Source of the DNA: Deltaproteobacteria bacterium
Lineage (GTDB): Bacteria > Desulfobacterota > Dissulfuribacteria > Dissulfuribacterales > UBA3076
Length of the DNA: 64,000 nt
Assembly: GCA_018399745.1 (NCBI GenBank)
Contig: JAGYNZ010000010.1
Span: 5,416-69,415 of the forward strand
Direction: 5' to 3'
Made by a program: the position numbers and the translations under genes. The notes beneath the pieces were generated by a model, which had not been told where the DNA came from, did no database searches, and saw nothing but the letters and a program-made list of their open reading frames with translations. Below, piece by piece: positions 1-64,000 of this stretch. Numbering within the stretch: position 1 is the first letter of the stretch; every line of letters begins with the position of its first letter.

Positions 1-537
1 ATCAACCCGTCGAGTGTCATTGGCTGTGACATTGGTGATAACGTTGCTGGTTATCATGCCGTTTGGCACAATTCTCACCTGGTTGTCAGGGGTGTGAAGA
101 ACAGTATTGAACATAGTAATGCCCTTGACTGTTCCGTTGGCACCGCCTGCCTCCACATAATCTCCTACTCGGAATGGCCGAAAGAGAATGAGCATGACTC
201 CTGCAGCGAAATTGGAGAGGGAATCCTTGAGAGCCAGGCCGACGGCTAGACCGGCCGCACCTACAATAGTTAGAAAAGACGTCGTGTTAATGCCGAGCTG
301 GCCGATGGCCGCTATAATTACCACAACAATTAGTGCATAATAGATCAGGTTTTCCGCAAACCTAATCAATGTTACGTCCACTTTGTTTTTCTCAAGTAGT
401 CTCCCCAATAGTTTTGATAAACGCCTGGAAATCCAGCGCCCCACGATGAATATGAGAATCGCTGCCAACAGTTTTACTGAGTATTGAGTAACCCAGATCG
501 TCAATGTATCCAAAATATTACCTAAATTTGTTTCCAT
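1..537 (-). CDS. mscS: Small-conductance mechanosensitive channel (MscS family), runs off the left edge
   Basis: Not in the ORF track. Manual translation from ATG 537 gives METNLGNILDTLTIWVTQYSVKLLAAILIFIVGRWIS... and later LTIVGAAGLAVGLALKDSLSNFAAGVMLILFRPFRVGDYV, the MscS TM3/beta-domain signature. Confidence 0.9.
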   Translation of the reverse strand, partial: METNLGNILDTLTIWVTQYSVKLLAAILIFIVGRWISRRLSKLLGRLLEKNKVDVTLIRFAENLIYYALIVVVIIAAIGQLGINTTSFLTIVGAAGLAVGLALKDSLSNFAAGVMLILFRPFRVGDYVEAGGANGTVKGITMFNTVLHTPDNQVRIVPNGMITSNVITNVTANDTRRVD

Positions 538-630
538 GTCTCAAATTCCCCTTTCATGGTGATATTTTTGTAAACCATTTCCATAGGGCACTTTTCCATT
601 TTAAAACGTCTTTCTGGATAAGCCAGGCCA

Positions 631-1380
631 TCACAAACCGAATACTTTTTTCAGGATATCCGTAGTCCGGGCTGCAGGGTTGGTGCGTATTTTCTCTTCC
701 TCTTCTCCCAGCAATGTGAAAAGCCCGTCAAGGGTCTTATTGGTTATATAGTGATCCAGATCAAGGTCCGTGCCTGCTATTAGAGGTTTTACGGCCGGAT
801 AATCCACAAGAGACTGATAGGTCTGGGTTACACCCACCTTTTGGGAGGTATCATGAACTATGGGCCGGAACCTTTCGCTGAGTGGTTGCCAGGTCTTGTC
901 ACGGAAATAGTCAGTAGCTGAAGTACCTCCGCTTTTCCATAAACGACGGACATCTTCAAAGCTTAGATCCTTTACGGCCTGAACCAGAATGGGAAGCGCT
1001 TCTCCTGAGGCCTTTTCTGCGGCCAGGTTCATGGTTCGTTCAAAGGCGTCGGTCTGGGAACCAAGTCCGAGCCCTCTCAAGGTCCCAGCAATATTTTGAA
1101 AATGGCCCGGTAGTGGTATATGAATGACTGGATTTTCCATAAAACCTCCGGGGCCGGAGGCCCTTTCCACTGATCTTTGCACCCCAAGATTCAGGGCCTC
1201 CCGAAGCCCGGTTAAGATATCCTGATCAGTGAGACCATTCTGCTGCCCAACGGCTTTCCCGGCTTCTTCGGAACCGGTTACGTCTTTTACAGTCTCAAGT
1301 GCGCTATCCCAAAATCCGCCGTAAACTGGTGAAGCCAAAGCAATAAGACTGAAGAGCATAAGGATCATAATGTGTTGCAT
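631..1380 (-). CDS. DUF4197 family exported protein
   Basis: Signal peptide; GLREAL..G, MNLAAEKA, ATDYFR and EEKIRTNPAARTTDILKKVFG motifs typical of DUF4197. Confidence 0.85.
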   Translation of the reverse strand: MQHIMILMLFSLIALASPVYGGFWDSALETVKDVTGSEEAGKAVGQQNGLTDQDILTGLREALNLGVQRSVERASGPGGFMENPVIHIPLPGHFQNIAGTLRGLGLGSQTDAFERTMNLAAEKASGEALPILVQAVKDLSFEDVRRLWKSGGTSATDYFRDKTWQPLSERFRPIVHDTSQKVGVTQTYQSLVDYPAVKPLIAGTDLDLDHYITNKTLDGLFTLLGEEEEKIRTNPAARTTDILKKVFGL

Positions 1381-1678
1381 AAAGGGGCCCTCCTTTGTTT
1401 TTAAAGATTAAAAGAATAGCTCATGGCTATACTTGCCGGGCAGTCTCAACTAGGCTGCGCATTTAAGTATCTTACATGCTAAGGGGTTTATTTTTAAAAA
1501 TATTATAGGGCCTGATGTCAACACAGGTCAAGCATCATATTCAATAGGTGGTTTACCGGATTTTTTAATGGCTGTTTCGTGTATTGATCTGTAGATTGGA
1601 AAGGGCCGTCAATGGGCCTAGCACGGTTTCCCGAGGCCGTTGTTTCCGAATTGGATAGAGGTGATTTACTGTCAGCCT

Positions 1679-2533
1679 CTAATATTCAGGTGGCATATTC
1701 TTAAGCTGTGCCAGGGAGAAGACAGGGCCGTCTTTACACACAAACTTATGGCCGATATTACAGCGGCCGCACATGCCGATACCGCACTTCATGCGCATTT
1801 CCAGGGAGAGGATGATTCTCTCAGGCGAGAACCCCACTTTTTCAAGCACAGGCTGTGTAAACTTGATCATAATCGGCGGACCGCAAACAATTGCAATGGC
1901 ATTATCCGCGTTGGTGATCTTCTGCTCTGTAATGGTGGGGACAAAACCTGTATTATATTTCCAATCCGGATCATCCGTCCCATCTACAGTGATATGCATG
2001 TTGATGTCATCTCTTTGTTCCCACTCTGCCAGCTCATCCTTGTAAAGCAGCATTCCTGGATTCCTCGCGCCATATACCACGGAAATATCCTTGAACTTGT
2101 CGCGGTTGTCCGGATGTAGCATATAGACAATACTGGATCTCAATGTGGTAAAGGCAAAACCGCCGCCTATGATGACAATATTCTTTCCTTCCATTTCTTT
2201 CCAGGGATACCAGTTGCCAAGAGGCCCACGTATACCCATTACATCACCCTCTTTCATGTTGTGAAGGTGCGTAGTAACCAGCCCTACCTTGTTTACCGTG
2301 AAAGTGACATGCCCTTTCTCTGTTGGTGAGGACGCAATACCAATAGGACTCTCTCCTTTTCCGGCTATAGATAATTCTGCAAACTGACCGGGTATGTATG
2401 AGAACTTGTTTTCATCCTCAGGTTTCTGAAACACAAACCTGAAGGTCTTGAGATTCCTGTCTTCAGTCTCTGTGACGATCTTATCTATACGAACCGGATA
2501 GGGTAGATACGGGTTTTTCAAGGGTCTCTCCAT
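1679..2533 (-). CDS. flxA: FAD/NAD(P)-binding oxidoreductase subunit (FlxA / AsrB-like)
   Basis: IRGPLGNW, IGGGFAFTTLRS, CGPPIMIK and C-terminal SLEMRMKCGIGMCGRC...VCKDGPVF [2Fe-2S] motif; last gene of an hdrA-mvhD operon. Confidence 0.85.
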   Translation of the reverse strand: MERPLKNPYLPYPVRIDKIVTETEDRNLKTFRFVFQKPEDENKFSYIPGQFAELSIAGKGESPIGIASSPTEKGHVTFTVNKVGLVTTHLHNMKEGDVMGIRGPLGNWYPWKEMEGKNIVIIGGGFAFTTLRSSIVYMLHPDNRDKFKDISVVYGARNPGMLLYKDELAEWEQRDDINMHITVDGTDDPDWKYNTGFVPTITEQKITNADNAIAIVCGPPIMIKFTQPVLEKVGFSPERIILSLEMRMKCGIGMCGRCNIGHKFVCKDGPVFSLAQLKNMPPEY

Positions 2534-2534
2534 G

Positions 2535-3587
2535 TTATTGGTTCTTATGTGAAAAGCCGTTCATCAATTCACACACCTGTCTGATATCTATATTCACAGG
2601 ACAGTTTCTTATACATCTGCCGCATCCTGAGCACTGAACTCCATTGTTATACCTGTCCACATAGTATTTCAGTTTATGCATAAATCTCTGGCGCACACGC
2701 TGTACCTTTCTGGCCCTTGGATTATGGCCTGAGCCATGCAGTGTAAAGAGGGGAAACATGCAGGAATCCCAGTTTCTGATCCGGTCCCCCTGTTTTTTAA
2801 ATACCTCATCCTGGATATCAAAACACCAGCAGGTGGGACACAGATATGTGCACGTGCCGCAATTAATGCACGCAAAGGCCACCTCATCCCAGAATGGCGC
2901 ATCAAAAAGCTCGGTCTGCACCTTGTCCTTTAACTTGTCAGTAGAAACCTTATTTCTTATTTTATCTAAAGCACTGGCTGCCAGTCCTTCACTTGCCTTC
3001 AGTGCGGCCTCGTCTGCTTCTTTTCCACCTTTTGCTTGGTTTAGGAACGTCTCGCCTTTGTCTGTCAGGGCCTTTACAAGGAATTTGTCTCCCAGATCGT
3101 AGAGTAGCGCGTCGAGGCCTTTTTCACTAAATGGGCCTCCACCAACGGACGTACAGAAACAAGTAGAGTCGGGATTATTACATCCAAGTCCCACGAAAGT
3201 GGTCGAGTTATAACGTTGTACCCACCAGGGATCCTGATATTCAGGATTGTCAAAATTAGGTCTAACTATCTGAAAGGCATGGGCATCACAGGGCCTTATC
3301 CCAACGATGGCCTGGGGAAAGTAGTCCTTTTTCGACTGCTTTATGATATTTGCGTCCGGGTCATTTTCATTCAAGGTATATTCAAAGAGACGCTCTGACT
3401 GGGGATAAATCAATGATTTAGGAGAAAGACGTGTATTTTTAAAGTTAAAGTCTGGATTTTTCTTATCGTCCATCGCCTCAAAGGTATGAAAGTCTCCGTC
3501 CCTGACTGGAACAAATATATTATAAGAGGATTTCAGGCCTGCTAATGTCTTTATCCACTCTTTTTTGGTATAGATCTTTTTTGTCAT
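2535..3587 (-). CDS. flxB: 4Fe-4S dicluster protein (FlxB / AsrA-like)
   Basis: GIRPCD, TCFCTS, CINCGTCTYLCPTCWCF, RQRFMHK and CSGCGRCIRNCP motifs. Confidence 0.8.
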   Translation of the reverse strand: MTKKIYTKKEWIKTLAGLKSSYNIFVPVRDGDFHTFEAMDDKKNPDFNFKNTRLSPKSLIYPQSERLFEYTLNENDPDANIIKQSKKDYFPQAIVGIRPCDAHAFQIVRPNFDNPEYQDPWWVQRYNSTTFVGLGCNNPDSTCFCTSVGGGPFSEKGLDALLYDLGDKFLVKALTDKGETFLNQAKGGKEADEAALKASEGLAASALDKIRNKVSTDKLKDKVQTELFDAPFWDEVAFACINCGTCTYLCPTCWCFDIQDEVFKKQGDRIRNWDSCMFPLFTLHGSGHNPRARKVQRVRQRFMHKLKYYVDRYNNGVQCSGCGRCIRNCPVNIDIRQVCELMNGFSHKNQ

Positions 3588-3593
3588 GAGGCG

Positions 3594-4544
3594 CTACCTT
3601 ATGAAATCGTTGTAATCATCAGGCCGAAATACATCTAGTAGAGGACGCTGATCCAGACTTAGCCCGGCTTCCCAGGAAAAGAACTCCTGAGCGTCCTTAT
3701 TGAGTTTTTTTGTAAACTGCCTTACAGGGATACCCATTGGACAGACCCTTTCACACGCACCGCAGTCTGTGCACCTGCCTGCACAGTGATAGGCCCTCAG
3801 GACATGAAAAGTCATGGTGTCAATCGGGTCACTGCTTTTGCCTATCCATTGGGGTCTTGATTCATCCACAAAACATGTGGGGCAATAACACAGGGGGCAG
3901 GCGTCCCTGCAGGCATAACAGCGGATGCATTTGTCTATCATTCTGGTAAATAAATTCCATTTATTCTCTGGGTCCATCTTTTCGATTTCTTTTACATCCT
4001 TGTACGCATCAATTTCTCTCTGTTCCTCTACCGGCTGACCGATAATCTCATCAAATATTACGGGATTACGATGGGTACAGACCAAACAGTTAGACCGGAG
4101 GTAATCTTTTATATTAAGGGTTTTTTCAAAATCCCTACCTTTTACAGTGAAGGTCTCCGCATGCTCTTCTACTGCAAGAATCTCTTGTTGCTTTACCGCC
4201 CTTTGTACGGCTCGATGGTCAATCATGCCTTTGCATGGTATACCGACAATATAGAGCTGATCCCGTCTGATCTGGTTTTCCGTGATATGTGTAACAATGT
4301 TTCTGGAATTGCATCCATTGGCGATAATTCCAATCCGGTCTGTCCGCCTGGTCAGATAATTGCACAGGTTTAACCCGCAGTTTCTATCCCAATAGAGGAG
4401 GTCCGCCTGATCGGCAGTATTAATAAGGACCGGCTGATTCATCATGGGAACGCTCCCCTTCTTGTAACCAATGAACACATCCACCTTGTCATCCTTAAAC
4501 AGTTTTCTGGCAGTCTTCCTGATCTTCTCGACATACTCCAGCAT
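3594..4544 (-). CDS. flxC: 4Fe-4S protein (FlxC-like)
   Basis: CIRCYACRDACPLCYC and CAGRCTDCGACERVCP motifs. Start re-assigned to ATG 4544 (MLEYVEK), which overlaps the mvhD TAA (TAATG). Confidence 0.8.
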   Translation of the reverse strand: MLEYVEKIRKTARKLFKDDKVDVFIGYKKGSVPMMNQPVLINTADQADLLYWDRNCGLNLCNYLTRRTDRIGIIANGCNSRNIVTHITENQIRRDQLYIVGIPCKGMIDHRAVQRAVKQQEILAVEEHAETFTVKGRDFEKTLNIKDYLRSNCLVCTHRNPVIFDEIIGQPVEEQREIDAYKDVKEIEKMDPENKWNLFTRMIDKCIRCYACRDACPLCYCPTCFVDESRPQWIGKSSDPIDTMTFHVLRAYHCAGRCTDCGACERVCPMGIPVRQFTKKLNKDAQEFFSWEAGLSLDQRPLLDVFRPDDYNDFIR

Positions 4545-4975
4545 TATGCCACCTCGGCCCTTTTCTTGATAAAGTGTTGTGCAGGCCCAAGGGCCTTTAC
4601 TTCTTTTGCCACCTCCTGCGCCACTTCCACAAACTTGGTGGCCTCTGCAGATGATATCCATGAGAAATGCAATCTGCCGGGTTCAATCCCTATATGTTCC
4701 AGGAGCCCTTTTATCAGAGCAAATTTTCTTCTTGCGTAGTAATTACCTTCCAGGTAATGGCAGTCTCCAGGCTGTCACCCGGATACCCACACGCCATCAG
4801 ACCCATGACGGAAGGCAGCCAATATGAACTTTGGACTTATCCGGCCGGAACAGGGCACGCGTATTACCCTGAAATTAGGCGGATACTGAAATCGGCTCAC
4901 GCCTGCCAGATCTGCGGCTCCGTAACTGCACCAGTTACAAAGAAAGGTCGTAATCCTTGGCTCCCATTCGTTCAT
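4544..4975 (-). CDS. mvhD: Selenocysteine-containing MvhD/FlxD (hydrogenase iron-sulfur subunit delta), Sec67, 143 aa
   Basis: FLCNWCSY..., CSGR; in-frame TGA at 4777-4775 gives GUQPGDCHY (canonical GCHPGDCHY); the frame continues to TAA at 4546-4544. GGAG RBS favours ATG 4975 over 4987. Confidence 0.93.
4742..4758 (-). promoter_or_regulatory. Bacterial SECIS hairpin (mvhD)
   Basis: ATTACCT-GGA-AGGTAAT perfect 7-bp stem; loop G at +24 from the UGA. Confidence 0.85.
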
Positions 4976-4997
4976 ATAATTCTCCATTCTATAATAC

Positions 4998-5212
4998 GTT
5001 CAAAGGTTCAGGGTTCACCGTTCAGGGTTGCTTTTCTTTTGTTAACCTTTACTAAACTCGTACCTTGAACTTGCAAGTCAGCTCACGAGCCAACTGCCAT
5101 GCCTCAATATCCTCAAATTTAGGGGGTATGAAATATACTCCCCTTGTTTTATTCTCATGCCTTCTCCATAACCCTTGAACCCTGAACCTCTAAACCTTTG
5201 AACCTCTGAACC
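4998..5212. repeat. Inverted arrays of 7-8-nt GGTTCA/TGAACC units
   Basis: 4998-5030 gttcaaaggttcagggttcaccgttcagggttg and 5170-5212 aacccttgaaccctgaacctctaaacctttgaacctctgaacc. Confidence 0.8.
5052..5158 (-). pseudogene. Remnant of a four-helix-bundle (23S rRNA IVP-like) gene
   Basis: GGAG RBS, then ATG AGA ATA AAA CAA, a 26-nt hairpin insertion, and FEDIEAWQLARELTCK..*. This matches the typical N-terminus of four-helix-bundle proteins; the rest of the gene is missing. Confidence 0.65.
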
Positions 5213-5217
5213 TTTTC

Positions 5218-8200
5218 CTATACCTCATTAATCATGGCCATGATCTGATCCTGAGCAAATCCCTTGAGGTCTATTGCACCTGATCGGCAGGATGCCACAC
5301 ACAAACCGCAACCTTTGCACAGTACCGAGTTTATCTCTGCCTTGCCTGCAAATCGTCCTTCTCCCACAATGGATGGGGCTGAGTAAGGGCATATAGACAC
5401 GCATACACCACATCCACTGCACAACATGGGATTGATCCGTGCCACGGTACCGCTCGCAAACACTTTGCCTGTTGCGATGATGCCTGATGCTCGTGAAGCT
5501 GCGGCCAGGGCCTGCGCGATACTTTCGTCAATGGACTTTGGATAGTGAGCCAGTCCGCAAAGAAAGATTCCATCGGTGGCAAAGTCGACCGGCCTCAGCT
5601 TGGCATGGGCCTCAATGAAAAATCCGTCATCGTTTACCGGAACCTTGAAGAATGTGGCCATTTGTCCTGCTTCAGACGGCAAAATCGCGGTTGCAAGCAC
5701 AATAAGATCCGCCTGTAGGATAACAGGCCTGTTCAGTATATGATCTTTAATTTCTATATTCAGGGCATCCTTTTTCGAACTCACCTTTGGTTTGGACTGA
5801 AGACCATAGCGGAAGAATATAACTCCTTTTGCCCTTGCCTCTCTGAAGAGGTCTTCCCTTTCACCGTAAGTCCTTATATCGCGATACAAAACATAGACAT
5901 CAACATTCGGATTACGACTCTTGAGCTCGAGCGCGCTTTCCATGGTATGGGTACAGCACACGCGGCTGCAATAAGGACGATCCGGTTCACGAGATCCAAC
6001 GCACTGGATAAAGACTGCTGACCGGATATCCTTAAGCGATGGATCATCCTGAATAAATTTTGCATCCAGCTCCAAGTGGGTCAGTACACGGGAGTCTTCA
6101 CCATAGAGGTATTCAGAGGGCTTGTATTCATGACCACCGGTAGCGACTACTGCCACTCCGTGTTTTAGCGTGATTTCTTTATCACCGTTTTTTAAGGTGG
6201 AGGAGAAGTTGCCTACAAAACCTTCCACATTTGTAAGCTCAGTGGATCTGTGCACATAAATCAAAGGATTTTTTTCTATCTCGTCTGCCAGATCTTTCAC
6301 GTAGGCCTGGATGTCTTCGCCCTTCCATGTCTTGTTAAGTAATCTGGCTTGGCCCCCTAATTTCTCTGAGCGCTCAATAAGATGGACCTCATAACCCTGA
6401 TCTGCCAGGTTTTTCGCACACACCATGCCGGAAACACCTCCACCGACCACCATGGTGACCGGTTCCAGGCCAAGCTCCGTGTCCGGAAGGGGTTCCAGCA
6501 GGGCTGCCTTGGTAACGGCCATTCGTACGAGATCTTTTGCCTTTTCCGTAGCGGCCACAGGGTCTTTACTATGCACCCATGAGTCCTGATTGCGGATATT
6601 GGCCATCTCAAATAGATATTTGTTCAGTCCCGCATTCATCAGGGTTTCCTGAAAAAGGGGTTCATGGGTCTTTGGTGTACAGGCGGCAACCACAACCCGG
6701 TTGATACCCTGCTCCTTGATAACTTCTGCCATCTTGACCTGGGTATCCTGGGAACAGGTATACATATTGTCTTCAGCATATGTGACATATGGAAGAGTCT
6801 TGGCATATTCCCGCACCTCGGGCACGTTGACTACGCCTGCGATGTTTATACCGCACTGACAGACAAAGACTCCAATGCGCGGGGGCTGTCCGATCACGTT
6901 AGCTTCCGGCGGCATCTCTTGTATCTGAGTCTGTGTCCAACGGCTTTCGCTCAAGAGTACACTGGACGCCGCTGCGGCTGCGGATGCCTCCATCACAGAT
7001 TGGGGTATGTCTTTTGGACCCTGAATCGCCCCGCATACAAAGATACCTTCCCTTGTAGTCGCTACGGGTGCAAAGCTGTCTGTCCTGGCGAAGTTGTATT
7101 TATTCAGCTCAATCCCAAGACATCCTGCAAGCTTGATACTTTCTTCCCCTACCTGGAAGCCCACGGAAAGCACCACAAGGTCAAAAATTTCGCTCTTCAG
7201 CTCTCCATTATCATCAATATATGTTATCTCAAGGTTTCCGTCTTCTATCGGGTTTACAGTATGAACCCGCGAACGGATAAACCTTACACCGTGCTCATTA
7301 CGGGCTCGTTTATAATATTCCTCAAAATCCTTGCCATAGGTCCGTATATCCATATAAAAGATAGTCGGTTCCAAGTCCCCGTGTGCATGCTCTTTGGCAA
7401 TAACCGCTTCCTTTATCGCATACATACAACAGACACCGGAGCAGTATGCATTGCTTCGTTCGTGGGTATCACGGGAGCCCACACATTGAAGCCACGCTAT
7501 TTTTTTTGGCTCTTCGCGGTCATAGGGCCTCATCAGATGGCCCATATACGGACCGGATGCGCTCAGGATACGCTCGAACTCCATGCTGGTGATCACATTA
7601 GGAGATTTCCCGTAAGCAAACACTTCCTGGACTTTAGGATCGAACAGTTCGTTTCCTACCGCAAGGATCACAGCGCCTATTTCAAGTTCTGTCCTTTTCG
7701 GCAAATCATCATAATTAATCGCTCCGGCAAGACAGATTTTCTCACAGAGACCGCACCCGATGCACTGTTCCCTATCTATTGAATAGGCCAGAGGGACCGC
7801 TTGGGCATACTTGATGGACGTGGCGGCCCGGATATCCAGACCGCAGTCGAATTCGTTTACACAATGTACAGGACAGACCTGGCTGCATTGCCCGCAACCG
7901 GTACATATATCAGGGTCAATATATCGTGGATGATTAATGAGCGTGGCCTTAAAATGCCCCGCTTCACCATCAAAGGATTCAACCTCTGCGTTGGGAATGA
8001 TATTTATATTAAGATGCCGGCCGACCTCGACCAGTTTAGGGGAGATAATTCACATGGCACAGTCGTTAGTTGGAAAGGTCTTATCCAACTGCGCCATCAT
8101 ACCCCCGATAGTCGGTGACTTGTCAACCAGGTGTACGTAATATCCCGCATTTGCAAGATCAAGAGCCGCCTGCATTCCGGCGATGCCGGCCCCTACGACC

Positions 8201-8241
8201 ATTACGCTTCCCATGTTTTTCATCTCTAGATCCTTAGCCAT
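5218..8241 (-). CDS. hdrA: Selenocysteine-containing heterodisulfide reductase subunit A-like flavoprotein, Sec64, 1007 aa
   Basis: ORFs 8050..8241 and 5218..7704 are in the same frame; TGA 8052-8050 in [19 protein letters not shown]; FAD GxGxxG motifs, CVGSRD/CSGVCC and ferredoxin motifs. Confidence 0.95.
8017..8034 (-). promoter_or_regulatory. Bacterial SECIS hairpin (hdrA, downstream copy)
   Basis: CTGGTCG-AGGT-CGGCCGG; loop G at +24; identical to the hairpin in the other hdrA copy. Confidence 0.85.
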
Positions 8242-8267
8242 TCCTGTTCCTCTATATCAATACCTAA

Positions 8268-8382
8268 GTTAAGCAGTTAGCAGTTAGCCATTAGGGTTTA
8301 GCTTTGGGAAATAACTAATTTTGTAATAGCAAAACCTTCTGTAATCATTTAGCTAATAGCTAACCGCTAAAGCCTAATAGCT
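8268..8382. repeat. Inverted heptamer arrays (TTAGC / GCTAA units)
   Basis: gttaagc-agttagc-agttagc-cattagg-gtttagc, then agctaat-agctaac-cgctaaa-gcctaat-agct, in the mvhD-hdrA intergenic region. Confidence 0.75.
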
Positions 8383-8391
8383 CAATTTAGG

Positions 8392-9150
8392 TTACATACC
8401 CATGAATATAGGGGTATTCCCACTATATTTTTGTAGTCCTGCCTGATTCTGTCTTTCCAGTTCATTGAGGCGCAGAGAGACTGTATATACGGCCAAGCCT
8501 GTCTTTTCCGCCATTTCCCTTACAGAGAGGGGTCTTTCTTCAAGGACCCTCATTATTAAAGCCTTTTGATATTCCTCTTGAGCGGCTTGGTGAAGCATTT
8601 TCTTGTAATCCTCTTTTTTGAACTTTTCGTTATAAACATTACCCTGTTCAGTGACCTGCTTTATCAAGCCCAAAAGCCATCTGATCCTGGCGGAATTAAG
8701 TGTTTGTTCAACAGCAGCCAGGGGAAGCTCGAATTTGTCTGCATCAAAAGGCCCCAGTTTTTGCGTAATTTCGCTTACCTCGGTTACATATTTGGCAAAA
8801 AGTTGTCCTTCAGCCGCACTGACCCAACGAAGTTGCAGACGATTCCGCCCGATACCTGAAAGATCCAGTAAATATTGAATCAGTTCCATTCTGTTGGCCG
8901 CGTATTCATTACCATCCTGGTAATGGCATTCTCCCAGATGTCACCCTGAGACAAAGACGCTGTCAAACCCGCTTTTCAGCCCATCCGTAATATAGACAGG
9001 ATCAACCCGGCCTGAACACATTACCCGAATTGAGCGGATAGTCGGAGGATACTGGAGCCTGGAAACCCCTGCCAGGTCGGCACCTGCATAGGCACACCAG
9101 TTACACAGAAATGCCAGAATTTTTGGCTCAAATGATTTGTTTGTTTCCAT
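8392..9150 (-). CDS. mvhD: Selenocysteine-containing MvhD with C-terminal winged-HTH-like extension, Sec70, 252 aa
   Basis: TGA 8943-8941 in SGUHLGECHY, in frame with ORF 8392..8889; C-terminal PLSVREMAEKTGLAVYTVSLRLNELER is HTH-like. Confidence 0.9.
8907..8925 (-). promoter_or_regulatory. Bacterial SECIS hairpin (mvhD-HTH)
   Basis: CATTACCA-GGA-TGGTAATG perfect 8-bp stem, loop G at +24; compensatory A-T versus T-A closing pair relative to the other mvhD. Confidence 0.88.
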
Positions 9151-9186
9151 ATTTTCTGCCTTTATTCACTTGCCGCCAGCGGTCAG

Positions 9187-12100
9187 TTATTCATTATCGG
9201 CGGCCTGCAACTTACTTCCTCCTGCCTCAACCATTGCAAGTATCTGCCGATCACGGAAGTGTCTCATATCAATGGCTTTTTGCGGACAGGCTGCGGCACA
9301 AATACCGCAACCCTTACAGAGGGCCGATATATTCTCAGCCCTGTATCCCTGTCCCGGGACCTGGACAAGGTGTACAGCTCCAAACGGACAAGATATCTCG
9401 CACAGCCCGCAGCCGATGCATTTTCCCTGGTCAACCACTGAAACAGTGGGCTCAACTTCCACTGACTCTTTGATCAACACTGATGCTGCCCTGGCGGCGG
9501 CCGCTTTTGCCTGGACTAAGGATTCCTCAAGGGGTTTGGGGTAATGGGCCAAACCGCATACAAATATCCCATCGGTGGCAAAATCTACCGGCCTCAACTT
9601 CATATGCGCCTCAAGGAAGAAGCCATCTTCGTTGAGGGGTACTTTCAGCATCTTGGCCAGTTTTTCATCGCCTCTCGGAATAATGGCCGTGGCGAGGTTC
9701 AGATAATCCACTTGGAGCTCAAGAGGGATACCGAGTATATGATCTCTGACCATAATTTTCAGTTTGCCTTTGCCGTCGATCAGGGTGTCTTCTACCACAG
9801 GTTTTTCATCAAGAGAGTAACGGATGAATATCACCCCTAATTCTCTTGCCTTTTTGTACAGTTGTTCCCTCTGTCCATAAGTGCGGATGTCACGATAGAT
9901 TATATACACATTCAATTCCGGTTTTCGTGTCTTAAAATCAATGGCCTGCTGCAAGGATGAGGTACAGCAAAACTTTGAGCAATAGGGACGTTCAGGTTCG
10001 CGAGACCCTACACACTGGATAAAGGCAACCGCCTCGGCCTGCTCAATCCTCTCGGGCTCTTTTTCAAAGAGTTCTTCAAGCTCATGCCATTTCATTACCC
10101 GCTCATTCTGCCCGTAGAGATATTCAACAGGCTTAAGAGGTTCGGCTCCAACGGCCAAAATGATAATACCATGCTCAATTTTCCTTTCAGTGGCTCCAGT
10201 CGTTACAGTAGTTTTAAAATTGCCTATAAACCCTGATAAACGGCTGATTTCAGCATCCAGCAACACCTCTATTTGCTCATGTGCCTGCACGCGTCCTACG
10301 AGATCTGTAAGAAAGGCACTTCCATCTTCACCTTTCCATGTCCTTTTGACATGTTTTGCATGTCCTCCAAGTTTTCCGTCTCGCTCTACAATAAAGGTCT
10401 TGAACCCCTGGTCGGCCAAGTCTAAGGCGGCAGTCATGCCAGCTGCGCCCCCGCCGATAATCAGCGCCTCATGCCGGTTTTCTAAAAGCAGAGGTTCTAT
10501 GGGTTCAAGCAATGCAGCCTTGGTCACAGACATCCGGACCATGTCTTTGGCCTTTTCAGTGGCCCTTTCCGGTTCCTTCTGATGCACCCATGCGTCTTGA
10601 TCCCTGATATTGGCAAATTCAAAGAGATATGGATTTAAACCCCCCTCCCTAATAGTTTCCTGAAAAAGCGCTTCATGGGTACGCGGAGTACACGCCGCTA
10701 CAACTACACGATTCAAACGGTTTTTCTTCACGGCATCCCGTATGAGACCCTGAGTATCCTGGCTGCATGTAAACATGTTGTCAGCTACGTATACGACATT
10801 AGGGAGCTTCTCGGCATAGTCGCGAACCGCCGGTACATCTACCACCCCTCCTATATTGATGCCGCAGTGGCATACAAAGACTCCAATTCTGGGCTCTTCA
10901 TGAATAATGGGGTCTTCCGGCGGATAGGTCTTTTGTTGTGTAAGTGTATTTCGTGATTCGGCCAGGAGCACGGCACAGGCGGAAGATGCAGCAGATGACT
11001 CCATGACTGATTGAGGAATATCCTTCGGGCCGGCAAAGGCCCCACAGGCAAAAATCCCTGGTCTGGAAGTGGCAACCGGTGTAAAGGAACTGGTTTTGGC
11101 AAACCCATAAATATCAAGTTCAATTCCGAGGTCTTGGGCCAGATTACGCATTTCTTCCGATATCTCAACACCAGTTGAAAGCACTACCAGGTTAAAAACT
11201 TCTTCCTGCCGCCTGCCGTCTTTACCTACATATATAATCTTCAGATCATCAGAATCTGGTCCCCCGGCACGTTCGATAGAATGGACACGTGATCTTATAA
11301 ATCTGACCCCCGCCTCCTTTTCAGCTCGGTCGTAATATCTGTCGAACTCCTTTCCGTGAGTTCTCATATCCATAAAGAAGATGGCCGTATCAAGGTCCTT
11401 CCCGCCATGTTCCTTGGCAATGACCGCCTCTTTAATCGCATACATACAACAGACGCCCGAGCAATATTCATGACAACCGGCATGTAAATCGCGAGACCCT
11501 ATGCACTGAAGCCACGCAATTTTTTGGGGCGGCTGTTTATCGGAAGGGCGTTGCAGATGGCCATGAAAAGGACCTGAGGCACTCAATATGCGCTCAAATT
11601 CCATGCTTGTGATGACATTCGGAAGGCTACCGTATCCATAAATATCATATCCACTGGGATCAAAGGATTTAAAGCCGGTGGACAGGACAACAGACCCTAC
11701 TTTGATTTTATGGATCTTTTCTCTCTGTGTAAAATCGATTGCACCTGCCGGACAGTACTTTTCGCAGGCCCTGCATCTGCCCTTTTTCTTGAAATAGATA
11801 CAATTATCCGCATCAATTGCATATTTGAGCGGTACTGCCTGGGCATATTGCAAGTAAATGGCCTTGCGTTGAGCCAGGCCCTGGTTGTATTCATCCTTGA
11901 CCTTGCGGGGGCATCTTTCAGCACATATCCCACAGGCGATACATTTATCCATGTCCACATAGCGAGGACGTTCGCGGACAGTTACCGTAAAATTCCCCGC
12001 CTCACCCTCAATGGATTTCAAATCCGCCAGGGTGATGAGATTGATGTTCAGGTGCCGGCCGACCTCGACCAGTTTAGGAGATATAATTCACATCGCACAG

Positions 12101-12267
12101 TCGTTTGTGGGAAACGTTTTGTCCAGTGCGCTCATCACACCGCCGATGGCAGCGGACTTTTCAACAATGTGTACGAGGAAGCCAGAATTCGCCAGATCCA
12201 GAGCCGCCTGTATCCCGGCAATCCCTCCACCAACAACCATCACCGATCCTTTTATGTCATTTGACAT
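9187..12267 (-). CDS. hdrA: Selenocysteine-containing HdrA-like flavoprotein, Sec60, 1026 aa
   Basis: ATG 12267 (GGAG RBS), MSNDIKGSVMVVGGGIAGIQAAL...[12 protein letters not shown] with TGA at 12090-12088, in frame with ORF 9187..12021. Confidence 0.95.
12055..12072 (-). promoter_or_regulatory. Bacterial SECIS hairpin (hdrA, upstream copy)
   Basis: CTGGTCG-AGGT-CGGCCGG, loop G at +24. Confidence 0.85.
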
Positions 12268-12421
12268 GAAAATATCTCCCTCTTAAGAACCTGTTGCTAG
12301 GGTCGATGCCATAACTTTTGTCAGACATCTCTCAATTCATGGACCTTCTTTATCTCTTTCTCCTTCCATGGCTGCTATCCGAATATCAATCTTCAGTATG
12401 AAATCCTTTCTGACCACTCTC

Positions 12422-13729
12422 TTAGGCACCATAAACAGCAACCTCTCTAAGATCATCGCCTAAGTATGCGCGTTCATTTTCACCAAGTATTCCAAGAGAT
12501 AAGCAAAGCAATGTCCACAAATGAACTACCGAATAATTTCCTTTATAATACTTACTCAATTCATGAATCTGCGAATGGCAATTATGACATGCGGCAATAC
12601 AATAATCTGCCCCAGTAGCCTTAATCTGTTTGTCCTTAACTAATCCATACTGTAAACGCTGTTCTTTATAACCAGCCTGAAGGGCACCTCCACCGCCACC
12701 GCAGCAGTAATTGTTTGACTTGTTCGGCGTCATATCAATAAAATTTTCTTCGCCCACAATTGACTTAACCACATAACGCAGATCATCAGCGACGACATCT
12801 CCATAGGATTTGCGGACAATCTGACACGGGTCCTGAACAGTAAATTTAATCTTCAAATCTTTATTCCAGTCAGAATTTACCTTCAGTTTTCCCTCTCTGA
12901 TCCATTTGGCATAATATTGGTACATGCAGGCGATTTCCATGTCATGTTCTATATTGAATTTTTTCAGTCCGTACCGGACTGCATAGGTTACATGTCCTCA
13001 TTCAGTATTGAGAAAGACCTTACATTCAAGCTCTTTCGCTGCTTTTATACTTGTTTCGACAATTTTCTTCCATGAATCATCATCGGCAAGAAACATGCAG
13101 TAATTTTCTGCGGCCCATCCTTTTGATCCATAAGTCCAATCAGCACCCACGATATGAAGAATCTTCCATAAAGGAACCATCTCATCCGGTTCTGTTACAG
13201 GCTCTCTGGAATTCTGATTTAAGAAGAAGTGAGCGCCTTTTTTGTCAATAGGTGCCTTCATATCTTTAAATTCAGGCTGTGCCTCTCGATATTCCTCGAG
13301 AACATCTCCAACCACAAAAGCAAAATCTTCAGGTGGCGTTCCCATGGCACTGCGACTCATATTTCTTAATGCCATATCGCATGATCCGACAAGCCCCTTC
13401 GGCCTTTTTTCTCTTGGCCAGCTGGCTCTGGCGGCGTATACCAACGCGGGTATATCAATTTTCATTGGACATGCATAAACACACCGGTAACACATGGTGC
13501 ACATCCATATCCATGGTGTACTTGTTAATTCTTCATCCAGCCCAAGGGCAGCCATGCGCAAAAATTTTCTTGGGTCCATATTTTCTAGACCCGTTGCCGG
13601 GCAGCCAGATGAACAGGCACCGCAAGTCAGACAAAGGTTGAGATTTCCCCCTTCGGGAAGAAGTTTTTTTACTTTATCAATAAAAATACTTTTTCTTTTT
13701 CCACCAAGTTTGATTGCCTCTTCAGCCAT
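12422..13729 (-). CDS. Selenocysteine-containing HdrD-like Fe-S oxidoreductase (2x4Fe-4S plus CCG domains), Sec244, 435 aa
   Basis: CLTCGACSSGCP and CTMCYRCVYACP; TGA 13000-12998 in NTEUGH (canonical ECGH), in frame with ORF 12422..12940 carrying QDPC, CCGGGGG and CHNC. Confidence 0.92.
12965..12981 (-). promoter_or_regulatory. Bacterial SECIS hairpin (hdrD-like)
   Basis: CAGTCCG-GTA-CGGACTG perfect 7-bp stem, loop G at +24. Confidence 0.88.
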
Positions 13730-13841
13730 ATTTTATTACCCTCCATAGTGGAATTAAACCCGGTTCATTCGACAATATATGGTAAATGGTAGGTTGCATA
13801 ATTTGCTAATTGAAATTGATTCTAAGAAACTATCTAGCATT

Positions 13842-13870
13842 TTTTTAGTCCTTTGATCTAAATAAGTCAA
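13842..13870 (-). promoter_or_regulatory. Putative sigma-70 promoter of the hdr-flx operon
   Basis: TTGACT-N17-TAAAAA on the minus strand, ~110 nt upstream of the hdrD-like start. Confidence 0.4.
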
Positions 13871-13937
13871 CCCGGTTTTTTTACAAATATGTGGAGCACT
13901 ATAAGAATCGCATCAATAATGAGGGTCAGTAAAGCAT

Positions 13938-15131
13938 CTATTCCCGCACGCTGATTCGTGAAATCGACTCTTCCCCCCGTATCAAAAGGATGAAAGACAA
14001 GATCCCTGCTGTCATTATTATTGCCCCCAGGGGGAACGCATTCTTGAGACCAAAATAATCCATGATAATACCGGCAAAAAAAGAACCTAGCAACATTCCC
14101 AGGCTGTGCCCCATTGTCAGAAGTCCCATGATTGATCCCATGGATTTGGTTTCATTGCCTTTTATTACACAAAGCGCCATTACCGGGGGAGTTGACAATC
14201 CACCTCCAACTCCAAAGAGGACATCCGCAACAATTATATCCCAAAATCCCTCTGCCCATGAAAATGAATATATTGCGTAAACGATTATCAGGCAGCCGGA
14301 TATAATCATATACTTTTTGTTAAGCCGGTCAGCCAGCAGGCCCATCGGCACCTGCAACATTCCGCTTATACATACTCCCAGCATGACAAGAATCCCGATC
14401 AAGGAACCTGAAAACCCGAACTCTAAATCCACATAAACGGGCAGGAAGCACCATATGATTCCAATGCAGAATATATAGCAAAGCCTTAAAATGAACAGTC
14501 CTGCTACAACCCTGTCCTTTAATAGCCCGGTAATCAAAGCCGGAGACCTATCCCTTCTCGCAACCCTTTCAGAACTGACAGGCGGCAGCAGGAAAAGGCT
14601 TAACATGCAGCCTATAAATGCAAGAATACCCATAGACGCAAAGGCTGAATTCAGGCTGAATTTATCACTGATCACCCCACCTGCAATAGGGCCGATGCTC
14701 AGGCTAAGAAACAGGGACAGATTAAAAAGACCCATATAAAAACCCTCGCTCCCTTCAGGTGTGATATCTCCTATATAGGCCTGTGCAACCGGCATGATCA
14801 TGGCAGACGCCATACCCTGTAAAAATCTTATGGCAATCAATGAATTGACATCGGATGAAAACATGAATGCAATCGAAACCAATGTATAGCCAAGCAGACC
14901 TGCGACAATAAAAGGCTTGCGCCCTTTTCTGTCTGAAGTCTTGCCAAAATATGGCAGTAGAAAAGTTCGTGAGAGGGAGAACGCACCGAAGATCAGGCTT
15001 ATATAAAGACCAGTAGCTCCAAGATTATGGGCATATACCGGCAGAAGCGGGACCACTATTCCCACGCCTGTAACAGACGTAAAAATGGAAAAGAAAATAG
15101 TCGCAAATATCTTTTTGTCAGATAAATTCAT
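13938..15131 (-). CDS. MFS transporter (DHA1-like)
   Basis: About 12 hydrophobic segments; GKTSDRKGRK and GLLADRLNKK motif A repeats. Confidence 0.9.
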   Translation of the reverse strand: MNLSDKKIFATIFFSIFTSVTGVGIVVPLLPVYAHNLGATGLYISLIFGAFSLSRTFLLPYFGKTSDRKGRKPFIVAGLLGYTLVSIAFMFSSDVNSLIAIRFLQGMASAMIMPVAQAYIGDITPEGSEGFYMGLFNLSLFLSLSIGPIAGGVISDKFSLNSAFASMGILAFIGCMLSLFLLPPVSSERVARRDRSPALITGLLKDRVVAGLFILRLCYIFCIGIIWCFLPVYVDLEFGFSGSLIGILVMLGVCISGMLQVPMGLLADRLNKKYMIISGCLIIVYAIYSFSWAEGFWDIIVADVLFGVGGGLSTPPVMALCVIKGNETKSMGSIMGLLTMGHSLGMLLGSFFAGIIMDYFGLKNAFPLGAIIMTAGILSFILLIRGEESISRISVRE

Positions 15132-15236
15132 ATGAGAGGGGAGGGGACCGGAAAATAATGCTTTTTACTCGGCGTGAAACGTATCAATCAATCGAAATCG
15201 GCCAATATGACTACTTTTGATTTTTTTGATAGAAGT

Positions 15237-16151
15237 TCAGTCCCGAGGCACGGCCATCATACGTTCTACGGCCTTGAGGGCTCTTAAACGAATCGGTTCG
15301 GGCAAAATAATTACCGGCCCTTCTGTCTGAAGCGCCCTCAACAACTCCTTCAGGCCTGTTTTTTTCATGTCTTTACAGATCATTTCGGAAGAAGCGGCAT
15401 AAAATTGTTTCGCCGGGTTTTGCTTTTTCAACTGATGTAATAGTCCTACCTCTGTAGCAACAATGAATTCCTTTGCCTTGGATTCCGCTGCAAAGATGAG
15501 CATGCCGCTGGTACTCCTTACCGCGTCCGCCATGTCCAGCACCTCGGGAACACATTCGGGATGCGCCATCAGCAGTGCCTCAGGATGAGCGGCTTTTGCC
15601 TTCTTGATCTGGTCAATAGTGAGTTCATTGTGAATCGGGCAATAGCCGGACCAGTAATGGATCTTTTTATCTGTGTGCCTCTGCGCCCACATTGCCAAAT
15701 TTTTGTCCGGGGTCATAAGGACTTCAGTTGCCTTTAAAGATTTAACGACCTGCACTGCGTTTGCTGAGGTGCAGCAGATATCGCTTTCTGCCTTTACTTC
15801 GGCTGTAGAATTTACATATGTGACCACAGGAATGCCTGGATACTTTGCTTTCTCAGCCTTAAGTTCTGAGGCGTTCAGCATATCAGCCATACCACAACCC
15901 GCATTTTTTACGGGCAGTATCACCTTTTTATCCGGGCATACAATGGCGGCGGTCTCAGCCATAAAACGGACTCCGCAAAATATTATGATATCGGCTTCAG
16001 TCTCTGATGCCTGGATACTCAGGGCCAGAGAATCCCCTGTGAGGTCTGCAATATCCTGAACCTCAGGCACCTGGTAATTGTGAGCCAGAATAATAGCGTT
16101 TTTCTCTTTTGCTAATTCACGGATTTTTCCGGCTAACTCTTTATTAGACAT
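15237..16151 (-). CDS. nadA: Quinolinate synthase
   Basis: ILAHNYQ, FCGVRFMAETA, YVNS, CCTSANA, AHPEC motifs. Confidence 0.97.
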   Translation of the reverse strand: MSNKELAGKIRELAKEKNAIILAHNYQVPEVQDIADLTGDSLALSIQASETEADIIIFCGVRFMAETAAIVCPDKKVILPVKNAGCGMADMLNASELKAEKAKYPGIPVVTYVNSTAEVKAESDICCTSANAVQVVKSLKATEVLMTPDKNLAMWAQRHTDKKIHYWSGYCPIHNELTIDQIKKAKAAHPEALLMAHPECVPEVLDMADAVRSTSGMLIFAAESKAKEFIVATEVGLLHQLKKQNPAKQFYAASSEMICKDMKKTGLKELLRALQTEGPVIILPEPIRLRALKAVERMMAVPRD

Positions 16152-16166
16152 CTTGCTCTCCTGACC

Positions 16167-16850
16167 TCAATCCTCAGAACCATCTGCACGGTAGATTTCT
16201 GCACCCTGAGGCGGAGCAAACTGGAAAAGATCGTCTGAAAGGCCCTTATTGACCTTGGCATTGCTAAATACTAGATGTGTTTTTCCACCTAACAGGTCTT
16301 CCAGCCACATCTCCCTTATCAGATGTGTGTCAGGATCCAGGACAATCCATATCGCGCATACCTCCGGTACCGTATCCCTCGGAATAAGCTTCAGCATCCA
16401 TCTGGCCTCTGGTTGATCTTTTTGAGGATTTTCTACTTTAAAATAGCGCTTTATGTCGCCTTTTCCGAAAAAAAAGGCCTTGCTTATCTCAGTTGAAAGT
16501 AATTGATTCCTGGGAAGTATCATTACCTGATTTGCTTCCTTCTCATATACATATACCTCTTGCCCGCTAGTAACAATGAGCTGCGGTTCCGGTGTACTAT
16601 ATTCCCAGCGCATTCGGTGTGGACGGCTGAAATAGACCCTTCCTTCTGCCTTGAGGCCTTCTGAAGAACCAGCGGCAAACGTCTCCTGTCTGAAATCGGC
16701 CGTGATATCAGTCGTGTTTTCGTACTTTTTTTGCAGCAGTGCTATAAGAGTTTGTGCACGATCTGAAAGACTCTCTGCCATAGATTTTGGAACTGGAGTA
16801 AACAGCATAACTACAAGTAATAAAACATAAAATAAGCGCACATTGTGCAT
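16167..16850 (-). CDS. lolA: Outer-membrane lipoprotein carrier LolA
   Basis: Signal peptide; ADFRQ, G.VYFSRP..MRWEY..P..QLIV and F.F.PP.GA motifs. Confidence 0.85.
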   Translation of the reverse strand: MHNVRLFYVLLLVVMLFTPVPKSMAESLSDRAQTLIALLQKKYENTTDITADFRQETFAAGSSEGLKAEGRVYFSRPHRMRWEYSTPEPQLIVTSGQEVYVYEKEANQVMILPRNQLLSTEISKAFFFGKGDIKRYFKVENPQKDQPEARWMLKLIPRDTVPEVCAIWIVLDPDTHLIREMWLEDLLGGKTHLVFSNAKVNKGLSDDLFQFAPPQGAEIYRADGSED

Positions 16851-17175
16851 AATTACGTCTCCATTTGAATATCAAACGATATCTTGTTCGAATACTAAAG
16901 TATTTTTTCAGGTTAATCCAGCATTACCTATGTTTTATATTAGATTTGATATATTTAGGGCAAATTTAAAAAATTTCTTATACGAATTTCAACGATCACA
17001 TTGTCCAATTCATGACTTTTCGTTAATACATGTCCAAAAATAGAGGCTTCTATACGCTTAACTTCTTGGACACGGGATATGAAAATTATTTCGATCTGTG
17101 CGGTTTCGCTGGTTTTTTTTATGCCCGGCCCTGCAGATTGCGTTTCCATTCACAAAGTGTTATCAGTCATAAATT

Positions 17176-17598
17176 ATGATAGCCTTTGATTTACGTTGCG
17201 ACCAAGATCATACCTTTGAAGCCTGGTTTCAAGATGGACAGGCGTATGAGACACAGAGGGAAAAGGGTCTGTTGACTTGTCCCGTCTGTGGCAGCAACAG
17301 GGTCAAGAAAATTCCCTCTGCAGTTGCAGTATGTAAGAGGTATATGGGAAAAGACGGATGTACCTCGAAAGCGGTCTTAAGTGAGGTGCTTAATAATATC
17401 TATACTATAGTAAAAGAAAATACAGAGGACGTTGGAGCAGCATTCGCACAAGAGGCCCTTAAAATACATTATGGTGTGATTGAGAGTCGCAACATAAGGG
17501 GAGTTACTACACCTGATGAAGAAAAAATTCTTAAGGAAGAAGGAATTTCCTTTATGAAAATTCCAATACCGGAAAAAATTTCTACAAAGGGCCATTGA
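17176..17598 (+). CDS. DUF1178 family protein
   Basis: MI.FDLRC...H.FEAWF, CPVCGS, EDVG..FA.EALKIHYG, IRG motifs. Confidence 0.88.
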   Translation: MIAFDLRCDQDHTFEAWFQDGQAYETQREKGLLTCPVCGSNRVKKIPSAVAVCKRYMGKDGCTSKAVLSEVLNNIYTIVKENTEDVGAAFAQEALKIHYGVIESRNIRGVTTPDEEKILKEEGISFMKIPIPEKISTKGH

Positions 17599-17611
17599 AA
17601 TAACCATAGAT

Positions 17612-18076
17612 ATGGAAAAAAAGGTTTTACTTCGTGTTGAATATGGAAGACTGGTAGAAATGGAATATCAAGTCAGGTTATCATCAGGGAAAATAGTGGA
17701 TTCCTCTGAAAAGTCAGGGGGATCAGTAACTTTTATATGCGGAAAGGGAAATTTTCCCAAACCTGTCGAGGAAAATATTGTAGGGCTTGCTCCAGGAGAA
17801 AAAAAGGTGATATTTGTCTCCCCAAACCACACCTATGGACACTACGATCCACGGAAGATATCACTGGTGGCCCTGGAAAGGATTTCAGGCAAAGCGGAAG
17901 TGGGCAAGGTGGTCAAGGTCTCCGATGAATATGGCTTAAGACGACCAGCTTTAGTCAAGTCCCTTTGGGGAAGCGCCATTATGTTGGACTTTAACCATCC
18001 CCTGGCCGGCAAGACCTTACATTTTGAAGTATTTGTAAAAGATGTGCGCGTTACTACAACACAAGAGGATATTTAG
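17612..18076 (+). CDS. FKBP-type peptidyl-prolyl isomerase (SlyD-like, no His-rich tail)
   Basis: G.IVDSS and LDFNHPLAGKTLHFEV motifs. Confidence 0.85.
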   Translation: MEKKVLLRVEYGRLVEMEYQVRLSSGKIVDSSEKSGGSVTFICGKGNFPKPVEENIVGLAPGEKKVIFVSPNHTYGHYDPRKISLVALERISGKAEVGKVVKVSDEYGLRRPALVKSLWGSAIMLDFNHPLAGKTLHFEVFVKDVRVTTTQEDI

Positions 18077-18154
18077 TCAAAAGCCATTTAATTTAACCTG
18101 ATAAAATTATACACGATCCCTTTTCCCCCATCGATTTAGAGGTAGTTTTAGACT

Positions 18155-19240
18155 ATGAAAAAAGCCATTCAAAAAGCAGGACTGTCTGAGATATACGAAA
18201 AGGTCCTGTCCGACACTCGCTTAAGCGCTGAAGATGGAGCAATGCTTTTCTCCACCAGTCATCTGCCGGCCCTTGGTTATTTGGCCAATCTAGTAAGAGA
18301 AAAGTTCAACGGCAACCAAGCCTATTATATATATAATCAGCACATAAACTATTCTAATATTTGTATAAATTTGTGTAAATTCTGCGCCTTCGGAAAGGAA
18401 AAAAACCACCCGGAGGCCTATGAGATGTCCATAGAAGATATAGTCTCTAAAATAAGAGAGAGACATGCCGAACCCATCACAGAGGTACACATTGTCGGCG
18501 GATTGCATCCAGATCTCCCTTACCAATATTATATTGACATGATTAAGGCCATAAAGGACGAAAGACCTGAGATCCACATCCAGGCCTTTACCTGTGTAGA
18601 GATAGCACATTTGGCAGCCATTTCGGGTCAGTCAACTGCCGAGACTTTGGAAGATCTTATACGAGCTGGTTTGGGATCCATTCCTGGTGGAGGAGCAGAG
18701 GTCTTCAGTACCAGAATACGGGAAAAGCTCTGTCCCAGGAAGCTCCCTGGAAAAGACTGGCTTGATGTTGCGAGGACCTCCCATAAAGCAGGTCTCAGGA
18801 CCAATGCCACCATGCTTTACGGACATATTGAGACAATATCTGAACGGATCGAGCATCTGCTGGCCCTGAGAGAGGCCCAGGACGAGACAGGCGGATTTTT
18901 GTGTTATATCCCTCTTGCCTTTCACCCCAAAAACACAAAGCTGGAATACCTTGCATCCACTGGCGGGGTGGATGATATTAAAAATATTGCTGTATCACGA
19001 CTCATGCTCGATAACTTTTCACATATCAAGGCCTATTGGGTAATGCTTGGGCCAAAGGTTGCTCAAATCGCCCTGTCTTTTGGTGCGGACGATTTAGACG
19101 GCACCGTCTTGGAAGAAAAGATTACCCATATGGCAGGGGCAGATACCTCCCAAGCTATGACCCGTGCAGAAATTGAATATCTTATTAAACAGGCAGGGAG
19201 AGATCCGATAGAGCGTGACACTCTCTACGAGCCGGTCTGA
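18155..19240 (+). CDS. mqnE: Aminofutalosine synthase (radical SAM)
   Basis: NQHINYSNICINLCKFCAF, IPGGGAE, HIKAYW and GT.LEEKITHMAGA motifs; mqn operon context. Confidence 0.92.
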   Translation: MKKAIQKAGLSEIYEKVLSDTRLSAEDGAMLFSTSHLPALGYLANLVREKFNGNQAYYIYNQHINYSNICINLCKFCAFGKEKNHPEAYEMSIEDIVSKIRERHAEPITEVHIVGGLHPDLPYQYYIDMIKAIKDERPEIHIQAFTCVEIAHLAAISGQSTAETLEDLIRAGLGSIPGGGAEVFSTRIREKLCPRKLPGKDWLDVARTSHKAGLRTNATMLYGHIETISERIEHLLALREAQDETGGFLCYIPLAFHPKNTKLEYLASTGGVDDIKNIAVSRLMLDNFSHIKAYWVMLGPKVAQIALSFGADDLDGTVLEEKITHMAGADTSQAMTRAEIEYLIKQAGRDPIERDTLYEPV

Positions 19241-20366
19241 GACCACTTCCACCATGATTGCCCCCATAATATCAAGGCTTCGGTCGGGCAGACGTCTTTC
19301 AGGCGACGAAGCCCTCGTACTTTATAAAGAGGCAGACCTGAATGTACTTGGCCAGCTTGCCGACGAGATAAGGCTGAAGCTGCATCCAAACCCTATTGTC
19401 ACATATGTCATAGACCGGAACATCAACTATACCAATATATGCATATCAGGTTGCAAGTTCTGCGCTTATTACCGTGCCCCTGGTGACACTTCGGGCTATG
19501 TGCTTTCCCGAAAAGAATTGGCTGAGAAGTTAAAAGAGACAAAATCGCTCGGGGGTACTCAGATCCTGCTGCAAGGGGGGCTCCATCCCGACCTTCCCCT
19601 TTCATTTTATGAAGAAATGCTCTCTTTTATAAAAGATGGTTTTGCAATCCATTGTCACGCCTTTTCTCCTCCTGAGATTGTTCATATTGCCAATATTTCC
19701 TCTCTGTCTATAAAAGAGGTCCTGGTTAGGCTCATTGAAGCCGGTCTCGATTCCATCCCGGGAGGCGGAGCGGAAATCCTGACAGACAGAGTGAGAAAGC
19801 AGATCTCCCCGAGAAAGGCCTCAACTGATGAGTGGCTTAATGTAATGGAGACAGCCCACGGCTTAGGGCTTAAGACCACTGCCACCATGATGTACGGGCA
19901 TGTGGAGAGGCTGGATGAAAGAATCGAACACCTTTTGCGTCTTAGAGACCTTCAAGACCGCACAGGCGGATTTACGGCCTTTATAGCCTGGCCCTTTCAA
20001 CCCCAAAATACTGCTCTTGACGTTAAGCCATCTACTGGACAGGAGTATTTGAGACTAATTTCCATAGCCAGAATTGTTCTGGATAACTTCCCGAACCTTC
20101 AGGCCTCATGGGTTACACAGGGTCCAAAAGTGGCGCAGATCGCCCTGTTTTTTGGGGCCAACGATTTTGGCAGCACAATGATTGAGGAAAATGTAGTCGC
20201 AGCGGCCGGGGTAAGTCATAGACTCTCGGAAGCAGAAATACGCAGAATCGTAACAAGTGCAGGCTTTCAACCCCGTCAGCGTCTGATGGACTATACCTTA
20301 TTTCATGAATCCGGTTCTAACGTGCAGGGTAAAAAAATGTGCATTGATCAGCAAACGTTCGATTGA
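19215..20366 (+). CDS. mqnC: Cyclic dehypoxanthine futalosine synthase (radical SAM); start may be ATG 19254
   Basis: DRNINYTNIC..GCKFC, LQASWVTQG and ANDFGSTMIEENVV motifs. Confidence 0.93.
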   Translation: MTLSTSRSETTSTMIAPIISRLRSGRRLSGDEALVLYKEADLNVLGQLADEIRLKLHPNPIVTYVIDRNINYTNICISGCKFCAYYRAPGDTSGYVLSRKELAEKLKETKSLGGTQILLQGGLHPDLPLSFYEEMLSFIKDGFAIHCHAFSPPEIVHIANISSLSIKEVLVRLIEAGLDSIPGGGAEILTDRVRKQISPRKASTDEWLNVMETAHGLGLKTTATMMYGHVERLDERIEHLLRLRDLQDRTGGFTAFIAWPFQPQNTALDVKPSTGQEYLRLISIARIVLDNFPNLQASWVTQGPKVAQIALFFGANDFGSTMIEENVVAAAGVSHRLSEAEIRRIVTSAGFQPRQRLMDYTLFHESGSNVQGKKMCIDQQTFD

Positions 20367-20380
20367 GATAGTCCCAAACG

Positions 20381-21694
20381 GTGAACTTTGAATCTGTGAG
20401 TTCCTATATTAAATCGCCAAATAGCCAAATCACCGAATCACCTAATTCCCTCTGTCTTCACATAGCTAGATGGGTGGTTCCTGTCTCAAGACATCCTATA
20501 GAAAATGGGGCAATAGCGACCTTTAAAGGGAAAATAATAGATGTGGGACCGGCATCGGAGATTCGCTCGAGCTATTCGGCAGATATAAAAGACCATGGAG
20601 ACTCCATACTTTGTCCTGCTTTGATAAACACCCACTCGCACCTTGAACTCTCTCCCCTCAAACGGCATTTTTCTCCAAGCAGCTCTTTTGTTGGCTGGGT
20701 GAGGTCACTGGTTGAGGCCCGAGACCAAATCAGAGCTGAAGATTGGGTTCCAGCCATATCTTCAGCCATCAGGGAGATGCGGAAAAACGGGATTATTGCT
20801 GTTGGTGACGTTGGCAATTTGGATATTATACCACTTTTTTTTTCCAGCAAAAATGATGGCACATGGCCTTTCAGCGGCATTTTCTTTCATGAACTGATAT
20901 GCCCGGCACCGAATGGAGCGGAGGAAGAGATTTTTCTCAGTGCTCCTTTTGTAAACGGAAAAATTAATGAACCTATGGATATCCCAAGGCCTTCTTTTCA
21001 CTATTCGTTTTCCGCCCATGCGCCTTATTCTGTGGCGCCCTCAGTCCTCAAGGCCATCAAGGCCTGGGATCGGAGCCATAATATGCCATTTTCCATTCAC
21101 GTGGCCGAATCTGAAGATGAGATAGAGTTTCTGCAGGGCGGCCATGGCCCCCTGATAGAACTCATGAAAGAAAAGGGACACTGGCCGCTGGATTATGATC
21201 TCCCCAAAGTATCTCCTGTAAGGTATCTTGAATCTTTGGGGCTTCTTGACAGGCATACAGTCTGTGTTCATTGTGTTCAAGTTGACCGGGATGACATTGC
21301 AATACTGGCAAAAACCGGGGCCGGAGTTTGTCTATGTCCCCGGAGCAATATGTTTTTAGGAGTAGGTGCAGCTCCTTCGGAAGAGCTATATGCCGCCGGG
21401 GTATCGCTGGCCCTTGGCACTGACAGCCTTGCAAGCAACGACCAGCTTTCCATTTTCGCCGAAATGGCGAGCCTTTCAGAGGTGGCCCCATGCCTTCCTC
21501 CCGAGGCCATTTTCAGAGCAGGCACTCGTGGCGGGGCTAAGGCCCTTGGTATCTCAGGGGAAGTGGGGAGTCTGGCGGAAGGTAAAAACGCGACATTTTT
21601 GTCAGTAGAGTCCGGTCCCGTTGGTGTTAAAGAGGTCTTAGAATTCCTTGTCCATGAAGGATACAAAAAATTGGGTTATTGGATAATTGGGTAA
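20381..21694 (+). CDS. Metal-dependent amidohydrolase, probable aminofutalosine deaminase
   Basis: NTHSHLEL, HAPYS, HVAES..E, VHCV and LGTDSLASN motifs; lies between mqnC and mqnA. Confidence 0.8.
   Translation: MNFESVSSYIKSPNSQITESPNSLCLHIARWVVPVSRHPIENGAIATFKGKIIDVGPASEIRSSYSADIKDHGDSILCPALINTHSHLELSPLKRHFSPSSSFVGWVRSLVEARDQIRAEDWVPAISSAIREMRKNGIIAVGDVGNLDIIPLFFSSKNDGTWPFSGIFFHELICPAPNGAEEEIFLSAPFVNGKINEPMDIPRPSFHYSFSAHAPYSVAPSVLKAIKAWDRSHNMPFSIHVAESEDEIEFLQGGHGPLIELMKEKGHWPLDYDLPKVSPVRYLESLGLLDRHTVCVHCVQVDRDDIAILAKTGAGVCLCPRSNMFLGVGAAPSEELYAAGVSLALGTDSLASNDQLSIFAEMASLSEVAPCLPPEAIFRAGTRGGAKALGISGEVGSLAEGKNATFLSVESGPVGVKEVLEFLVHEGYKKLGYWIIG
20411..20450 (+). repeat. Octamer tandem repeat (5 copies) inside the amidohydrolase 5' end
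   Basis: aaatcgcc-aaatagcc-aaatcacc-gaatcacc-taattccc. Confidence 0.7.
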
Positions 21695-21700
21695 TTGAAG
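21669..21700 (+). repeat. Octamer tandem repeat (4 copies) across the amidohydrolase 3' end
   Basis: aattgggt-tattggat-aattgggt-aattgaag; roughly the reverse complement of the 20411 array unit. Confidence 0.65.
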
Positions 21701-21719
21701 AGGTAAAAGCGTAATAATA

Positions 21720-22580
21720 ATGATACAAGAGACCAGCCACGTTCAGTGTGCCAAAGTGGGCATTGTGAACTTTATCAACACGTCGCCTATCTATATCCCC
21801 TGGCAGGAAATGGGTACTCTAAAAGGATGGGTGGTGGAAGAGGCGCCCCCTACCTGTTTGAACAGACATTTGGTCCGGGGAAAATTGGATGCAGGCAGTA
21901 TCTCCTCCTTTGCATACGGCCTCGATTCAGACAGATATTATATATTGCAGGACCTTAGTATAAGTGCCACCGGACCAGTAGGTAGTGTGATCCTTCTCAG
22001 CAAGGTTCCACTTGAAGAACTTCATGAAAAACTTGTGCTGTTGACTTCTCAATCCGCAACATCCGTCAACCTTTTGTACATAATACTTGAAGACTTTTTA
22101 GGAATTAGGCCCATATTCAGAACAGGAAATTTTAAAGAAATGTCGACAAATCCAGTGGCCCAGGCATACCTTGCCATAGGAGATGAGGCCCTGAGGCTGA
22201 GCTTCAACAGAGACAATCTTTTTCGGTCGGATCTGGCTAAAATTTGGCTGGACTATACAGGTCTGCCTTTTGTTTTCGCCGTGTGGGCAGTCAGGGAAGA
22301 AAGCTGGATTGCATGGCCAGATAAAATACGTCTTCTCCATAGACGTCTCAGCGAATGCTATCATAAAGGCATGAAGGAACTGGAGCGTATAAGCAATCTG
22401 GTTGCTCCCAGGATACCGATGGCCTCATCAGACTGTCTGGAATACCTTAAAGGCATAGAACTTGATTTTTCAGAAGAGAAGCAGAAGGGGTTACTTCACT
22501 TCTTCCAATTGCTGCATGATCGCGATGATTTTCCCAGGGTCTTGGAGTTGAAAATGTTGCCTTTTGTTAATTCCAATTAA
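21720..22580 (+). CDS. mqnA: Chorismate dehydratase
   Basis: VG.VNFINT.P, G.VGSV.L.S, SATSV.L, IGD.AL and TGLPFVFAVW motifs. Confidence 0.92.
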   Translation: MIQETSHVQCAKVGIVNFINTSPIYIPWQEMGTLKGWVVEEAPPTCLNRHLVRGKLDAGSISSFAYGLDSDRYYILQDLSISATGPVGSVILLSKVPLEELHEKLVLLTSQSATSVNLLYIILEDFLGIRPIFRTGNFKEMSTNPVAQAYLAIGDEALRLSFNRDNLFRSDLAKIWLDYTGLPFVFAVWAVREESWIAWPDKIRLLHRRLSECYHKGMKELERISNLVAPRIPMASSDCLEYLKGIELDFSEEKQKGLLHFFQLLHDRDDFPRVLELKMLPFVNSN

Positions 22581-22583
22581 ACA

Positions 22584-23294
22584 ATGATACCATCAGGAAA
22601 GGAGAAAAAGCTCTTTGTACGGAATAAGTTCGCCTCTGTTTCCAGGAGATATGATCTCTTAAATGGATTGCTAAGTTTTTATATAGACCATTACTGGAGA
22701 TGGGTAACCACGCGAGAGTTTGCTGAGTTTAAGCAGGGTCCTATACTGGACCTTTGCGCTGGAACCATGCCACTTTCTGCTGAAATTGTGAGGCAGATAG
22801 AACGTCCGGTGGTGGCTGTGGATTTCTGTTATGAGATGCTCCATCATGGGAAGCTTCAATGGAAAAATGGCAGCAAGAAGCCTAAATGTATAGTCCCCGT
22901 GTGCGGTGATGGGGAATGCCTGCCACTCCATGACTTGAAATTTCAGGGGATAACAATAGCCTTTGGTATCAGGAATCTCAGCCGGCCGGAACAGGGTCTC
23001 AGAGAGATGTTAAGGGTGCTGAAAACAGGAGGAAAACTTGCGATTCTCGAATTCTCGCGTCCGAAAAATCGTTTTTTTTCTCCGATATACAAGTTCTATC
23101 TGCATAAGCTCCTTCCTTTTGTGGCTGGCAGCATCTCAGAAGATAGGGAGGCCTATCGCTATCTGGCAGATTCCATACAGGGCTTTTATGAACCTGAGAT
23201 CCTGGCCGCAATGATGAAAGATGTGGGATTCAGAGAGGTCAGGCACAGACCTCTTACAATGGGTATTGTCACCTTATATACAGGGCGGAACTAG
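22584..23294 (+). CDS. menG: Demethylmenaquinone methyltransferase (UbiE/MenG family)
   Basis: [27 protein letters not shown] and AY.YL.DSI motifs. Confidence 0.9.
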
Positions 23295-23316
23295 CTTTAA
23301 TCCGTTACAGACTGCT

Positions 23317-23814
23317 ATGCCGGCAAACGATCAAAAAAATATAGTCCATATATTCACTGATGGGGCCTGTTCCGGAAATCCAGGTCCTGGTGGATGGGGG
23401 GCAATGCTGCAATATGACGAGCAGAGAAAGTGCATAAAGGGCTGGTCAAAAAATACGACAAACAATCGTATGGAGCTTTTGGCTACAATACGGGCACTTG
23501 AGGCCCTTAAAAGGACCTGTGATGTCATTATTACCACCGATTCCAAATACGTAAAACAAGGCATAACCGAGTGGATAGGCCAGTGGAAGCGAAGAGGTTG
23601 GCAGACTACTGCAAAGAGACCTGTTAAAAACAAGGATCTATGGCAGGCGCTTGATTCCTTGTGCCAGTTTCATGGGGTGCGTTGGGAATGGACAAGGGGA
23701 CATGCTGGACACGAGGAAAACGAACTGGTTGATCAGTTGGCCAGAAAGGCCATTTCCGAAGGCCAGGCAGGAGAGCTGGAAGAGGATAAAACAGGCAGAA
23801 TACTTGCAAGGTAA
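23317..23814 (+). CDS. rnhA: Ribonuclease HI
   Basis: [37 protein letters not shown] and GHAGHEENE motifs; start trimmed to ATG 23317. Confidence 0.96.
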
Positions 23815-24038
23815 TTTACGTTGACTTGACTAAACTGCCTAAAGTTTTGGCGCTTCCGTTGCTTACAATTTTGACAGATAGAAGCGATCTCTTTACTTCA
23901 GCAGGCGCCTGAAATCCTGTTTCGGCTAAAGAATATTGAGGTTTATCCGGTTTAGAGGACTGTCTTAAATAGTAAAATAGAGATTGCCTGTCTTCTTCGA
24001 ATGTTTTATTGTCATGAGTAATTGTGGGAGATAAAAAA

Positions 24039-25388
24039 ATGAAAAAATTTTCAAAGTCGGGACGCCACTGGCTTGTTGTAATTTGTTTGCTTTGCGGCTT
24101 TGTGGTTATAGGCACCTACCAGGCTCATCAAATCGCCTCTGCCAGAGAAGACATAACTTATGAACAACTTAAGATCTTTGGTTCAGTCCTCGATCTGGTA
24201 CAACGCAACTATGTTGAAGAGATCCCGCCCAAGCAACTTATTTACGGTGCAGTACAGGGTATGCTCCAATCTCTTGATCCACACTCCTCTTTCATGAAGC
24301 CGGAGGACTACAAGGAACTTCAGATAGAGACCAAGGGGAGTTTCACAGGCATAGGTATAGAAATCAGCCTCAAAGATGGCATACTGACAGTTGTGTCCCC
24401 TATAGAGGGCACACCGGCGTACGAAGCAGGTCTCAAGGCCAATGATAAAATACTAAAGATAGATGACAAAACCACTAAAAACATGACCTTGATTGAGTCA
24501 GTAAAGCTTCTAAGGGGTACCAAGGGGACCAAAGTCACCATTTCCGTATATCGCGAGGGATGGAGACAGCTTAAAGACATAACCCTTACAAGGGACGAAA
24601 TCCCCATACAGAGTGTGAGATCCAGGATTCTGGAAGATGGTTATGGTTATATACGTGTTAGTAACTTCCAGGACAAGACTATTTCTGAGCTGGAAAAAGC
24701 CCTAAAAGAATTGGAAGAGGGCAAAGGCCTTAAGGGCCTGGTCCTTGATCTGCGGAACAATCCCGGCGGGTTACTTGATCAGGCAGTAAAGGTAGCTGAT
24801 GTATTTCTGGAAAAAGGGCTTGTTGTCTATACAGATGGCAGGATGGAAGAACAAAAAATGCGTTTTGAGGCTCAGGCGAACAGACATTCTCACGATTACC
24901 CCATTGCAGTATTGGTCAATGAAGGAAGTGCCAGTGCCTCGGAGATAGTTGCAGGGGCCTTACAAGATCATAAAAGGGCAATAATTTTAGGTGTACAGAC
25001 CTTTGGCAAGGGATCTGTGCAGACTATCATTCCACTTGAAGACGGATCTGCAGTACGCCTTACCACAGCCAGATACTACACACCTAATGGCAGATCCATA
25101 CAGGCAAAGGGAATAGAGCCCGATATAGAAATACCTTACGCTCTACTGAAAAAACCAGAAGAAAAAGACAAAATTTTTCATTTTCCTACAGAACGCGATT
25201 TAGAAGGACACCTTCTAAATAATGAAGAAGGGCCAATTGAAGATGATCCGAGTTCTGCAAAAGATGAGCCAAAGGCTGGCGACTCCGAAGTTGACAGTGA
25301 AGAAACACAGTCGCCTCCCATGGATAACCAGCTAGAAGAGGCTGTCAGAATACTAAAGGCTTGGGCTATATTTAAACAAATAAATTAG
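24039..25388 (+). CDS. ctpA: Carboxyl-terminal processing protease (S41, PDZ)
   Basis: LDPHS, GIGIEI, DLRNNPGGLL, SASASEIVAGALQD and TFGKGSVQ motifs. Confidence 0.95.
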   Translation: MKKFSKSGRHWLVVICLLCGFVVIGTYQAHQIASAREDITYEQLKIFGSVLDLVQRNYVEEIPPKQLIYGAVQGMLQSLDPHSSFMKPEDYKELQIETKGSFTGIGIEISLKDGILTVVSPIEGTPAYEAGLKANDKILKIDDKTTKNMTLIESVKLLRGTKGTKVTISVYREGWRQLKDITLTRDEIPIQSVRSRILEDGYGYIRVSNFQDKTISELEKALKELEEGKGLKGLVLDLRNNPGGLLDQAVKVADVFLEKGLVVYTDGRMEEQKMRFEAQANRHSHDYPIAVLVNEGSASASEIVAGALQDHKRAIILGVQTFGKGSVQTIIPLEDGSAVRLTTARYYTPNGRSIQAKGIEPDIEIPYALLKKPEEKDKIFHFPTERDLEGHLLNNEEGPIEDDPSSAKDEPKAGDSEVDSEETQSPPMDNQLEEAVRILKAWAIFKQIN

Positions 25389-25533
25389 GACACAGATTAT
25401 CATACATACAACTATTCATAAAGTTAAACACCTTGATAATATGTGTTCAATAAAGTGAATTCTCATATTATAGAATTACAAGCCTTTGGTAGAGCTGTAA
25501 GGCAATACAGTATATACTTGTTCAAGTCTTTAA

Positions 25534-26418
25534 ATGGTTAGATCTCGTTCCTCGAGTAAAAAAATACTCAAAAAGAAGGGTAGAATAACTCCTCCGGGTC
25601 TATTTTGGCCCATAATAGCACTGGGAATAATAGGAGCAATTGTAACCCTTTTATATTTACTTCCTTTGCCCTTCCGGCTGCCTTTTGAAGAATTTGATTC
25701 CGCACCACCGATTGTCCGTCCTTCCGAACCATCAAGACCGGAAAGTGCAGCCCCTATGCCTTTGGTAGCTATACTTATAGACGACATGGGTAATAATTTT
25801 CGTATTAACAATGATTTTCTGAAGTTAGATGCCCCTCTTTCCTTTTCCTTTCTCCCAACAGCACCCTATACGCCCAAGCTGGCCAAAAAGGCCAAGGATC
25901 TTGGCAAAGATGTCTTAATCCACCTACCTTTAGAGCCCATTAATTCTATGATTGACCCGGGTCCAGGTGTCCTGCGTCTGAGCATGGATTTTGATTCCAT
26001 GTTACAGATACTCAGAAAAGACCTGGATGCCGTACCTGGTGCAATCGGGGTAAATAATCACATGGGTTCTAAATTTACTAAAAGCCAAAGGGGCATGGAA
26101 TTGATTCTTACTGAAATAAAGCGCCGTGGTCTTTTCTTTGTTGACAGTAAGACTACTCATGACAGTGTGGCATATGTAACTGCCAGATCCATGGGTATAC
26201 CGGCTGCGGAAAGGGCCGTGTTTTTAGACCACGATAACAAAAAGGAATCCATCAGAAGGGAAATAAAAAAAATGGTAAAATTATCTGTCGACAACGGATG
26301 TGTTCTTGCCATAGGACATCCGACATCTAATACATGGAGGGTTTTGTCTGAGGAACTGCCTGTAGTAAGGAAAAGTGCCAGCATTGTTCCGGTCCATAAA
26401 ATTCTTGTTGGTCAGTAG
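25534..26418 (+). CDS. Divergent polysaccharide deacetylase (YibQ family)
   Basis: AILIDDMG, HLPLEP, NNHMGS, FVDSKT and AIGHP motifs; usual position after ctpA. Confidence 0.9.
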   Translation: MVRSRSSSKKILKKKGRITPPGLFWPIIALGIIGAIVTLLYLLPLPFRLPFEEFDSAPPIVRPSEPSRPESAAPMPLVAILIDDMGNNFRINNDFLKLDAPLSFSFLPTAPYTPKLAKKAKDLGKDVLIHLPLEPINSMIDPGPGVLRLSMDFDSMLQILRKDLDAVPGAIGVNNHMGSKFTKSQRGMELILTEIKRRGLFFVDSKTTHDSVAYVTARSMGIPAAERAVFLDHDNKKESIRREIKKMVKLSVDNGCVLAIGHPTSNTWRVLSEELPVVRKSASIVPVHKILVGQ

Positions 26419-26464
26419 AACTAAACCCGTACTTTCCCCTCACAGTTACTGAAAGATAATAAAA

Positions 26465-26839
26465 ATGAAATATGGAGAAAAAAAAATACAAGGGGCCGAG
26501 CTTGAATCGTGGCCTAATCCATATCCTGAACGCGACTATACCATAGAGATAAGTTTTCCGGAGTTTACCTGCCTTTGTCCAAGGTCCGGTTATCCTGATT
26601 TTGCTACCATAAAGATAATTTATGTACCGGATCAGTTCATAGTGGAACTGAAATCTCTAAAACTCTATCTCAATGACTATAGAGATCGATACATTTCACA
26701 CGAAGAGGCCACCAACAAGATCTTCTCAGACCTGATGAAGATCCTTTCTCCGCGCACAATCAGACTGGAAGGTGACTTTTACCCCAGAGGTAATGTCCAC
26801 ACAGTGATCAGGGTGGAAGGAGGTTCAAATGCCGGATAG
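26465..26839 (+). CDS. queF: PreQ1 synthase (7-cyano-7-deazaguanine reductase, type I)
   Basis: [28 protein letters not shown] and F.PRG motifs. Confidence 0.95.
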
Positions 26840-26854
26840 ACAAGGGATGCTGCC

Positions 26855-28216
26855 TTATAATTCATTGGTTTCGATCATCGCCAGTAGCTCCTTTGTTCTT
26901 TCCTGCATCAGCTTTTCATCCCCTCTGGATTCCACATTCAGGCGTAATACCGGCTCGGTATTTGAACAGCGCAAATTAAAGCGCCAACTATCAAACTCCA
27001 TGCTTATGCCATCGGTTTCGTCTATGCTGGCAGCCTGAGGTCCATAAAACTTTTTTATGCTGGCAATAGCAGCTAAAGGATCATCCAATCGTCGATTGAT
27101 CTCTCCACTAACTGGATATAAAGCGATACGTTTATCGAGCATAGCTGAAAGTGGCTGTTTTTTCTGACTTAACAGTTCAGCAATTAATAGCCAGGGGATC
27201 ATGCCACTGTCACAATAAGCAAAATCCCGAAAGTAATGATGAGCGCTCATCTCACCACCGTAAATCGCATTTTCTGACCTCATGCGCTCCTTCATGAAGG
27301 CGTGCCCTGTCTTATTCTGCAGGGGTATGCCGCCTGCACCCGTCACGACATCAATAGTGTTCCATATCAATCGTGGATCGTGGATGATCTTTTCCCCTGA
27401 TTTTTTGGTCAAAAATGCTTCGGCCAGCAGGCCTACAATATAATAGCCTTCGATAAAGCGGCCTTTTTCGTCAAAAAAGAAACAGCGATCAAAATCTCCA
27501 TCCCAGGCAATACCCAAATCAGCCCCTGAAGTTACAACGGCCTTACTGGTAACAGAACGGTTTTCCTGCAATAGTGGGTTTGGAATTCCATTGGGGAAAG
27601 TTCCATCAGGCCGATGCTGTATCTTAATGAATTCAAAGGGCAGATGGGTCTCCAAGGCATCCATCACCGGACCTGCGCAGCCGTTACCGGAATTGATTAC
27701 GATCTTAAGCGGATAAAGTTCTGATGTATTAACATAGTGTAACAGGTGCCTTATATATTCAGGCCGGTTTATCAATTCTTCATACTGCCCTGATCTTTCC
27801 GTGGGGGAGAATATCCCCTGTTTTGCCAGACGGCGGATTTCTTTAAGCCCTGTATCCCCGCTTATAGGTCTTGCGCCTTCCCGCACCAGCTTCATACCGT
27901 TAAAATCCCTTGGGTTGTGGCTTGCTGTTACCATAATCCCGCCATCCAGGTGATGGTGAAAAGTGGCGAAATATACTTCCTCTGTGCCACACAGACCGAT
28001 ATCGAATACATTCACTCCGCTTTTCATAAGCCCATGGTTAAGGGCATCACAAAGAGATTCACTGGAGAGCCGAACGTCACGTCCTATTACGACCTGTCTA
28101 GGGCTTAGAAACTCAGCATAGCTCCTGCCGATCTTAAAGGCTATATCCTTATTCAATTGATCAGGAATGCGGCCACGTATATCATAGGCCATGAAACATT
28201 CAAGGTCAGCGGCCAT
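26855..28216 (-). CDS. manB: Phosphomannomutase (CpsG/ManB)
   Basis: AYDIRG, TASHNP, DGDFDR and GEMSAHHYF motifs. Confidence 0.95.
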
Positions 28217-29618
28217 ATACATCCTCTAATCTTATGATGTCATCTTCACCGAGGTAGCTGCCAGTTTGGACCTCTATCAAATCCAGAGGAATCACGCCCA
28301 GATTTTCCAGGCGATGATTTACACCCAATGGTATATAAGTGGATTGGTCCTCTGTCAGTAATAACACCTCATCGCCCCGTGTAACCCTGGCAGTACCTCT
28401 GACTATAATCCAGTGCTCTGCTCTGTGATGATGCATCTGCAAAGAGAGGATCCCTCCGGGCTTAACTGTAATCCGTTTTACCTGGAAACGCGCAGATACA
28501 TCTATACTCTCAAATGAACCCCATGGTCTATAAACCTTACGGTGGCTGCTGTATTCATTTCGTCCGGACGCCTTCAATCGATTTACAATGGTCTTCACGT
28601 CTTGAACACGTTTTTTATGAGCAACGAGCAGTGCGTCGGGAGAATCCACCACTATGAGGTCTTTTACTCCTACTGCAGTCATCAGTCTTCCTTCGCTGCG
28701 CAGATAACAGTTCTTGACATCTTGGGTCATCACGTCCCCAAGGACCACATTTTTATTTTTATCCCTGGGCCCCAGTTCCAACAGCGACCCCCATGAACCA
28801 AGATCACTCCAGCCTGCATCCAGAGGTACCACAACAGCGCTGTCAGTTTTCTCCATTATTGCATAATCCACCGAGTCACTTGGGCAATCAGCAAATGCCT
28901 CGGCATCGAGACGCAAAAAATCCAGATCCCGTACAATCTTTTCATGGGCCGCAGTACAGGCATAGAGTATCTCAGGGGCAAATTGTTCCAGTTCATTGAT
29001 ATAGCGGCTGGCCTTGAACATGAACATTCCGCTGTTCCAATAATAAACACCTGACGCAATATAATCTTTAGCTGTATTAAGATCTGGCTTTTCCACAAAA
29101 TGATCTACCTGAAAAGCCGGACTATCGGTATGTAGACGATCTGATGCCTTGATGTATCCATAACCTGTTTCAGGTGCCGTGGGTATGATGCCAAAAGTCA
29201 CCAGCTTTCCCTGCTCCGCCAATAAAGTACCAGTTTCAACAGCTTGGGCGAAAGTCTGAGTGTCTCTAATGATATGGTCTGCCGGTAATACAAATAGCAC
29301 AGGGTCATCTTTCTGCTGTATTATACTCAAGGCGGCACATGCCACTGCAGGGGCGGTATTTCGCCCCACCGGTTCAAGAATAATGGACAGAGACTCCACA
29401 CCGATCTGGCGCAACTGCTCAGCTGCAAGAAAACGATGTTGATTGTTGCAAACAAGCAGAGGTGTCTTGCAATCCGAAAGATCTGATAGACGTCTGACAG
29501 TTGACTGTAACAGCGTTTCGTCTTCCACCAGTGAATAAAATTGCTTAGGATAGGCCTCACGAGATAGCGGCCAGAGACGGGTACCTGAGCCTCCGCATAA
29601 GATAATCGGCACAATCAT
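28206..29618 (-). CDS. manC: Mannose-1-phosphate guanylyltransferase / mannose-6-phosphate isomerase
   Basis: [28 protein letters not shown] and C-terminal cupin [12 protein letters not shown]. Confidence 0.96.
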
Positions 29619-29744
29619 TAAAAGTTTTTCTCCATAAAATTAAATATACACTAAATGGTTATAAAGTGCGTTTTTGAATCATTCAGAAATGCAGGGAAGA
29701 ATGAGACTTAACATAGACGCCAATAGGCATAAATAAAGGCCCAC

Positions 29745-30986
29745 CTAATTATCTGAAGTTATGAAATTCCCCTGCCCGTAAAGCTTTTGAATGAAGTTTT
29801 CGGCCCTGAGTTCAGGGTGAACGCTGCAGCCTGGTCCTATTATTATTCCCTGGGGTATTTGTGTTCGAAGACCGATTACAGTGAGTGCCTCGTTGTGGTT
29901 GCCGATTATGGAATCTTTACCAATACTGACACCAAGGTCGGTTATGGTATTCTCAACTTTGGCTCCTGGTCCGACTTGAGTGTCGAAAAACAGTATTGAA
30001 TCTTTTACCACTGCCCCCACTCCTACATAGGCCCCTGGAAAAAGGATTGATCGATCGACCCGGCCTCTAACTCTCACCCCATTGTAGACCCTTGAGTTAT
30101 CTATTGATCCCCGAGTATCGATAAGCGCCGGGCCCCTGTCTCTTACTGCCTCGTGGTCCAAATTGGTGCGAACTTGCCAATCGTCTAATTTTATCCCGGG
30201 ACGTTCTCCCAAGAGATCCATATTGGCGGTCCAGTATTTCTCCAGAGTGCGGCTATATCCCCAATAACCGTAAAATTTATAACCATATACCTCATATTTG
30301 TCCATTATAGCAGGGAGTATGTCTCTGCCAAATTCATGAGAGTTAATTCCGGCGTTTTCTTTAAGAGCCTGTTCCAGGACCTCTGTCTTAAACACGTATA
30401 TGGTCATTGAGGCCCAGTTAGATAAAGGGTGAGCCGGTTTTTCAAGATATTCCAGAAGACGACCTCCTCTTGCGTCATCATCAGAAATTCGGGCCAGGCC
30501 GAATCTGGATGAACCTGACGGGCTGACCTCCACAAAAGAGGCAGTAACATCGGCCCCCATATCCAGATGAAATTGAATGAGTCTATGATAATTCATATGA
30601 TACACATGGTCGCCGGATAAAATCAGTATAAGGTCTGGTTTGTGAGCATGGATAAAATCGAGATTCTGATATACTGCGTCCGCCGTGCCCTTATACCAGT
30701 CTGAGGCGTGCAAGCCTTGAAAGGGAGGAAGAATAGTAATGCCACGATGTCTGCCTGTCATATCCCAGGATGCGCCTGTTCCGATATGTTCTATTAAAGA
30801 CGAAGACCTGTACTGACTGAGAATTCCGACCCTCTCAATGCCTGATTGCATAAGGTTGCTGAGAGGAAAATCTATGAATCTGTATAGGCCTCCAAAGGGC
30901 ACTGTGCTCTTGGGCCTGAGGAAGGTAAGTACTCCAAGTTCATCAACCCTGCCGCCCGCAAGAACCATAGCTAAAATTTTCGGCAT
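29745..30986 (-). CDS. Glucose-1-phosphate adenylyltransferase family protein (GlgC/GlgD-like)
   Basis: LAGG, PFGG.YR.IDF.LSN, WYKGTADAVYQN, LSGDH.Y.M.Y, EKP and a C-terminal beta-helix; the GGxGxRL loop is altered to GGRVDEL. Confidence 0.85.
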   Translation of the reverse strand: MPKILAMVLAGGRVDELGVLTFLRPKSTVPFGGLYRFIDFPLSNLMQSGIERVGILSQYRSSSLIEHIGTGASWDMTGRHRGITILPPFQGLHASDWYKGTADAVYQNLDFIHAHKPDLILILSGDHVYHMNYHRLIQFHLDMGADVTASFVEVSPSGSSRFGLARISDDDARGGRLLEYLEKPAHPLSNWASMTIYVFKTEVLEQALKENAGINSHEFGRDILPAIMDKYEVYGYKFYGYWGYSRTLEKYWTANMDLLGERPGIKLDDWQVRTNLDHEAVRDRGPALIDTRGSIDNSRVYNGVRVRGRVDRSILFPGAYVGVGAVVKDSILFFDTQVGPGAKVENTITDLGVSIGKDSIIGNHNEALTVIGLRTQIPQGIIIGPGCSVHPELRAENFIQKLYGQGNFITSDN

Positions 30987-31012
30987 TAGCTAACCTGATG
31001 AGTATATTTAAA

Positions 31013-31411
31013 TTAAATTGCCGTCGAGTCTGTCACAGAAGAGGATAATCCGTCCGACGTGTTATTATTATCAGGTCCGAATGACTTCTCTCCAGTGGCC
31101 GCTTCTTCCATGGCTTCATCGACCATCTGGTCAAAGTCCTCGTCGAGGTCGTCTCCCGCCAGGCTTCCCATTTTCTTCATCCACCTAGCCATACTTTTAG
31201 GATCATTTTCGTCGAGACCGGCCATCATCGACGGATCTGCTAATTTGTCCATTCTTGTCTCTTCGGAAAGACGTACATTAACTCTGGAGATCAACTTGGT
31301 GACTGAGCTGCTTCCACAATGTTTGCAAAGGGATTCAAAATTGTCCCTGTTGAGGACAAGGTGGGAGGAAATCTTTCCACATTTTTTACAGCGATATTCA
31401 TAGATCGGCAT
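31013..31411 (-). CDS. FmdB-family zinc-ribbon protein
   Basis: MPIYEYRC..C...C..CGS followed by an acidic tail. Confidence 0.85.
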   Translation of the reverse strand: MPIYEYRCKKCGKISSHLVLNRDNFESLCKHCGSSSVTKLISRVNVRLSEETRMDKLADPSMMAGLDENDPKSMARWMKKMGSLAGDDLDEDFDQMVDEAMEEAATGEKSFGPDNNNTSDGLSSSVTDSTAI

Positions 31412-31451
31412 TCTGCTTCCCTCCATTTACTGGATTATACACACCATCTAT

Positions 31452-32513
31452 TTAGGCAATATGTTTAACTACCAAACGAAGGAGCTTGGTTGTTGAAAAT
31501 TTTTTTGCGGCACCGTTGGGTAAATTTTTGCAGGGGACCTCTGCCCTGGCACTCTGTCTGTGCCCGCCGGCTGATCCTATGTTCCCAAAGACACGGGCTG
31601 CCAATTTGCCTGCATGTTTTTTATAACCATCGCAGCGAAAGATGACCACGAGCTTTTCTCCATAACGGCCGGATATTATAACCCATGCTATATCATGAAT
31701 ATGTGAAAAAAAATCAGCCACTACTACAAGGATGTCCGGATTTCCGACGCGTCCCAGATGGATATAAATACGTTTTTTGCTGATTTTCATGGTTTCCAGG
31801 GCGATCTTGAAATATTTCAGTTCTGATCGTCTTATGTCAGCGGTCTCTATCTTGTTTAGCAGTTGCTGGTTGATTTGTTTAAAGAGATATTGGAAACAGA
31901 GTATATCAGATGGGGAGGTCTTATTGGTAAAATTTTGGGTGTCAACCTTGATACCGTAAAAAAGTGCTGTTGCAAGTGCTACCGCAGGTTTTATTTTAGC
32001 TGCCTTCAGGTATTCAGTGAGCATAGATGCAACCGCTCCATATTCTGGTCGTATGTCTACGAAGGGGGCATCCCATCCATCAGTAAGTGGGTGGTGGTCG
32101 ATCACCGCATTATAGGAGATTGAAGTCAGGTCTGTATGATGAGGGGGTTGAGAGTCTACGAGCACAAATTTGGTGTATTGACCCTGCTTTACTCCCCTCA
32201 GCCTATGCAGAGGAATTTTTAGAAAGTCTCTCATTGCAAGGTTATTTACACGCTTTATCTCATTATTGTGGGCTATTGTAACTTCTTCCACTTTTCGGCT
32301 GAGCAATCTTTTCACTGCCTGGGCACTGGCCATGGCATCGGGATCAGCTATTATTATTACCAGTACGCGGTCGTCCCTGGTGAAAATCTGCAGGAAAGAA
32401 CGGAGACGTTCTTTGTTGGAAAGCCTTTTTGTGGCACGCGCGCTTTGCTCAGGAGATTGTGGCAAATCAACTTTTTCAGGATTATTTTTACTGTTATTAA
32501 CCGAATTTGTCAT
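31452..32513 (-). CDS. DHH/DHHA1 family phosphoesterase
   Basis: ADPDAMAS, VDSQ, IDHH, GIKVDT and AGGH motifs. Confidence 0.9.
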   Translation of the reverse strand: MTNSVNNSKNNPEKVDLPQSPEQSARATKRLSNKERLRSFLQIFTRDDRVLVIIIADPDAMASAQAVKRLLSRKVEEVTIAHNNEIKRVNNLAMRDFLKIPLHRLRGVKQGQYTKFVLVDSQPPHHTDLTSISYNAVIDHHPLTDGWDAPFVDIRPEYGAVASMLTEYLKAAKIKPAVALATALFYGIKVDTQNFTNKTSPSDILCFQYLFKQINQQLLNKIETADIRRSELKYFKIALETMKISKKRIYIHLGRVGNPDILVVVADFFSHIHDIAWVIISGRYGEKLVVIFRCDGYKKHAGKLAARVFGNIGSAGGHRQSARAEVPCKNLPNGAAKKFSTTKLLRLVVKHIA

Positions 32514-32884
32514 TTTACTATTATAAGAGCCTCATAAGAAATTGTGCCATGGGGAAAAACAGGCACGGTCTTTTTTGCATTATACTTCTCTTGTAGTTTT
32601 AGACAGCTTCTTTATTATGTGTTTAAAGGGCCTTTTTCGAAAGGTCCAAAAGTAATTTTAATTTTCATTCAATATTACACCAAATCGCATTATCAGCAAA
32701 TGGCGACATGGAGGACCTCTTGAGAAAAAACTTAAGATGTTATCACTGGGTCTGGTTAGCGCTCATGGTTAAATTTGGTTTTGATTTGCTTGGAATCTGC
32801 ATCAAAAAAAAGAGGGCGAAATGTGTAAAACTTGAAGCGAAAAATGCCTGAAAAAATAGTGATAGACTCTTGTTTCGCTTCAAA

Positions 32885-33667
32885 TTATTTCATCATATAG
32901 CCCCTGAGTCTTACATCTTTCACTATAAGCGGTGCAAGATCATGATTTAGGCGCCTGACGATCGGTTGTCTGTACTGCATCAGGAATTTTTCTTGAATAC
33001 CCGAGCTTATATCAATGCCCTGAAGCTCTCTCGAGATTGTGTCTCTGACCCAGGCCTCTTTTTTTCTAACTGCATTTTTTGTTTCGGCATCAGAAACAAT
33101 AAGTTCCACTTGCAATTTTAAAAAGACCAGTTCCTTATCTCTTTGCGCTGGTATTAGGAATGGGGCAAGATCTAAGGTTTGAGAGCCGCTGTGATCGGCC
33201 AAGTTATACGGGATATCTCCCGTAACCATTTTAGGTGGGTCAAAAAACGGAGCTGAGAGGTTCCACAAAAGCACGAGTCCAATAATAAGAAGAATTCCCG
33301 ATGCCCCTGATATCGTCCAGATAATCCATGATGCCTCTTCGTGTGGCAGCTTGATCTCCTGGTTTTCTTGCGAGCAGACCTCTTTTAATTCATTCTGCAG
33401 AAAGGTCTCTTTCGAATGTATGGTTGGTATCTTTTTAACTGGCTCATCATTAAAGTCAGAAAGCCGAATATCGATTGGGCGATTTTTCCCATCCTGCGAT
33501 TCGTCTTCAGATAATATCATATATATGTCATTATCGATCGACTCCGTTAAATCCGTATCGAGTTGTAGCCCGTTATCACCTGAATCCTCTACCGGTTTGG
33601 TGATTTCTAAATCCGGACCCTCTTTATAATCGGTTTTATCTTTGAAACTAGAAGTATCTTTAGTCAC
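32885..33667 (-). CDS. FliL-like membrane protein with long acidic N-terminus
   Basis: One TM segment, then L.PFLI...FLKL.VEL...RD.I...L...I..RLN...V.DV.L pattern of FliL; located next to fliA. Confidence 0.55.
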   Translation of the reverse strand: MTKDTSSFKDKTDYKEGPDLEITKPVEDSGDNGLQLDTDLTESIDNDIYMILSEDESQDGKNRPIDIRLSDFNDEPVKKIPTIHSKETFLQNELKEVCSQENQEIKLPHEEASWIIWTISGASGILLIIGLVLLWNLSAPFFDPPKMVTGDIPYNLADHSGSQTLDLAPFLIPAQRDKELVFLKLQVELIVSDAETKNAVRKKEAWVRDTISRELQGIDISSGIQEKFLMQYRQPIVRRLNHDLAPLIVKDVRLRGYMMK

Positions 33668-34199
33668 ATCAATATTTAATGAGGAAATAATATTTTGATA
33701 ATTTTATTCAAGTCTTTAAGGGTTAAGGATTTAAACTGTTTAATATATTTGTACTACAAAGACTGGTTTAGCTCAAAATGTTACAAATACAATGTCTGAA
33801 ATTTCATCGGTATAAAATAGTTAGAAATAAGTCGACTAAACAGGGAAATCAGTGCAGCGCCACAGACCTAATATTTTAACACAATCATAACCCAATGACA
33901 GGGCTTTGTAATCTTTTTTAGTACGGAATGGAAATGAAACATGGAGGAAGAGTTATAAACAAGCTTTAATAAAGATATTATATACGTAATTTGCGTCACG
34001 GCCGAATCCATCTATAGAGCTTCAGGATTTATGTCAATTTTAGCCGTTTTTAGCCGTTGACCCCTGATGTCTGAATGGATTCCTGATTTCGAGCAAGGTA
34101 ACCATTTAAGGATGAAGACGTGAAGGGGATATATCTATTCTGTGCGGTCAGGGAAGACGGGATAGACTGGATATGGATCTTCACAAATGGGTTCTTCTT

Positions 34200-35051
34200 T
34201 TATTCGGCGATTTCCTCTGCGACCGAGGCTAAACGGATTCTTAGCCTCAACATGGCCTTGGTATGCATCTGGGATATTCGGGATTCAGTATATCCCATGA
34301 TCTCCCCTATTTCTCGCATTGTGAGATCCTCATAATAATAAAGAGAGACCACGATTTTTTCTTTTTCCGGAAGTGAATTTATGGCTTTTGCTAAAATTTC
34401 TTTGATCTCTGTTTTATTCAATAAGGTAAAGGGATTAACCTCATTGTCGCTTTCTATTAAATCAAAAAGATCTTCTTCATTACTATCCGGCATTCTTCTG
34501 CGGATGGTTTCTATGTCGAGGAAGGTTACGCTCTTCGTTTTATCCAATAATTTGTGGAATTTTTCTATGCTGATTCCTAATGCCTTGGCAACTTCTTTGT
34601 CTTTAGGGGGTCGGTTTAGTGCTTTTTCCAGATAATGATATGTTTTTTCCAGTTCTGTAGCCTTTTTTCTTATAGATCTGGGGACCCAGTCAAGGGATCT
34701 TAGCTCATCCAGTATTGCGCCACGAATTCGGAATTCTGCGTAAGTCTTGAAACGGATTTTTTTTGATGAATCAAATTTTTCGATAGCATCCATTAGTCCG
34801 ATGACTCCTGAACTTATGAGATCGTCTTGAGATATGTTTGGGGGCAAGCGCATGGCGAGTTTCCCTGCAACGTATTTTATCAGGGGAGAATACTTGAGAA
34901 TTAGTTCTTCACGTTTTTCCTGCGTGAGTGATTTACCATCGCCGAAAAAGGTATCAGTATAATCCTTAAGTGGTATTCTCGCAGTCTTTGCCATCACTTG
35001 TTTACTTTTTAAGAAAGTGTCCCCGGAAATATCTGACGTTACTAACAACAT
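34200..35051 (-). CDS. fliA: RNA polymerase sigma-28 factor FliA/WhiG
   Basis: DDLIS.G.IGL.DAIEKFD, FKTYAEFRIRGAILDELRSLDWVPRS and LTMREIGE...TESRISQ motifs; AGGAG RBS before ATG 35051. Confidence 0.95.
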   Translation of the reverse strand: MLLVTSDISGDTFLKSKQVMAKTARIPLKDYTDTFFGDGKSLTQEKREELILKYSPLIKYVAGKLAMRLPPNISQDDLISSGVIGLMDAIEKFDSSKKIRFKTYAEFRIRGAILDELRSLDWVPRSIRKKATELEKTYHYLEKALNRPPKDKEVAKALGISIEKFHKLLDKTKSVTFLDIETIRRRMPDSNEEDLFDLIESDNEVNPFTLLNKTEIKEILAKAINSLPEKEKIVVSLYYYEDLTMREIGEIMGYTESRISQMHTKAMLRLRIRLASVAEEIAE

Positions 35052-35265
35052 GGTTTTCACTCCTAACATTCAAGACATTTCGTCCAAATTCATTTATTGG
35101 GGCTGTGCGGATCTTTTAAAGTATTCTACGATCTGTGGATATTATAAATAACCAGTTCCTCATGTGTTTCAGTCTGATTAATAATGATATGACAAAAAGC
35201 GTCTTCGTCTGTCATAATCAAATACCCAAGAAAGATACCCGTCTATAGTATGCAACACTTTAGCA

Positions 35266-35282
35266 AGCAACACTTATACCAA
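35266..35282 (-). promoter_or_regulatory. Sigma-54 (-24/-12) promoter upstream of fliA
   Basis: TTGGTATAAGTGTTGCT, with exact GG-N10-GC spacing. Confidence 0.65.
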
Positions 35283-35592
35283 AAGCTTGAAAAGGCATTC
35301 TCTTTATTTTTAAATCAGTATAATTTAAAATCCGACCTGCTTTGCAATGAGTGCTCTGTATTTTCTTGAATTGAGTAAGTACCAAGAACAAATTAAATAC
35401 TGTTAAATGTTTTTATTAAAAAAACAAAGTATTAGATTACTGAAGTCTTTTTTGATGATTTACAGGTTAAGATATCAAGTTTAATTAAAAGATCGAATAA
35501 CAGGTGAGCAAGCCACTATGGAGATGCTTTCAAGAATACGAATGAGGTGAATCTTAATATTTCTAAGATCGAATATAGGGAATTGAATTTGA

Positions 35593-35647
35593 GTCAATAT
35601 TTTGACATAAATAAACATTTTACGTAAAAACTGACATTTTTTTGTCA
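35593..35647. promoter_or_regulatory. Paired palindromes, candidate enhancer-binding-protein sites
   Basis: GTCAA-TATT-TTGAC (35593-35606) and TGACA-N6-TGTCA (35632-35647), ~310-365 nt upstream of the sigma-54 element. Confidence 0.45.
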
Positions 35648-35747
35648 CAATTTTGCAGATACCATTACATGGTCAGAAAATTAAAGTTGAAAGATTGGAA
35701 ACCCAGGATTCAAGTCTGCAGTTTTTGAATCCCGGACTCATAAAGGT

Positions 35748-37025
35748 TTAATTTGATTTTAATATGAGGCTGGTGGATATGTCGTGGACAAAGGGTATTC
35801 TTGCCACAAGACCTCCTGCGTCCTTTACTGTTTCGGCCCCTACTATGTTTTTTTCTTTCCAATCCGCTCCCTTGACCAAGACATCTGGAACAATGTTTTG
35901 GATAATGTTTAATGGAGTGGTATCATGAAAAATCACCACATAATCTACAGCGGCAAGTCCAGCCAGCACTTGCGCCCTCATTGCTTCGCTATTGACAGGT
36001 CGTCCCTGCCCCTTGATTTTTCTGACTGATTTGTCGCTGTTTAATCCTACCACCAGATAGTCACCTAAATGCCTGGCTGATTCCAGATATGAAACATGAC
36101 CGGCATGCAGGAGATCAAAACATCCATTGGTAAAAACCATCTTTTGGCCGGCCTTACGTCTTCGCTTTACCGCGATATTCAGAGAAGGCAGGTCCAGTAT
36201 CTTTATATTGGCCTTTGGCCACCAGGATCTTGGTGCATGTGCAGTAAAGAAGTCTTGGCGTGTGGAGTGTACTTCATTCATATCAAGTTCAGCCAGGATA
36301 ATGGTCTCTCCGTTACAGGCCCTGGCAAGTATGTCCCCACGTGGTCCTATAATTTCAGAGCCTCCGCCAAATTCTGTGCTTCCAATCATTCCCCAGGCGT
36401 TTGCACCTGCCAGAAAACATTGATTTTCAATAGCTCTTGATTCCATCAGAATCTGCAGATGGTGTACCCGGTTAACTGGCCACAAGGCAGACAAGAGTAT
36501 TAAATCCACTCCCTGGCACACAATGTGACGTACAAGTTCTGGGAAACGCAGGTCAAAACAGGTTATCAGGCCAAGTCCTAATTCGGTTTCTCTAATGGGT
36601 ATCCAAAAGGCGACAGGGTCAGTTCCAGGGCTAAAAATATGATCCTCTTTCATAGGGCCGAATAGATGGATTTTTCTATATTTATGGAATGTACTATCAG
36701 GTCCAATCAAATAGGTAGTATTAAAGAGCCTCTCACCTGAATTCTCTATGTCTAATTCAGGCAGTGTGCCGACTATATGAATTCTGTTCGTCTCTGCCAA
36801 AATTTTAAGCTTGTACAGGAGTTCGGGAATTTCATGGGCCAGATATTTGTCCGTCTCACTGAGAGGCCCTGTAGCCCATAGTTCGGGAAGTAGAAATAAT
36901 TCCGCTCCGGCCCTTGCAGCTTTAAAGGTTGCAGATTCAATTTTTTTCCAGTTGGCCTGGACATCTTTTTTTATAGGAGTAAACTGAAAAATTCCTATTT
37001 TAAAAGTTGACATTGATTGTTTCAT
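35748..37025 (-). CDS. Fusion: carbon-nitrogen hydrolase (nitrilase family) plus HldC/RfaE-II heptose-1-phosphate adenylyltransferase
   Basis: N-terminal LPEL / YRKIHLF / TCFDLRFPE catalytic triad; C-terminal VFTNGCFDLLHAGHV.YL..A...GD.LVVGLNSD.SV and VKG.DW; one uninterrupted ORF. Confidence 0.88.
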   Translation of the reverse strand: MKQSMSTFKIGIFQFTPIKKDVQANWKKIESATFKAARAGAELFLLPELWATGPLSETDKYLAHEIPELLYKLKILAETNRIHIVGTLPELDIENSGERLFNTTYLIGPDSTFHKYRKIHLFGPMKEDHIFSPGTDPVAFWIPIRETELGLGLITCFDLRFPELVRHIVCQGVDLILLSALWPVNRVHHLQILMESRAIENQCFLAGANAWGMIGSTEFGGGSEIIGPRGDILARACNGETIILAELDMNEVHSTRQDFFTAHAPRSWWPKANIKILDLPSLNIAVKRRRKAGQKMVFTNGCFDLLHAGHVSYLESARHLGDYLVVGLNSDKSVRKIKGQGRPVNSEAMRAQVLAGLAAVDYVVIFHDTTPLNIIQNIVPDVLVKGADWKEKNIVGAETVKDAGGLVARIPFVHDISTSLILKSN

Positions 37026-37115
37026 AATTAAAAAATTAATCTGCTAACTATTGCAAGGAAATACAGGCGGGTGATTTTAAGCAATACCACATATTCTGTC
37101 TTTCAGTTCAATCAT

Positions 37116-38072
37116 TCAATGGCCCATTCTCCATTCCAATGTCCGTTCAATTCCTTCAGAAAGAACCGTTTTGGGTTTCCAGCCTAGGACCTCCTCAGCC
37201 AAATATATCTTTAGACAGCTTTTCTTAAGGTCTCCCGGTCTCGCAGAGGTCCTGTCCGGTATCCTCAAAGAATTGTGAAGAGGACGTTTGTTGGAGATTA
37301 TATCAAATATGGTCTCAAAAAGGATCTGTGTCCTGGTTTCTTTCCCCGTACCGATATTAACGGCCTTTTTATTTCCTGCCTTAAGGGCAAGGATGTTTGC
37401 ATCAACGACATCTCCCACATAGCAGTAGTCCCTGATCATGCCCTCTGGTTCAGACAGAAAATGGTATATCATGCAGGGCCTATTTTCAAGTAATCTGTCC
37501 ATAAAAATGGCCACTACTCCGGCCTCACCGTTAGGTATCTGGCGGGGGCCATAGATGTTGGAATATCGCAGGACAATATAGTTTAATCCATATTGGTGTG
37601 CGTAGAAGTGAAGGTAGTTTTCCGAGACCGCCTTTGCTATGGCATAAGGAGACAAGGGTTGAGGGGTACAGGCTTCAGAGGTGGGGTATTCTTCACCTTC
37701 TCCATAAATGGCCCCGCCCGATGATATGAATATGATTTTGCGTGTTCCGACCCTCCTGGCACCTTCCAGTAGATTGATAAAACCCTTGATATTTACTGAT
37801 GCGTCAAATCCAGGGTCTGCTACGGAAGCCGGGACGGAGATTTGGGCTGCATGATGATTTATCACCTCTGGCCTTTCATATTCCAGTAATTTATGTATCT
37901 CCGGGGCCCTTATGTCCATTAAATAGAATTTTGCCTCAGGATGCAGGTTTTCCCATTTTCCTGTATAAAGGTTATCTACCACTACAACTTCATGCCCCGC
38001 CTCTACATAAGCATCTGTTACATTTGAACCAATAAAACCTGCCCCGCCGGTTACCAGGATTTTCATGCTCAC
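37116..38072 (-). CDS. NAD-dependent epimerase/dehydratase (UDP-glucose 4-epimerase-like)
   Basis: TGGAGFIGS, HHAAQ, SSGGAIYG, YAIAK and RY.NIYGPRQ motifs. Confidence 0.9.
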   Translation of the reverse strand: MSMKILVTGGAGFIGSNVTDAYVEAGHEVVVVDNLYTGKWENLHPEAKFYLMDIRAPEIHKLLEYERPEVINHHAAQISVPASVADPGFDASVNIKGFINLLEGARRVGTRKIIFISSGGAIYGEGEEYPTSEACTPQPLSPYAIAKAVSENYLHFYAHQYGLNYIVLRYSNIYGPRQIPNGEAGVVAIFMDRLLENRPCMIYHFLSEPEGMIRDYCYVGDVVDANILALKAGNKKAVNIGTGKETRTQILFETIFDIISNKRPLHNSLRIPDRTSARPGDLKKSCLKIYLAEEVLGWKPKTVLSEGIERTLEWRMGH

Positions 38073-38255
38073 ATATCTCCTTTATCTTTAATTTATAGTA
38101 TGATGTTGCTGTCATGTCTATCGAAGTGCTTGCAAGAAGGGTGCTGACTGATCCTTTGTAAAAAAATAAGCTTGAATTTGCTGGACGTACTGCAAATCTA
38201 TCAATAATATCAAAGGACCGATATTATTGATTGATAGGAGAAGGAATGTTTAGTC

Positions 38256-40139
38256 ATGAATAATATAACCTTTTTGCCGGCCGACGTGACTGTAATTGCA
38301 GATCAGGATGAAAATCTGTTAAGAGCGGCTATGAGGGCTGGAGTACATATTAACTCCTCATGTGGCGGAGCGGGTGTTTGTAATAAGTGCCGCATTTTTC
38401 TGGAACGGGGGCTTGTCACGGGAGAGGCCTTGCCTGGGGGGGGATGGAAGGCCTGTGCCACTTTTCCTGTCTCAGATGTGGTAATTCGTGTACCAGTTGA
38501 GTCTCAGATGGACCGAAAGGTTGTCAGACCACTGACAGCCAGAAAGGCCGCATCATGGATCAAGGCCCAGGACGAGGTCATAGACTGGAAACTACATCCT
38601 GTAGTCCGCAAACACGTTATTAGCTTGCCTCAGCCAAGCCTTAAGGACAGTGTGAGTGATCTTGACAGGCTAAAACGTGAAGTTGTTCAAGGCAGGCTTC
38701 AGTCAATTTCGCTGGAAGTAGATAATCAGGTCCTCTTTGATCTGCCGGAAAACGTCCGGAGCAATGACTGGAGAGTCACTGTGAGCTTAATGGAGGGCCC
38801 CAAAAAAGATGCCTGTCGTCTCATTCGTGTTGAGCCGGGTGATACCACAGGCCAGCATCTGGCGGTGGCGGTGGATATAGGTACTACTACCGTATCGGCC
38901 CAGTTGGTGAATCTTGAAAGCGGAGAGGTCCTGGAAGAGATTTCTAATTACAATCCGCAGATTAGCTATGGGGAAGATGTTATATCGCGTATAGAGTTTG
39001 CAAAAAAGAAAGAAGGCCTTAAGACCCTGCAGAAAAAGATAATCGAATGTCTTAATGAGCTTTTAAATGAACTTTTTACGAATACGGACCGAGAAAAGGA
39101 CGCTTTAAGTTTCATAACCGTAGCTGCAAATACCGTAATGATTCATTTTCTTCTCGGTCTTGATACGCGTTTCCTAAGGACCCAACCCTATACACCCGTT
39201 GCTACCCAGTTCCCCCCGTTTAGGGCCATAGAGTCAGGTATAAATGTTCCGGCACACGTACACATGTTTTTAGGTCCTTGTGTAGCCAGTTACGTTGGCG
39301 CGGATATAGTAGCAGGAGTAGTAGGTGTAGGGCTTAACCGTCATCCGGAGCTTACGCTCTTTATAGATTTAGGAACAAACGGAGAAATAGTCCTCGGAAA
39401 TCAGGATTGGATGGCGTGTGCAGCCTGCTCAGCGGGTCCTGCCTTTGAGGGGGGCGGAATAACGCACGGCATGCGCGCGGCCGAAGGGGCAGTTGAGGTA
39501 GTACACATACACCCCCATACATTTGAACCTATGGTCTTGACCATTGGGGGCAGAAAGGCAAGTGGAATATGTGGATCGGGTATAATCAGCCTGCTGGCCG
39601 GCCTTTTCATGGCAGGTGTGTTGGATCAGCAGGGAAAATTTTATAACGATCTGAAGACAGACAGGGTACGCCCCGGCAGGGATGGCTGGGAATATGTGTT
39701 AATAGAAGCGGAATCTACTTCCATAGATCGGGATATAGTATTCACAGAGGCGGATATTGAGAATCTTATTCGAGCAAAAGGTGCAATGTTCGCCGGCTAT
39801 TATACATTGTTGGAATCAGTGGGCATGGGATTTGAAGATCTGGAGCGTATAATATTGGCTGGCAGTTTTGGAAGTTACCTGGATATTGACCAGGCCGTCA
39901 CTATAGGGCTGCTTCCTGATATTTCAAGGGACCGCTTCTTTTTTGCAGGTAACAGCTCTCTTCTCGGGGCAAAGGCTTCAGCTGTTTCGTGGCCTGTTAC
40001 CAAAGATCTGTACAAGGTTGCAAAGATGATGACCCACTTTGACCTCAGTGATAGCCCCCGGTTCATGGAACATTATGTCTCGTGCCTGTTTCTGCCTCAT
40101 ACGGATCAGAGATTGTTTCCTTCAGTCAGACTCGACTGA
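38256..40139 (+). CDS. ASKHA-domain reductive activator of corrinoid proteins (RACo/AcsV/DUF4445) with N-terminal 2Fe-2S domain
   Basis: CGGAGVCNKC...KAC; VDIGTTT, GEDVISRI, IDLGTNGE, CSAGPAFEGG, GICGSG and LAGSFG motifs. Confidence 0.92.
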   Translation: MNNITFLPADVTVIADQDENLLRAAMRAGVHINSSCGGAGVCNKCRIFLERGLVTGEALPGGGWKACATFPVSDVVIRVPVESQMDRKVVRPLTARKAASWIKAQDEVIDWKLHPVVRKHVISLPQPSLKDSVSDLDRLKREVVQGRLQSISLEVDNQVLFDLPENVRSNDWRVTVSLMEGPKKDACRLIRVEPGDTTGQHLAVAVDIGTTTVSAQLVNLESGEVLEEISNYNPQISYGEDVISRIEFAKKKEGLKTLQKKIIECLNELLNELFTNTDREKDALSFITVAANTVMIHFLLGLDTRFLRTQPYTPVATQFPPFRAIESGINVPAHVHMFLGPCVASYVGADIVAGVVGVGLNRHPELTLFIDLGTNGEIVLGNQDWMACAACSAGPAFEGGGITHGMRAAEGAVEVVHIHPHTFEPMVLTIGGRKASGICGSGIISLLAGLFMAGVLDQQGKFYNDLKTDRVRPGRDGWEYVLIEAESTSIDRDIVFTEADIENLIRAKGAMFAGYYTLLESVGMGFEDLERIILAGSFGSYLDIDQAVTIGLLPDISRDRFFFAGNSSLLGAKASAVSWPVTKDLYKVAKMMTHFDLSDSPRFMEHYVSCLFLPHTDQRLFPSVRLD

Positions 40140-41792
40140 TTTCATGGCCTCTCTGAAGGCCTTTGCATAGTCTTCCGGGTAATGACCCGTGATCCATCTT
40201 TCCTGCCTTTCGCTGAAAGCACCTGGGGACCCAGGGAGCCTGGGCAGGAAGCAGTAAAAGAGACGCTGATCTTTATCTGGATTGTTAAAGCGTTTTGAAA
40301 TTTCGTAGGCCGTGACCATTTGGGCCCCCAGTCTGTCCAAAGTCCTGATTACGAGTTTGATGCAATGGTCCAGGGAGTTGCGCACCTCAGTATCTGCCTC
40401 AAGGACATTGCCCACAGGGCAGGTGGTCATAATCTGGACTTCGCCCTGGGAGCGCTGGGCTTTAGGAATATGGACCATGACGTCTTTGTCTTCATAGACA
40501 ATCAGGCTCGATGCCAGGTCTTCTTTCCCGTCCAAACGTTTATTGGAATGGATTGCCCTTAAATAGGTCCTAAAAAAAGGCTGTCCATAAGACTTTTTAT
40601 AAAGGGCCGCAAAAAGGGTCACCTGATCTCCCACTGCATAGGTGGGGATTGATTTTGACCCGGCCACTTCCATATCCGCGGATTTCACATTAGGGGGTAT
40701 CAGTGCAAATTGCTGATGAATCTGCTGGTGGGATGCATGTAATCTATAGCCTGACGGAGAGAAATCAAAGCCGTAGTTCCAGCCCCAAAGGGTGGCTGTA
40801 TAAGGCAGATCTTCTCCTTTCTTCGACCTGTTTGTCACTTCTTTTACAACCGACCTTCTCAAGGATTCAAGCTCAGAGACTGATAAGGTATTAAAATTTT
40901 CTGAAAAAATTCCTTTTACAATATTTAGGTTTAGGGCCATCTGAGTATATACCCGCTGGTAATAGAGATGACGCAGACCCGTTACATCTTCGGGAAGCAA
41001 TTCTTTTGCCCTGTATCTCACACAGTCATGGGCCATATTAGATGCATAATGACCCCAGGGGATGTAGCTGCCTGTTCTGAGATACTCCCATATATGAGTC
41101 CTGGGTTCAAATGCATACTCGCCGACAATCGGGCTGTTTCCCTGAATTCCAGGTATTAATAACATGGCCAGTTTGTATTTATCCGGACAGGCCATATTGT
41201 TACCCACTACCTCAAAGAGTTCTTGGTCAAGCAGAACCGGTTTAGGTCGGTTCTGTTCGTCGTTTTCATACTTTATGCCGACCGGCTCTTGGTTACTGTC
41301 GAGTTCAAACCGGCATGCCAAGTGTGCAATGGCCTTCAGGAGCTCTTGATCTTTGGATGTCTGCGCCAGAGACAAAAGAACTGTTCTCGGGAGATCTTTT
41401 AGTGAATAGATCTTTTCATCAGCACCTTTTAAGCATCCATTCAACAGGTCTTTCAGGAGTGGCGAAGATTTGACAGGTTCTTCATTGCCTCTTGTGAATC
41501 TGAATTGTTTAGGACTTTTCGAGAACTGTTCGGCCTGTTCGTAAAGTATGTATGTAGCACCCCAGAAAGGAAAGGCATTTGGTATCTCCCAGACCTTTCC
41601 GATATTATTAATAAAAATGTTGCCATGGGGGAAGTTGGCCTTATTATCGATTGTGTTGCCGTCTGAATCGTGGCCCAGCACCGCCGAGGTAACTGTCTGC
41701 CTGAGGTTTATAACCTTATAAGTCGGTTGGTGAAGGGCGCAAATAAAGACCCCTGATGGATCTATACAGGTGCGAAGAATATCCTGCTTCAC
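40122..41792 (-). CDS. Hypothetical protein with GalT/HIT-like C-terminal half
   Basis: WGWNYG...LHASHQQIHQQF resembles GalT N.G..GASxxHPHxQ; LIVYED..VMVHIP.AQRSQGEVQI resembles the second GalT domain. Confidence 0.55.
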   Translation of the reverse strand: MKQDILRTCIDPSGVFICALHQPTYKVINLRQTVTSAVLGHDSDGNTIDNKANFPHGNIFINNIGKVWEIPNAFPFWGATYILYEQAEQFSKSPKQFRFTRGNEEPVKSSPLLKDLLNGCLKGADEKIYSLKDLPRTVLLSLAQTSKDQELLKAIAHLACRFELDSNQEPVGIKYENDEQNRPKPVLLDQELFEVVGNNMACPDKYKLAMLLIPGIQGNSPIVGEYAFEPRTHIWEYLRTGSYIPWGHYASNMAHDCVRYRAKELLPEDVTGLRHLYYQRVYTQMALNLNIVKGIFSENFNTLSVSELESLRRSVVKEVTNRSKKGEDLPYTATLWGWNYGFDFSPSGYRLHASHQQIHQQFALIPPNVKSADMEVAGSKSIPTYAVGDQVTLFAALYKKSYGQPFFRTYLRAIHSNKRLDGKEDLASSLIVYEDKDVMVHIPKAQRSQGEVQIMTTCPVGNVLEADTEVRNSLDHCIKLVIRTLDRLGAQMVTAYEISKRFNNPDKDQRLFYCFLPRLPGSPGAFSERQERWITGHYPEDYAKAFREAMKSVESD

Positions 41793-42118
41793 ATCAATTC
41801 ACTCCTGTTAAATGCTCTGTAAGTTGTCTTGATTAGAATACCCATATCCTTTTACGATTCTAGAGTCAAGTTACAAACAGCCTACAAACGGTATAGAATT
41901 TCGAGAGCTAATGGTTCACCTTTCATTCAGGTTCACCTTTTCTTCGTCTGGCAGAATTTTTTCCAAGCAGTATGATATATTATGTTGGGGGATGAAGGTC
42001 GCGACTGATTCAGCAAATAGTAGTTTAATTTATCTAAATTTTCCCTAATTTCTTTTCGCAGAATATGTCAGTATCTGAAAGGTAACGGTAAATTGAAATA
42101 TTCAGAACGGGGAGACGC

Positions 42119-42727
42119 ATGAAACTGCCAAGGCCGAAATTGAACGGAAAGGTTTCTTTAGAGACCGCCATTAATCGACGCAGGACCATCAGATCTTTTA
42201 CTGCCGAGCCTCTTTCATTGGAACAATATTCACAGATTTTCTGGGCGGCTCAGGGTGTCACGGAGGACAGGGGTTTTAAGAGGGCTGCCCCTTCGGGCGG
42301 AGCCCTGTATCCCAATGATATTTATTCCGTTGTCGGTGAGAATTGTGTTAACGGACTGAAAAGCGGAGTCTATCATTATGACCCAAAGGATCATGCTGTT
42401 TCGTTAGTATTCGAAGGAGATCTGAGAAATAAGGTGGCCATGGCGGCCTTGTCACAAACGTGGATATCGACTGCCCCTATAAATATTTTGATCACTGCTG
42501 AATATCGCCGGATCACGAGCAAATATGGTAAAAGGGGTAAGAGATACGCCATTATTGAGGCCGGTCATATAGGGCAAAATATCTTGCTTCAATCAGAAGC
42601 AATGGGTTTGGGGGCCGGCATAGTCGGGGCCTTTCACGATGAAAAATTAAGACAGGTCGTCAATATTTTCCCGAATCATGAACCACTTCTGATATTGCCT
42701 GTGGGATATAGAACTTTGGAAGTATAG
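42119..42727 (+). CDS. SagB/ThcOx-family nitroreductase-like oxidoreductase
   Basis: RRRTIRSF, RAAPSGGALYP, KYG.RG.RY..IEAGH.GQN and GAF.D motifs. Confidence 0.9.
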   Translation: MKLPRPKLNGKVSLETAINRRRTIRSFTAEPLSLEQYSQIFWAAQGVTEDRGFKRAAPSGGALYPNDIYSVVGENCVNGLKSGVYHYDPKDHAVSLVFEGDLRNKVAMAALSQTWISTAPINILITAEYRRITSKYGKRGKRYAIIEAGHIGQNILLQSEAMGLGAGIVGAFHDEKLRQVVNIFPNHEPLLILPVGYRTLEV

Positions 42728-42761
42728 GATATTATTCTCAAATTTATTGAATTTTTTGTTT

Positions 42762-43166
42762 TTATAATGTTCCCCTGGGTATATGGACGATATATCCCTC
42801 ATCTTTTTCCAGTACTCTGACCTGGAATCTGGAAAGATCCTTATCCGCCGGGCCCGACAGGTATTTACCATCCCAGGCAAAACGGCTCTGGTGACAGGGG
42901 CAGAGAAATTCCTTGTCCGCCTCTCTATAATTGATAATACAGCCTAAATGCGTGCAACTTCGGGATACTGCCAAAGGTCCTTGATCGGTTTCGAACAAGG
43001 CGAACTGGGGCTCAAGCAAAAATTCACCAGGCTTTAGTTTGCCTCTCAAACGGACTTCTATGGGTGGACGAAATCGTTTTTTTGTCACAAAGGCATAAAC
43101 AGGATAGATGAGCCCCAGGCCAAGGGCCCAAATACCTGCCTTTTTCAGAAAGTCGCGGCGGATCAT
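42762..43166 (-). CDS. Tat-exported small Rieske [2Fe-2S] protein
   Basis: RRDFLK Tat motif plus TM helix; CTHLGC and CPCHQSRF. Confidence 0.92.
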   Translation of the reverse strand: MIRRDFLKKAGIWALGLGLIYPVYAFVTKKRFRPPIEVRLRGKLKPGEFLLEPQFALFETDQGPLAVSRSCTHLGCIINYREADKEFLCPCHQSRFAWDGKYLSGPADKDLSRFQVRVLEKDEGYIVHIPRGTL

Positions 43167-43242
43167 CTGGCATTACACCGGGGAAAATACTTAAATATTG
43201 TTTTATCAAAAGAACGCGGCATTTGATGTGTTTTCAGAGAGA

Positions 43243-43464
43243 TTATTTGCGGCATATGAAAAATATCAGGGTAAGGACTATACTCAGAAGTATGGAAGTG
43301 GTGAGAGGGAAATAGAGAGTGAAATTGTCTCGCCTGATTACGAAGTCTCCAGGAAGCTTGCCCAGAAGGGGGATCTTGGGACCTAACATCAGAAACAGTC
43401 CTAATGCCGCAACAACTATTCCTAAAATCAACAGCATTTTACCGAATTCAGGCAAGAAATTCAT
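43243..43464 (-). CDS. DUF2905 family small membrane protein
   Basis: GK.L...G, LG.LPGD..I....F..YFP.TTSI..S motifs. Confidence 0.85.
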   Translation of the reverse strand: MNFLPEFGKMLLILGIVVAALGLFLMLGPKIPLLGKLPGDFVIRRDNFTLYFPLTTSILLSIVLTLIFFICRK

Positions 43465-43518
43465 TATTTTTTACACATCTATTTTAAAAAGTTTAATTCA
43501 TGAGTTCAGATTAAAAAT

Positions 43519-44127
43519 CTAACACCCAACTTCGAAGAAATTCGAGGTGGATGTCTGTTTTGTCAATAATTTTTTCTGTAATCGTTTTGCCCTTTTACTG
43601 TAGCGCTCTTCTTCGCTATAGATACAGCCACAATATGGTTGTCTGTAGATCCCGAGTTTTTTTAAGAGCTCTATACCTTCTACCCAGCCATCACGAAAGT
43701 CCCGGTAATAGAATTCTATTCCATATTTAGCGGCAAGCTCTTTACCCATATTATGGATAAGGTCATGTCTCTGGTAACGACTGTAAAGGAGAGTTGTGCT
43801 GAAAGCGGGCAGCCCAAGTTTTACCGTCTTCCGTGCGGCAGCCTCCAGACGAATGCGGTAGCACACCGGACAGCGTTCATCAGGCTCCTGCCTTGTACCT
43901 ATTTTATTCAGCCAGTCTCTGAGCCCATATCCGGACTCATCCCAAAGCACCGGGAATTTGAATTTTTCTGAAGCCGTTTCCAAAGCCTCAATTCTGCGTT
44001 CGTATTCCCTGAATGGGTGGATATTGGGGTTGTAGAAATAGACAAGTGCATTGTTACCCTCTTTTCGAAGTTCGTTGACAGGGTACAGAGTGCAGGGCCC
44101 GCAGCATGTATGAAGAAGAATTTCCAT
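43519..44127 (-). CDS. queH: Epoxyqueuosine reductase QueH
   Basis: LLHTCCGPC, FYNPNIHP..EY.RR, RC..CY..RL, FSTTL and YRQ.YCGC.YS motifs. Confidence 0.93.
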   Translation of the reverse strand: MEILLHTCCGPCTLYPVNELRKEGNNALVYFYNPNIHPFREYERRIEALETASEKFKFPVLWDESGYGLRDWLNKIGTRQEPDERCPVCYRIRLEAAARKTVKLGLPAFSTTLLYSRYQRHDLIHNMGKELAAKYGIEFYYRDFRDGWVEGIELLKKLGIYRQPYCGCIYSEEERYSKRAKRLQKKLLTKQTSTSNFFEVGC

Positions 44128-44442
44128 TCAAAATACCAGGACTTTATCCGCCTCCATAGACAATTCATAGAGGTCATCCATCCATCCGATAGGGCAAGTG
44201 CTTGATCCCTCCAGACCGTGGGATTTCGCGCAGACGCCTCAGACATAAAAATCTCCTTCAAACATGTTGATTTGCCCCATTACGTCAAAATTTTTGTCTC
44301 CGCTCTTTTCAAAAAGGACACCTTTCCCGAGCATGAATACACTGATTTCATCACCCTTTTTTACGCCGAGATTCGCCAGCCTCATCGCATTGTAAATGCT
44401 TTCGCCGTCCTCGATACTTATAATTATAAGGACCTTTCTCAT
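44128..44442 (-). CDS. Selenocysteine-containing DsrE/DsrF-like protein (UxxC), Sec68, 104 aa
   Basis: TGA 44241-44239 gives FYVUGVCAKSHG (DsrE-type C-G-x-C), and the frame continues to ...MDDLYELSMEADKVLVF*, the typical DsrE C-terminus. Confidence 0.85.
44205..44224 (-). promoter_or_regulatory. Putative SECIS hairpin (DsrE-like)
   Basis: ATCCCA-CGGTC-TG(GA)GGGAT bulged stem, GG at +22/+23. Confidence 0.55.
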
Positions 44443-45058
44443 GTGACCCCCTTAGTTTTTGTGCAGGCTATGATCAAAAAAACTAAAATTTGTGATCAGA
44501 TACTAGAAATTATTAGTACAAACTGTAAATTTTAACAACAAGATCGGCCGATATAAAAAAAGAAAAGAAATCAAATATAGATACGTCTTTCAACTCATTC
44601 GATGCCATTATTTTTCATATTTTGAATTTTCCTTACCATGCGGTTTAAGATTCCTGGTTTGGCGGCGGACCCCAATGACCGGCTCCAGTTTTTTCATAAG
44701 CAATGGAAGACATGTATAAAGCGAGCCTAGTTGCAATGTTGCCGAACCAAAAAATGCTCTAAAATCCATATGCAGATTCTTGTCTTTGAGGGCATTTTTA
44801 TTGATTTTTCTGCCATATTGTTTAACTGCCAGGGGCTTTGTCTGCAATCTCAGAATTGATGTATTTTTTTTTGACCTTTCCTTTAAATTATGATAGTCTT
44901 CACTTATTTGTTTAGACCTGTGTATTGATAAATGGAATACATAAAAAGTTGATGCTCGTGTATTTTTATAGATAATTTTTTATGAAATACCTATCAGTTA
45001 ATATATCAAATAGCCAGATATTTTATTCAATCCGTCATTAGTAAAAAGGAGGTTTTTT

Positions 45059-46426
45059 ATGGGAGTTTTGAGGATTGTAACTGTTTTGTTTTTTGCAGGC
45101 TGTGTTTGGTCCTCTTATGGACTTTGCGGCACAGAGCCTGCGGAGGTTCCCAAGGCCAAGACTATCGCCGAGCTGGCTGCTCGCTATGATGCGAGTTCTT
45201 GTGGGGAATGTCACGAAGAGCAATATGAACAGTGGGAGAATTCACTTCACGCCGTTTCTATCCTGGGCACTCCACGTACAGCCCCGACCGTACTGACCAG
45301 CGTAGATATGGGCCTGAAGTTGTTCCCTTATTCAGGCGTGAAAACGGACGAAGATGTCGAAGTCCGTCATCTCATGATGTGCGCCAAGTGTCATCTGCCT
45401 CAACTGGATGAGGCAACGGATGATGTGGCCAGGGAAATCGTCAAGACCATAAGAGACTGGATGAGTGCAAGCAGAAAGGCATATGACGATGAGGCATATG
45501 AAGATGTAGCGGATGAACTTCAGGAAAAAATAGCAAGCCTGAATATCAGCTGTTTGGTCTGTCATAACAAGAAGGCCATTATCCACAAATGGATGGATGG
45601 CTATCCCCAGCCGGATACAATTTATGCATTGCAAGAGGGTGAACATGATCACCCTGACTTTAACAAACTTGGTAAGGCCCCGGCCCTGAATGAGTCCATA
45701 TTCTGCGGTCAGTGTCATGGTTTGGGACCCAATTTTGAACTGGATGAGCCTTCCCAGTGCGCCACGGCGTATGGTAGCTATCTCTTTGCTTATATACCCG
45801 AGGGAGGGTCTCACACTTGCCAGGAATGTCATATGCACAAATCCGGTCTGGGCCACGATATGCAGGCCTACCGGAATGAGACAATGATCAAGATGGCCTT
45901 TGATGTCGAAGTCGATGCCATGTCACTTTTCTGGCGCAAAGACAGTGTAGAAGGCGTGATTCCTCTTGGAATAATTAATGTAGAGATCTATAATAAGTCA
46001 GGCCATGCCATTCCCGACGGCTGACCCACCCCCAACAGGCTGGTCCTGGATGTGACCGCAAAGACAGTAGAAGGGGAAGAGGAAAAACAAATCTATAATG
46101 ATCAGGTCATCTACATGCCTTACCCCGGACGTTTTGGCAGGGGGTCAGAAATGGGAAGAGGACCTTATGAGAAGTGCGGTTTGTTGAGAGATACCTGCAT
46201 ACCGCCTCTAAAGAAGGTCAAGGAAGTCTTTGAGATACCTTTCCCATATGCCGATGTGGAGAAAGACGGTAAGAAGACCAGGGAACTTAGCGCAGATGAG
46301 CTTTTAGTGGAGGTCAAGCTGTGGTACGTACCCTTTGGTGAATTTACAGATTGCTGGAATAACGTAGTATTCTTTGAAGAAGAAAAGAAGATAGAACTCA
46401 AGGACGAGTGGGTCTGGAGAGACTAG
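45059..46426 (+). CDS. extKL: Selenocysteine-containing pentaheme c-type cytochrome (ExtKL/MHSEP-like), Sec322, 455 aa
   Basis: Five CxxCH motifs (CGECH, CAKCH, CLVCH, CGQCH, CQECH); TGA 46022-46024 in GHAIPDGUPTPNR, in frame with ORF 46052..46426; N-terminal signal with a possible lipobox (FAGC). Confidence 0.85.
46039..46059 (+). promoter_or_regulatory. Putative SECIS hairpin (cytochrome)
   Basis: GC(T)GGTC-CTGGATGT-GACCGC, with GGA starting at +24. Confidence 0.6.
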
Positions 46427-46442
46427 ACCAAGAAATCTGTTC

Positions 46443-46474
46443 CTGCAGACCGGCTTTTTTGTGCCGGTCTGCAG
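46443..46474. terminator. Hairpin between convergent genes (likely terminator)
   Basis: CTGCAGACCGGC-N8-GCCGGTCTGCAG perfect 12-bp inverted repeat. Confidence 0.75.
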
Positions 46475-46480
46475 ATCTAT

Positions 46481-48094
46481 TTAGCTTTCAACACCGATAC
46501 CCTCAGTGTGTTTGGGAAGATGCAGGGTAAAGGTAGAACCATTGTCCTGTTCAGAATCCACCTTAATATCACCATTCCATTCATGAACGAGCCTATGTAC
46601 TATTGCCAGGCCTAATCCTGTTCCGTCCGGACGAGTAGAGAAGAAAGGATTGAATACTTTTGGAAGGTCCTCCGGCTTTATACCGGTTCCGTTGTCTGAT
46701 ATTTTAAGAATAAAGTGATCTTCTTCTCCATTCTTTCCATTGATTGATATTCTTCCGTCTGTATACGGCAGTGCCTGATACGCATTCAGCAGGAGGTTCA
46801 GAACGACCTGTCTGAACTGAGAGGGATCCACCTCGAATTTTAGATTCGCCGGTATATTCCTTTCAATATCTGCGTTGGGTAGTTTTTTTCTTTGTTTTAT
46901 CATGGAAATAACCGATTCAATTTCTTCCAGCAGAGATACGTTTTGGATCTTTCTCCCCTCTGGTTTCGCATAGAGAAGAAAAGACTTGGTAATATCATTC
47001 AAATGGTCGCTTTCTCTACTAATAATCTTTAGCAGCCTTCTTTCTTCAGGATGCAGCATTGCCGATTCTTCCAGAAACTGAGCTGCCCCAGACAGCGATG
47101 CCAGGGGGTTTCTTATTTCATGAGCGAGTCCCGCGGCCATTTCACCCAGGGCGGCAAGACGATCCATACGTTGAAATTGCTCTTCCCTTGCCTTTATCTC
47201 CGTAATATCTTGAAAGATTATTCCATATCCAAGGCGTTGTTCTTTATAGCCTTTTAACAAAAAAATAGATGTCCCGAGGAATCCGGGTGAGCCTTGGGGA
47301 GTTGTATGGCTTACTTCCTGTCTTTTACTCTCTCTGCCGTTCCTGAAATTCTTCAGTAGCTCTGCCCCGGTTTGCCAGAATTCTTGTAGGGGTTGCCCGT
47401 ATCCATTAATGATTTTCTGCCCGAGGATATTAATAGCCGCATGATTAAAGAATGTTATATTTTCTTTCTCATCTACTGTGATCAGACCTGACTGGATGCT
47501 TTCCGCAAGATGGTGATGGATCTCCTCCATACGGCACAGATCTACTCTGGTATCTGACAGCTTTTTTTCCGTATAATGGAGGCGTCTCGCAAGGACAATT
47601 CCTAAAGATGCAATGATGTTAAATGAGGCTATGGTGATAAAGAAAATATATAAAGTCTCATTAAATCCGTTTTTGGGAATATCATAGAGCCAGAGAAGAG
47701 CGGCATAGCTGATGATACAAAGGAAGGTTGATAGAGCACCCTCCTTTTGACTTCCAAGAATACATGCCGCGAGAATGGCAACCGGATACAGGAATACCAG
47801 CGGACTTTCAAACCCGCCGGTCCAGAATACGGCGAGATTAACCAGTATGACGTCAAAGAGTGTCTGGGTATACAAGAGCCATTTATTCAGGCCTTTCTTT
47901 TCGTACCATATAGTATAAACAGCAGTAAGAAAAAATGCCCCTCCCAGGATCAGGGACAATTGAGTCATTTTGACAAAGGAATCGGCAAAATGTTTGCACT
48001 GAAGGTAGGTGATGCATAGCAGCAGAAGCAGTATAGTCAGCCGGCCTGCAATGAGACGGTAAAACAGGCGACTATTTAAAGTCTTAAAGGGCAT
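46481..48094 (-). CDS. pilS: PilS-like membrane sensor histidine kinase (PAS, HisKA, HATPase)
   Basis: Multiple TM segments with TGG.ESP..FLY; AHEIRNPL, NLLLNA, DNG.GI and GTGLGL motifs. Confidence 0.8.
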   Translation of the reverse strand: MPFKTLNSRLFYRLIAGRLTILLLLLCITYLQCKHFADSFVKMTQLSLILGGAFFLTAVYTIWYEKKGLNKWLLYTQTLFDVILVNLAVFWTGGFESPLVFLYPVAILAACILGSQKEGALSTFLCIISYAALLWLYDIPKNGFNETLYIFFITIASFNIIASLGIVLARRLHYTEKKLSDTRVDLCRMEEIHHHLAESIQSGLITVDEKENITFFNHAAINILGQKIINGYGQPLQEFWQTGAELLKNFRNGRESKRQEVSHTTPQGSPGFLGTSIFLLKGYKEQRLGYGIIFQDITEIKAREEQFQRMDRLAALGEMAAGLAHEIRNPLASLSGAAQFLEESAMLHPEERRLLKIISRESDHLNDITKSFLLYAKPEGRKIQNVSLLEEIESVISMIKQRKKLPNADIERNIPANLKFEVDPSQFRQVVLNLLLNAYQALPYTDGRISINGKNGEEDHFILKISDNGTGIKPEDLPKVFNPFFSTRPDGTGLGLAIVHRLVHEWNGDIKVDSEQDNGSTFTLHLPKHTEGIGVES

Positions 48095-49514
48095 ACTTGG
48101 ATAGACGATATCTAAAGGATCTGAAGTTAAGCCCTAAAATATTGGCGGCTTCTGTCTTCGCCCCATTTGTCATCTCGAGCGCCTTTTTCAGAAGAGTTTT
48201 TTCTATATAATTAAGGAACTGTTCAAGGTCTAAACCTTCGGGTCCCAGATACGGTTCATAAGAAAAAGGGCTGTATTCAACGGATTTTTGCTGCTTAAAT
48301 TCAGCCAGAGACAGGCTTTCAGGAAGCAGAAGATTTGATGTAGCAAGGGCGACACTTCTTTCTATAATATTTTCCAGTTCTCTCACGTTTCCAGGAAACG
48401 AGTATTTCTGTAATGCATCCATTGCAAAGCTGGATATTCCCTGTACGGCCTTATTTTGTTCTTTAGAATACTTGTCCAGAAAGTACTGGACCAAGAGGGG
48501 GATGTCTTCAGTACGTTCTCTTAATGGCGGCATACGAATGGGGATTACATTCAGTCTATAATACAGGTCTTCTCTGAATCGCTCGTTTATTACTTCCTTT
48601 TCCAGGTCACGATTAGTGGCTGCTAATATCCGTACATCCACCTTTCTTTCATTGGTATCGCCAAGAGATGTAAAAGACTTCTGCTGCACCACTCTCAACA
48701 GTTTGACCTGTAAGGTCATAGGCAGTTCTCCGATTTCATCCAGAAAAATAGTACCTTGATTGGCTATGGCAAACAGGCCCTGTTTTTCACGGTTAGCTCC
48801 GGTAAATGCCCCTTTTTTGTGGCCGAACAGCTCGCTCTCAAGGAGGTTCTCCGGAATACCTCCGCAGTTAATAACGACAAATGGCCGGTCTTTGCGGACT
48901 CCGAGGTTATGAATGGCTCGTGCGGCAAGCTCCTTCCCTGTGCCGCTTTCACCGGATATGAGTACACTGGAGGGACTGGAAGCTATCCTGGGTATTAATT
49001 GAAATATTTTCAGCATGACCGGGCTTTTGGTCAACATATTGTCAAGCTTATAAATCCTGTCAGCAACATCTCTGATCAAAGAAGGGGACTTTTGCCTTGT
49101 TTCAAGGGCTTTTCCAACGACCTCTCTAATTTCTTCCAGCCGAAAGGGCTTGGTAAGATAATCCCAGGCCCCTTCTTTCATCGCGGCCATTGCATTATCC
49201 AGGGAGGCAAAGGCCGTAATCAGTATTACCGGGACATCCGCATGCTTAGTCTTAATTTCCTTTAATAGAGTCATTCCGTCGATGCCTGGCATCTTAACGT
49301 CACTTATAACCAGAGATATATCTTCTTTCTCCATGAGACGAAGGGCCTTTTCTCCATTGGATGCTGAAAATGTCTCGCAACCTTCTTTGGCAAGCAGTAT
49401 CTCCAGAAATTCCCTGAGGCTTTGGTCGTCATCAACTATCAGAATTTTGGGTCTGGTATCACCCTGGCTATCCGTCGTTCCTTTAGAAAAATTTTCAGGA
49501 TGCACAGAACTCAT
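48084..49514 (-). CDS. pilR: PilR-like sigma-54-dependent response regulator
   Basis: Receiver domain, GESGTGKE, GAFTGA, RFREDLYYRLNV and HTH ending FRSFRYRL.K typical of PilR. Confidence 0.82.
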   Translation of the reverse strand: MSSVHPENFSKGTTDSQGDTRPKILIVDDDQSLREFLEILLAKEGCETFSASNGEKALRLMEKEDISLVISDVKMPGIDGMTLLKEIKTKHADVPVILITAFASLDNAMAAMKEGAWDYLTKPFRLEEIREVVGKALETRQKSPSLIRDVADRIYKLDNMLTKSPVMLKIFQLIPRIASSPSSVLISGESGTGKELAARAIHNLGVRKDRPFVVINCGGIPENLLESELFGHKKGAFTGANREKQGLFAIANQGTIFLDEIGELPMTLQVKLLRVVQQKSFTSLGDTNERKVDVRILAATNRDLEKEVINERFREDLYYRLNVIPIRMPPLRERTEDIPLLVQYFLDKYSKEQNKAVQGISSFAMDALQKYSFPGNVRELENIIERSVALATSNLLLPESLSLAEFKQQKSVEYSPFSYEPYLGPEGLDLEQFLNYIEKTLLKKALEMTNGAKTEAANILGLNFRSFRYRLSKYAL

Positions 49515-49697
49515 GTAGGTACCTCCGACATAAAAATTCACACACCTTGACCTCAGCCTCTTTGCTATATGGGGATGTACAATATCTTTCGCAGTACTTA
49601 TCGACAGAATGGAGAGAGACGTTGAATGTATAACGTCTTGAAACGGGTGTATTCGGCCATGCCGTTCCGAAAAGCGACTCCCGAAAGCGGCAGAACC

Positions 49698-49780
49698 CTA
49701 AAGTGCTTAAAGTTTGGTCATGCTATATGATCTTTTGCGTTGCATATAGCAAAGCGATTAATCAATTTCAGGCACTTTAG
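49698..49780. repeat. Nested inverted repeat element overlapping the pyrC stop
   Basis: ctaaagtgcttaaagtt / aatttcaggcactttag (14/17 complementary) enclosing tgctatatg / catatagca (9/9). Confidence 0.7.
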
Positions 49781-51099
49781 TTTATTTTAGATAGGCTCAG
49801 TATGCCGGTGGGATCAAAGACCGGACGGCCGTCAATAAGAGTAAGGACGGCCCTTCCCTGGAGATCTTTTCCTAAAAAGGGGCTGTTATAACTTAAGGAA
49901 TGAAGAGATTCACGGGTTAAGGTAAAAATGGCCTTCGGATCTATGATGCATATATCAGCGGAATTTCCGCACTTCAAACTTCCTTCCGGCAGGCCCAGGA
50001 TCCTGGAGGGAGAAATAGACATACACCTGATCATTTGAGACGCTGAAATAAAACCATTTCTTACAAGGTTGAGTGAGAGGGGTACAGCTGTCTCAAGACC
50101 TATGATTCCGTTTGCAGCCATTTGAAACTCACATTCCTTTTCGATTACACTGTGGGGGGCATGGTCCGTGGCAATAACATCTATAGTGCCGTCCTTTAGG
50201 CCTTGGATAATTGCAAGACGATCCTCCTCTGTGCGGAGGGGCGGACTCATTTTGGCGAAGGTATTGTAGTCAAATACCGCTTCTTCTGTGAGACTGAAGT
50301 AATGGGGCGCAGTCTCTGCGGTAACCCGTACACCTCTGTTTTTGGCCTGTCGTACTATTTCAACCGAACCTTTTGTGCTTAAATGGGCAATGTGGAGACG
50401 GCCCCCGGTCCACTCAGCCAGGGCTATGTCCCTGAATACCGCAATTTCCTCAGCGGCTGCGGGAATTCCCTTAAGGCCTAAAATAGTAGATACCAGGCCC
50501 TCATTCATTGCGCCACCCTTGGAGAGATCAAGCTCTTCGGAGTGGGATATGATAAGTGCATCAAAGTTCAATGCATATTCCAGGGCCTTACGCATTACCG
50601 CCGCATTTTTCACGGGCAGTCCATCATCTGAGAAGGCTATTGCACCGGCACTGAGGAGGTCTCCAAATTCTGTCAATTGCTCTCCTCTTTGCCCCAGTGT
50701 AACGGCTGCAATCGGATAGACCTTTGCCCGGTCCGAACTCCGCGCCTTTTCCAGTATGAATCTCGTGATGCCCGCGGAATCATTAACAGGCTGAGTGTTG
50801 GGCATGCATGCCACTGCCTTAAAACCACCAGCTATAGCTGCAGCCGTGCCGGATTCAATAGTCTCCTTATATTCCTCTCCCGGCTCTCGCAGATGAACAT
50901 GCATGTCCAACAGACCCGGTACAAGCCATTTCCCCTTCAGGTCAAAGGCCATGGTATGTTGCGGAACTTCGATAGATTCACCCACAGCCGCTATTGTTCC
51001 GTCTTTTATCAGCAGATCACCGATGAAATCCATATTTTGGGATGGATCTATTATACGAGCATTTGTAAACAGACAGGTGTTTATAGATTTAGAGTTCAC
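49777..51099 (-). CDS. pyrC: Dihydroorotase
   Basis: DMHVHLREPG, MPNT, FSDDG, HIAHLST and IATDHAPH motifs; follows pyrB. Confidence 0.95.
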   Translation of the reverse strand: MNSKSINTCLFTNARIIDPSQNMDFIGDLLIKDGTIAAVGESIEVPQHTMAFDLKGKWLVPGLLDMHVHLREPGEEYKETIESGTAAAIAGGFKAVACMPNTQPVNDSAGITRFILEKARSSDRAKVYPIAAVTLGQRGEQLTEFGDLLSAGAIAFSDDGLPVKNAAVMRKALEYALNFDALIISHSEELDLSKGGAMNEGLVSTILGLKGIPAAAEEIAVFRDIALAEWTGGRLHIAHLSTKGSVEIVRQAKNRGVRVTAETAPHYFSLTEEAVFDYNTFAKMSPPLRTEEDRLAIIQGLKDGTIDVIATDHAPHSVIEKECEFQMAANGIIGLETAVPLSLNLVRNGFISASQMIRCMSISPSRILGLPEGSLKCGNSADICIIDPKAIFTLTRESLHSLSYNSPFLGKDLQGRAVLTLIDGRPVFDPTGILSLSKIN

Positions 51100-51245
51100 T
51101 GTTCCGGGTTACCTTTCTATAGGCGTTCATGGGGTTCCGGGTTCATAGGTTTTCCATGATCGATCTTCAGTTTTTTACGTTTGATGTTTCTTCCGTTGAC
51201 CTTTCGAGTTAACTATTACCCTTCAAACCCTGAACCTATGAACCC
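51094..51245. repeat. Inverted GGTTC/GAACC arrays at the pyrB-pyrC junction
   Basis: gttcactgttccgggtt..gttcatggggttccgggttcataggtt on the left and aaaccctgaacctatgaaccc on the right; same unit family as 4998-5212. Confidence 0.6.
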
Positions 51246-52165
51246 TTTGTGAGAAGCAGAGATAGCAGGGCCATTCTTATAGCTACTCCATTTGTGACCT
51301 GATCCAGGATTACAGAATATGGCCCATCCGCCACCTCCGGTGCCATCTCTACCCCACGATTGATAGGTCCGGGGTGCATGATCAATGCACCTGATTTGGC
51401 CAACCTTACCTTGTCAGGGCTGAGGCCGAAGAACAATCCATACTCCCTTAATGAAGGAATAAGACTCTGCCCCTGACGTTCTTTTTGAATCCTGAGGGCT
51501 ATTATTACATCAGCGTATTCCAGGGCGTCTTCCATCTTTAACACCACTTTTGCCCCCAGGACTTCGGATTGACGTGAAGGAAGCATGGTAGCAGGCCCGG
51601 ATACAACGACTTCTGCTCCCATCTTTGTAAAAGCCAGTATATCCGAGTGAGCTACTCTGCTATGAATTATATCTCCGAGTATGGCGATTTTTAATTTATC
51701 AATGTGTCCCAGGTGTTGCCTCACGGTAAAGACATCCAGCAGGGCCTGAGATGGGTGCTCGTTTATACCGTCTCCAGCATTGATTACGGCTGATTTAACG
51801 TATTTGGTGATCAGATGAGGAGTCCCCGTCTGGGGGTGTCGCATGACAATGACATCGGGCCTCATCGCCTCGATATTTCGTGCGGTGTCAATAAGGGTTT
51901 CTCCTTTTAAAACACTGCTGGTATTGGCTGAAATCGACACGGTATCCGCACTTAATCGCTTGGCTGCCAGCTCGAATGAGAGGCGGGTTCTGGTGCTTGG
52001 TTCAAAGAAGAGATGGACTACGGTTTTGCCGCGAAGCGGCGGTACCTTCTTGATAGGTCTTTCAAGGATATCTTTGAGAGACTCGGCAGTATCTAAAATG
52101 AAAGTGATTTCGTCCGGTGAGAGGCTGTATATTCCTAATATGTGTTGGGCAGTAAAGCGATTCAT
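51236..52165 (-). CDS. pyrB: Aspartate carbamoyltransferase catalytic subunit
   Basis: FFEPSTRT, KGET, NAGDG.NEHPSQALLD, HSRVA, RIQ.ER and HPGP.NRG motifs; AGGAGG RBS before ATG 52165. Confidence 0.97.
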   Translation of the reverse strand: MNRFTAQHILGIYSLSPDEITFILDTAESLKDILERPIKKVPPLRGKTVVHLFFEPSTRTRLSFELAAKRLSADTVSISANTSSVLKGETLIDTARNIEAMRPDVIVMRHPQTGTPHLITKYVKSAVINAGDGINEHPSQALLDVFTVRQHLGHIDKLKIAILGDIIHSRVAHSDILAFTKMGAEVVVSGPATMLPSRQSEVLGAKVVLKMEDALEYADVIIALRIQKERQGQSLIPSLREYGLFFGLSPDKVRLAKSGALIMHPGPINRGVEMAPEVADGPYSVILDQVTNGVAIRMALLSLLLTKGS

Positions 52166-52254
52166 GCCAAAAAAAAACCTCCTTTTTGAAAAAAAGGAGG
52201 TGATATGCGGCGTGTCTGCCAAAATATTTTGCTACGGACAAGCCTTACTTTCAT
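52162..52254 (-). CDS. Putative pyrB leader peptide (pyrL-like), 30 aa: MKVRLVRSKIFWQTRRISPPFFQKGGFFLA
   Basis: ATG 52254 to TGA 52164-52162, overlapping the pyrB ATG (ATGA); spans the U-tracts and the terminator hairpin. Confidence 0.6.
   Translation of the reverse strand: MKVRLVRSKIFWQTRRISPPFFQKGGFFLA
52169..52201 (-). terminator. Intrinsic terminator/attenuator containing the pyrB Shine-Dalgarno
   Basis: ACCTCCTTTTT-TTC-AAAAAGGAGGT 11-bp stem followed by 8 more T, ending 3 nt before the pyrB ATG. Confidence 0.8.
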
Positions 52255-52261
52255 AATGTTG

Positions 52262-52291
52262 GATGTAACACGAAGCATACGCATGAGTCAA
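52262..52291 (-). promoter_or_regulatory. Putative sigma-70 promoter for leader-pyrBC
   Basis: TTGACT-N18-TACATC with extended TG; predicted start site at or just before the leader ATG. Confidence 0.45.
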
Positions 52292-52520
52292 GTAAGTCGT
52301 GTTTAAGCTGAAAAAATCAATCGCGCAATATGCGTTTTTTGAATGTGCCTGTCTCTTGCCTGCTTTCCGGATGCAGGTAATTTCTAATATGCGTTGAATC
52401 AGAGATACCGGAATATGAAACAACCGTCCATCTCCAGCAGTGCGAGGGGATTAAGGGAGCGCAAAGGGAAGGAAATGAACGGTTCTGTTAGAAATTTTTT
52501 TTATCGGCTATCGGCCGGCC

Positions 52521-53861
52521 CTAAAATCCTACAGCTAATTGGAAAGTGGCGATGCTCTGGTCTTTCCTGTCGCTATCTTGTCCTACATAGGTATAGTCCA
52601 TGCTGACTTTGGCATTGTGTCCCTTGACGAAGTAATTTAATCCTGCAGTTATGAATTCCGTATCGTCTTTGTCATCCACGTCAACCGCCTCATATTTGAC
52701 ATAAGGCTGGAGACGGCCGGGACCTATGTTGCCCGGCAGCAGATATCCTGACTGGATGTACCAGTTCTGGGCATCATCTCCTGCCGCCAACTCGGAAAAA
52801 TTATGTGTCTGAGTGCAATTCTGAATGTCAATATAGGCAGCTTCTGCAGTTATGGCACCCCCTCCCAGAGGATGGTCGAAAAAGACGTCAGCGGTCCATA
52901 CGAGGTTGTTCTGGTCCTCTTGGCCGTTCAAGGTCAGATCATTTTGAGTGTCGCAGCCCAGACCAAGACTCAGGACTTTTTTCTTGCCGAGATAAGTCCC
53001 CATATTAAACCAGTTTTTCTCGGGTTCAAGGAGATTGAGGGCCACACGACCAGCAAAGCGAAGGTTGTCATCAGGATTGTTGTCATTTTCGACCCCTTCA
53101 GAGACCATGAATCGGTATTGCAGGAGCCCGTCCAGGGGGTTGCCCCAAATTGTCACACTGTCATCTCGACCTACCTTGCTGGCATAAAAGATACTTCCGC
53201 GCACACCGCCTTGTAGAAAGGGTAGATCGGTGGTCAACATGCACTTTGTCGATGTTGTGCCATAGTTGCGTGTAAGGGGGACATACATCCTGCCGACCTG
53301 AACCTTTAAGGCCTCATGCAACTTCAGGGTAATCCAGAGGTCACGGATCGCGATACCGCTCCCAAGACCTACTGAAGGGCTGTCCAGTCCTTCCTGTCCG
53401 ATCCGGTCGGCAGCTATGTGCGTAAAGAAGCTGAAATAAGGAGTTATGTCACCCTTAAGATAGAGGTAAAATCTCCGTGCCATAAAATCGTTAAGGTCTC
53501 CGCCATCCTTCTTTCCATGTTCCACATACTGATACCAGACCTGTGTCCATGCCCCGATTTCTCCCTTGAGTACTTTGTCATCGATCCCCTTCGCTACTTC
53601 ATATTTCTCATGCTGGCGTTGTTCTTCCAGTACCGCCACCTCTTTCTGTATTTTTTTCGCCTCTTCTTCCGTAATTACACCCTTGCTAATCAGGATATCG
53701 ATGAGCGGATCTTGCCTGTCGTATTCTTTTAGCTGTGAAGCGCCGGGTTTTTCTTTACCAGTCTGGTCATCAATTCCGAACTTGAATCCTCCCCATGCAG
53801 AACTCCCTGTCCAGAAAATACAGGCCATGAAAACAAACAGCATTTTTACAAATCGATTCAT
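52521..53861 (-). CDS. Outer-membrane porin (OprO/OprP-like anion porin)
   Basis: Signal peptide, LIDIL.SKGVIT.EEA N-terminal motif, F.ARR..L...G.., amphipathic beta strands and C-terminal Phe. Confidence 0.8.
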   Translation of the reverse strand: MNRFVKMLFVFMACIFWTGSSAWGGFKFGIDDQTGKEKPGASQLKEYDRQDPLIDILISKGVITEEEAKKIQKEVAVLEEQRQHEKYEVAKGIDDKVLKGEIGAWTQVWYQYVEHGKKDGGDLNDFMARRFYLYLKGDITPYFSFFTHIAADRIGQEGLDSPSVGLGSGIAIRDLWITLKLHEALKVQVGRMYVPLTRNYGTTSTKCMLTTDLPFLQGGVRGSIFYASKVGRDDSVTIWGNPLDGLLQYRFMVSEGVENDNNPDDNLRFAGRVALNLLEPEKNWFNMGTYLGKKKVLSLGLGCDTQNDLTLNGQEDQNNLVWTADVFFDHPLGGGAITAEAAYIDIQNCTQTHNFSELAAGDDAQNWYIQSGYLLPGNIGPGRLQPYVKYEAVDVDDKDDTEFITAGLNYFVKGHNAKVSMDYTYVGQDSDRKDQSIATFQLAVGF

Positions 53862-54002
53862 CTCTTTACTCCTTTCCCTTTGATGTAGTTTTGTAGATAT
53901 TTTTGTAAATTTATTTACAGGAAAAACTCTCCCTGGTTCACTGAATGTGTTCCTTCAGCAGGACAAAAAGAATTATTAGAATTCTTAATCATTTGGACGA
54001 AC

Positions 54003-54076
54003 TTTTATATCATGATAATCAATAGGTCAAATAGAAATAATTGATATTAAATAATAATTCTATTGAGTTTTTCTAT
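54003..54076 (-). promoter_or_regulatory. Shared promoter/operator copy A (porin), two LysR-type boxes
   Basis: 59/74 identical, ungapped, to 62201-62274; boxes ATAGAAATAATTGAT (54031-54045) and ATTGAGTTTTTCTAT (54062-54076). Confidence 0.75.
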
Positions 54077-54206
54077 TCTGGAAATTAACCCGCCATGGTC
54101 CCTGATTATGTTGTTGTCCAGTTTACCGGAGAGGCGACAAAGAAGCGCACAGGGTGTAGTCGAGCGGTGATGTCTGCTTGGCAGGGAGTGATCTGGACGG
54201 TTATGG

Positions 54207-54773
54207 TTATCCCATACCGGAAGGGCAAACTTTTTTTATCCTATTCGATACGCCGTAGGCCTTTAAGAGATAACGGGCTGCTGAGGGGACCAGATTCTCC
54301 CACGGCTTATCCTGAGAGATAAGCTTCCTGATATATGTTGAGGACAAGCCTTTTTGTTCAATGGGCCTTCGCCATAAAACCTCGGTTTTGAGGCCCATGG
54401 ATTGAAACATTTCGAGTTTCTTCTCACCCCATCTATCATAAATGGTCAAAAAAAACAGGGCATCAAAGGGGACATAGTATTTGTAGAGTTCAGGTACATT
54501 GATGGGAAAAGGGACTATGGAGAACTCATTTATTACAAGCCCCTGTTGCAGCAATACGGCTTTAACTACCCGGTATCTTTCATAATATGTAAAAGGGTTT
54601 GCATTCAGTGAATCCCTGAGCGGGTCCGCAGCGTCTTTACGGGTCAGGGTTGGGTCCGGGTTGGTTATTCCGACAACAAGGTGCCTGCATTTTGACTTTG
54701 CGGCCATCAGGTATTTAACGTGGTCATTATGCAGGATCTGAAAGCGTCCGTGAATAATGCCTGTTTCAGCCAT
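54207..54773 (-). CDS. Cytidylyltransferase-like nucleotidyltransferase (NMN/NaMN adenylyltransferase-like)
   Basis: GIIHGRFQILHNDH (HxGH-like), VVGITN, NPFTY.ER and SST.IR motifs. Confidence 0.8.
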   Translation of the reverse strand: MAETGIIHGRFQILHNDHVKYLMAAKSKCRHLVVGITNPDPTLTRKDAADPLRDSLNANPFTYYERYRVVKAVLLQQGLVINEFSIVPFPINVPELYKYYVPFDALFFLTIYDRWGEKKLEMFQSMGLKTEVLWRRPIEQKGLSSTYIRKLISQDKPWENLVPSAARYLLKAYGVSNRIKKVCPSGMG

Positions 54774-54848
54774 AATCACCCTGAGATTTTTTTAAAAAAG
54801 AGTAACATGATAACTCCGGGAGTAATCAGCATTCCGTACTACGTGACG

Positions 54849-56159
54849 TTATTCCAGACTGAAAGGTGTTCTGTGTCCTGGCCAATAGGCCTGATCTTCC
54901 GGGGTGTCCATAAGGCCCCTTAGTTTCGCTCTATCCAGAAAATCAAGTATCATAGGCATGAAGTCAGACCCTGTCACAAAACCCAGTGCTCCACCGGCAC
55001 AATTAATTTCGTCAAAGCGTTCAACATCATCCCTGCGAATTCCTTGCCCGACTATGGTAATCGGCACAGGTTCCCCTGAGTGAATCAGAGGACCGGCAGA
55101 GGGGGTGGAGTGATCGGATGTGATCACAAGTAATAATTCAGGGTCCTCAAGCAGCGTGTTGAGGACACTTCCCAACCCCCTGTCCAGAGACTCGATTACA
55201 TCCCTTTTAAGGCGGGGATTTTTCGTGTGGGCGGCAGAGTCCGGAGTCTTGGTGTGTACATGGATAAAATCAAAATCACGAACGTTTGACAGGGCGAGCC
55301 TGATCCGGTCGGCGAGGTCTTTATCCGGATCTAAGCTGTCATGCTGCTTCAAAAACTCTATGCCCAGAAAGGTGGACAATCCCCAAAAAATCAGGCCTGA
55401 GGATATTGATAATCCCCTGAGCCCCCAGCGTTGGTAAAAATGATCAACCTTCTTAAGTCTGCCAGGGCGATGAGTCGCAAGGGCATTTATGGGAAATTTT
55501 TTTTCCATCTGCCTTTTTAAATTGACTTGGTGGCATTTAAGCCTGCTATAGCAGTCCCGAAGAAATTCTTTAAGAATTCTGGAGGTGGTCTGTGCCTTAA
55601 GGTCTTCACGATTCGAATCGAGAGGCTGTATTTCTATAAAAGGCATACCTTCCTGCAGGGGATCTGAGTCGGTTACATGCGGGGAAGCACCGCCTTTCAT
55701 CAGAACAACACCATCGAGACCATGTGTCTGAACAAAATATACCTTAAGACCGTCGGCCTTATGTATAGTGATCCCCTTTAGAATTTGATCTATTTCTTCT
55801 GTAGTGGCCTTCGGTCTGTCTTTTCTGAGTATAAGTGTGTTGTTTTTCTCGGCCACACTTACAAAGTGTGCCAAAAAAGCCACGTCATCAGGGCGGACGG
55901 GAATTCCAGCTCCCAGCGCCTCCAGTATTCCTCTTCCTGGAAATTCCTCCTGTCTGTAGCCGAACAGGGCGAAGTGTGCATTTTCACTGGGGAGGGCCAG
56001 GCCCTGCCTTTTACCATGAAACAGACCATTGCCGCCCAGCCTTGCGAGTCTGTCGAGGTTAGGGGTTTCGGCTGCCTGCAGCGGGGTTTTGCCGCCCAGA
56101 TTTACATATGCCCGGTCACCGAGACCGTCCAGCAGTATCAATATACATTTAGAAGGCAT
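54849..56159 (-). CDS. Cofactor-independent phosphoglycerate mutase-like enzyme (ApgM / alkaline phosphatase superfamily)
   Basis: LLDGLGD, TPLQAA.TPNLD, PSENAH..LFGY, GRG.LEALG, HTK.PD.AAH, TSDHST and HSGEP motifs; start trimmed to ATG 56159. Confidence 0.85.
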   Translation of the reverse strand: MPSKCILILLDGLGDRAYVNLGGKTPLQAAETPNLDRLARLGGNGLFHGKRQGLALPSENAHFALFGYRQEEFPGRGILEALGAGIPVRPDDVAFLAHFVSVAEKNNTLILRKDRPKATTEEIDQILKGITIHKADGLKVYFVQTHGLDGVVLMKGGASPHVTDSDPLQEGMPFIEIQPLDSNREDLKAQTTSRILKEFLRDCYSRLKCHQVNLKRQMEKKFPINALATHRPGRLKKVDHFYQRWGLRGLSISSGLIFWGLSTFLGIEFLKQHDSLDPDKDLADRIRLALSNVRDFDFIHVHTKTPDSAAHTKNPRLKRDVIESLDRGLGSVLNTLLEDPELLLVITSDHSTPSAGPLIHSGEPVPITIVGQGIRRDDVERFDEINCAGGALGFVTGSDFMPMILDFLDRAKLRGLMDTPEDQAYWPGHRTPFSLE

Positions 56160-56275
56160 TAAACGATTATACTGAAAAAGGTCTGAAATATAGTTCTCAA
56201 ATTTAATATATGTTCTCCAGTAAAAGCAGATAGTGGAAATTTTGCAATATAAAATCATAATTGAATATGATGCTA

Positions 56276-56290
56276 ATAGAAAAAATCTAT
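56276..56290. promoter_or_regulatory. LysR-type palindromic box in the divergent iPGM-like/PHP promoter
   Basis: ATAG-AAAAAAT-CTAT (ATAG-N7-CTAT). Confidence 0.55.
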
Positions 56291-56355
56291 GGACATCTTG
56301 CTTTTCATATATAAAATCAATTTGACTTTTTGCCAAATTATCAGAAACATATAAC

Positions 56356-56979
56356 ATGCTTTTTGACTTTCATGTACATACCCGAATTTCACCATGCAGT
56401 GACCTTGATCTGAAGGATATATTGAAACACGCCAGGTCCAGAGGTCTGGACGGGGTTTGCATTACTGATCACGATACAATGGACATAAGAAATTTTTGCC
56501 AGGAAGGAATACAACGAGACGGTCTATGCATAATTTTCGGAATGGAATATTCGACTGCAGAAGGGGATTTCCTCATCTTTGGTCCATTTGAAGGAGTGCC
56601 CCGGGGACTTTCAGCAAAAGAGATTCTCACAGAGGCAGATAAATCGGGTGGAGTGGCTATTGCAGCGCATCCTTGCAGGAAGGCCCGTCCTACCATGGAG
56701 TATGTTATCAAAGAAGGATATTGCCGTATAGTGGAAGGGATAAACGGCCGGAATCAAAGACATGAAAATCAGATGGCCATGTCTTTGTATCAGAATTATT
56801 CTGTCTCATTTTTAGGTGGCAGTGATTCGCACACCCTGGAAGAACTGGGCAGCATTTCTACCCTCATTTATGGCGCGATAAGGACAAGGTCGGATTTAAT
56901 TAATGCCGTTAAACAAGGAAATTTTGCCCTCGATACCCGGAATCATATGAATTCCTTGCAGCCGGAATCGTCTTTGTAG
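56356..56979 (+). CDS. PHP-domain metallo-phosphoesterase
   Basis: DFHVHT, CITDHD, GMEY, AAHP, EGINGR and GGSDSH motifs. Confidence 0.88.
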   Translation: MLFDFHVHTRISPCSDLDLKDILKHARSRGLDGVCITDHDTMDIRNFCQEGIQRDGLCIIFGMEYSTAEGDFLIFGPFEGVPRGLSAKEILTEADKSGGVAIAAHPCRKARPTMEYVIKEGYCRIVEGINGRNQRHENQMAMSLYQNYSVSFLGGSDSHTLEELGSISTLIYGAIRTRSDLINAVKQGNFALDTRNHMNSLQPESSL

Positions 56980-57150
56980 TCTCAATGCTGGCAAAGTAAT
57001 CGTTTCGCTGTACTCGAAATTATAAATATCTTCCAAAGTCCCTTTACTTATATTGATTTCTTTTAATAAATTATTCTTTCTGCATCGGTAGAATTTTAAT
57101 AATAAAATGCTAATCTTTTAGGTTTAGGTACAAGGATAAAGGAAAATGCA

Positions 57151-58200
57151 ATGAGCGCGCAGAAAAGACTTCGTCTCACCGAGACGGTTTCCGGTGCAGG
57201 GTGAGCCTCAAAAATTCCTCCAGGGGACCTGGACAGGGCATTATGCGGACTGGAATACCCAGTTGACCCCAATCTTATCGTGGGATTACAGCGGGCTGAC
57301 GACGCGGCCGTATATAAAATCACCGACGATATTGCCATAATACAGACGGTGGACTTTTTCACTCCAATCGTCGATGATCCATACTGGTTTGGCCAGATTG
57401 CCGCTGCCAATGCATTGAGTGATGTCTATGCCATGGGGGGTGTTCCCAAAACGGCAATGAATATAGTGTGCTTTCCTTTGAAAAAAATGGATCTTTCCGT
57501 CCTCCGGCGGATCATTCAGGGTGGATTGGATAAGATGAAGGAGGCGGATGTCGTTTTGGTGGGTGGGCACAGTGTGGAGGATGCTGAATTGAAATACGGT
57601 CTGTCTGTCACTGGTTTTGTCCATCCAAAACGCATCCTTATTAAAAAAGCCATGGAACCAGGGGATCATTTGATCCTGACCAAGGCCTTGGGTACTGGGA
57701 TTATCAATACGGCCATTAAGGCTGGAATTGCCTCCAATGAGACCATTGAAAGCGTCACTCGTCTCATGGCTACCCTTAATCGGGATGCGGCTGATGTGAT
57801 GCGACATTATCCGGTCCATGCATGTACCGATGTTACCGGTTTTGGTCTTTTGGGTCACATGTGCGAGATGATAGTAGATACCGATATAGGAATTAATTTA
57901 CAGGCCAGCCTGGTCCCATGCCTTCCTGAGGCCATGGAATATGCCCGAATGGGTCTGGTGCCGGCCGGAACTTATAAGAACCGGGAATTCCGTGAGGCAT
58001 TTGTGGATTTTGCACCTTCTGTGGACGGGTTTATGCAGGACATCCTTTTCGATGCCCAAACCTCCGGCGGGTTACTGATTTCAGTGGCAGGAGAGGCAGC
58101 TAATCAATTGCTGAGTGATTTACAAAGAAGAGGGATGACCAGCGCAACAGTAATAGGTAAGGTAGTGTCTGAGCCAAAAGAGAAGATTTTAGTGGTATAA
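57151..58200 (+). CDS. selD: Selenide, water dikinase (selenophosphate synthetase), Sec18, 349 aa
   Basis: ATG 57151, MSAQKRLRLTETVSGAGUASK with TGA at 57202-57204, in frame with the DDAAVY, TVDFFTP, NALSDVYAMGG, TDVTGFGL.GH and DAQTSGGLL motifs. Confidence 0.97.
57219..57233 (+). promoter_or_regulatory. Bacterial SECIS hairpin (selD)
   Basis: TCCAGG-GGA-CCTGGA perfect stem, loop at +21 to +23. Confidence 0.85.
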
Positions 58201-58267
58201 TTGCGCCCTGCGGACTTGATTTAACTTAGGCATAAGTTTTTCGGTCTCTCTCCGCAGTTTTCTGCTT

Positions 58268-58927
58268 TCAGTATATTAGTATTAGACCAAGATGTGATAC
58301 GCAGGGTAACTCAGATGGTAGAGTGAGCTTTCCTGCAGGATAGATATCCCAGCCTGCCCGAATCGCCATTTTGAAAACATCCATTCCTACTGCGTGCATT
58401 GAGGGCCTCCCTCTCAAGGGATGTCGACAACTCTGGCCTGCTATTATAGCACTGCAGTCATCTTCTGGGCACAGGACTGATTTGCATGAAGATCCTCCAA
58501 AACCGAGTGCCAGATAGTAACCATCATAATATGCCTGAGCTTCAATCCTTGATACGATCTCAAAACTCTTTATCTTTATATCTCGGTCGCACCCAACCAG
58601 TGTTTCAGCCGATCCATCCAGTTTAAAAAAGATGGCATAATCGAAATTATTCACCATTATTCTGATTTGATCTGGACGAGGAGTATAAGGTGGGCAATTT
58701 ACGTTAGTTCCACAGACCGGACACCTCGGAAACATACATTTTGCAACCACTCTCTCGTCAATCACTATGTCACTAGAATTGATGATTTTGGCATCCGTTG
58801 CCCCAATTTTGACGGCACGTTGCCTATATTTTTCAAGATCATTTTCAAGGACCTCTTCAGGGACGTATTCTACAATTTTGTGAAGCACGGCGTTTCTTTT
58901 CTCAAGTTTTCCGAAGACCAGGATCAT
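58268..58927 (-). CDS. DUF2284 family Cys-rich metal-binding protein
   Basis: KC..P.C..CG.N..CPP, GGSSC...LC....C......CR.P..GRPSM.AVG.DV motifs. Confidence 0.8.
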   Translation of the reverse strand: MILVFGKLEKRNAVLHKIVEYVPEEVLENDLEKYRQRAVKIGATDAKIINSSDIVIDERVVAKCMFPRCPVCGTNVNCPPYTPRPDQIRIMVNNFDYAIFFKLDGSAETLVGCDRDIKIKSFEIVSRIEAQAYYDGYYLALGFGGSSCKSVLCPEDDCSAIIAGQSCRHPLRGRPSMHAVGMDVFKMAIRAGWDIYPAGKLTLPSELPCVSHLGLILIY

Positions 58928-59108
58928 TATTCTTATCAGAACAGATCCATCTCACTAATATCAAAAAATTTAGGACTTCGTCTTCCTGACATGATCCCAG
59001 CCCCTTTTTCCCCTTCACTGAGGCCGGACTGGGCTGGTTTCCTTATCAATTAAAATTAATGAATCGAGTAAGTTGTGTACTTGATATTGTATTGTCCGGA
59101 ATCTGGAT

Positions 59109-59360
59109 TTAATTTCGATCCATTGTACCGTGATTGATCTCTGCCTTCAGGTCCGAAATCAGCTCTTCCATGTCTATTTTATATTTTTCAGTCACTTTTT
59201 CCAGGGTCTCGAACAGTGCGTTGCAACAGATACATGTCCCAGCCTGTTTGTCGTATTTTCTGAATACAGTCTCTGTTTTCCTGTACAGGTGAATGATTTC
59301 AAGCACAGTCATTTCCGGATGAATGTCATATATGTGTAATTTCTTTAATTCTGTATTCAT
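59109..59360 (-). CDS. Small DUF1858-like protein with CICC motif
   Basis: I.PEMTVLEII..Y..TE.VF..Y....G.CICC.ALFETLE; translationally coupled to the upstream gene. Confidence 0.65.
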   Translation of the reverse strand: MNTELKKLHIYDIHPEMTVLEIIHLYRKTETVFRKYDKQAGTCICCNALFETLEKVTEKYKIDMEELISDLKAEINHGTMDRN

Positions 59361-60220
59361 TTCTTACCCAAGAGTAGCTCCGCCAGGGCCCGGGGTATAT
59401 GGTCAATGATCTCAATTACCTGGGTAGCCGGTGTGGGCTTTGAGAAATGACCGGCCAGGCGGTTGGCCCGGGCCGAAAAGACAGCGGCTTTCTCTATTTC
59501 CCATTCTGCGCTGATAAGAGCGGCTGCTATACCCGTCACGATATCTCCAGTACCACCTATGGCCTCCAATGCCTCCTCTGCCGGTTTTTTGATTGTGGCT
59601 CGAATCCCTCCCTGATCAGCTACGTAGTCGTCTTTCCCTTTAACCAGGAGAAAGCGAGAGGCATTCTTATGACTGTATGCGCGAGCGATCATATCCGGCA
59701 CACGGTTTTCTTCGTGCAGAATAAAACCGCGGGTATAAAACGGGTGAGGCGCATCTTCATCCGCCAGAAAGGCCAATTCCCCGACATCGGGTGTGAAGAG
59801 GTCGTATTCCGAGGCCATGCCGCTCATCTTGGCTGCATACATGAAGCCGGCATCTGCAATGAGGACCGGCCTGCGCGTCATTTCTTTCACCACAAGCAAG
59901 ACCCGATTATGCCAATCCACATCCGGTTGAACATAGTGAAAGGCAATGGTGCTAAAATCATTTTCTTTGATATGCCTGGTAAGATATTCATAGAGCAGTC
60001 TGCTGCCATCTCCCAGACCGATATCCCCGATCAAATACCCAAATGGTTCAGGTCGGCCCAGGGTCTCTGCGGTCTTAATTGCTGCAGCCAGAAGGGCAGG
60101 GGTGCCCCGGTTTACCGGGACCTCATTGCCCTGAATGTATAAACGGTCTCCCTGCAATGTGGCCTTTCCCGCAACCAGGGGGAAGCCTTGATCAGGCACG
60201 GTTCCGACTACTGCGAGCAT
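59357..60220 (-). CDS. Ribokinase-fold enzyme (NnrD/ThiM-like carbohydrate kinase family)
   Basis: VLIADAG, LFTPDVGEL, LLVKG and GGTGD anion-hole motifs. Confidence 0.75.
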   Translation of the reverse strand: MLAVVGTVPDQGFPLVAGKATLQGDRLYIQGNEVPVNRGTPALLAAAIKTAETLGRPEPFGYLIGDIGLGDGSRLLYEYLTRHIKENDFSTIAFHYVQPDVDWHNRVLLVVKEMTRRPVLIADAGFMYAAKMSGMASEYDLFTPDVGELAFLADEDAPHPFYTRGFILHEENRVPDMIARAYSHKNASRFLLVKGKDDYVADQGGIRATIKKPAEEALEAIGGTGDIVTGIAAALISAEWEIEKAAVFSARANRLAGHFSKPTPATQVIEIIDHIPRALAELLLGKK

Positions 60221-60759
60221 CGGTGCTTCATCTCCTCAAATGCCAGCTGAAGTGCATAGCCACACAGGGTGTGGCCGATTTCGCGCGGCGCTGGTGCCTG
60301 ATTTAAAGTTTTGCCTACCAGCTCTTTTGCCAGGTATGGGACATCCGGGCAGCCGCCGCCCGAGACATTCACAATGGTCAGGGTTGCCTTTTCCACGGTG
60401 AGCTTCATGTTTGCCGCCCGCACCATAAGGTGTGCCCCATAGTCTTTGACCTGAAAGATGTCCACAGGTTTTAGCAATGGACTGGTTGACGGAACTGCTT
60501 CTAAGGGCGATATTTCCGCCTCTTGAAGGGTCCTCAGTATATTCAACTCTTCTATCAGGGAAAACTCAATGACCAGATCACAGCCGTGCTGAATCTCAGG
60601 GGGAGGCCCCATGACACGGATTTCCCATTTCTGACTCTTAAGAATGCGCTCAGCCCTTATCACCTCACTGGTATTTTCAAATATCAGAATACCACGGTCC
60701 AAATTTTGTTTTTTGGTCTTTAACGCCTTCTGCTTAAAAAAGGAGTTCAGAAGAGCCAC
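60208..60759 (-). CDS. DUF3343 domain protein with C-terminal extension
   Basis: F.NTSEVIRAE.IL...PP.I..GC.L DUF3343 pattern; C-terminal GGGCPD and HTLCG motifs. Confidence 0.75.
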   Translation of the reverse strand: MALLNSFFKQKALKTKKQNLDRGILIFENTSEVIRAERILKSQKWEIRVMGPPPEIQHGCDLVIEFSLIEELNILRTLQEAEISPLEAVPSTSPLLKPVDIFQVKDYGAHLMVRAANMKLTVEKATLTIVNVSGGGCPDVPYLAKELVGKTLNQAPAPREIGHTLCGYALQLAFEEMKHRCSQ

Positions 60760-60761
60760 GG

Positions 60762-60980
60762 CTATCCCTTTGCCATTGTAATTCTATACTCATCGTTTTC
60801 TGACTGAATATCCGTGGCAAGCCATCCCTGGCTTGCGGCGGCCCGGATAACATTTTCTCTGGCGGCTTCATTATCTACAAGGACTACGATCTCTCCATTG
60901 TCTGTCGCACTGATCCCGTCCAGGGTCATCATTACAGGCTGAGGACATGAAAATCCCCGCGCATCAATAGTCTTGGCCAT
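60762..60980 (-). CDS. TusA/SirA/YedF-family sulfur/selenium carrier
   Basis: IDARGFSCPQPV...VLVDNEAA.ENV motif. Confidence 0.9.
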   Translation of the reverse strand: MAKTIDARGFSCPQPVMMTLDGISATDNGEIVVLVDNEAARENVIRAAASQGWLATDIQSENDEYRITMAKG

Positions 60981-60992
60981 TTGTGTCTCTCC

Positions 60993-62084
60993 TTATGCAG
61001 CCTTTCTTCTCATGGTAAATCCGATAAATAAGCAGAACAAAAATCCTATAACCACCGCGGCAACACCATAAGGTCCGATTCCTTTTGGTGAGCTGGCCAG
61101 GCCGAAGTTGTGGGCTAAACCGGCACCCGTAATCATTCCCAGGCAGAATACTGCAGCATCCCCGTCCCCTTCGCCTGCCATAAAGAGCTGCCGTCCCGGA
61201 CATCCACCAGCCAGCGCGAAGGCCATGCCGGCTACCAACATGCCGGCAAAATTCCAGAAGGCCATTGTATGCGCCACCGGCTGATTTTCAAAACCAGGGT
61301 GAAACTGACCTGCAACAAAGTTGGTGATCCAAGCAGCAATCAATAGGGCCATGACCCCTAAAAAGAGATGGACCTGTCTGAACAGGATAAGGTCCCGAAA
61401 GGCCCCCATGGTGCAGAAACGGCTCCTTTGGGCCAGGAAACCTACGCCAAGTCCAATGGCCAGAGACACAATAAGCGGGGCATGCATAGCCCCTGGCCCC
61501 TTGATGCTGTAAAAGAGTATTCCGCTTCTATCCTGCCCGGGAACATATGGAAACAGCAGCAACAGTACAAGGAACCCCAGCATGGTTATAGGAAGGATCC
61601 ATCCTGCGGAGGTATACGTCTTATGAGAGCGTCCCAGATCATATCCGGACCTCATGAAAAAGGTGGCTATCCAGATACCGGTTATCAGACCGAGCAGCCC
61701 GAAAATGGCATTTCCGTCTCCACCGGCCAGACGCAAAATGGCCCGCCAGGGACATCCCAGGAAGACCAGTGCCCCTATCATGGCAAATACGCCCAGCATA
61801 TATCTCACTATGGGGGATGAGCCCCCCCGGGAACGGAATTCTTTGAACAAAAGAGATGAAATCAACGAACCCAGGACAAATCCGATAATTTCAGGTCTTA
61901 TATATTGCACTACCGCTGCCCGGTGCAATCCGAGTGCGCCTGCGATGTCCCTCTCAAAACAGGCTACGCAGATGCCCATGTTCCCAGGGTTACCCCATTT
62001 CTGAAGAAGAGCGGCGAAAATCCCGATTAAGATACCCACAGCTATTATTCCCCAGGGAGTTACAAAGTAATTTTTAGAAAACAT
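60993..62084 (-). CDS. yedE: YedE-family putative selenium transporter
   Basis: GNPGNMGICVACFERDIAGALGLH, YIRPEI.G, FLGCP.R, RSRFCT.G and GGCPGRQ motifs typical of the Se-associated YedE subfamily. Confidence 0.92.
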   Translation of the reverse strand: MFSKNYFVTPWGIIAVGILIGIFAALLQKWGNPGNMGICVACFERDIAGALGLHRAAVVQYIRPEIIGFVLGSLISSLLFKEFRSRGGSSPIVRYMLGVFAMIGALVFLGCPWRAILRLAGGDGNAIFGLLGLITGIWIATFFMRSGYDLGRSHKTYTSAGWILPITMLGFLVLLLLFPYVPGQDRSGILFYSIKGPGAMHAPLIVSLAIGLGVGFLAQRSRFCTMGAFRDLILFRQVHLFLGVMALLIAAWITNFVAGQFHPGFENQPVAHTMAFWNFAGMLVAGMAFALAGGCPGRQLFMAGEGDGDAAVFCLGMITGAGLAHNFGLASSPKGIGPYGVAAVVIGFLFCLFIGFTMRRKAA

Positions 62085-62200
62085 TATCCTGACTACCTCT
62101 CTTTTTCTGAAGATTGTTTACCCTAAAAGATTTTTCCTTGTGCACTGATTGAGGGGGTACGCATTCGAAAGGTCATGACTCCAAATAAAATTGAGAAGTG

Positions 62201-62274
62201 TTTTACATCAGGATAATCAATAAAACAAATAGAAATTATTAATGCTAAATAAAAAGATTATTGAATTTATCTAT
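62201..62274 (-). promoter_or_regulatory. Shared promoter/operator copy B (yedE operon), two LysR-type boxes
   Basis: 59/74 identical to 54003-54076; boxes ATAGAAATTATTAAT (62229-62243) and ATTGAATTTATCTAT (62260-62274). Confidence 0.75.
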
Positions 62275-62690
62275 GGAAGAAATCGATCGAAGAGTTGACG
62301 TATTAATCCATAAACCGTTTTTCGGTTTTTTTATGAAGGCGCACACATTTCCTGTGATTTTTCTTGGATTTTGACAAATTTAATTTTTGAGATCATACTG
62401 ATTTAAAGGATAGTTGTTTTCCGACCTTTGAATAAGGATTGCTGCTGCAAGGAAAATTAAAGTTTAAGATCGGGTAAAGGCATTTGGCACAACCGCCGCG
62501 ACAACGGAATGTCTGAACTGATCGGAAGACACACTGTGAAGATAAACAGAACTCTGGATATCGTTTAATCGGATGCATTGTGACATGCCTGAATAGATTA
62601 TTATATTGCTGTCAATTGTTTATACTTCTTTTTGCCAACGCATATATTGATTGTGCACACAGCGAGACCAACTGCGATATGGAGGAGACT

Positions 62691-63161
62691 ATGATCCTTA
62701 CTTCTACAGCATTTGAACATAATGGGGAAATCCCGAGTTTATACACATGCGATGGGCAGGATATTTCACCGCCGCTTGCCTGGAAAGGCTGGCCTGCAAA
62801 GACAAAGAGCCTGGTTTTGATAGTGTATGATCCAGACGCACCGGATCCAAGGGCACCGAAGATGACATGGGTACACTGGATACTTTATAACATACCTCCT
62901 CATGAAAGCAGTATTCAACAGGCCGTTAAGTCTACTGACCTTCCTTCGGGTACTTTGGAAGGCCTCAATGATTGGAATCGTGAGGGATATGGGGGCCCGT
63001 GCCCTCCGATTGGCAGGCACCGATACTTCCATAAACTTTATGCCCTAGATGAGGTACTCCCTGAAATGGGAACTCCGACAAAGGCTGAAATAGAAAAAGC
63101 CATGACAGGGCACATAATTACTACAGGCGAGCTCGTGGGGACCTACGAGCGAACTCGGTAG
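62691..63161 (+). CDS. YbhB/YbcL (PEBP) family protein; a longer start at 62580 is possible
   Basis: L.S.AF..NG.IP..YTCDG.DISPPL.W, DPDAP, WVHW and GYGGPCPP.GRHRYF motifs; GGAGG RBS before 62691. Confidence 0.9.
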   Translation: MILTSTAFEHNGEIPSLYTCDGQDISPPLAWKGWPAKTKSLVLIVYDPDAPDPRAPKMTWVHWILYNIPPHESSIQQAVKSTDLPSGTLEGLNDWNREGYGGPCPPIGRHRYFHKLYALDEVLPEMGTPTKAEIEKAMTGHIITTGELVGTYERTR

Positions 63162-63276
63162 GCACTAGATCCACGGGAAAGGGACTAGAGAGTCTCTGAC
63201 TATCATCATCTGGAGATCATTCTATTAAGATTCCATGCTGGATCATGATTAAGAGGCTTTAAGAAATCTCCTTAAT

Positions 63277-64000
63277 ATGGGTATTCCCAGTCTCAGATCA
63301 TTGATCCTTTCCCTGGCCTCCAAAAGGCTGGCAGTCATGTTGCCACTGGGGTTTGCCTCGGGGCTTCCCCTGGCCTTGACCAGCGGTACATTACAGGCCT
63401 GGCTCACTGTCGATGGAGTGGACATTCGCACTATCGGCCTTTTCAGCCTTGTGGGTATTCCGTACACGTTGAAATTTTTCTGGTCACCCGTGATGGATCG
63501 CTTTCATCCACCCTGGATGGGAAGACGAAGGGGATGGATACTTATCACACAAGGGATCCTGGTGTCAGGGATCATTGCCATGGCCTTTACGGCGCCTGCT
63601 GGCGCCCCTTTCCTTATGGCCTGTCTAGCCATTATGGTGGTCTTTAGTTCTGCATCCCAAGATATCGTAATTGATGCCTATCGTACTGAGTTGCTGGAGG
63701 AGAGAGAGCGAGGACTGGGAGTCGGGCTCTCGGTTACCGGTTACAGAATTGCCATGCTGGTGTCCGGGGCCTTGGCCCTCATACTGTCAGATCGCATAGG
63801 CTGGCAAAACACCTATATTTTAATGGCGGGCATCATGTCATTAGGAATTTTTGCGACCGTTGTTGGCCCGGAGCCAGGTCTTTCACTTTCACCTCCGGGT
63901 AGTATGGCTGAGGCGATTTCAGGCCCTGTAAAGGAATTTTTCTCAAGGCCGACAGCATTTTCCATATTAGCGGTCATTATACTTTACAAGCTTGGAGATG
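63277..64000 (+). CDS. ampG: AmpG-family muropeptide MFS transporter, runs off the right edge
   Basis: Not in the ORF track. Manual translation gives LGFASGLPLAL..GTLQAWL, YTLKFFWSP.MDRF, GRRRGW, SASQDIVIDAYR, GYRIAM and LYKLGD. Confidence 0.92.
   Translation, partial: MGIPSLRSLILSLASKRLAVMLPLGFASGLPLALTSGTLQAWLTVDGVDIRTIGLFSLVGIPYTLKFFWSPVMDRFHPPWMGRRRGWILITQGILVSGIIAMAFTAPAGAPFLMACLAIMVVFSSASQDIVIDAYRTELLEERERGLGVGLSVTGYRIAMLVSGALALILSDRIGWQNTYILMAGIMSLGIFATVVGPEPGLSLSPPGSMAEAISGPVKEFFSRPTAFSILAVIILYKLGD

Follow-up and report, generated by a model that had tools for sequence, protein, structure and literature searches.

A two-domain DUF3343 protein and a ribokinase-fold enzyme form an obligate pair within a probable bacterial selenium operon

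Within the window, a 64,000-nucleotide stretch of DNA from a Deltaproteobacteria bacterium (contig JAGYNZ010000010.1), we found a previously unnoticed obligate pair of proteins inside a selenium operon: DUF3343x, a two-domain carrier with three cysteines, and CKl (Carb_kinase-like), a ribokinase-fold enzyme akin to NAD(P)HX dehydratase. On balance we favour a reading in which two units lie side by side, a cluster for selenium import and delivery and a separate module composed of a PHP phosphoesterase, an apgM-like phosphotransferase and a nucleotidyltransferase (NTase), hereafter the trio. The first unit is of a known general kind, with an ExtI-like porin, the inner-membrane transporter YedE, a TusA-type cysteine carrier and SelD in its Sec form. 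What is new in its core is the CKl-DUF3343x pair, of which we found no published description in the literature.

Results

Gene content of the island

All 11 genes mapped by the first-pass annotation to 52521-62274 were found in place (Table 1), flanked by pyrB/pyrC and PEBP/MFS genes. The tight operon coupling that it described holds, with gaps of 12 nt between yedE and tusA and 2 nt between tusA and DUF3343x, and with overlaps of 13 nt between DUF3343x and CKl and 4 nt between CKl and the DUF1858-like gene, which a 181-nt gap separates from DUF2284. The selD product is itself a selenoprotein, as had been proposed: an in-frame TGA at 57202-57204 within a GAG-U motif places Sec at residue 18, and most of the orthologues listed show one TGA. 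The NTase is a nucleotidyltransferase (PF01467) as described, but its signature is H-N-D-H and not the HxGH assigned to it, and profile searches scored it far under the cut-off of every NMNAT model. The apgM-like translation shows the Ser and metal-ligand motifs; its open reading frame extends to 56357, yet homologues align from the Met at 56159. Against TIGR03527, TusA aligns to the TusA portion alone (50 bits vs 110), and the window contains neither a long DsrE-containing YedF nor DsrE/F/H genes.

Table 1. Genes of the island, in window positions
Gene or product	Positions	Strand	Profile matches and motifs
Porin, ExtI-like / OprO-P-family, outer membrane	52521-53861	-	Porin_O_P PF07396 42 bits; ExtI model NF040900 148.6 bits vs cut-off 150
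NTase, NMNAT-like nucleotidyltransferase	54207-54779	-	PF01467 34 bits; motifs GRFQ..HNDH and SSTYIR
apgM-like metal-dependent phosphotransferase	54849-56159	-	TIGR00306 331 bits vs 320; PRK04024 310 bits vs 489
PHP phosphoesterase, divergent from apgM-like	56356-56979	+	PF02811 and PF13263
selD, selenophosphate synthetase	57151-58200	+	TIGR00476 390.6 bits
DUF2284 metal-binding protein	58268-58927	-	PF10050 105 bits
DUF1858-like small protein, CxCC motif	59109-59360	-	PF08984 26 bits (<32.2); TIGR03980 32 bits (<44.95)
CKl (Carb_kinase-like), NnrD-like ribokinase-fold enzyme	59357-60220	-	PF01256 37.7 bits, above gathering score; TIGR00196 32 bits vs 129.85
DUF3343x, two-domain DUF3343 protein, 183 aa	60208-60759	-	PF11823 81 bits, residues 23-87
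tusA/YedF-type small sulfur/selenium carrier, 72 aa, CPQP	60762-60980	-	PF01206 60.1 bits
yedE, putative selenium transporter, first cassette gene	60993-62084	-	TIGR04112 487 bits vs cut-off 200

CKl and DUF3343x are an obligate pair

DUF3343x, the sole DUF3343 copy in the genome, combines an N-terminal DUF3343 (Se_S_carrier) domain with an unnamed C-terminal domain that gave no family match in profile searches. Alignment of relatives identifies C60, C137 (in SGGGCPD) and C166 as invariant, and the structure model has a pLDDT of 88.6. The CKl model (pLDDT 93.1) finds its best folds in TM0922 NnrD, ThiD and PfkB at a TMq of ~0.6, with NnrD the closest; a GGTGD motif is conserved, and no Cys is conserved in the alignment of its relatives.

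Of 301 sampled genomes of the phylum, 80 have the DUF3343x C-terminal domain, and 79 of these are among the 80 with CKl; the two exceptions to co-occurrence are one contig edge and one fragment. Of 90 loci, 85 have the two genes overlapping, 54 of them by 13 nt. Among the 30 longer relatives listed, 28 join PF11823 and PF01256 in a single chain. One such fusion, P0136, shares 55% identity with DUF3343x over residues 67-231 and 49% with CKl over residues 273-556.

Prediction of the CKl-DUF3343x complex gave a median score of 0.86, compared to 0.41 for the best of three controls. Solved complexes reached the mark used for this score in 58 of 80 cases and mismatched pairs in 2 of 110, a calibration that applies only approximately because the prediction was made from our own alignments. 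The runs share at least 91% of contacts, with a partner pLDDT of at least 82. The predicted interface takes in 16 of the 45 residues that are invariant in CKl, where 6.9 would be expected, and 14 of the 24 that are invariant in DUF3343x, where 5.1 would be; C60 and the SGGG-PD loop are among the latter. The model rests the Cys loops of DUF3343x on the GGTGD and glycine-rich loops of CKl.

The pair belongs to a conserved cassette

The pair is part of a conserved core cassette, yedE-tusA-DUF3343x-CKl. Neighbourhoods were counted over the closest 80 of 344 CKl loci, which are closely related, carry the label of a single phylum in nearly every case and, as kin, are not independent. DUF3343x is present in 80/80, tusA in 76/80 and yedE in 73/80, bearing out the proposal that the kinase-fold gene belongs with yedE, and the DUF1858-like gene, a frequent last member, lies downstream of CKl in 37/80. 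DUF2284 had been counted as an island member as well; it is found in none of the 80 loci, is missing from the sister locus L016 and is thus not conserved. Contigs of three runs join position 58219 to 59100, a weak junction (side 30).

In the part of Lin et al. 2015 (PMC5322559) available to us, YedE/YedF (FdhT/FdhU), DUF3343 and LysR_Se are candidate selenium uptake and trafficking genes, and the island shares with that set a TIGR04112-type YedE, a TusA-type carrier and a DUF3343 domain beside selD. It differs in that the DUF3343 protein described there is small (80-100 aa), whereas DUF3343x has 183 aa and two domains and is locked to a ribokinase-fold enzyme, a kind of enzyme that this part of the paper does not mention. 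LysR, HgdC-like activase and HGD-D genes recur near the cassette in relatives, as they do in its STRING table.

Among the 301 phylum genomes, CKl is present in 80 and TIGR04112 yedE in 126, with both in 68 and CKl alone in 12. Nine of these 12 were inspected, and eight carry a split, divergent YedE-like pair together with tusA directly beside DUF3343x-CKl, in other gene orders. Since 58 genomes have yedE without CKl, the pair is an accessory and not a requirement. Phylogenetic profiles against selD are powerless here because selD is present in 276 of the 301 genomes.

The YedE/YeeE and TusA families move sulfur too, and the host phylum lives on sulfur compounds. A cassette handling thiosulfate, persulfide or polysulfide, related to YeeE/YeeD (TsuA/TsuB) and YTD and lying near selD only incidentally, nevertheless appears improbable to us. 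Those systems likewise join a YedE-family transporter and a TusA-type carrier to cytoplasmic Cys proteins that take the chalcogen; in the YTD account, as far as available, the same phylum often carries clusters in which yedE-like, tusA and dsrE-like genes occur together. YedE itself falls in Pfam Sulf_transp and matches TsuA models weakly, the TusA family carries sulfur, TIGR04112 at E 1e-20 misses the divergent split-YedE versions, and Lin et al. 2015 (PMC5322559) detected no branch of DUF3343 specific to selenium. However, the YedE of the window reaches 487 bits with TIGR04112, an equivalog of the selenium type, and 26-39 bits with the TsuA models, selD lies within the examined flanks of CKl in 36 of the 80 loci and beside four of the eight divergent cassettes, and in 20 loci the gene after CKl is a long YedF (215 bits on TIGR03527). 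An ExtI-like porin adjoins the cassette in 14 of the 80, in line with the suggestion that the porin is part of the selenium set. The same YTD account reports its hypothetical proteins as DsrEFH (type II), whereas the partners in the island are DUF3343x and an enzyme with an ATP site, in a cluster tied to selD.

The PHP, apgM-like and NTase genes are a separate module

CKl had been grouped with the PHP, apgM-like and NTase genes in a single pathway; it goes with DUF3343x and needs none of the other three, which are a separate, self-contained and combinatorial module between selD and the porin. The apgM-like gene occurs in 32 of the 301 genomes, and in 25 metagenome trio loci PHP and NTase are each present in 16. 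Across 55 apgM-like loci outside the window the parts swap: NTase (29 loci) with a PP-loop-like protein (c15; 16 loci) and PHP (24) with an AP-endonuclease-2 TIM-barrel protein (c16; 12), with 0 loci containing both members of either couple. The module's association with selenium is facultative. In 6 of 27 genomes examined, selD or yedE is found no more than 10 kb from trio genes, in several arrangements and above chance placement, and in 21 of the 27 no selenium gene stands beside them within the examined flanks; CKl, yedE and selD are absent from the flanks of all 24 non-self metagenome loci.

Three trio loci adjoin phosphate-ABC-like genes, named from sequence alone. The trio most likely performs nucleotide activation, transfer and dephosphorylation of a phospho-compound, and we consider it rather unlikely that its substrate or product contains selenium. 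PhpG acts in phosphinothricin biosynthesis, by nucleotide activation and apgM-like transfer. Its system and the trio both pair an apgM-family protein with a nucleotidyltransferase; on the PhpG model (NCBIfam NF038358) the apgM-like protein reaches 184 of the required 545 bits, so it is not PhpG.

The pathway first proposed, in which the porin and YedE import a selenium species, Cys proteins carry it and the four enzymes use selenophosphate to make or salvage a phospho- or nucleotidyl-selenium metabolite, retains little probability in our view. In its favour, the check for housekeeping copies that the first-pass annotation had suggested revealed a fused nnr, gpmI, gpmA and nadD-rsfS elsewhere in the genome, along with a second apgM-like gene and coaD, so all four island enzymes are extra paralogues. 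At least four arrangements also place trio genes inside or next to yedE/selD clusters: these genes are embedded in the operon at L122 (c16-yedE-tusA-apgM-like-NTase-selD-DUF3343x-CKl on one strand) and L136, and also at L024, L035, L044, L062 and L065, and in G154 the selenium cluster lies between the NTase and c16, with the apgM-like gene on its own elsewhere. Mining of selD neighbours is the idea shared with the sen cluster (SenA/SenB/SenC, selenoneine), the study of which (Kayrouz et al., bioRxiv 10.1101/2022.04.13.486033) counts yedF and duf3343 among the genes that most often overlap selD. In the genome of the window SenB (45 bits vs 300) and YqeC are both under cut-off, and therefore no known small-molecule route is present; its selD is an ordinary Sec-type enzyme and selA is present. 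Against the proposal, CKl and the trio are independently distributed (apgM-like in 5, PHP in 4 and NTase in 0 of the closest 80 of 344 CKl loci), the 24 metagenome loci lack selenium genes as noted, and TIGR04112 yedE is found in only 17 of the 32 apgM-like genomes, compared to 126 of 301 overall. The closest relative, L016, keeps its selenium genes with the trio decayed to a PHP remnant, and the cluster contains no C-Se bond-forming enzyme.

Discussion

We compared CKl with the C-terminal domain of NnrD/YjeF (PF01256; TM0922, YxkO). Both have the ribokinase-like fold, the GGxGD anion-hole motif, a TPxxGE motif and VKG and ADA motifs in register, but identity is 14-15%, TMq is ~0.6 and the equivalog model is far under cut-off; CKl alone has Asp for the His of TPHxGE (TPDxGE), a GDxGxGxGS loop of its own and an obligate protein partner. 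That CKl is just an additional NAD(P)HX dehydratase, or a kinase for small molecules of the ThiM/ThiD kind, with DUF3343x an unrelated neighbour, is very improbable: its Pfam Carb_kinase match exceeds the gathering score, relatives are annotated 'NAD(P)H-hydrate dehydratase' or 'sugar kinase' and the CKl profile matches ThiM at 31 bits, but CKl itself reaches 32 bits of 129.85 on TIGR00196 and 24 of 180 on ThiM, the genome has a full housekeeping nnr, recorded family members come mostly from one phylum, and the near one-to-one occurrence with DUF3343x, the fused proteins and an interface predicted to cover the active-site loops tie it to its partner.

The fold and the predicted interface lead us to suggest, tentatively, that CKl, with ATP or ADP, may act on selenium bound to the cysteines of DUF3343x. 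On the NnrD precedent, CKl would phosphorylate the Se-OH of a Cys-bound selenite adduct to create a leaving group; its departure would push the adduct towards reduction by thiols, and the resulting Cys-S-Se(-) species would be passed on to the Sec/Cys loop of SelD. The modelled DUF3343x C-terminal domain shows weak fold matches to the IscU/SufU scaffolds (1q48, Z 6.2, rmsd 2.9, 79 aligned; 4eb5_C, Z 5.6) and a similar placement of Cys at a strand end and a helix start; with no sequence match and Z-scores in the range that the tool calls common, we treat this putative likeness as a lead only. Alternatively, CKl could phosphorylate a small molecule, with DUF3343x as a regulator. If CKl does act on carrier-bound selenium, the DUF3343x-CKl route would matter at trace selenium, and it would also matter in cells without glutathione.

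Gene content and genomic background of the selD island

Open reading frame listing together with Pfam and NCBIfam searches bore out the gene map that the first-pass annotation had drawn around selD, save that the signature of the nucleotidyltransferase (NTase), described there as HxGH-type, reads HNDH. The genes of the cassette (yedE, tusA, the two-domain carrier DUF3343x, the NnrD-like ribokinase-fold protein CKl and a DUF1858-like gene) follow one another at spacings of 12 nt and 2 nt and then overlap by 13 nt and 4 nt; the DUF2284 gene comes next, after a gap of 181 nt, and the island is flanked by pyrB/pyrC and PEBP/MFS genes. The reading of selD as a selenoprotein gene draws on the sequence alignment and the TGA of its orthologues (one TGA in most of those listed), and not on the hairpin after the TGA, which scored no better than shuffles (z −0.43).

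Genes of the island around selD in the window (island, 52521-62274) and their distinguishing features
Feature	Position	Strand	Details
yedE		−	TIGR04112, 487 bits (cut-off 200), model positions 2-337 of 337
tusA-type		−	72 aa, CPQP motif
DUF3343x (DUF3343 protein)	60208-60759	−	183 aa
CKl (Carb_kinase-like)	59357-60220	−	287 aa
DUF1858-like		−	83 aa, CxCC motif
selD	57151-58200	+	TIGR00476, 390.6 bits (cut-off 125); in-frame TGA at 57202-57204 in GAG-U loop
PHP		+	upstream of selD
apgM-like	true start 56159		divergent from PHP
NTase (NMNAT-like)			divergent from PHP
Porin (ExtI-like)			divergent from PHP

The window's genome (2.65 Mb in 88 contigs, 97.5% complete) contains selA, and model searches of it returned no selU, YqeC or SenB at cut-off, so that selenocysteine is the sole known selenium use found in it. 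The first-pass annotation had left room for the island enzymes being the only housekeeping copies of their kind. Separate copies do lie elsewhere in the genome, namely a fused 517-aa nnr on contig C26 (PF01256, 206.8 bits), gpmI, gpmA, a further apgM-like gene, nadD-rsfS and coaD, which makes those of the island additional paralogues. The nadD gene itself (G000:C9:14366-15400 in the window's genome) apparently continues into an RsfS-like C-terminal part within a single 345-aa open frame.

Scanning the window for Rfam families and tRNA genes gave no matches, and the promoter and terminator scans (24 and 14 hits against shuffle expectations of 17.1 and 10.0, respectively) were near chance and were set aside. 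Elsewhere in the window, a 431-aa open frame at 35751-37043 on the minus strand has an N-terminal part resembling nitrilases/amidohydrolases, linked to an adenylyltransferase of the HldE domain II type (PF01467, 68.7 bits), and the segment 45059-49541, just past pyrC, holds a multihaem cytochrome c gene as well as a PilS-like histidine kinase and a sigma-54 response regulator.

DUF3343x and CKl form an obligate pair

DUF3343x matches PF11823 at 81 bits, including the invariant C60, and continues into a second, unnamed domain that has no Pfam or NCBIfam family match; the DUF3343 protein of Lin et al. 2015 (PMC5322559) is small, stands alone and has 80-100 aa. Across 301 genomes sampled evenly from the phylum, the C-terminal domain occurs in 80, 79 of which are CKl genomes, the exceptions being a contig edge and a fragment. 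Furthermore, CKl begins before DUF3343x has ended in 85 of 90 loci. Long open frames had raised the suspicion of DUF3343x-CKl fusions, of which these 90 loci have none (the two genes differ in frame in 87 and share it in 3, with a stop between). Single chains with both PF11823 and PF01256 do make up 28 of the 30 relatives listed from a search of proteins above 503 aa; in one of them, P0136, residues 67-231 correspond to DUF3343x (55% identity) and residues 273-556 to CKl (49%). A separate 636-aa protein, P0150, has Sulf_transp, DUF3343 and Carb_kinase matches, through either a triple fusion or an error of gene calling; known from a lone 2.1-kb contig, it is a lead only.

CKl belongs to the ribokinase-like superfamily by its fold and its invariant GGTGD anion-hole motif. 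The predicted structure (pLDDT 93.1) is nearest to the NnrD TM0922, followed by ThiD and PfkB (TMq about 0.6, 14-15% identity), and Foldseek matched it with probability 1.00 to NnrD, ThiD, PfkB and PdxK. Compared with the genome's own NnrD, CKl has parallel invariant motifs that differ in their details (GDxGxGxGS, ADAGxMYxAK, TPDxGE, VKGxxD, GGTGD), and the family alignment contains no conserved cysteine. The model of DUF3343x (pLDDT 88.6) consists of the DUF3343 domain and a sheet-helix domain, with invariant cysteines C60, C137 (in SGGGCPD) and C166. Neither Foldseek (E ≤ 0.001) nor a profile search of the PDB returned a match for DUF3343x, and its second domain gave only weak IscU-like fold matches (VIA, middling Z of 6.2 and 5.6).

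The predicted DUF3343x-CKl complex reached a median score of 0.86, compared with 0.41 for the best of three controls; the mark for such scores is reached by 58 of 80 complexes of solved structure and by 2 of 110 mismatched pairs, counts that apply approximately, since in-house alignments were used. Runs agreed in at least 91% of contacts, with partner pLDDT of at least 82. Invariant residues of each chain are over-represented at the predicted interface, among them C60 and the glycine-cysteine loop of DUF3343x together with GGTGD and the glycine-rich loops of CKl. These predictions support binding of the two proteins to each other. What is shown directly is a conserved place in the operon, co-occurrence one to one, overlapping genes, fusions in nature and, in CKl, an active-site signature of kinase type.

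Conservation of the cassette

A scan for CKl with one genome per species found 344 relatives, of which we used the best 80 (61-92% identity), nearly all labelled as Desulfobacterota-type MAGs and with the cultured Desulfonema magnum (locus L081) among them. In tblastn searches with the island proteins, these best 80 of 344 loci contained DUF3343x in 80, tusA in 76 and yedE in 73, the yedE misses being mostly contig ends; the DUF1858-like gene (37), selD (36) and the porin (14) followed, and apgM-like (5), PHP (4), NTase (0) and DUF2284 (0) were rare or absent in them. Clustering of open reading frames in the 80 loci brought out further neighbours: a long YedF (TIGR03527, 215 bits; 20 loci), LysR (15), an HgdC-like activase (12) and an HGD-D protein (9). 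The last three resemble neighbours reported by Lin et al. 2015. The HgdC/BcrAD-type activase and HGD-D dehydratase-like protein recur beside the selenium cluster, for example at the relatives' loci L024 and L035. Around 58219-59100, some contigs of public runs X2, X3 and X6 join across the window's sequence and skip DUF2284, which is present on others from these runs; the joint, weak with a side of only 30 letters, may reflect a polymorphism in the presence of the gene.

The first-pass annotation had looked to co-occurrence with selD and yedE as one of its checks. CKl is present in 80 and yedE in 126 of the 301 phylum genomes, 68 having both, 12 CKl alone and 58 yedE alone. The selD gene occurs in 276 of the 301, in all 32 genomes with apgM-like and, as read from the genome list, in 77 of the 80 with CKl (the other three being 80-84% complete); it is thus near-universal, and profiles against it are uninformative. 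Both yedE and CKl are present in the window's genome and missing from all nine genomes of the same order, and this patchy distribution fits gain or loss of the cassette by transfer.

We looked at 9 of the 12 CKl-only genomes, those in which CKl lies away from contig ends (CKl is at contig ends in G107, G179 and G245). In eight of the nine, DUF3343x-CKl directly adjoins tusA and a divergent YedE-like protein that is split in two and 26-31% identical to the window's YedE (loci L123-L128, L130 and L131, in genomes G039, G144, G175, G205, G158, G248, G025 and G235), and selD adjoins the cassette in 4 of these eight. The split YedE is encoded by two genes of about 150 aa each, in the order DUF3343x-CKl-yedE(N)-yedE(C)-tusA or in the reverse block. 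The genes for the transporter, TusA, DUF3343x and CKl have thus stayed together through both divergence and rearrangement, the eight cassettes showing two other gene orders.

The apgM-like, NTase and PHP genes belong to a separate module

According to the first-pass annotation, four phosphoryl and nucleotidyl enzymes around selD could form one selenium-metabolite pathway. That grouping was not supported: CKl travels with DUF3343x, and the other three enzymes form a module of their own. In a metagenome scan with apgM-like, PHP was adjacent in 16 and NTase in 16 of 25 loci, and none of the 24 non-self loci had selD, yedE, tusA or CKl in its flanks. Across 55 apgM-like loci beyond the window, NTase (29) never occurs together with c15 (16), nor PHP (24) with c16, an AP-endonuclease-2 TIM-barrel protein (12). 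The unannotated 278-aa c15 has no Pfam or NCBIfam family match, and its language-model look-alikes are QueC/ThiI-type PP-loop proteins, a lead only. This mutual exclusion points to an apgM-like core with swappable nucleotide-activating and phosphoesterase partners.

The apgM-like protein scores 331 bits against TIGR00306 (cut-off 320) and 310 bits against the equivalog PRK04024 (cut-off 489). Assignment of the NTase as an NMN adenylyltransferase is contradicted by its scores against TIGR01527 (38 bits; cut-off 181.2) and PRK01153 (50 bits; cut-off 127), its HNDH motif and the nadD on contig C9. A search for longer apgM-like proteins, covering lengths above 763 aa, found only another, ATP-cone subfamily (28-34% identity).

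Of the 32 phylum genomes with apgM-like, we examined 27, setting aside the five lowest (G009, G022, G110, G191 and G300; 36-44% identity or partial). Six of the 27 (G000, which is the window's genome, G088, G098, G253, G141 and G154) have module genes no more than 10 kb from selD or yedE, where random placement predicts well below one case. Some of the selenium-linked modules sit inside the operon on the same strand, and five further embedded cases were found via CKl. The excess over random placement argues for a real but facultative linkage between module and selenium, and the selenium connection itself is occasional and unproven. At three other loci (L094, L096 and L110), the trio adjoins ABC transporter genes whose products resemble, by sequence look only, phosphate (Pst-type) permease and binding proteins. 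In the closest long-contig relative (L016, 90% identity), synteny is kept from PEBP to pyrC without apgM-like, NTase and DUF2284, and at L016:12193-12511 (window 56356-57204) PHP is reduced to two fragments, one of which reads into the start of selD. The loss looks like a recent deletion, or is possibly an assembly artefact.

Discussion

The observation behind the first-pass annotation stands, and its proposal of a new enzymatic part in the selenium uptake cluster holds for the kinase-fold/DUF3343x pair and is not supported for apgM-like, NTase and PHP. In the searchable literature, at the level of main texts, we found no description of the pair and no paper tying a kinase-fold or NnrD-like gene to YedE/DUF3343; the supplementary figures of Lin et al. 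2015 lie outside that literature, as does Supplementary Table 1 of Kayrouz (10.1101/2022.04.13.486033), which gives the ten commonest selD-overlapping genes.

NnrD phosphorylates a hydroxyl group and so makes it a leaving group. CKl would act on whatever the DUF3343x cysteines hold and, by analogy with NnrD, could activate the Se-OH of a cysteine-bound selenite adduct, which the three DUF3343x cysteines together with TusA would then reduce to a Cys-S-Se species for SelD. We put this forward tentatively, as a serious possibility that falls short of probable. The reaction between thiols and selenite is Painter chemistry; glutathione is, to our knowledge, absent from sulfate reducers.

A more extensive version is doubtful as a whole. 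In it, DUF3343x-CKl would be an ATP-driven 'selenium activase', CKl working on selenium bound at the carrier cysteines and protein-bound perselenide passing to SelD; in a subset of genomes, apgM-like with NTase or a PP-loop enzyme and with PHP or a TIM-barrel phosphoesterase would form a side branch for the synthesis or recycling of a selenium-phosphorus compound linked to a nucleotide.

The cassette might instead have a sulfur role, which we consider improbable. Its YedE is a full-length member of the selenium-type family TIGR04112, and no island protein has a DsrE-family match, unlike the YTD cluster, in which, as far as the available text describes it, yedE-like, tusA, dsrE-like and DsrF/H-like genes stand together. 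The tusA-type protein covers only positions 1-66 of the long YedF model (TIGR03527, TusA plus DsrE-like; 50.4 bits against 110), a true form of which is present in relatives. The island porin, at 148.6 bits, comes just short of the 150 of ExtI (NF040900, selenite/tellurite reduction operon), with no ext cytochrome genes adjacent in the island, and the best match to SenB of the sen (selenoneine) cluster in the genome (TIGR04348, 45.3 bits against 300) is on a different contig. That CKl is a plain small-molecule kinase or a second NnrD is very unlikely; it scores 32.4 bits against TIGR00196 (cut-off 129.85), and NAD(P)HX dehydratase is accounted for by the separate fused nnr.

The apgM-like module is a conserved combinatorial three-enzyme system, currently annotated as a phosphoglycerate mutase with unrelated neighbours; since it is occasionally embedded in selenium operons, a role linked to selenium can be put to the test. 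The way in which cells acquire trace selenium, separate it from sulfur and transfer it to SelD is an unsolved problem, with YedE, YedF and DUF3343 as candidate players only. An obligate and sometimes fused pair of three-cysteine carrier and kinase-like enzyme in the YedE operon, which can be purified and assayed, is a concrete target for an energy-dependent selenium delivery step. If the activase proposal were true, DUF3343x-CKl would be the long-sought physiological selenium donor system of these bacteria.

Follow-up and report, generated by a model that had tools for sequence, protein, structure and literature searches.

Classical LTTR promoters (BenM/CatM/CbnR) are described as carrying three sites, RS, AS1 and AS2, each of the T-N11-A form and with the RS the most symmetric, for which a 'sliding dimer' is proposed (PMC11495319). 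A selenium-associated LysR subfamily, LysR_Se/HrsM, has been delineated (Lin et al. 2015, PMC5322559; NCBIfam NF040786), and in Methanococcus maripaludis, where yedE mRNA rises by 5.28 log2 on selenium depletion, the LysR-type HrsM is reported to bind an intergenic region and to mediate selenium-dependent control (PMC11097638). In the main text of Lin et al. 2015 (PMC5322559), the terms 'binding site', 'promoter' and 'porin' have zero occurrences, and our literature search found no paper giving an operator motif, its geometry or porin or PHP targets. Among outer-membrane proteins, ExtI of Geobacter sulfurreducens is a porin tied to selenite/tellurite (PMC5877670).

Here, we analysed a 64,000-nt stretch of a deltaproteobacterial genome (hereafter, the window) in which a porin gene, a yedE operon and a PHP/selD gene pair lie close together. 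Taking origin, layout and mechanism jointly, we consider it likely that two stretches of 74–83 nt, before the porin and before yedE, represent the same regulated promoter in duplicate, operator included, and that the porin, the yedE operon and PHP/selD share this LysR operator, with a LysR_Se protein encoded on another contig (C26) as the likely regulator; binding, start site and direction of control are what we infer within that reading. The features are as follows.

52521–53861, minus strand: outer-membrane porin, ExtI-like (PF07396; its only NCBIfam match, NF040900 porin_ExtI, reaches 148.6 bits, just short of the cut-off of 150)
53862–54002, minus strand: porin leader, homologous to the yedE leader (alignment)
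54003–54085, minus strand: promoter/operator element, porin copy (83 nt; nhmmer E = 6e-16)
54207–54779, minus strand: cytidylyltransferase-like gene
54849–56159, minus strand: iPGM-like metalloenzyme gene (start probably Met-67 of the long ORF)
56356–56979, plus strand: PHP-domain phosphoesterase gene (Pfam)
57151–58200, plus strand: selD, selenophosphate synthetase (AIRS domains; in-frame TGA (Sec) at 57202–57204)
59109–62084, minus strand: yedE operon (Pfam, NCBIfam; gene order conserved in most of 74 loci), with the five genes below
59109–59360, minus strand: DUF1858 gene
59357–60220, minus strand: YjeF_C/Carb_kinase-like gene
60208–60759, minus strand: Se/S-carrier gene (DUF3343)
60762–60980, minus strand: tusA-like gene
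60993–62084, minus strand: yedE (TIGR04112 seleno_YedE, 487 bits against a cut-off of 200)
62201–62283, minus strand: promoter/operator element, yedE-operon copy (nhmmer E = 2e-17)

A sequence-only reading of the window had proposed that the porin and yedE share a 74-nt, 80%-identical promoter, in the same orientation and 116–141 nt upstream of their start codons, and this was borne out. Positions 54003–54076 and 62201–62274 align without gaps at 59 of the 74 positions, the match stretches to 83 nt at 77% identity (54003–54085 and 62201–62283), and the minus-strand start codons lie 141 nt (porin, ATG 53861) and 116 nt (yedE, ATG 62084) from the elements. When each 74-mer was slid along both strands of all 88 contigs of the 2.65-Mb genome, the porin copy had no further ungapped match better than 42/74 and the yedE copy none better than 44/74, so that the observed 59/74 is far above these chance controls, and an 88-nt nhmmer profile returned significant E-values in the genome for these two copies only (next E = 2.4). 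A dispersed repeat or MITE, with many copies and terminal inverted repeats, does not describe the pair, which comprises two copies genome-wide, both at the corresponding place ahead of a gene start. The conservation upstream of orthologues that a shared regulatory element calls for was also found: the element precedes yedE in each of the seven yedE-bearing species of the genus, where DNA farther upstream is no longer alignable, and mean identity of its core is 0.79, compared with 0.67 at yedE four-fold degenerate sites (higher in 20 of the 21 species pairs). It is also kept before the porin in G009, G012, G015 and G004 (E = 1e-17 in G004), and in G017 it stands directly before selD (E = 3e-20).

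Synteny shows how the two copies arose. The ancestral state in the genus was a single operon consisting of the element, yedE, tusA, the Se/S-carrier gene, the kinase-like gene, DUF1858 and the porin: in three sister species (G013, G011 and G007), the yedE operon ends with the porin, which has no element of its own, an arrangement that independently confirms the link between porin and yedE, whereas in the present genome (G000) and in G009, G012 and G015 the operon is interrupted by inserted genes and a second element precedes the porin. Promoter and leader were duplicated when the operon split; the two leaders of G015 are almost identical. In the lineage of the present genome, DUF2284, selD-PHP and the iPGM-like and cytidylyltransferase genes (54207–56159, which now separate the porin from the yedE operon) came between DUF1858 and the porin, and the second copy of promoter and leader then left the porin under yedE-operon control. 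This origin by duplication had escaped the sequence-only reading. The iPGM-like/cytidylyltransferase pair itself may be linked to selenium, judging by its placement within or beside yedE operons in 7 of the 74 loci from elsewhere (L061, L063, L074, L075, L104, L113 and L116).

Within each copy, three ATWG-N7-CWAT (T-N11-A) boxes are spaced by 31 and then 22 nt. The distal site 1 has the highest symmetry; site 2, 31 nt downstream, abuts a TTGAC-like putative −35; and site 3, 22 nt past site 2, falls between that −35 and a putative TGnTATAAA −10, with a suboptimal 15-nt spacer. A third promoter of similar layout faces PHP/selD at 56276–56327, with sites 1 and 2 followed by TTGACT and with a weak site 3. 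The sites and predicted core elements are as follows.

54062–54076, minus strand: site 1, porin copy, ATTGAGTTTTTCTAT on the plus strand, which we propose as the regulatory (anchor) site (matrix score 16.6, ranking 11th genome-wide)
54031–54045, minus strand: site 2, porin copy, ATAGAAATAATTGAT, degenerate, abutting the −35 (matrix score 7.9; 31 nt from site 1, a spacing conserved in other taxa)
54025–54030, minus strand: putative −35 TTGACC, porin copy (TTGAC abuts the box in many taxa)
54009–54023, minus strand: site 3, porin copy, ATTGATTATCATGAT on the gene strand (site 2 is 22 nt away; box distances in other taxa also peak at 22 and 53 nt)
54004–54009, minus strand: putative extended −10, TATAAA after TGn, porin copy (T.AT.TAAA invariant in 11 copies)
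62260–62274, minus strand: site 1, yedE copy, ATTGAATTTATCTAT on the plus strand (matrix score 19.6, 2nd in the genome)
62229–62243, minus strand: site 2, yedE copy, ATAGAAATTATTAAT, abutting a putative −35 TTGTTT at 62223–62228 (matrix score 12.5; 31 nt from site 1)
62207–62221, minus strand: site 3, yedE copy, ATTGATTATCCTGAT on the gene strand, with a putative −10 TGTAAA at 62202–62207
56276–56290, plus strand: site 1 of the PHP-facing promoter, ATAGAAAAAATCTAT (matrix score 19.9, top match in the genome)
56307–56327, plus strand: site 2 of the PHP-facing promoter, ATATATAAAATCAAT, and an abutting putative −35 TTGACT (box 56307–56321, matrix score 12.9; exactly 31 nt from site 1)

Both third sites, like the −35 of the porin copy and the −10 of each copy, were read from the sequence; a simple sigma-70 scan did not call the TATAAA/TGTAAA promoter with its 15-nt spacer. 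The pairs of T-N11-A boxes 31 nt apart that had been noted earlier are present at 54062/54031 and 62260/62229. Their description as ATAG/ATTG...CTAT type survives in part: the T-N11-A form is kept, but the proximal boxes are not strictly of CTAT type because their right halves are degenerate, and across the porin, yedE and PHP promoters matrix scores are 16.6–19.9 for distal and 7.9–12.9 for proximal boxes. The third box of each copy (54009–54023 and 62207–62221) had been overlooked.

The same box recurs upstream of yedE outside the genus. In 19.2 kb upstream of yedE at 74 such loci, which are not phylogenetically independent of one another, ATWG-N7-CWAT occurs 29 times, spread over 24 loci, compared with 1.6 ± 1.2 (maximum 5) in 500 local shuffles and a density of 0.091 per kb in the remainder of these loci. 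The enrichment is specific to N7 (other spacings in the range N4–N10 give 1–4 occurrences), and distances between boxes concentrate at 31/32 nt (19 pairs), 22 nt (9) and 53 nt (6) among 52 pairs. Thus, box, N7 spacing and 31/22/53 geometry recur before yedE in other Desulfobacterota. Fifty of the 74 upstream regions are without an exact box, and many of these yedE genes are preceded by selD, DUF1858 or a porin and may therefore be internal operon genes. A matrix built solely from the boxes outside the genus, run on 2.65 million positions, placed its matches at 56274 and 62258 first and second genome-wide and that at 54060 eleventh, and we predict that the box is a conserved operator. These results bear on whether the match could lack any regulatory role, being either the neutral leftover of a recent segmental duplication or a small mobile repeat. 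The two copies did clearly arise by duplication, but their number (two in 2.65 Mb), their conservation above synonymous sites and the recovery of their boxes by a matrix trained on other orders leave such a reading with almost no probability, already contradicted as it is by the matrix and conservation results.

Could the conserved block act mainly as RNA, that is, as a 5′-leader riboswitch, an attenuator or a Sec-sensing mini-gene? The match between leaders noted by the sequence-only reading (16/22; 53926–53947 and 62130–62151) is real but weak alone, as 8 of 200 shuffles reach 16/22; the homology of the two leaders becomes clear only with the alignment of relatives, and a short motif (CAGTG.A...GG.A.A.T.TTT) is kept in all 11 copies. 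However, an Rfam search of the region returned no match at E ≤ 1, RNAalifold found no consensus structure in the leaders (folding z-scores −1.4 to +1.1), the 11 leaders share no conserved mini-ORF containing an in-frame TGA, the element of G017 abuts the selD ATG with zero leader, and conservation is strongest in the box array, not in the leader. With neither a known family nor a conserved structure with covariation, a structured cis-regulatory RNA seems very improbable, and a DNA operator remains the preferred reading.

The third promoter extends this operator to PHP and selD. The perfect ATAG-N7-CTAT box at 56276–56290 that had been reported in the divergent iPGM-like/PHP promoter is present and is conserved in G009, G001, G008, G003, G002 and G004; its partner at 56307–56321, 31 nt away, had gone unremarked. 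At one of the loci outside the genus (L075), ATAGGATAAATCTAT followed by TTGTCA lies between the iPGM-like and PHP genes, and in G001 and G004 the PHP-type box pair is retained before selD although PHP has decayed to fragments. The PHP ATG lies 5 nt after AAACAT, a −10-like hexamer, and the PHP mRNA is probably leaderless; between PHP and selD no plus-strand terminator was called. A hairpin at 57219–57233 lies just downstream of the selD Sec TGA. The box pair faces PHP/selD and points away from the iPGM-like gene, so that the iPGM-like/cytidylyltransferase pair is at most a candidate target of this control.

Regarding the regulator, the genome contains only two LysR genes, on contigs C26 and C38. 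In line with the earlier prediction of a selenium-associated LysR encoded elsewhere, the C26 protein (G000:C26:14544-15443) passes NF040786 (LysR_Se) with 279.0 bits (cut-off 250), whereas C38 scores 207.1 bits; all five yedE-adjacent LysR genes scanned also pass. At 80 LysR loci, retrieved by means of an alignment of six proteins that pass NF040786 rather than by an NF040786 scan of the 80 themselves, box density up to 300 nt from the gene is 4.3 times that in the remainder (16 in 51.8 kb versus 31 in 431.7 kb), and these flanks contain 6 instances of the composite 'box abutting TTG', compared with 0 elsewhere. Outside Desulfobacterota, the box by TTGAC is found at LysR genes of Methylomirabilota, Gemmatimonadota and an anammox genome, and the recognition helix of C26, LTQPSVSGHIRALEE, is almost the same as in the box-adjacent LysR genes of Methylomirabilota. 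The C38 helix differs (23/70 identities, versus 34–41/70 for 12 of 14 box-adjacent LysR proteins; L189 has 28 and L209 29). Five of the six element-carrying sister species (G009, G012, G013, G015 and G011) show only a C26-type LysR; the single LysR match of G007 is not among the best matches listed.

The C26 gene sits between other functions (an RhlE-like helicase and a class II aldolase in G000), and C26-type genes were not found next to selenium genes in the genus; elsewhere, LysR genes lie near Sec/selenium genes (L059, L062, L065, L069, L111, L152, L159 and L168). Autoregulation is usual in the LysR family. No box scoring >3 was found upstream of the C26 LysR start; in other taxa the regulator adjoins a box, divergently in L068 and in its own promoter in L189, L199 and L214. 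An orthologue of C26 occurs in 37 of 41 relatives, including some without a yedE operon, and the phyletic pattern therefore does not single C26 out; this distribution matches that of selD (33 of 41), a co-occurrence without discriminating power, as almost every relative carries the two genes. Given this unlinked gene without a box in its own promoter, the near-universal orthologue in the order and the fact that 15-bp dyads are not unique to LysR proteins, the shared operator might be real yet bound by another regulator, either the C38 LysR or a transcription factor from outside the LysR family. We regard this as unlikely, since in four phyla the box-TTGAC combination immediately adjoins LysR genes retrieved with the LysR_Se alignment, with its composites confined to their flanks, and the T-N11-A form with three-site geometry is typical of LysR operators; moreover, C38-type LysR was not found in the five element-bearing species, and its recognition helix differs.

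With C26 LysR_Se as the preferred regulator, a LysR-type tetramer would bind the sites, one dimer anchoring on site 1 and the second either blocking the core promoter from site 3 or contacting RNA polymerase from site 2, a choice that would depend on a selenium-status effector. Scarce selenium would thereby raise import (through the outer-membrane porin and inner-membrane YedE) and activation (SelD), with the third promoter controlling PHP and, through PHP, selD. All computationally testable parts of the one-regulon reading held, with binding itself proposed, and the analysis supplies a specific DNA target for the predicted selenium-sensing LysR regulator.

Compared with known systems, the porin resembles ExtI as a Porin_O_P-type outer-membrane channel whose best NCBIfam match is NF040900, but its context is an assimilatory yedE operon, unlike the cytochrome (ext) cluster described for ExtI. 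The C26 protein is akin to LysR_Se/HrsM in passing NF040786, and the organism and its relatives carry selD; the HrsM targets described are, by contrast, Cys-isoform hydrogenase operons and not yedE (PMC11097638). The promoters are like those outlined for classical LTTRs in having three T-N11-A dyads, of which the distal is the most symmetric and the proximal are degenerate, and the proximal sites would likewise overlap the putative −35 and the spacer (PMC11495319). The ATWG-N7-CWAT box parallels the BenM ATAC-N7-GTAT, with a different half-site sequence. Shifts in the classical cases are of about one helical turn, whereas the sites here are spaced by 31 and 22 nt. For OxyR, Toledano and colleagues reportedly arrived in 1994 at an operator consensus of four ATAG-type elements, ATAG-N7-CTAT-N7-ATAG-N7-CTAT; sites 2 and 3 together form ATWG-N7-CWAT-N7-ATWG-N7-CWAT, matching its half-sites and phasing, but an extra anchor site lies 31 nt upstream and the downstream genes are selenium genes. 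The C26 LysR was rejected as an OxyR because it reaches only 100 bits on NF008361 (cut-off 329). Unlike the classical LTTR systems, finally, the regulator gene here is unlinked and without an autoregulatory box, and a single operator-promoter design serves three or four transcription units.

The two stretches that the sequence-only reading had paired as a shared promoter of the porin gene and the yedE operon (54003-54076 and 62201-62274) are identical without gaps at 59 of 74 positions, and the similarity can be followed over 83 nt at 77% identity. When each 74-mer was slid over both strands of the assembly (2.65 Mb, 88 contigs, 45.5% G+C), the next best ungapped match reached 42/74 or 44/74, and a profile of the 88-nt core had significant matches in the whole genome at these two copies only (E=2e-17 and 6e-16). 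The components of the two copies are as follows.

Features of the two promoter copies and their genes
52521-53861, minus strand: porin gene, element copy 141 nt from the start codon
60993-62084, minus strand: yedE, element copy 116 nt from the start codon
54062-54076 and 62260-62274, minus strand: site 1, ATAG-N7-CAAT on the gene strand, the most upstream box
54031-54045 and 62229-62243, minus strand: site 2, degenerate, 31 nt downstream of site 1
54009-54023 and 62207-62221, minus strand: site 3, ATTG-N7-TGAT on the gene strand, 22 nt past site 2
53926-53960 and 62130-62160: leader motif, from the alignment of 11 leaders

Site 2 abuts TTGACC in one copy and TTGTTT in the other, and site 3 overlaps TGnTATAAA or TGnTGTAAA; these hexamers would form the −35 and −10 elements of a promoter with a 15-nt spacer. 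No call was made at these putative core promoters by a simple sigma-70 scanner, the rules of which exclude both a 15-nt spacer and a −10 element ending in A. Just upstream of the yedE copy lies a hairpin with A-run and T-run flanks (AAACCGTTTTTCGGTTT, 62312-62328), kept in the related genomes G009 and G012 only, which looks like a bidirectional terminator insulating the element from the PEBP/MFS side.

Conservation upstream of orthologues, which had been named as a test of the shared promoter, was found throughout the genus: yedE orthologues occur in six other species (86-96% amino-acid identity), the element precedes yedE in 7/7 species, and alignment of the DNA further upstream is lost between the seven. 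Mean pairwise identity is 0.79 for the element but 0.67 for the four-fold degenerate positions within yedE, and the element is the more conserved in 20 of the 21 species pairs, so selection acts on it. We conclude that this element, the likely operator-promoter of a selenium regulon, is real, selected and duplicated.

Synteny accounts for the second copy. Three related genomes (G013, G011 and G007) share the order element, yedE, tusA, Se/S-carrier gene, kinase-like gene, DUF1858 gene and porin, with the porin as the last operon gene and lacking an element of its own, whereas in the genome under study (G000) and in G009, G012 and G015 the DUF1858 and porin genes are separated by other genes and a second copy of promoter and leader precedes the porin. 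The two leaders of G015 are still almost identical. Over the 88-nt core, the best counterpart of the G015 porin copy is the yedE copy of G013 (89%), and porin copies are just 74-75% alike outside the G000/G009 pair, so that one duplication event or several are possible. Duplication of the promoter when the operon split amounts to a natural experiment, and it speaks for a lasting need for co-regulation of porin and YedE. In G004, which has no canonical yedE operon, the element precedes the porin, and in G017 it directly precedes selD (E=3e-20), the ATG following the −10 element by 7 nt. A split YedE-like pair (about 30% identity) with a TusA-like gene lies beside selD in G008 (contig C178), G004 (C55), G002 (C230) and G017 (C114), all species of the genus that lack canonical yedE.

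A further 16/22 match that had been claimed between the two leaders is real but marginal by itself, being reached in 8 of 200 shuffles; a short motif, CAGTG.A...GG.A.A.T.TTT, occurs in all 11 yedE and porin leaders of the genus. Two RNA-level explanations of the leader were considered and rejected: as a structured RNA, it yielded no RNAalifold structure (z-scores −1.4 to +1.1), and as a selenocysteine-sensing mini-gene, it held no conserved open reading frame with an in-frame TGA among the 11 leaders. No Rfam family matched 50000-64000 at E<=1.

The box recurs as a probable operator in other taxa. In 74 foreign loci, which come from other Desulfobacterota and a few further groups, the 19.2 kb upstream of yedE contain 29 ATWG-N7-CWAT boxes, spread over 24 of the loci, against 1.6 +/- 1.2 (maximum 5) expected from 500 local shuffles, or 1.51 per kb versus 0.091 per kb in the rest of these loci; such counts overstate independence because the loci are related to one another, a relatedness on which neither the specificity for N7 nor the cross-validation of the weight matrix depends. 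Other spacings within N4-N10 occur only 1-4 times each upstream of yedE, and box-to-box distances peak at 31/32 (19 of 52 pairs), 22 (9) and 53 nt (6), the geometry seen in the window. Examples include ATTGATATACTCTAT or ATAGATTCCTTCTAT upstream of yedE in Desulfovibrio or Pseudodesulfovibrio (L107 and L106). A weight-matrix scan, of the kind that had been suggested, recovered the same sites: when the 2.65 million positions of the genome were ranked by a matrix built solely from foreign yedE-upstream boxes, position 56274, in the iPGM-like/PHP region, came first (19.9) and 62258 second (19.6), while 54060 took eleventh place (16.6). A wider regulon in this genome was considered and rejected; the other non-coding matches adjoin unrelated genes (NHL-repeat, Cas6, MttB, UvrC, RpoD/GreA and inositol-phosphate synthase), and in this genome the regulon seems confined to the present locus.

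The top-ranked site is the perfect box reported earlier at 56276-56290 between the divergent iPGM-like and PHP genes. Exactly 31 nt from it, a partner box (56307-56321) abuts TTGACT and faces PHP; TTGACT is followed after 17 nt by AAACAT, and AAACAT after 5 nt by the PHP ATG, so the PHP mRNA may be leaderless. No terminator was called in the PHP-selD interval, and the PHP-type box pair is retained before selD in G001 and G004 despite decay of PHP to fragments; this promoter therefore most likely serves selD. Short PHP fragments with a box-bearing promoter kept before selD are seen at the sister-species loci L236 (G001), L241 (G004) and L043 (G012). In a Desulfovibrionaceae genome (L075), ATAGGATAAATCTAT abutting TTGTCA lies between the iPGM-like and PHP genes. 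The 502-aa iPGM-like reading frame overlaps the PHP start head-to-head (56159-56357), its domain begins at residue 70, and on the minus strand an in-frame ATG at 56159 follows a perfect TATAAT by 6 nt; the iPGM-like and PHP genes may thus both be leaderless. As for selD, its start is the ATG at 57151, upstream of the listed reading frame, and the TGA at 57202-57204 is in frame, occupies the Sec/Cys position (SGAG-U-ASK) and is followed by a hairpin at 57219-57233 that is probably a SECIS element, making SelD itself a selenoprotein here, as in G017. Between the yedE operon and selD, a DUF2284 protein (58268-58927) weakly matches two DUF2284 selenoprotein families, MbdU and ArsM-DUF2284; none was found at the corresponding position in G012.

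The regulator had been predicted to be a selenium-associated LysR protein encoded elsewhere, and such a gene exists. Of just two LysR-family genes in the genome, that at C26:14544-15476 (true start at Met-12 of this reading frame, giving a 300-aa protein that opens with MIEIRQ) scores 279 bits on NF040786, the 'selenium metabolism-associated LysR family transcriptional regulator' model (LysR_Se; cut-off 250), whereas the other, on contig C38, scores 207. Of six yedE-adjacent LysR genes in other taxa, the five scanned (all but that of L068) pass the same model. In 80 LysR loci selected with a LysR_Se alignment rather than by a score on NF040786, the density of boxes within 300 nt of the LysR gene is 4.3 times that found elsewhere; the composite of a box abutting TTG occurs six times in these flanks, against none in the other 432 kb. 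Box-adjacent LysR genes are found, for example, in Methylomirabilota (L171, L179 and L185), Gemmatimonadota (L178 and L189, the latter with the box within the LysR gene's own promoter) and an anammox genome (L209), and the recognition helix of the C26 protein, not that of C38, is almost the same as in these proteins. No box scoring above 3, of the kind that autoregulation would use, precedes the C26 gene itself, which in this genus shows no linkage to selenium genes. Nearly all relatives in the order have an orthologue of the C26 gene (37 of 41), with selD in 33 and yedE in 19 at E<=0.001, just 7 of the latter being close orthologues; these patterns fit without discriminating, and LysR-yedE co-occurrence is uninformative. 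Selenocysteine in the LysR protein itself was considered and rejected, as the in-frame stops of G012 and L068 fall upstream of the true Met start. In two Methylomirabilota genomes (L171, 2367-3489; L185, 2142-3265), a box that abuts TTGACT comes after the LysR_Se gene and is itself followed by an ABC substrate-binding protein of phosphonate type (PF12974), which may belong to a selenium-related transporter; in Methanococcus maripaludis, transport genes of phosphonate type likewise rose when selenium was depleted (PMC11097638).

Beyond the observed duplication, box array and its conservation, we infer a mechanism in which a LysR_Se tetramer would anchor on site 1 while a second dimer alternates between sites 3 and 2. 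On site 3 the dimer would block the core promoter; on site 2, next to the −35 element, it would help RNA polymerase at a promoter made poor by its 15-nt spacer, and the choice between the two may be set by a selenium-status signal. The sign of control is a guess: we would expect induction under selenium scarcity because yedE mRNA of M. maripaludis rises by 5.28 log2 on selenium depletion and selenium control is mediated by the LysR-type HrsM (PMC11097638).

The porin is ExtI-like (148.6 bits on NF040900, just under the cut-off of 150). Genes for iPGM-like and cytidylyltransferase-like proteins (54207-56159) lie in or beside yedE/selD operons in 7 of the 74 foreign loci (L061, L063, L074, L075, L104, L113 and L116). 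The iPGM-like protein matches PhpG below threshold (184.8 bits, cut-off 545); PhpG is an enzyme that acts on a phosphate analogue together with a cytidylyltransferase. As a joint claim, we consider it unlikely that the three-site operator is the LysR_Se target and defines a multi-phylum selenium regulon that reaches beyond YedE and SelD to the ExtI-like porin and an enzyme trio (cytidylyltransferase-like, iPGM-like and PHP phosphoesterase). If so, YedE and the porin would form a two-membrane selenium import route, and the trio, given the weak likeness to PhpG, might synthesise or recycle a seleno-phospho metabolite linked to a nucleotide, which could be the regulator's effector.

To our knowledge, the mechanisms of bacterial selenium sensing and uptake control are largely unknown, and LysR_Se has since 2015 been a purely genomic prediction. 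This locus and its relatives supply a putative operator whose sequence, three-site geometry and placement with respect to −35 are defined, a candidate regulator, thereby making a selenium regulator directly testable, and a proposed regulon list (yedE operon, ExtI-like porin and PHP-selD), and the box could be used to find further selenium genes elsewhere, one example being the ABC binding protein of phosphonate type seen in Methylomirabilota. Lin et al. 2015 (PMC5322559) put LysR_Se forward on the basis of gene neighbourhoods; in a term search, the main text of that paper contained no 'binding site', 'promoter' or 'porin'. Our literature search found no description of a LysR_Se operator. Sites 2 and 3 together resemble the OxyR consensus, but the C26 protein is not OxyR, scoring 100 bits on the OxyR model against a cut-off of 329. 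The layout of the sites matches the textbook LysR arrangement of three T-N11-A sites with the most symmetric site distal (PMC11495319).
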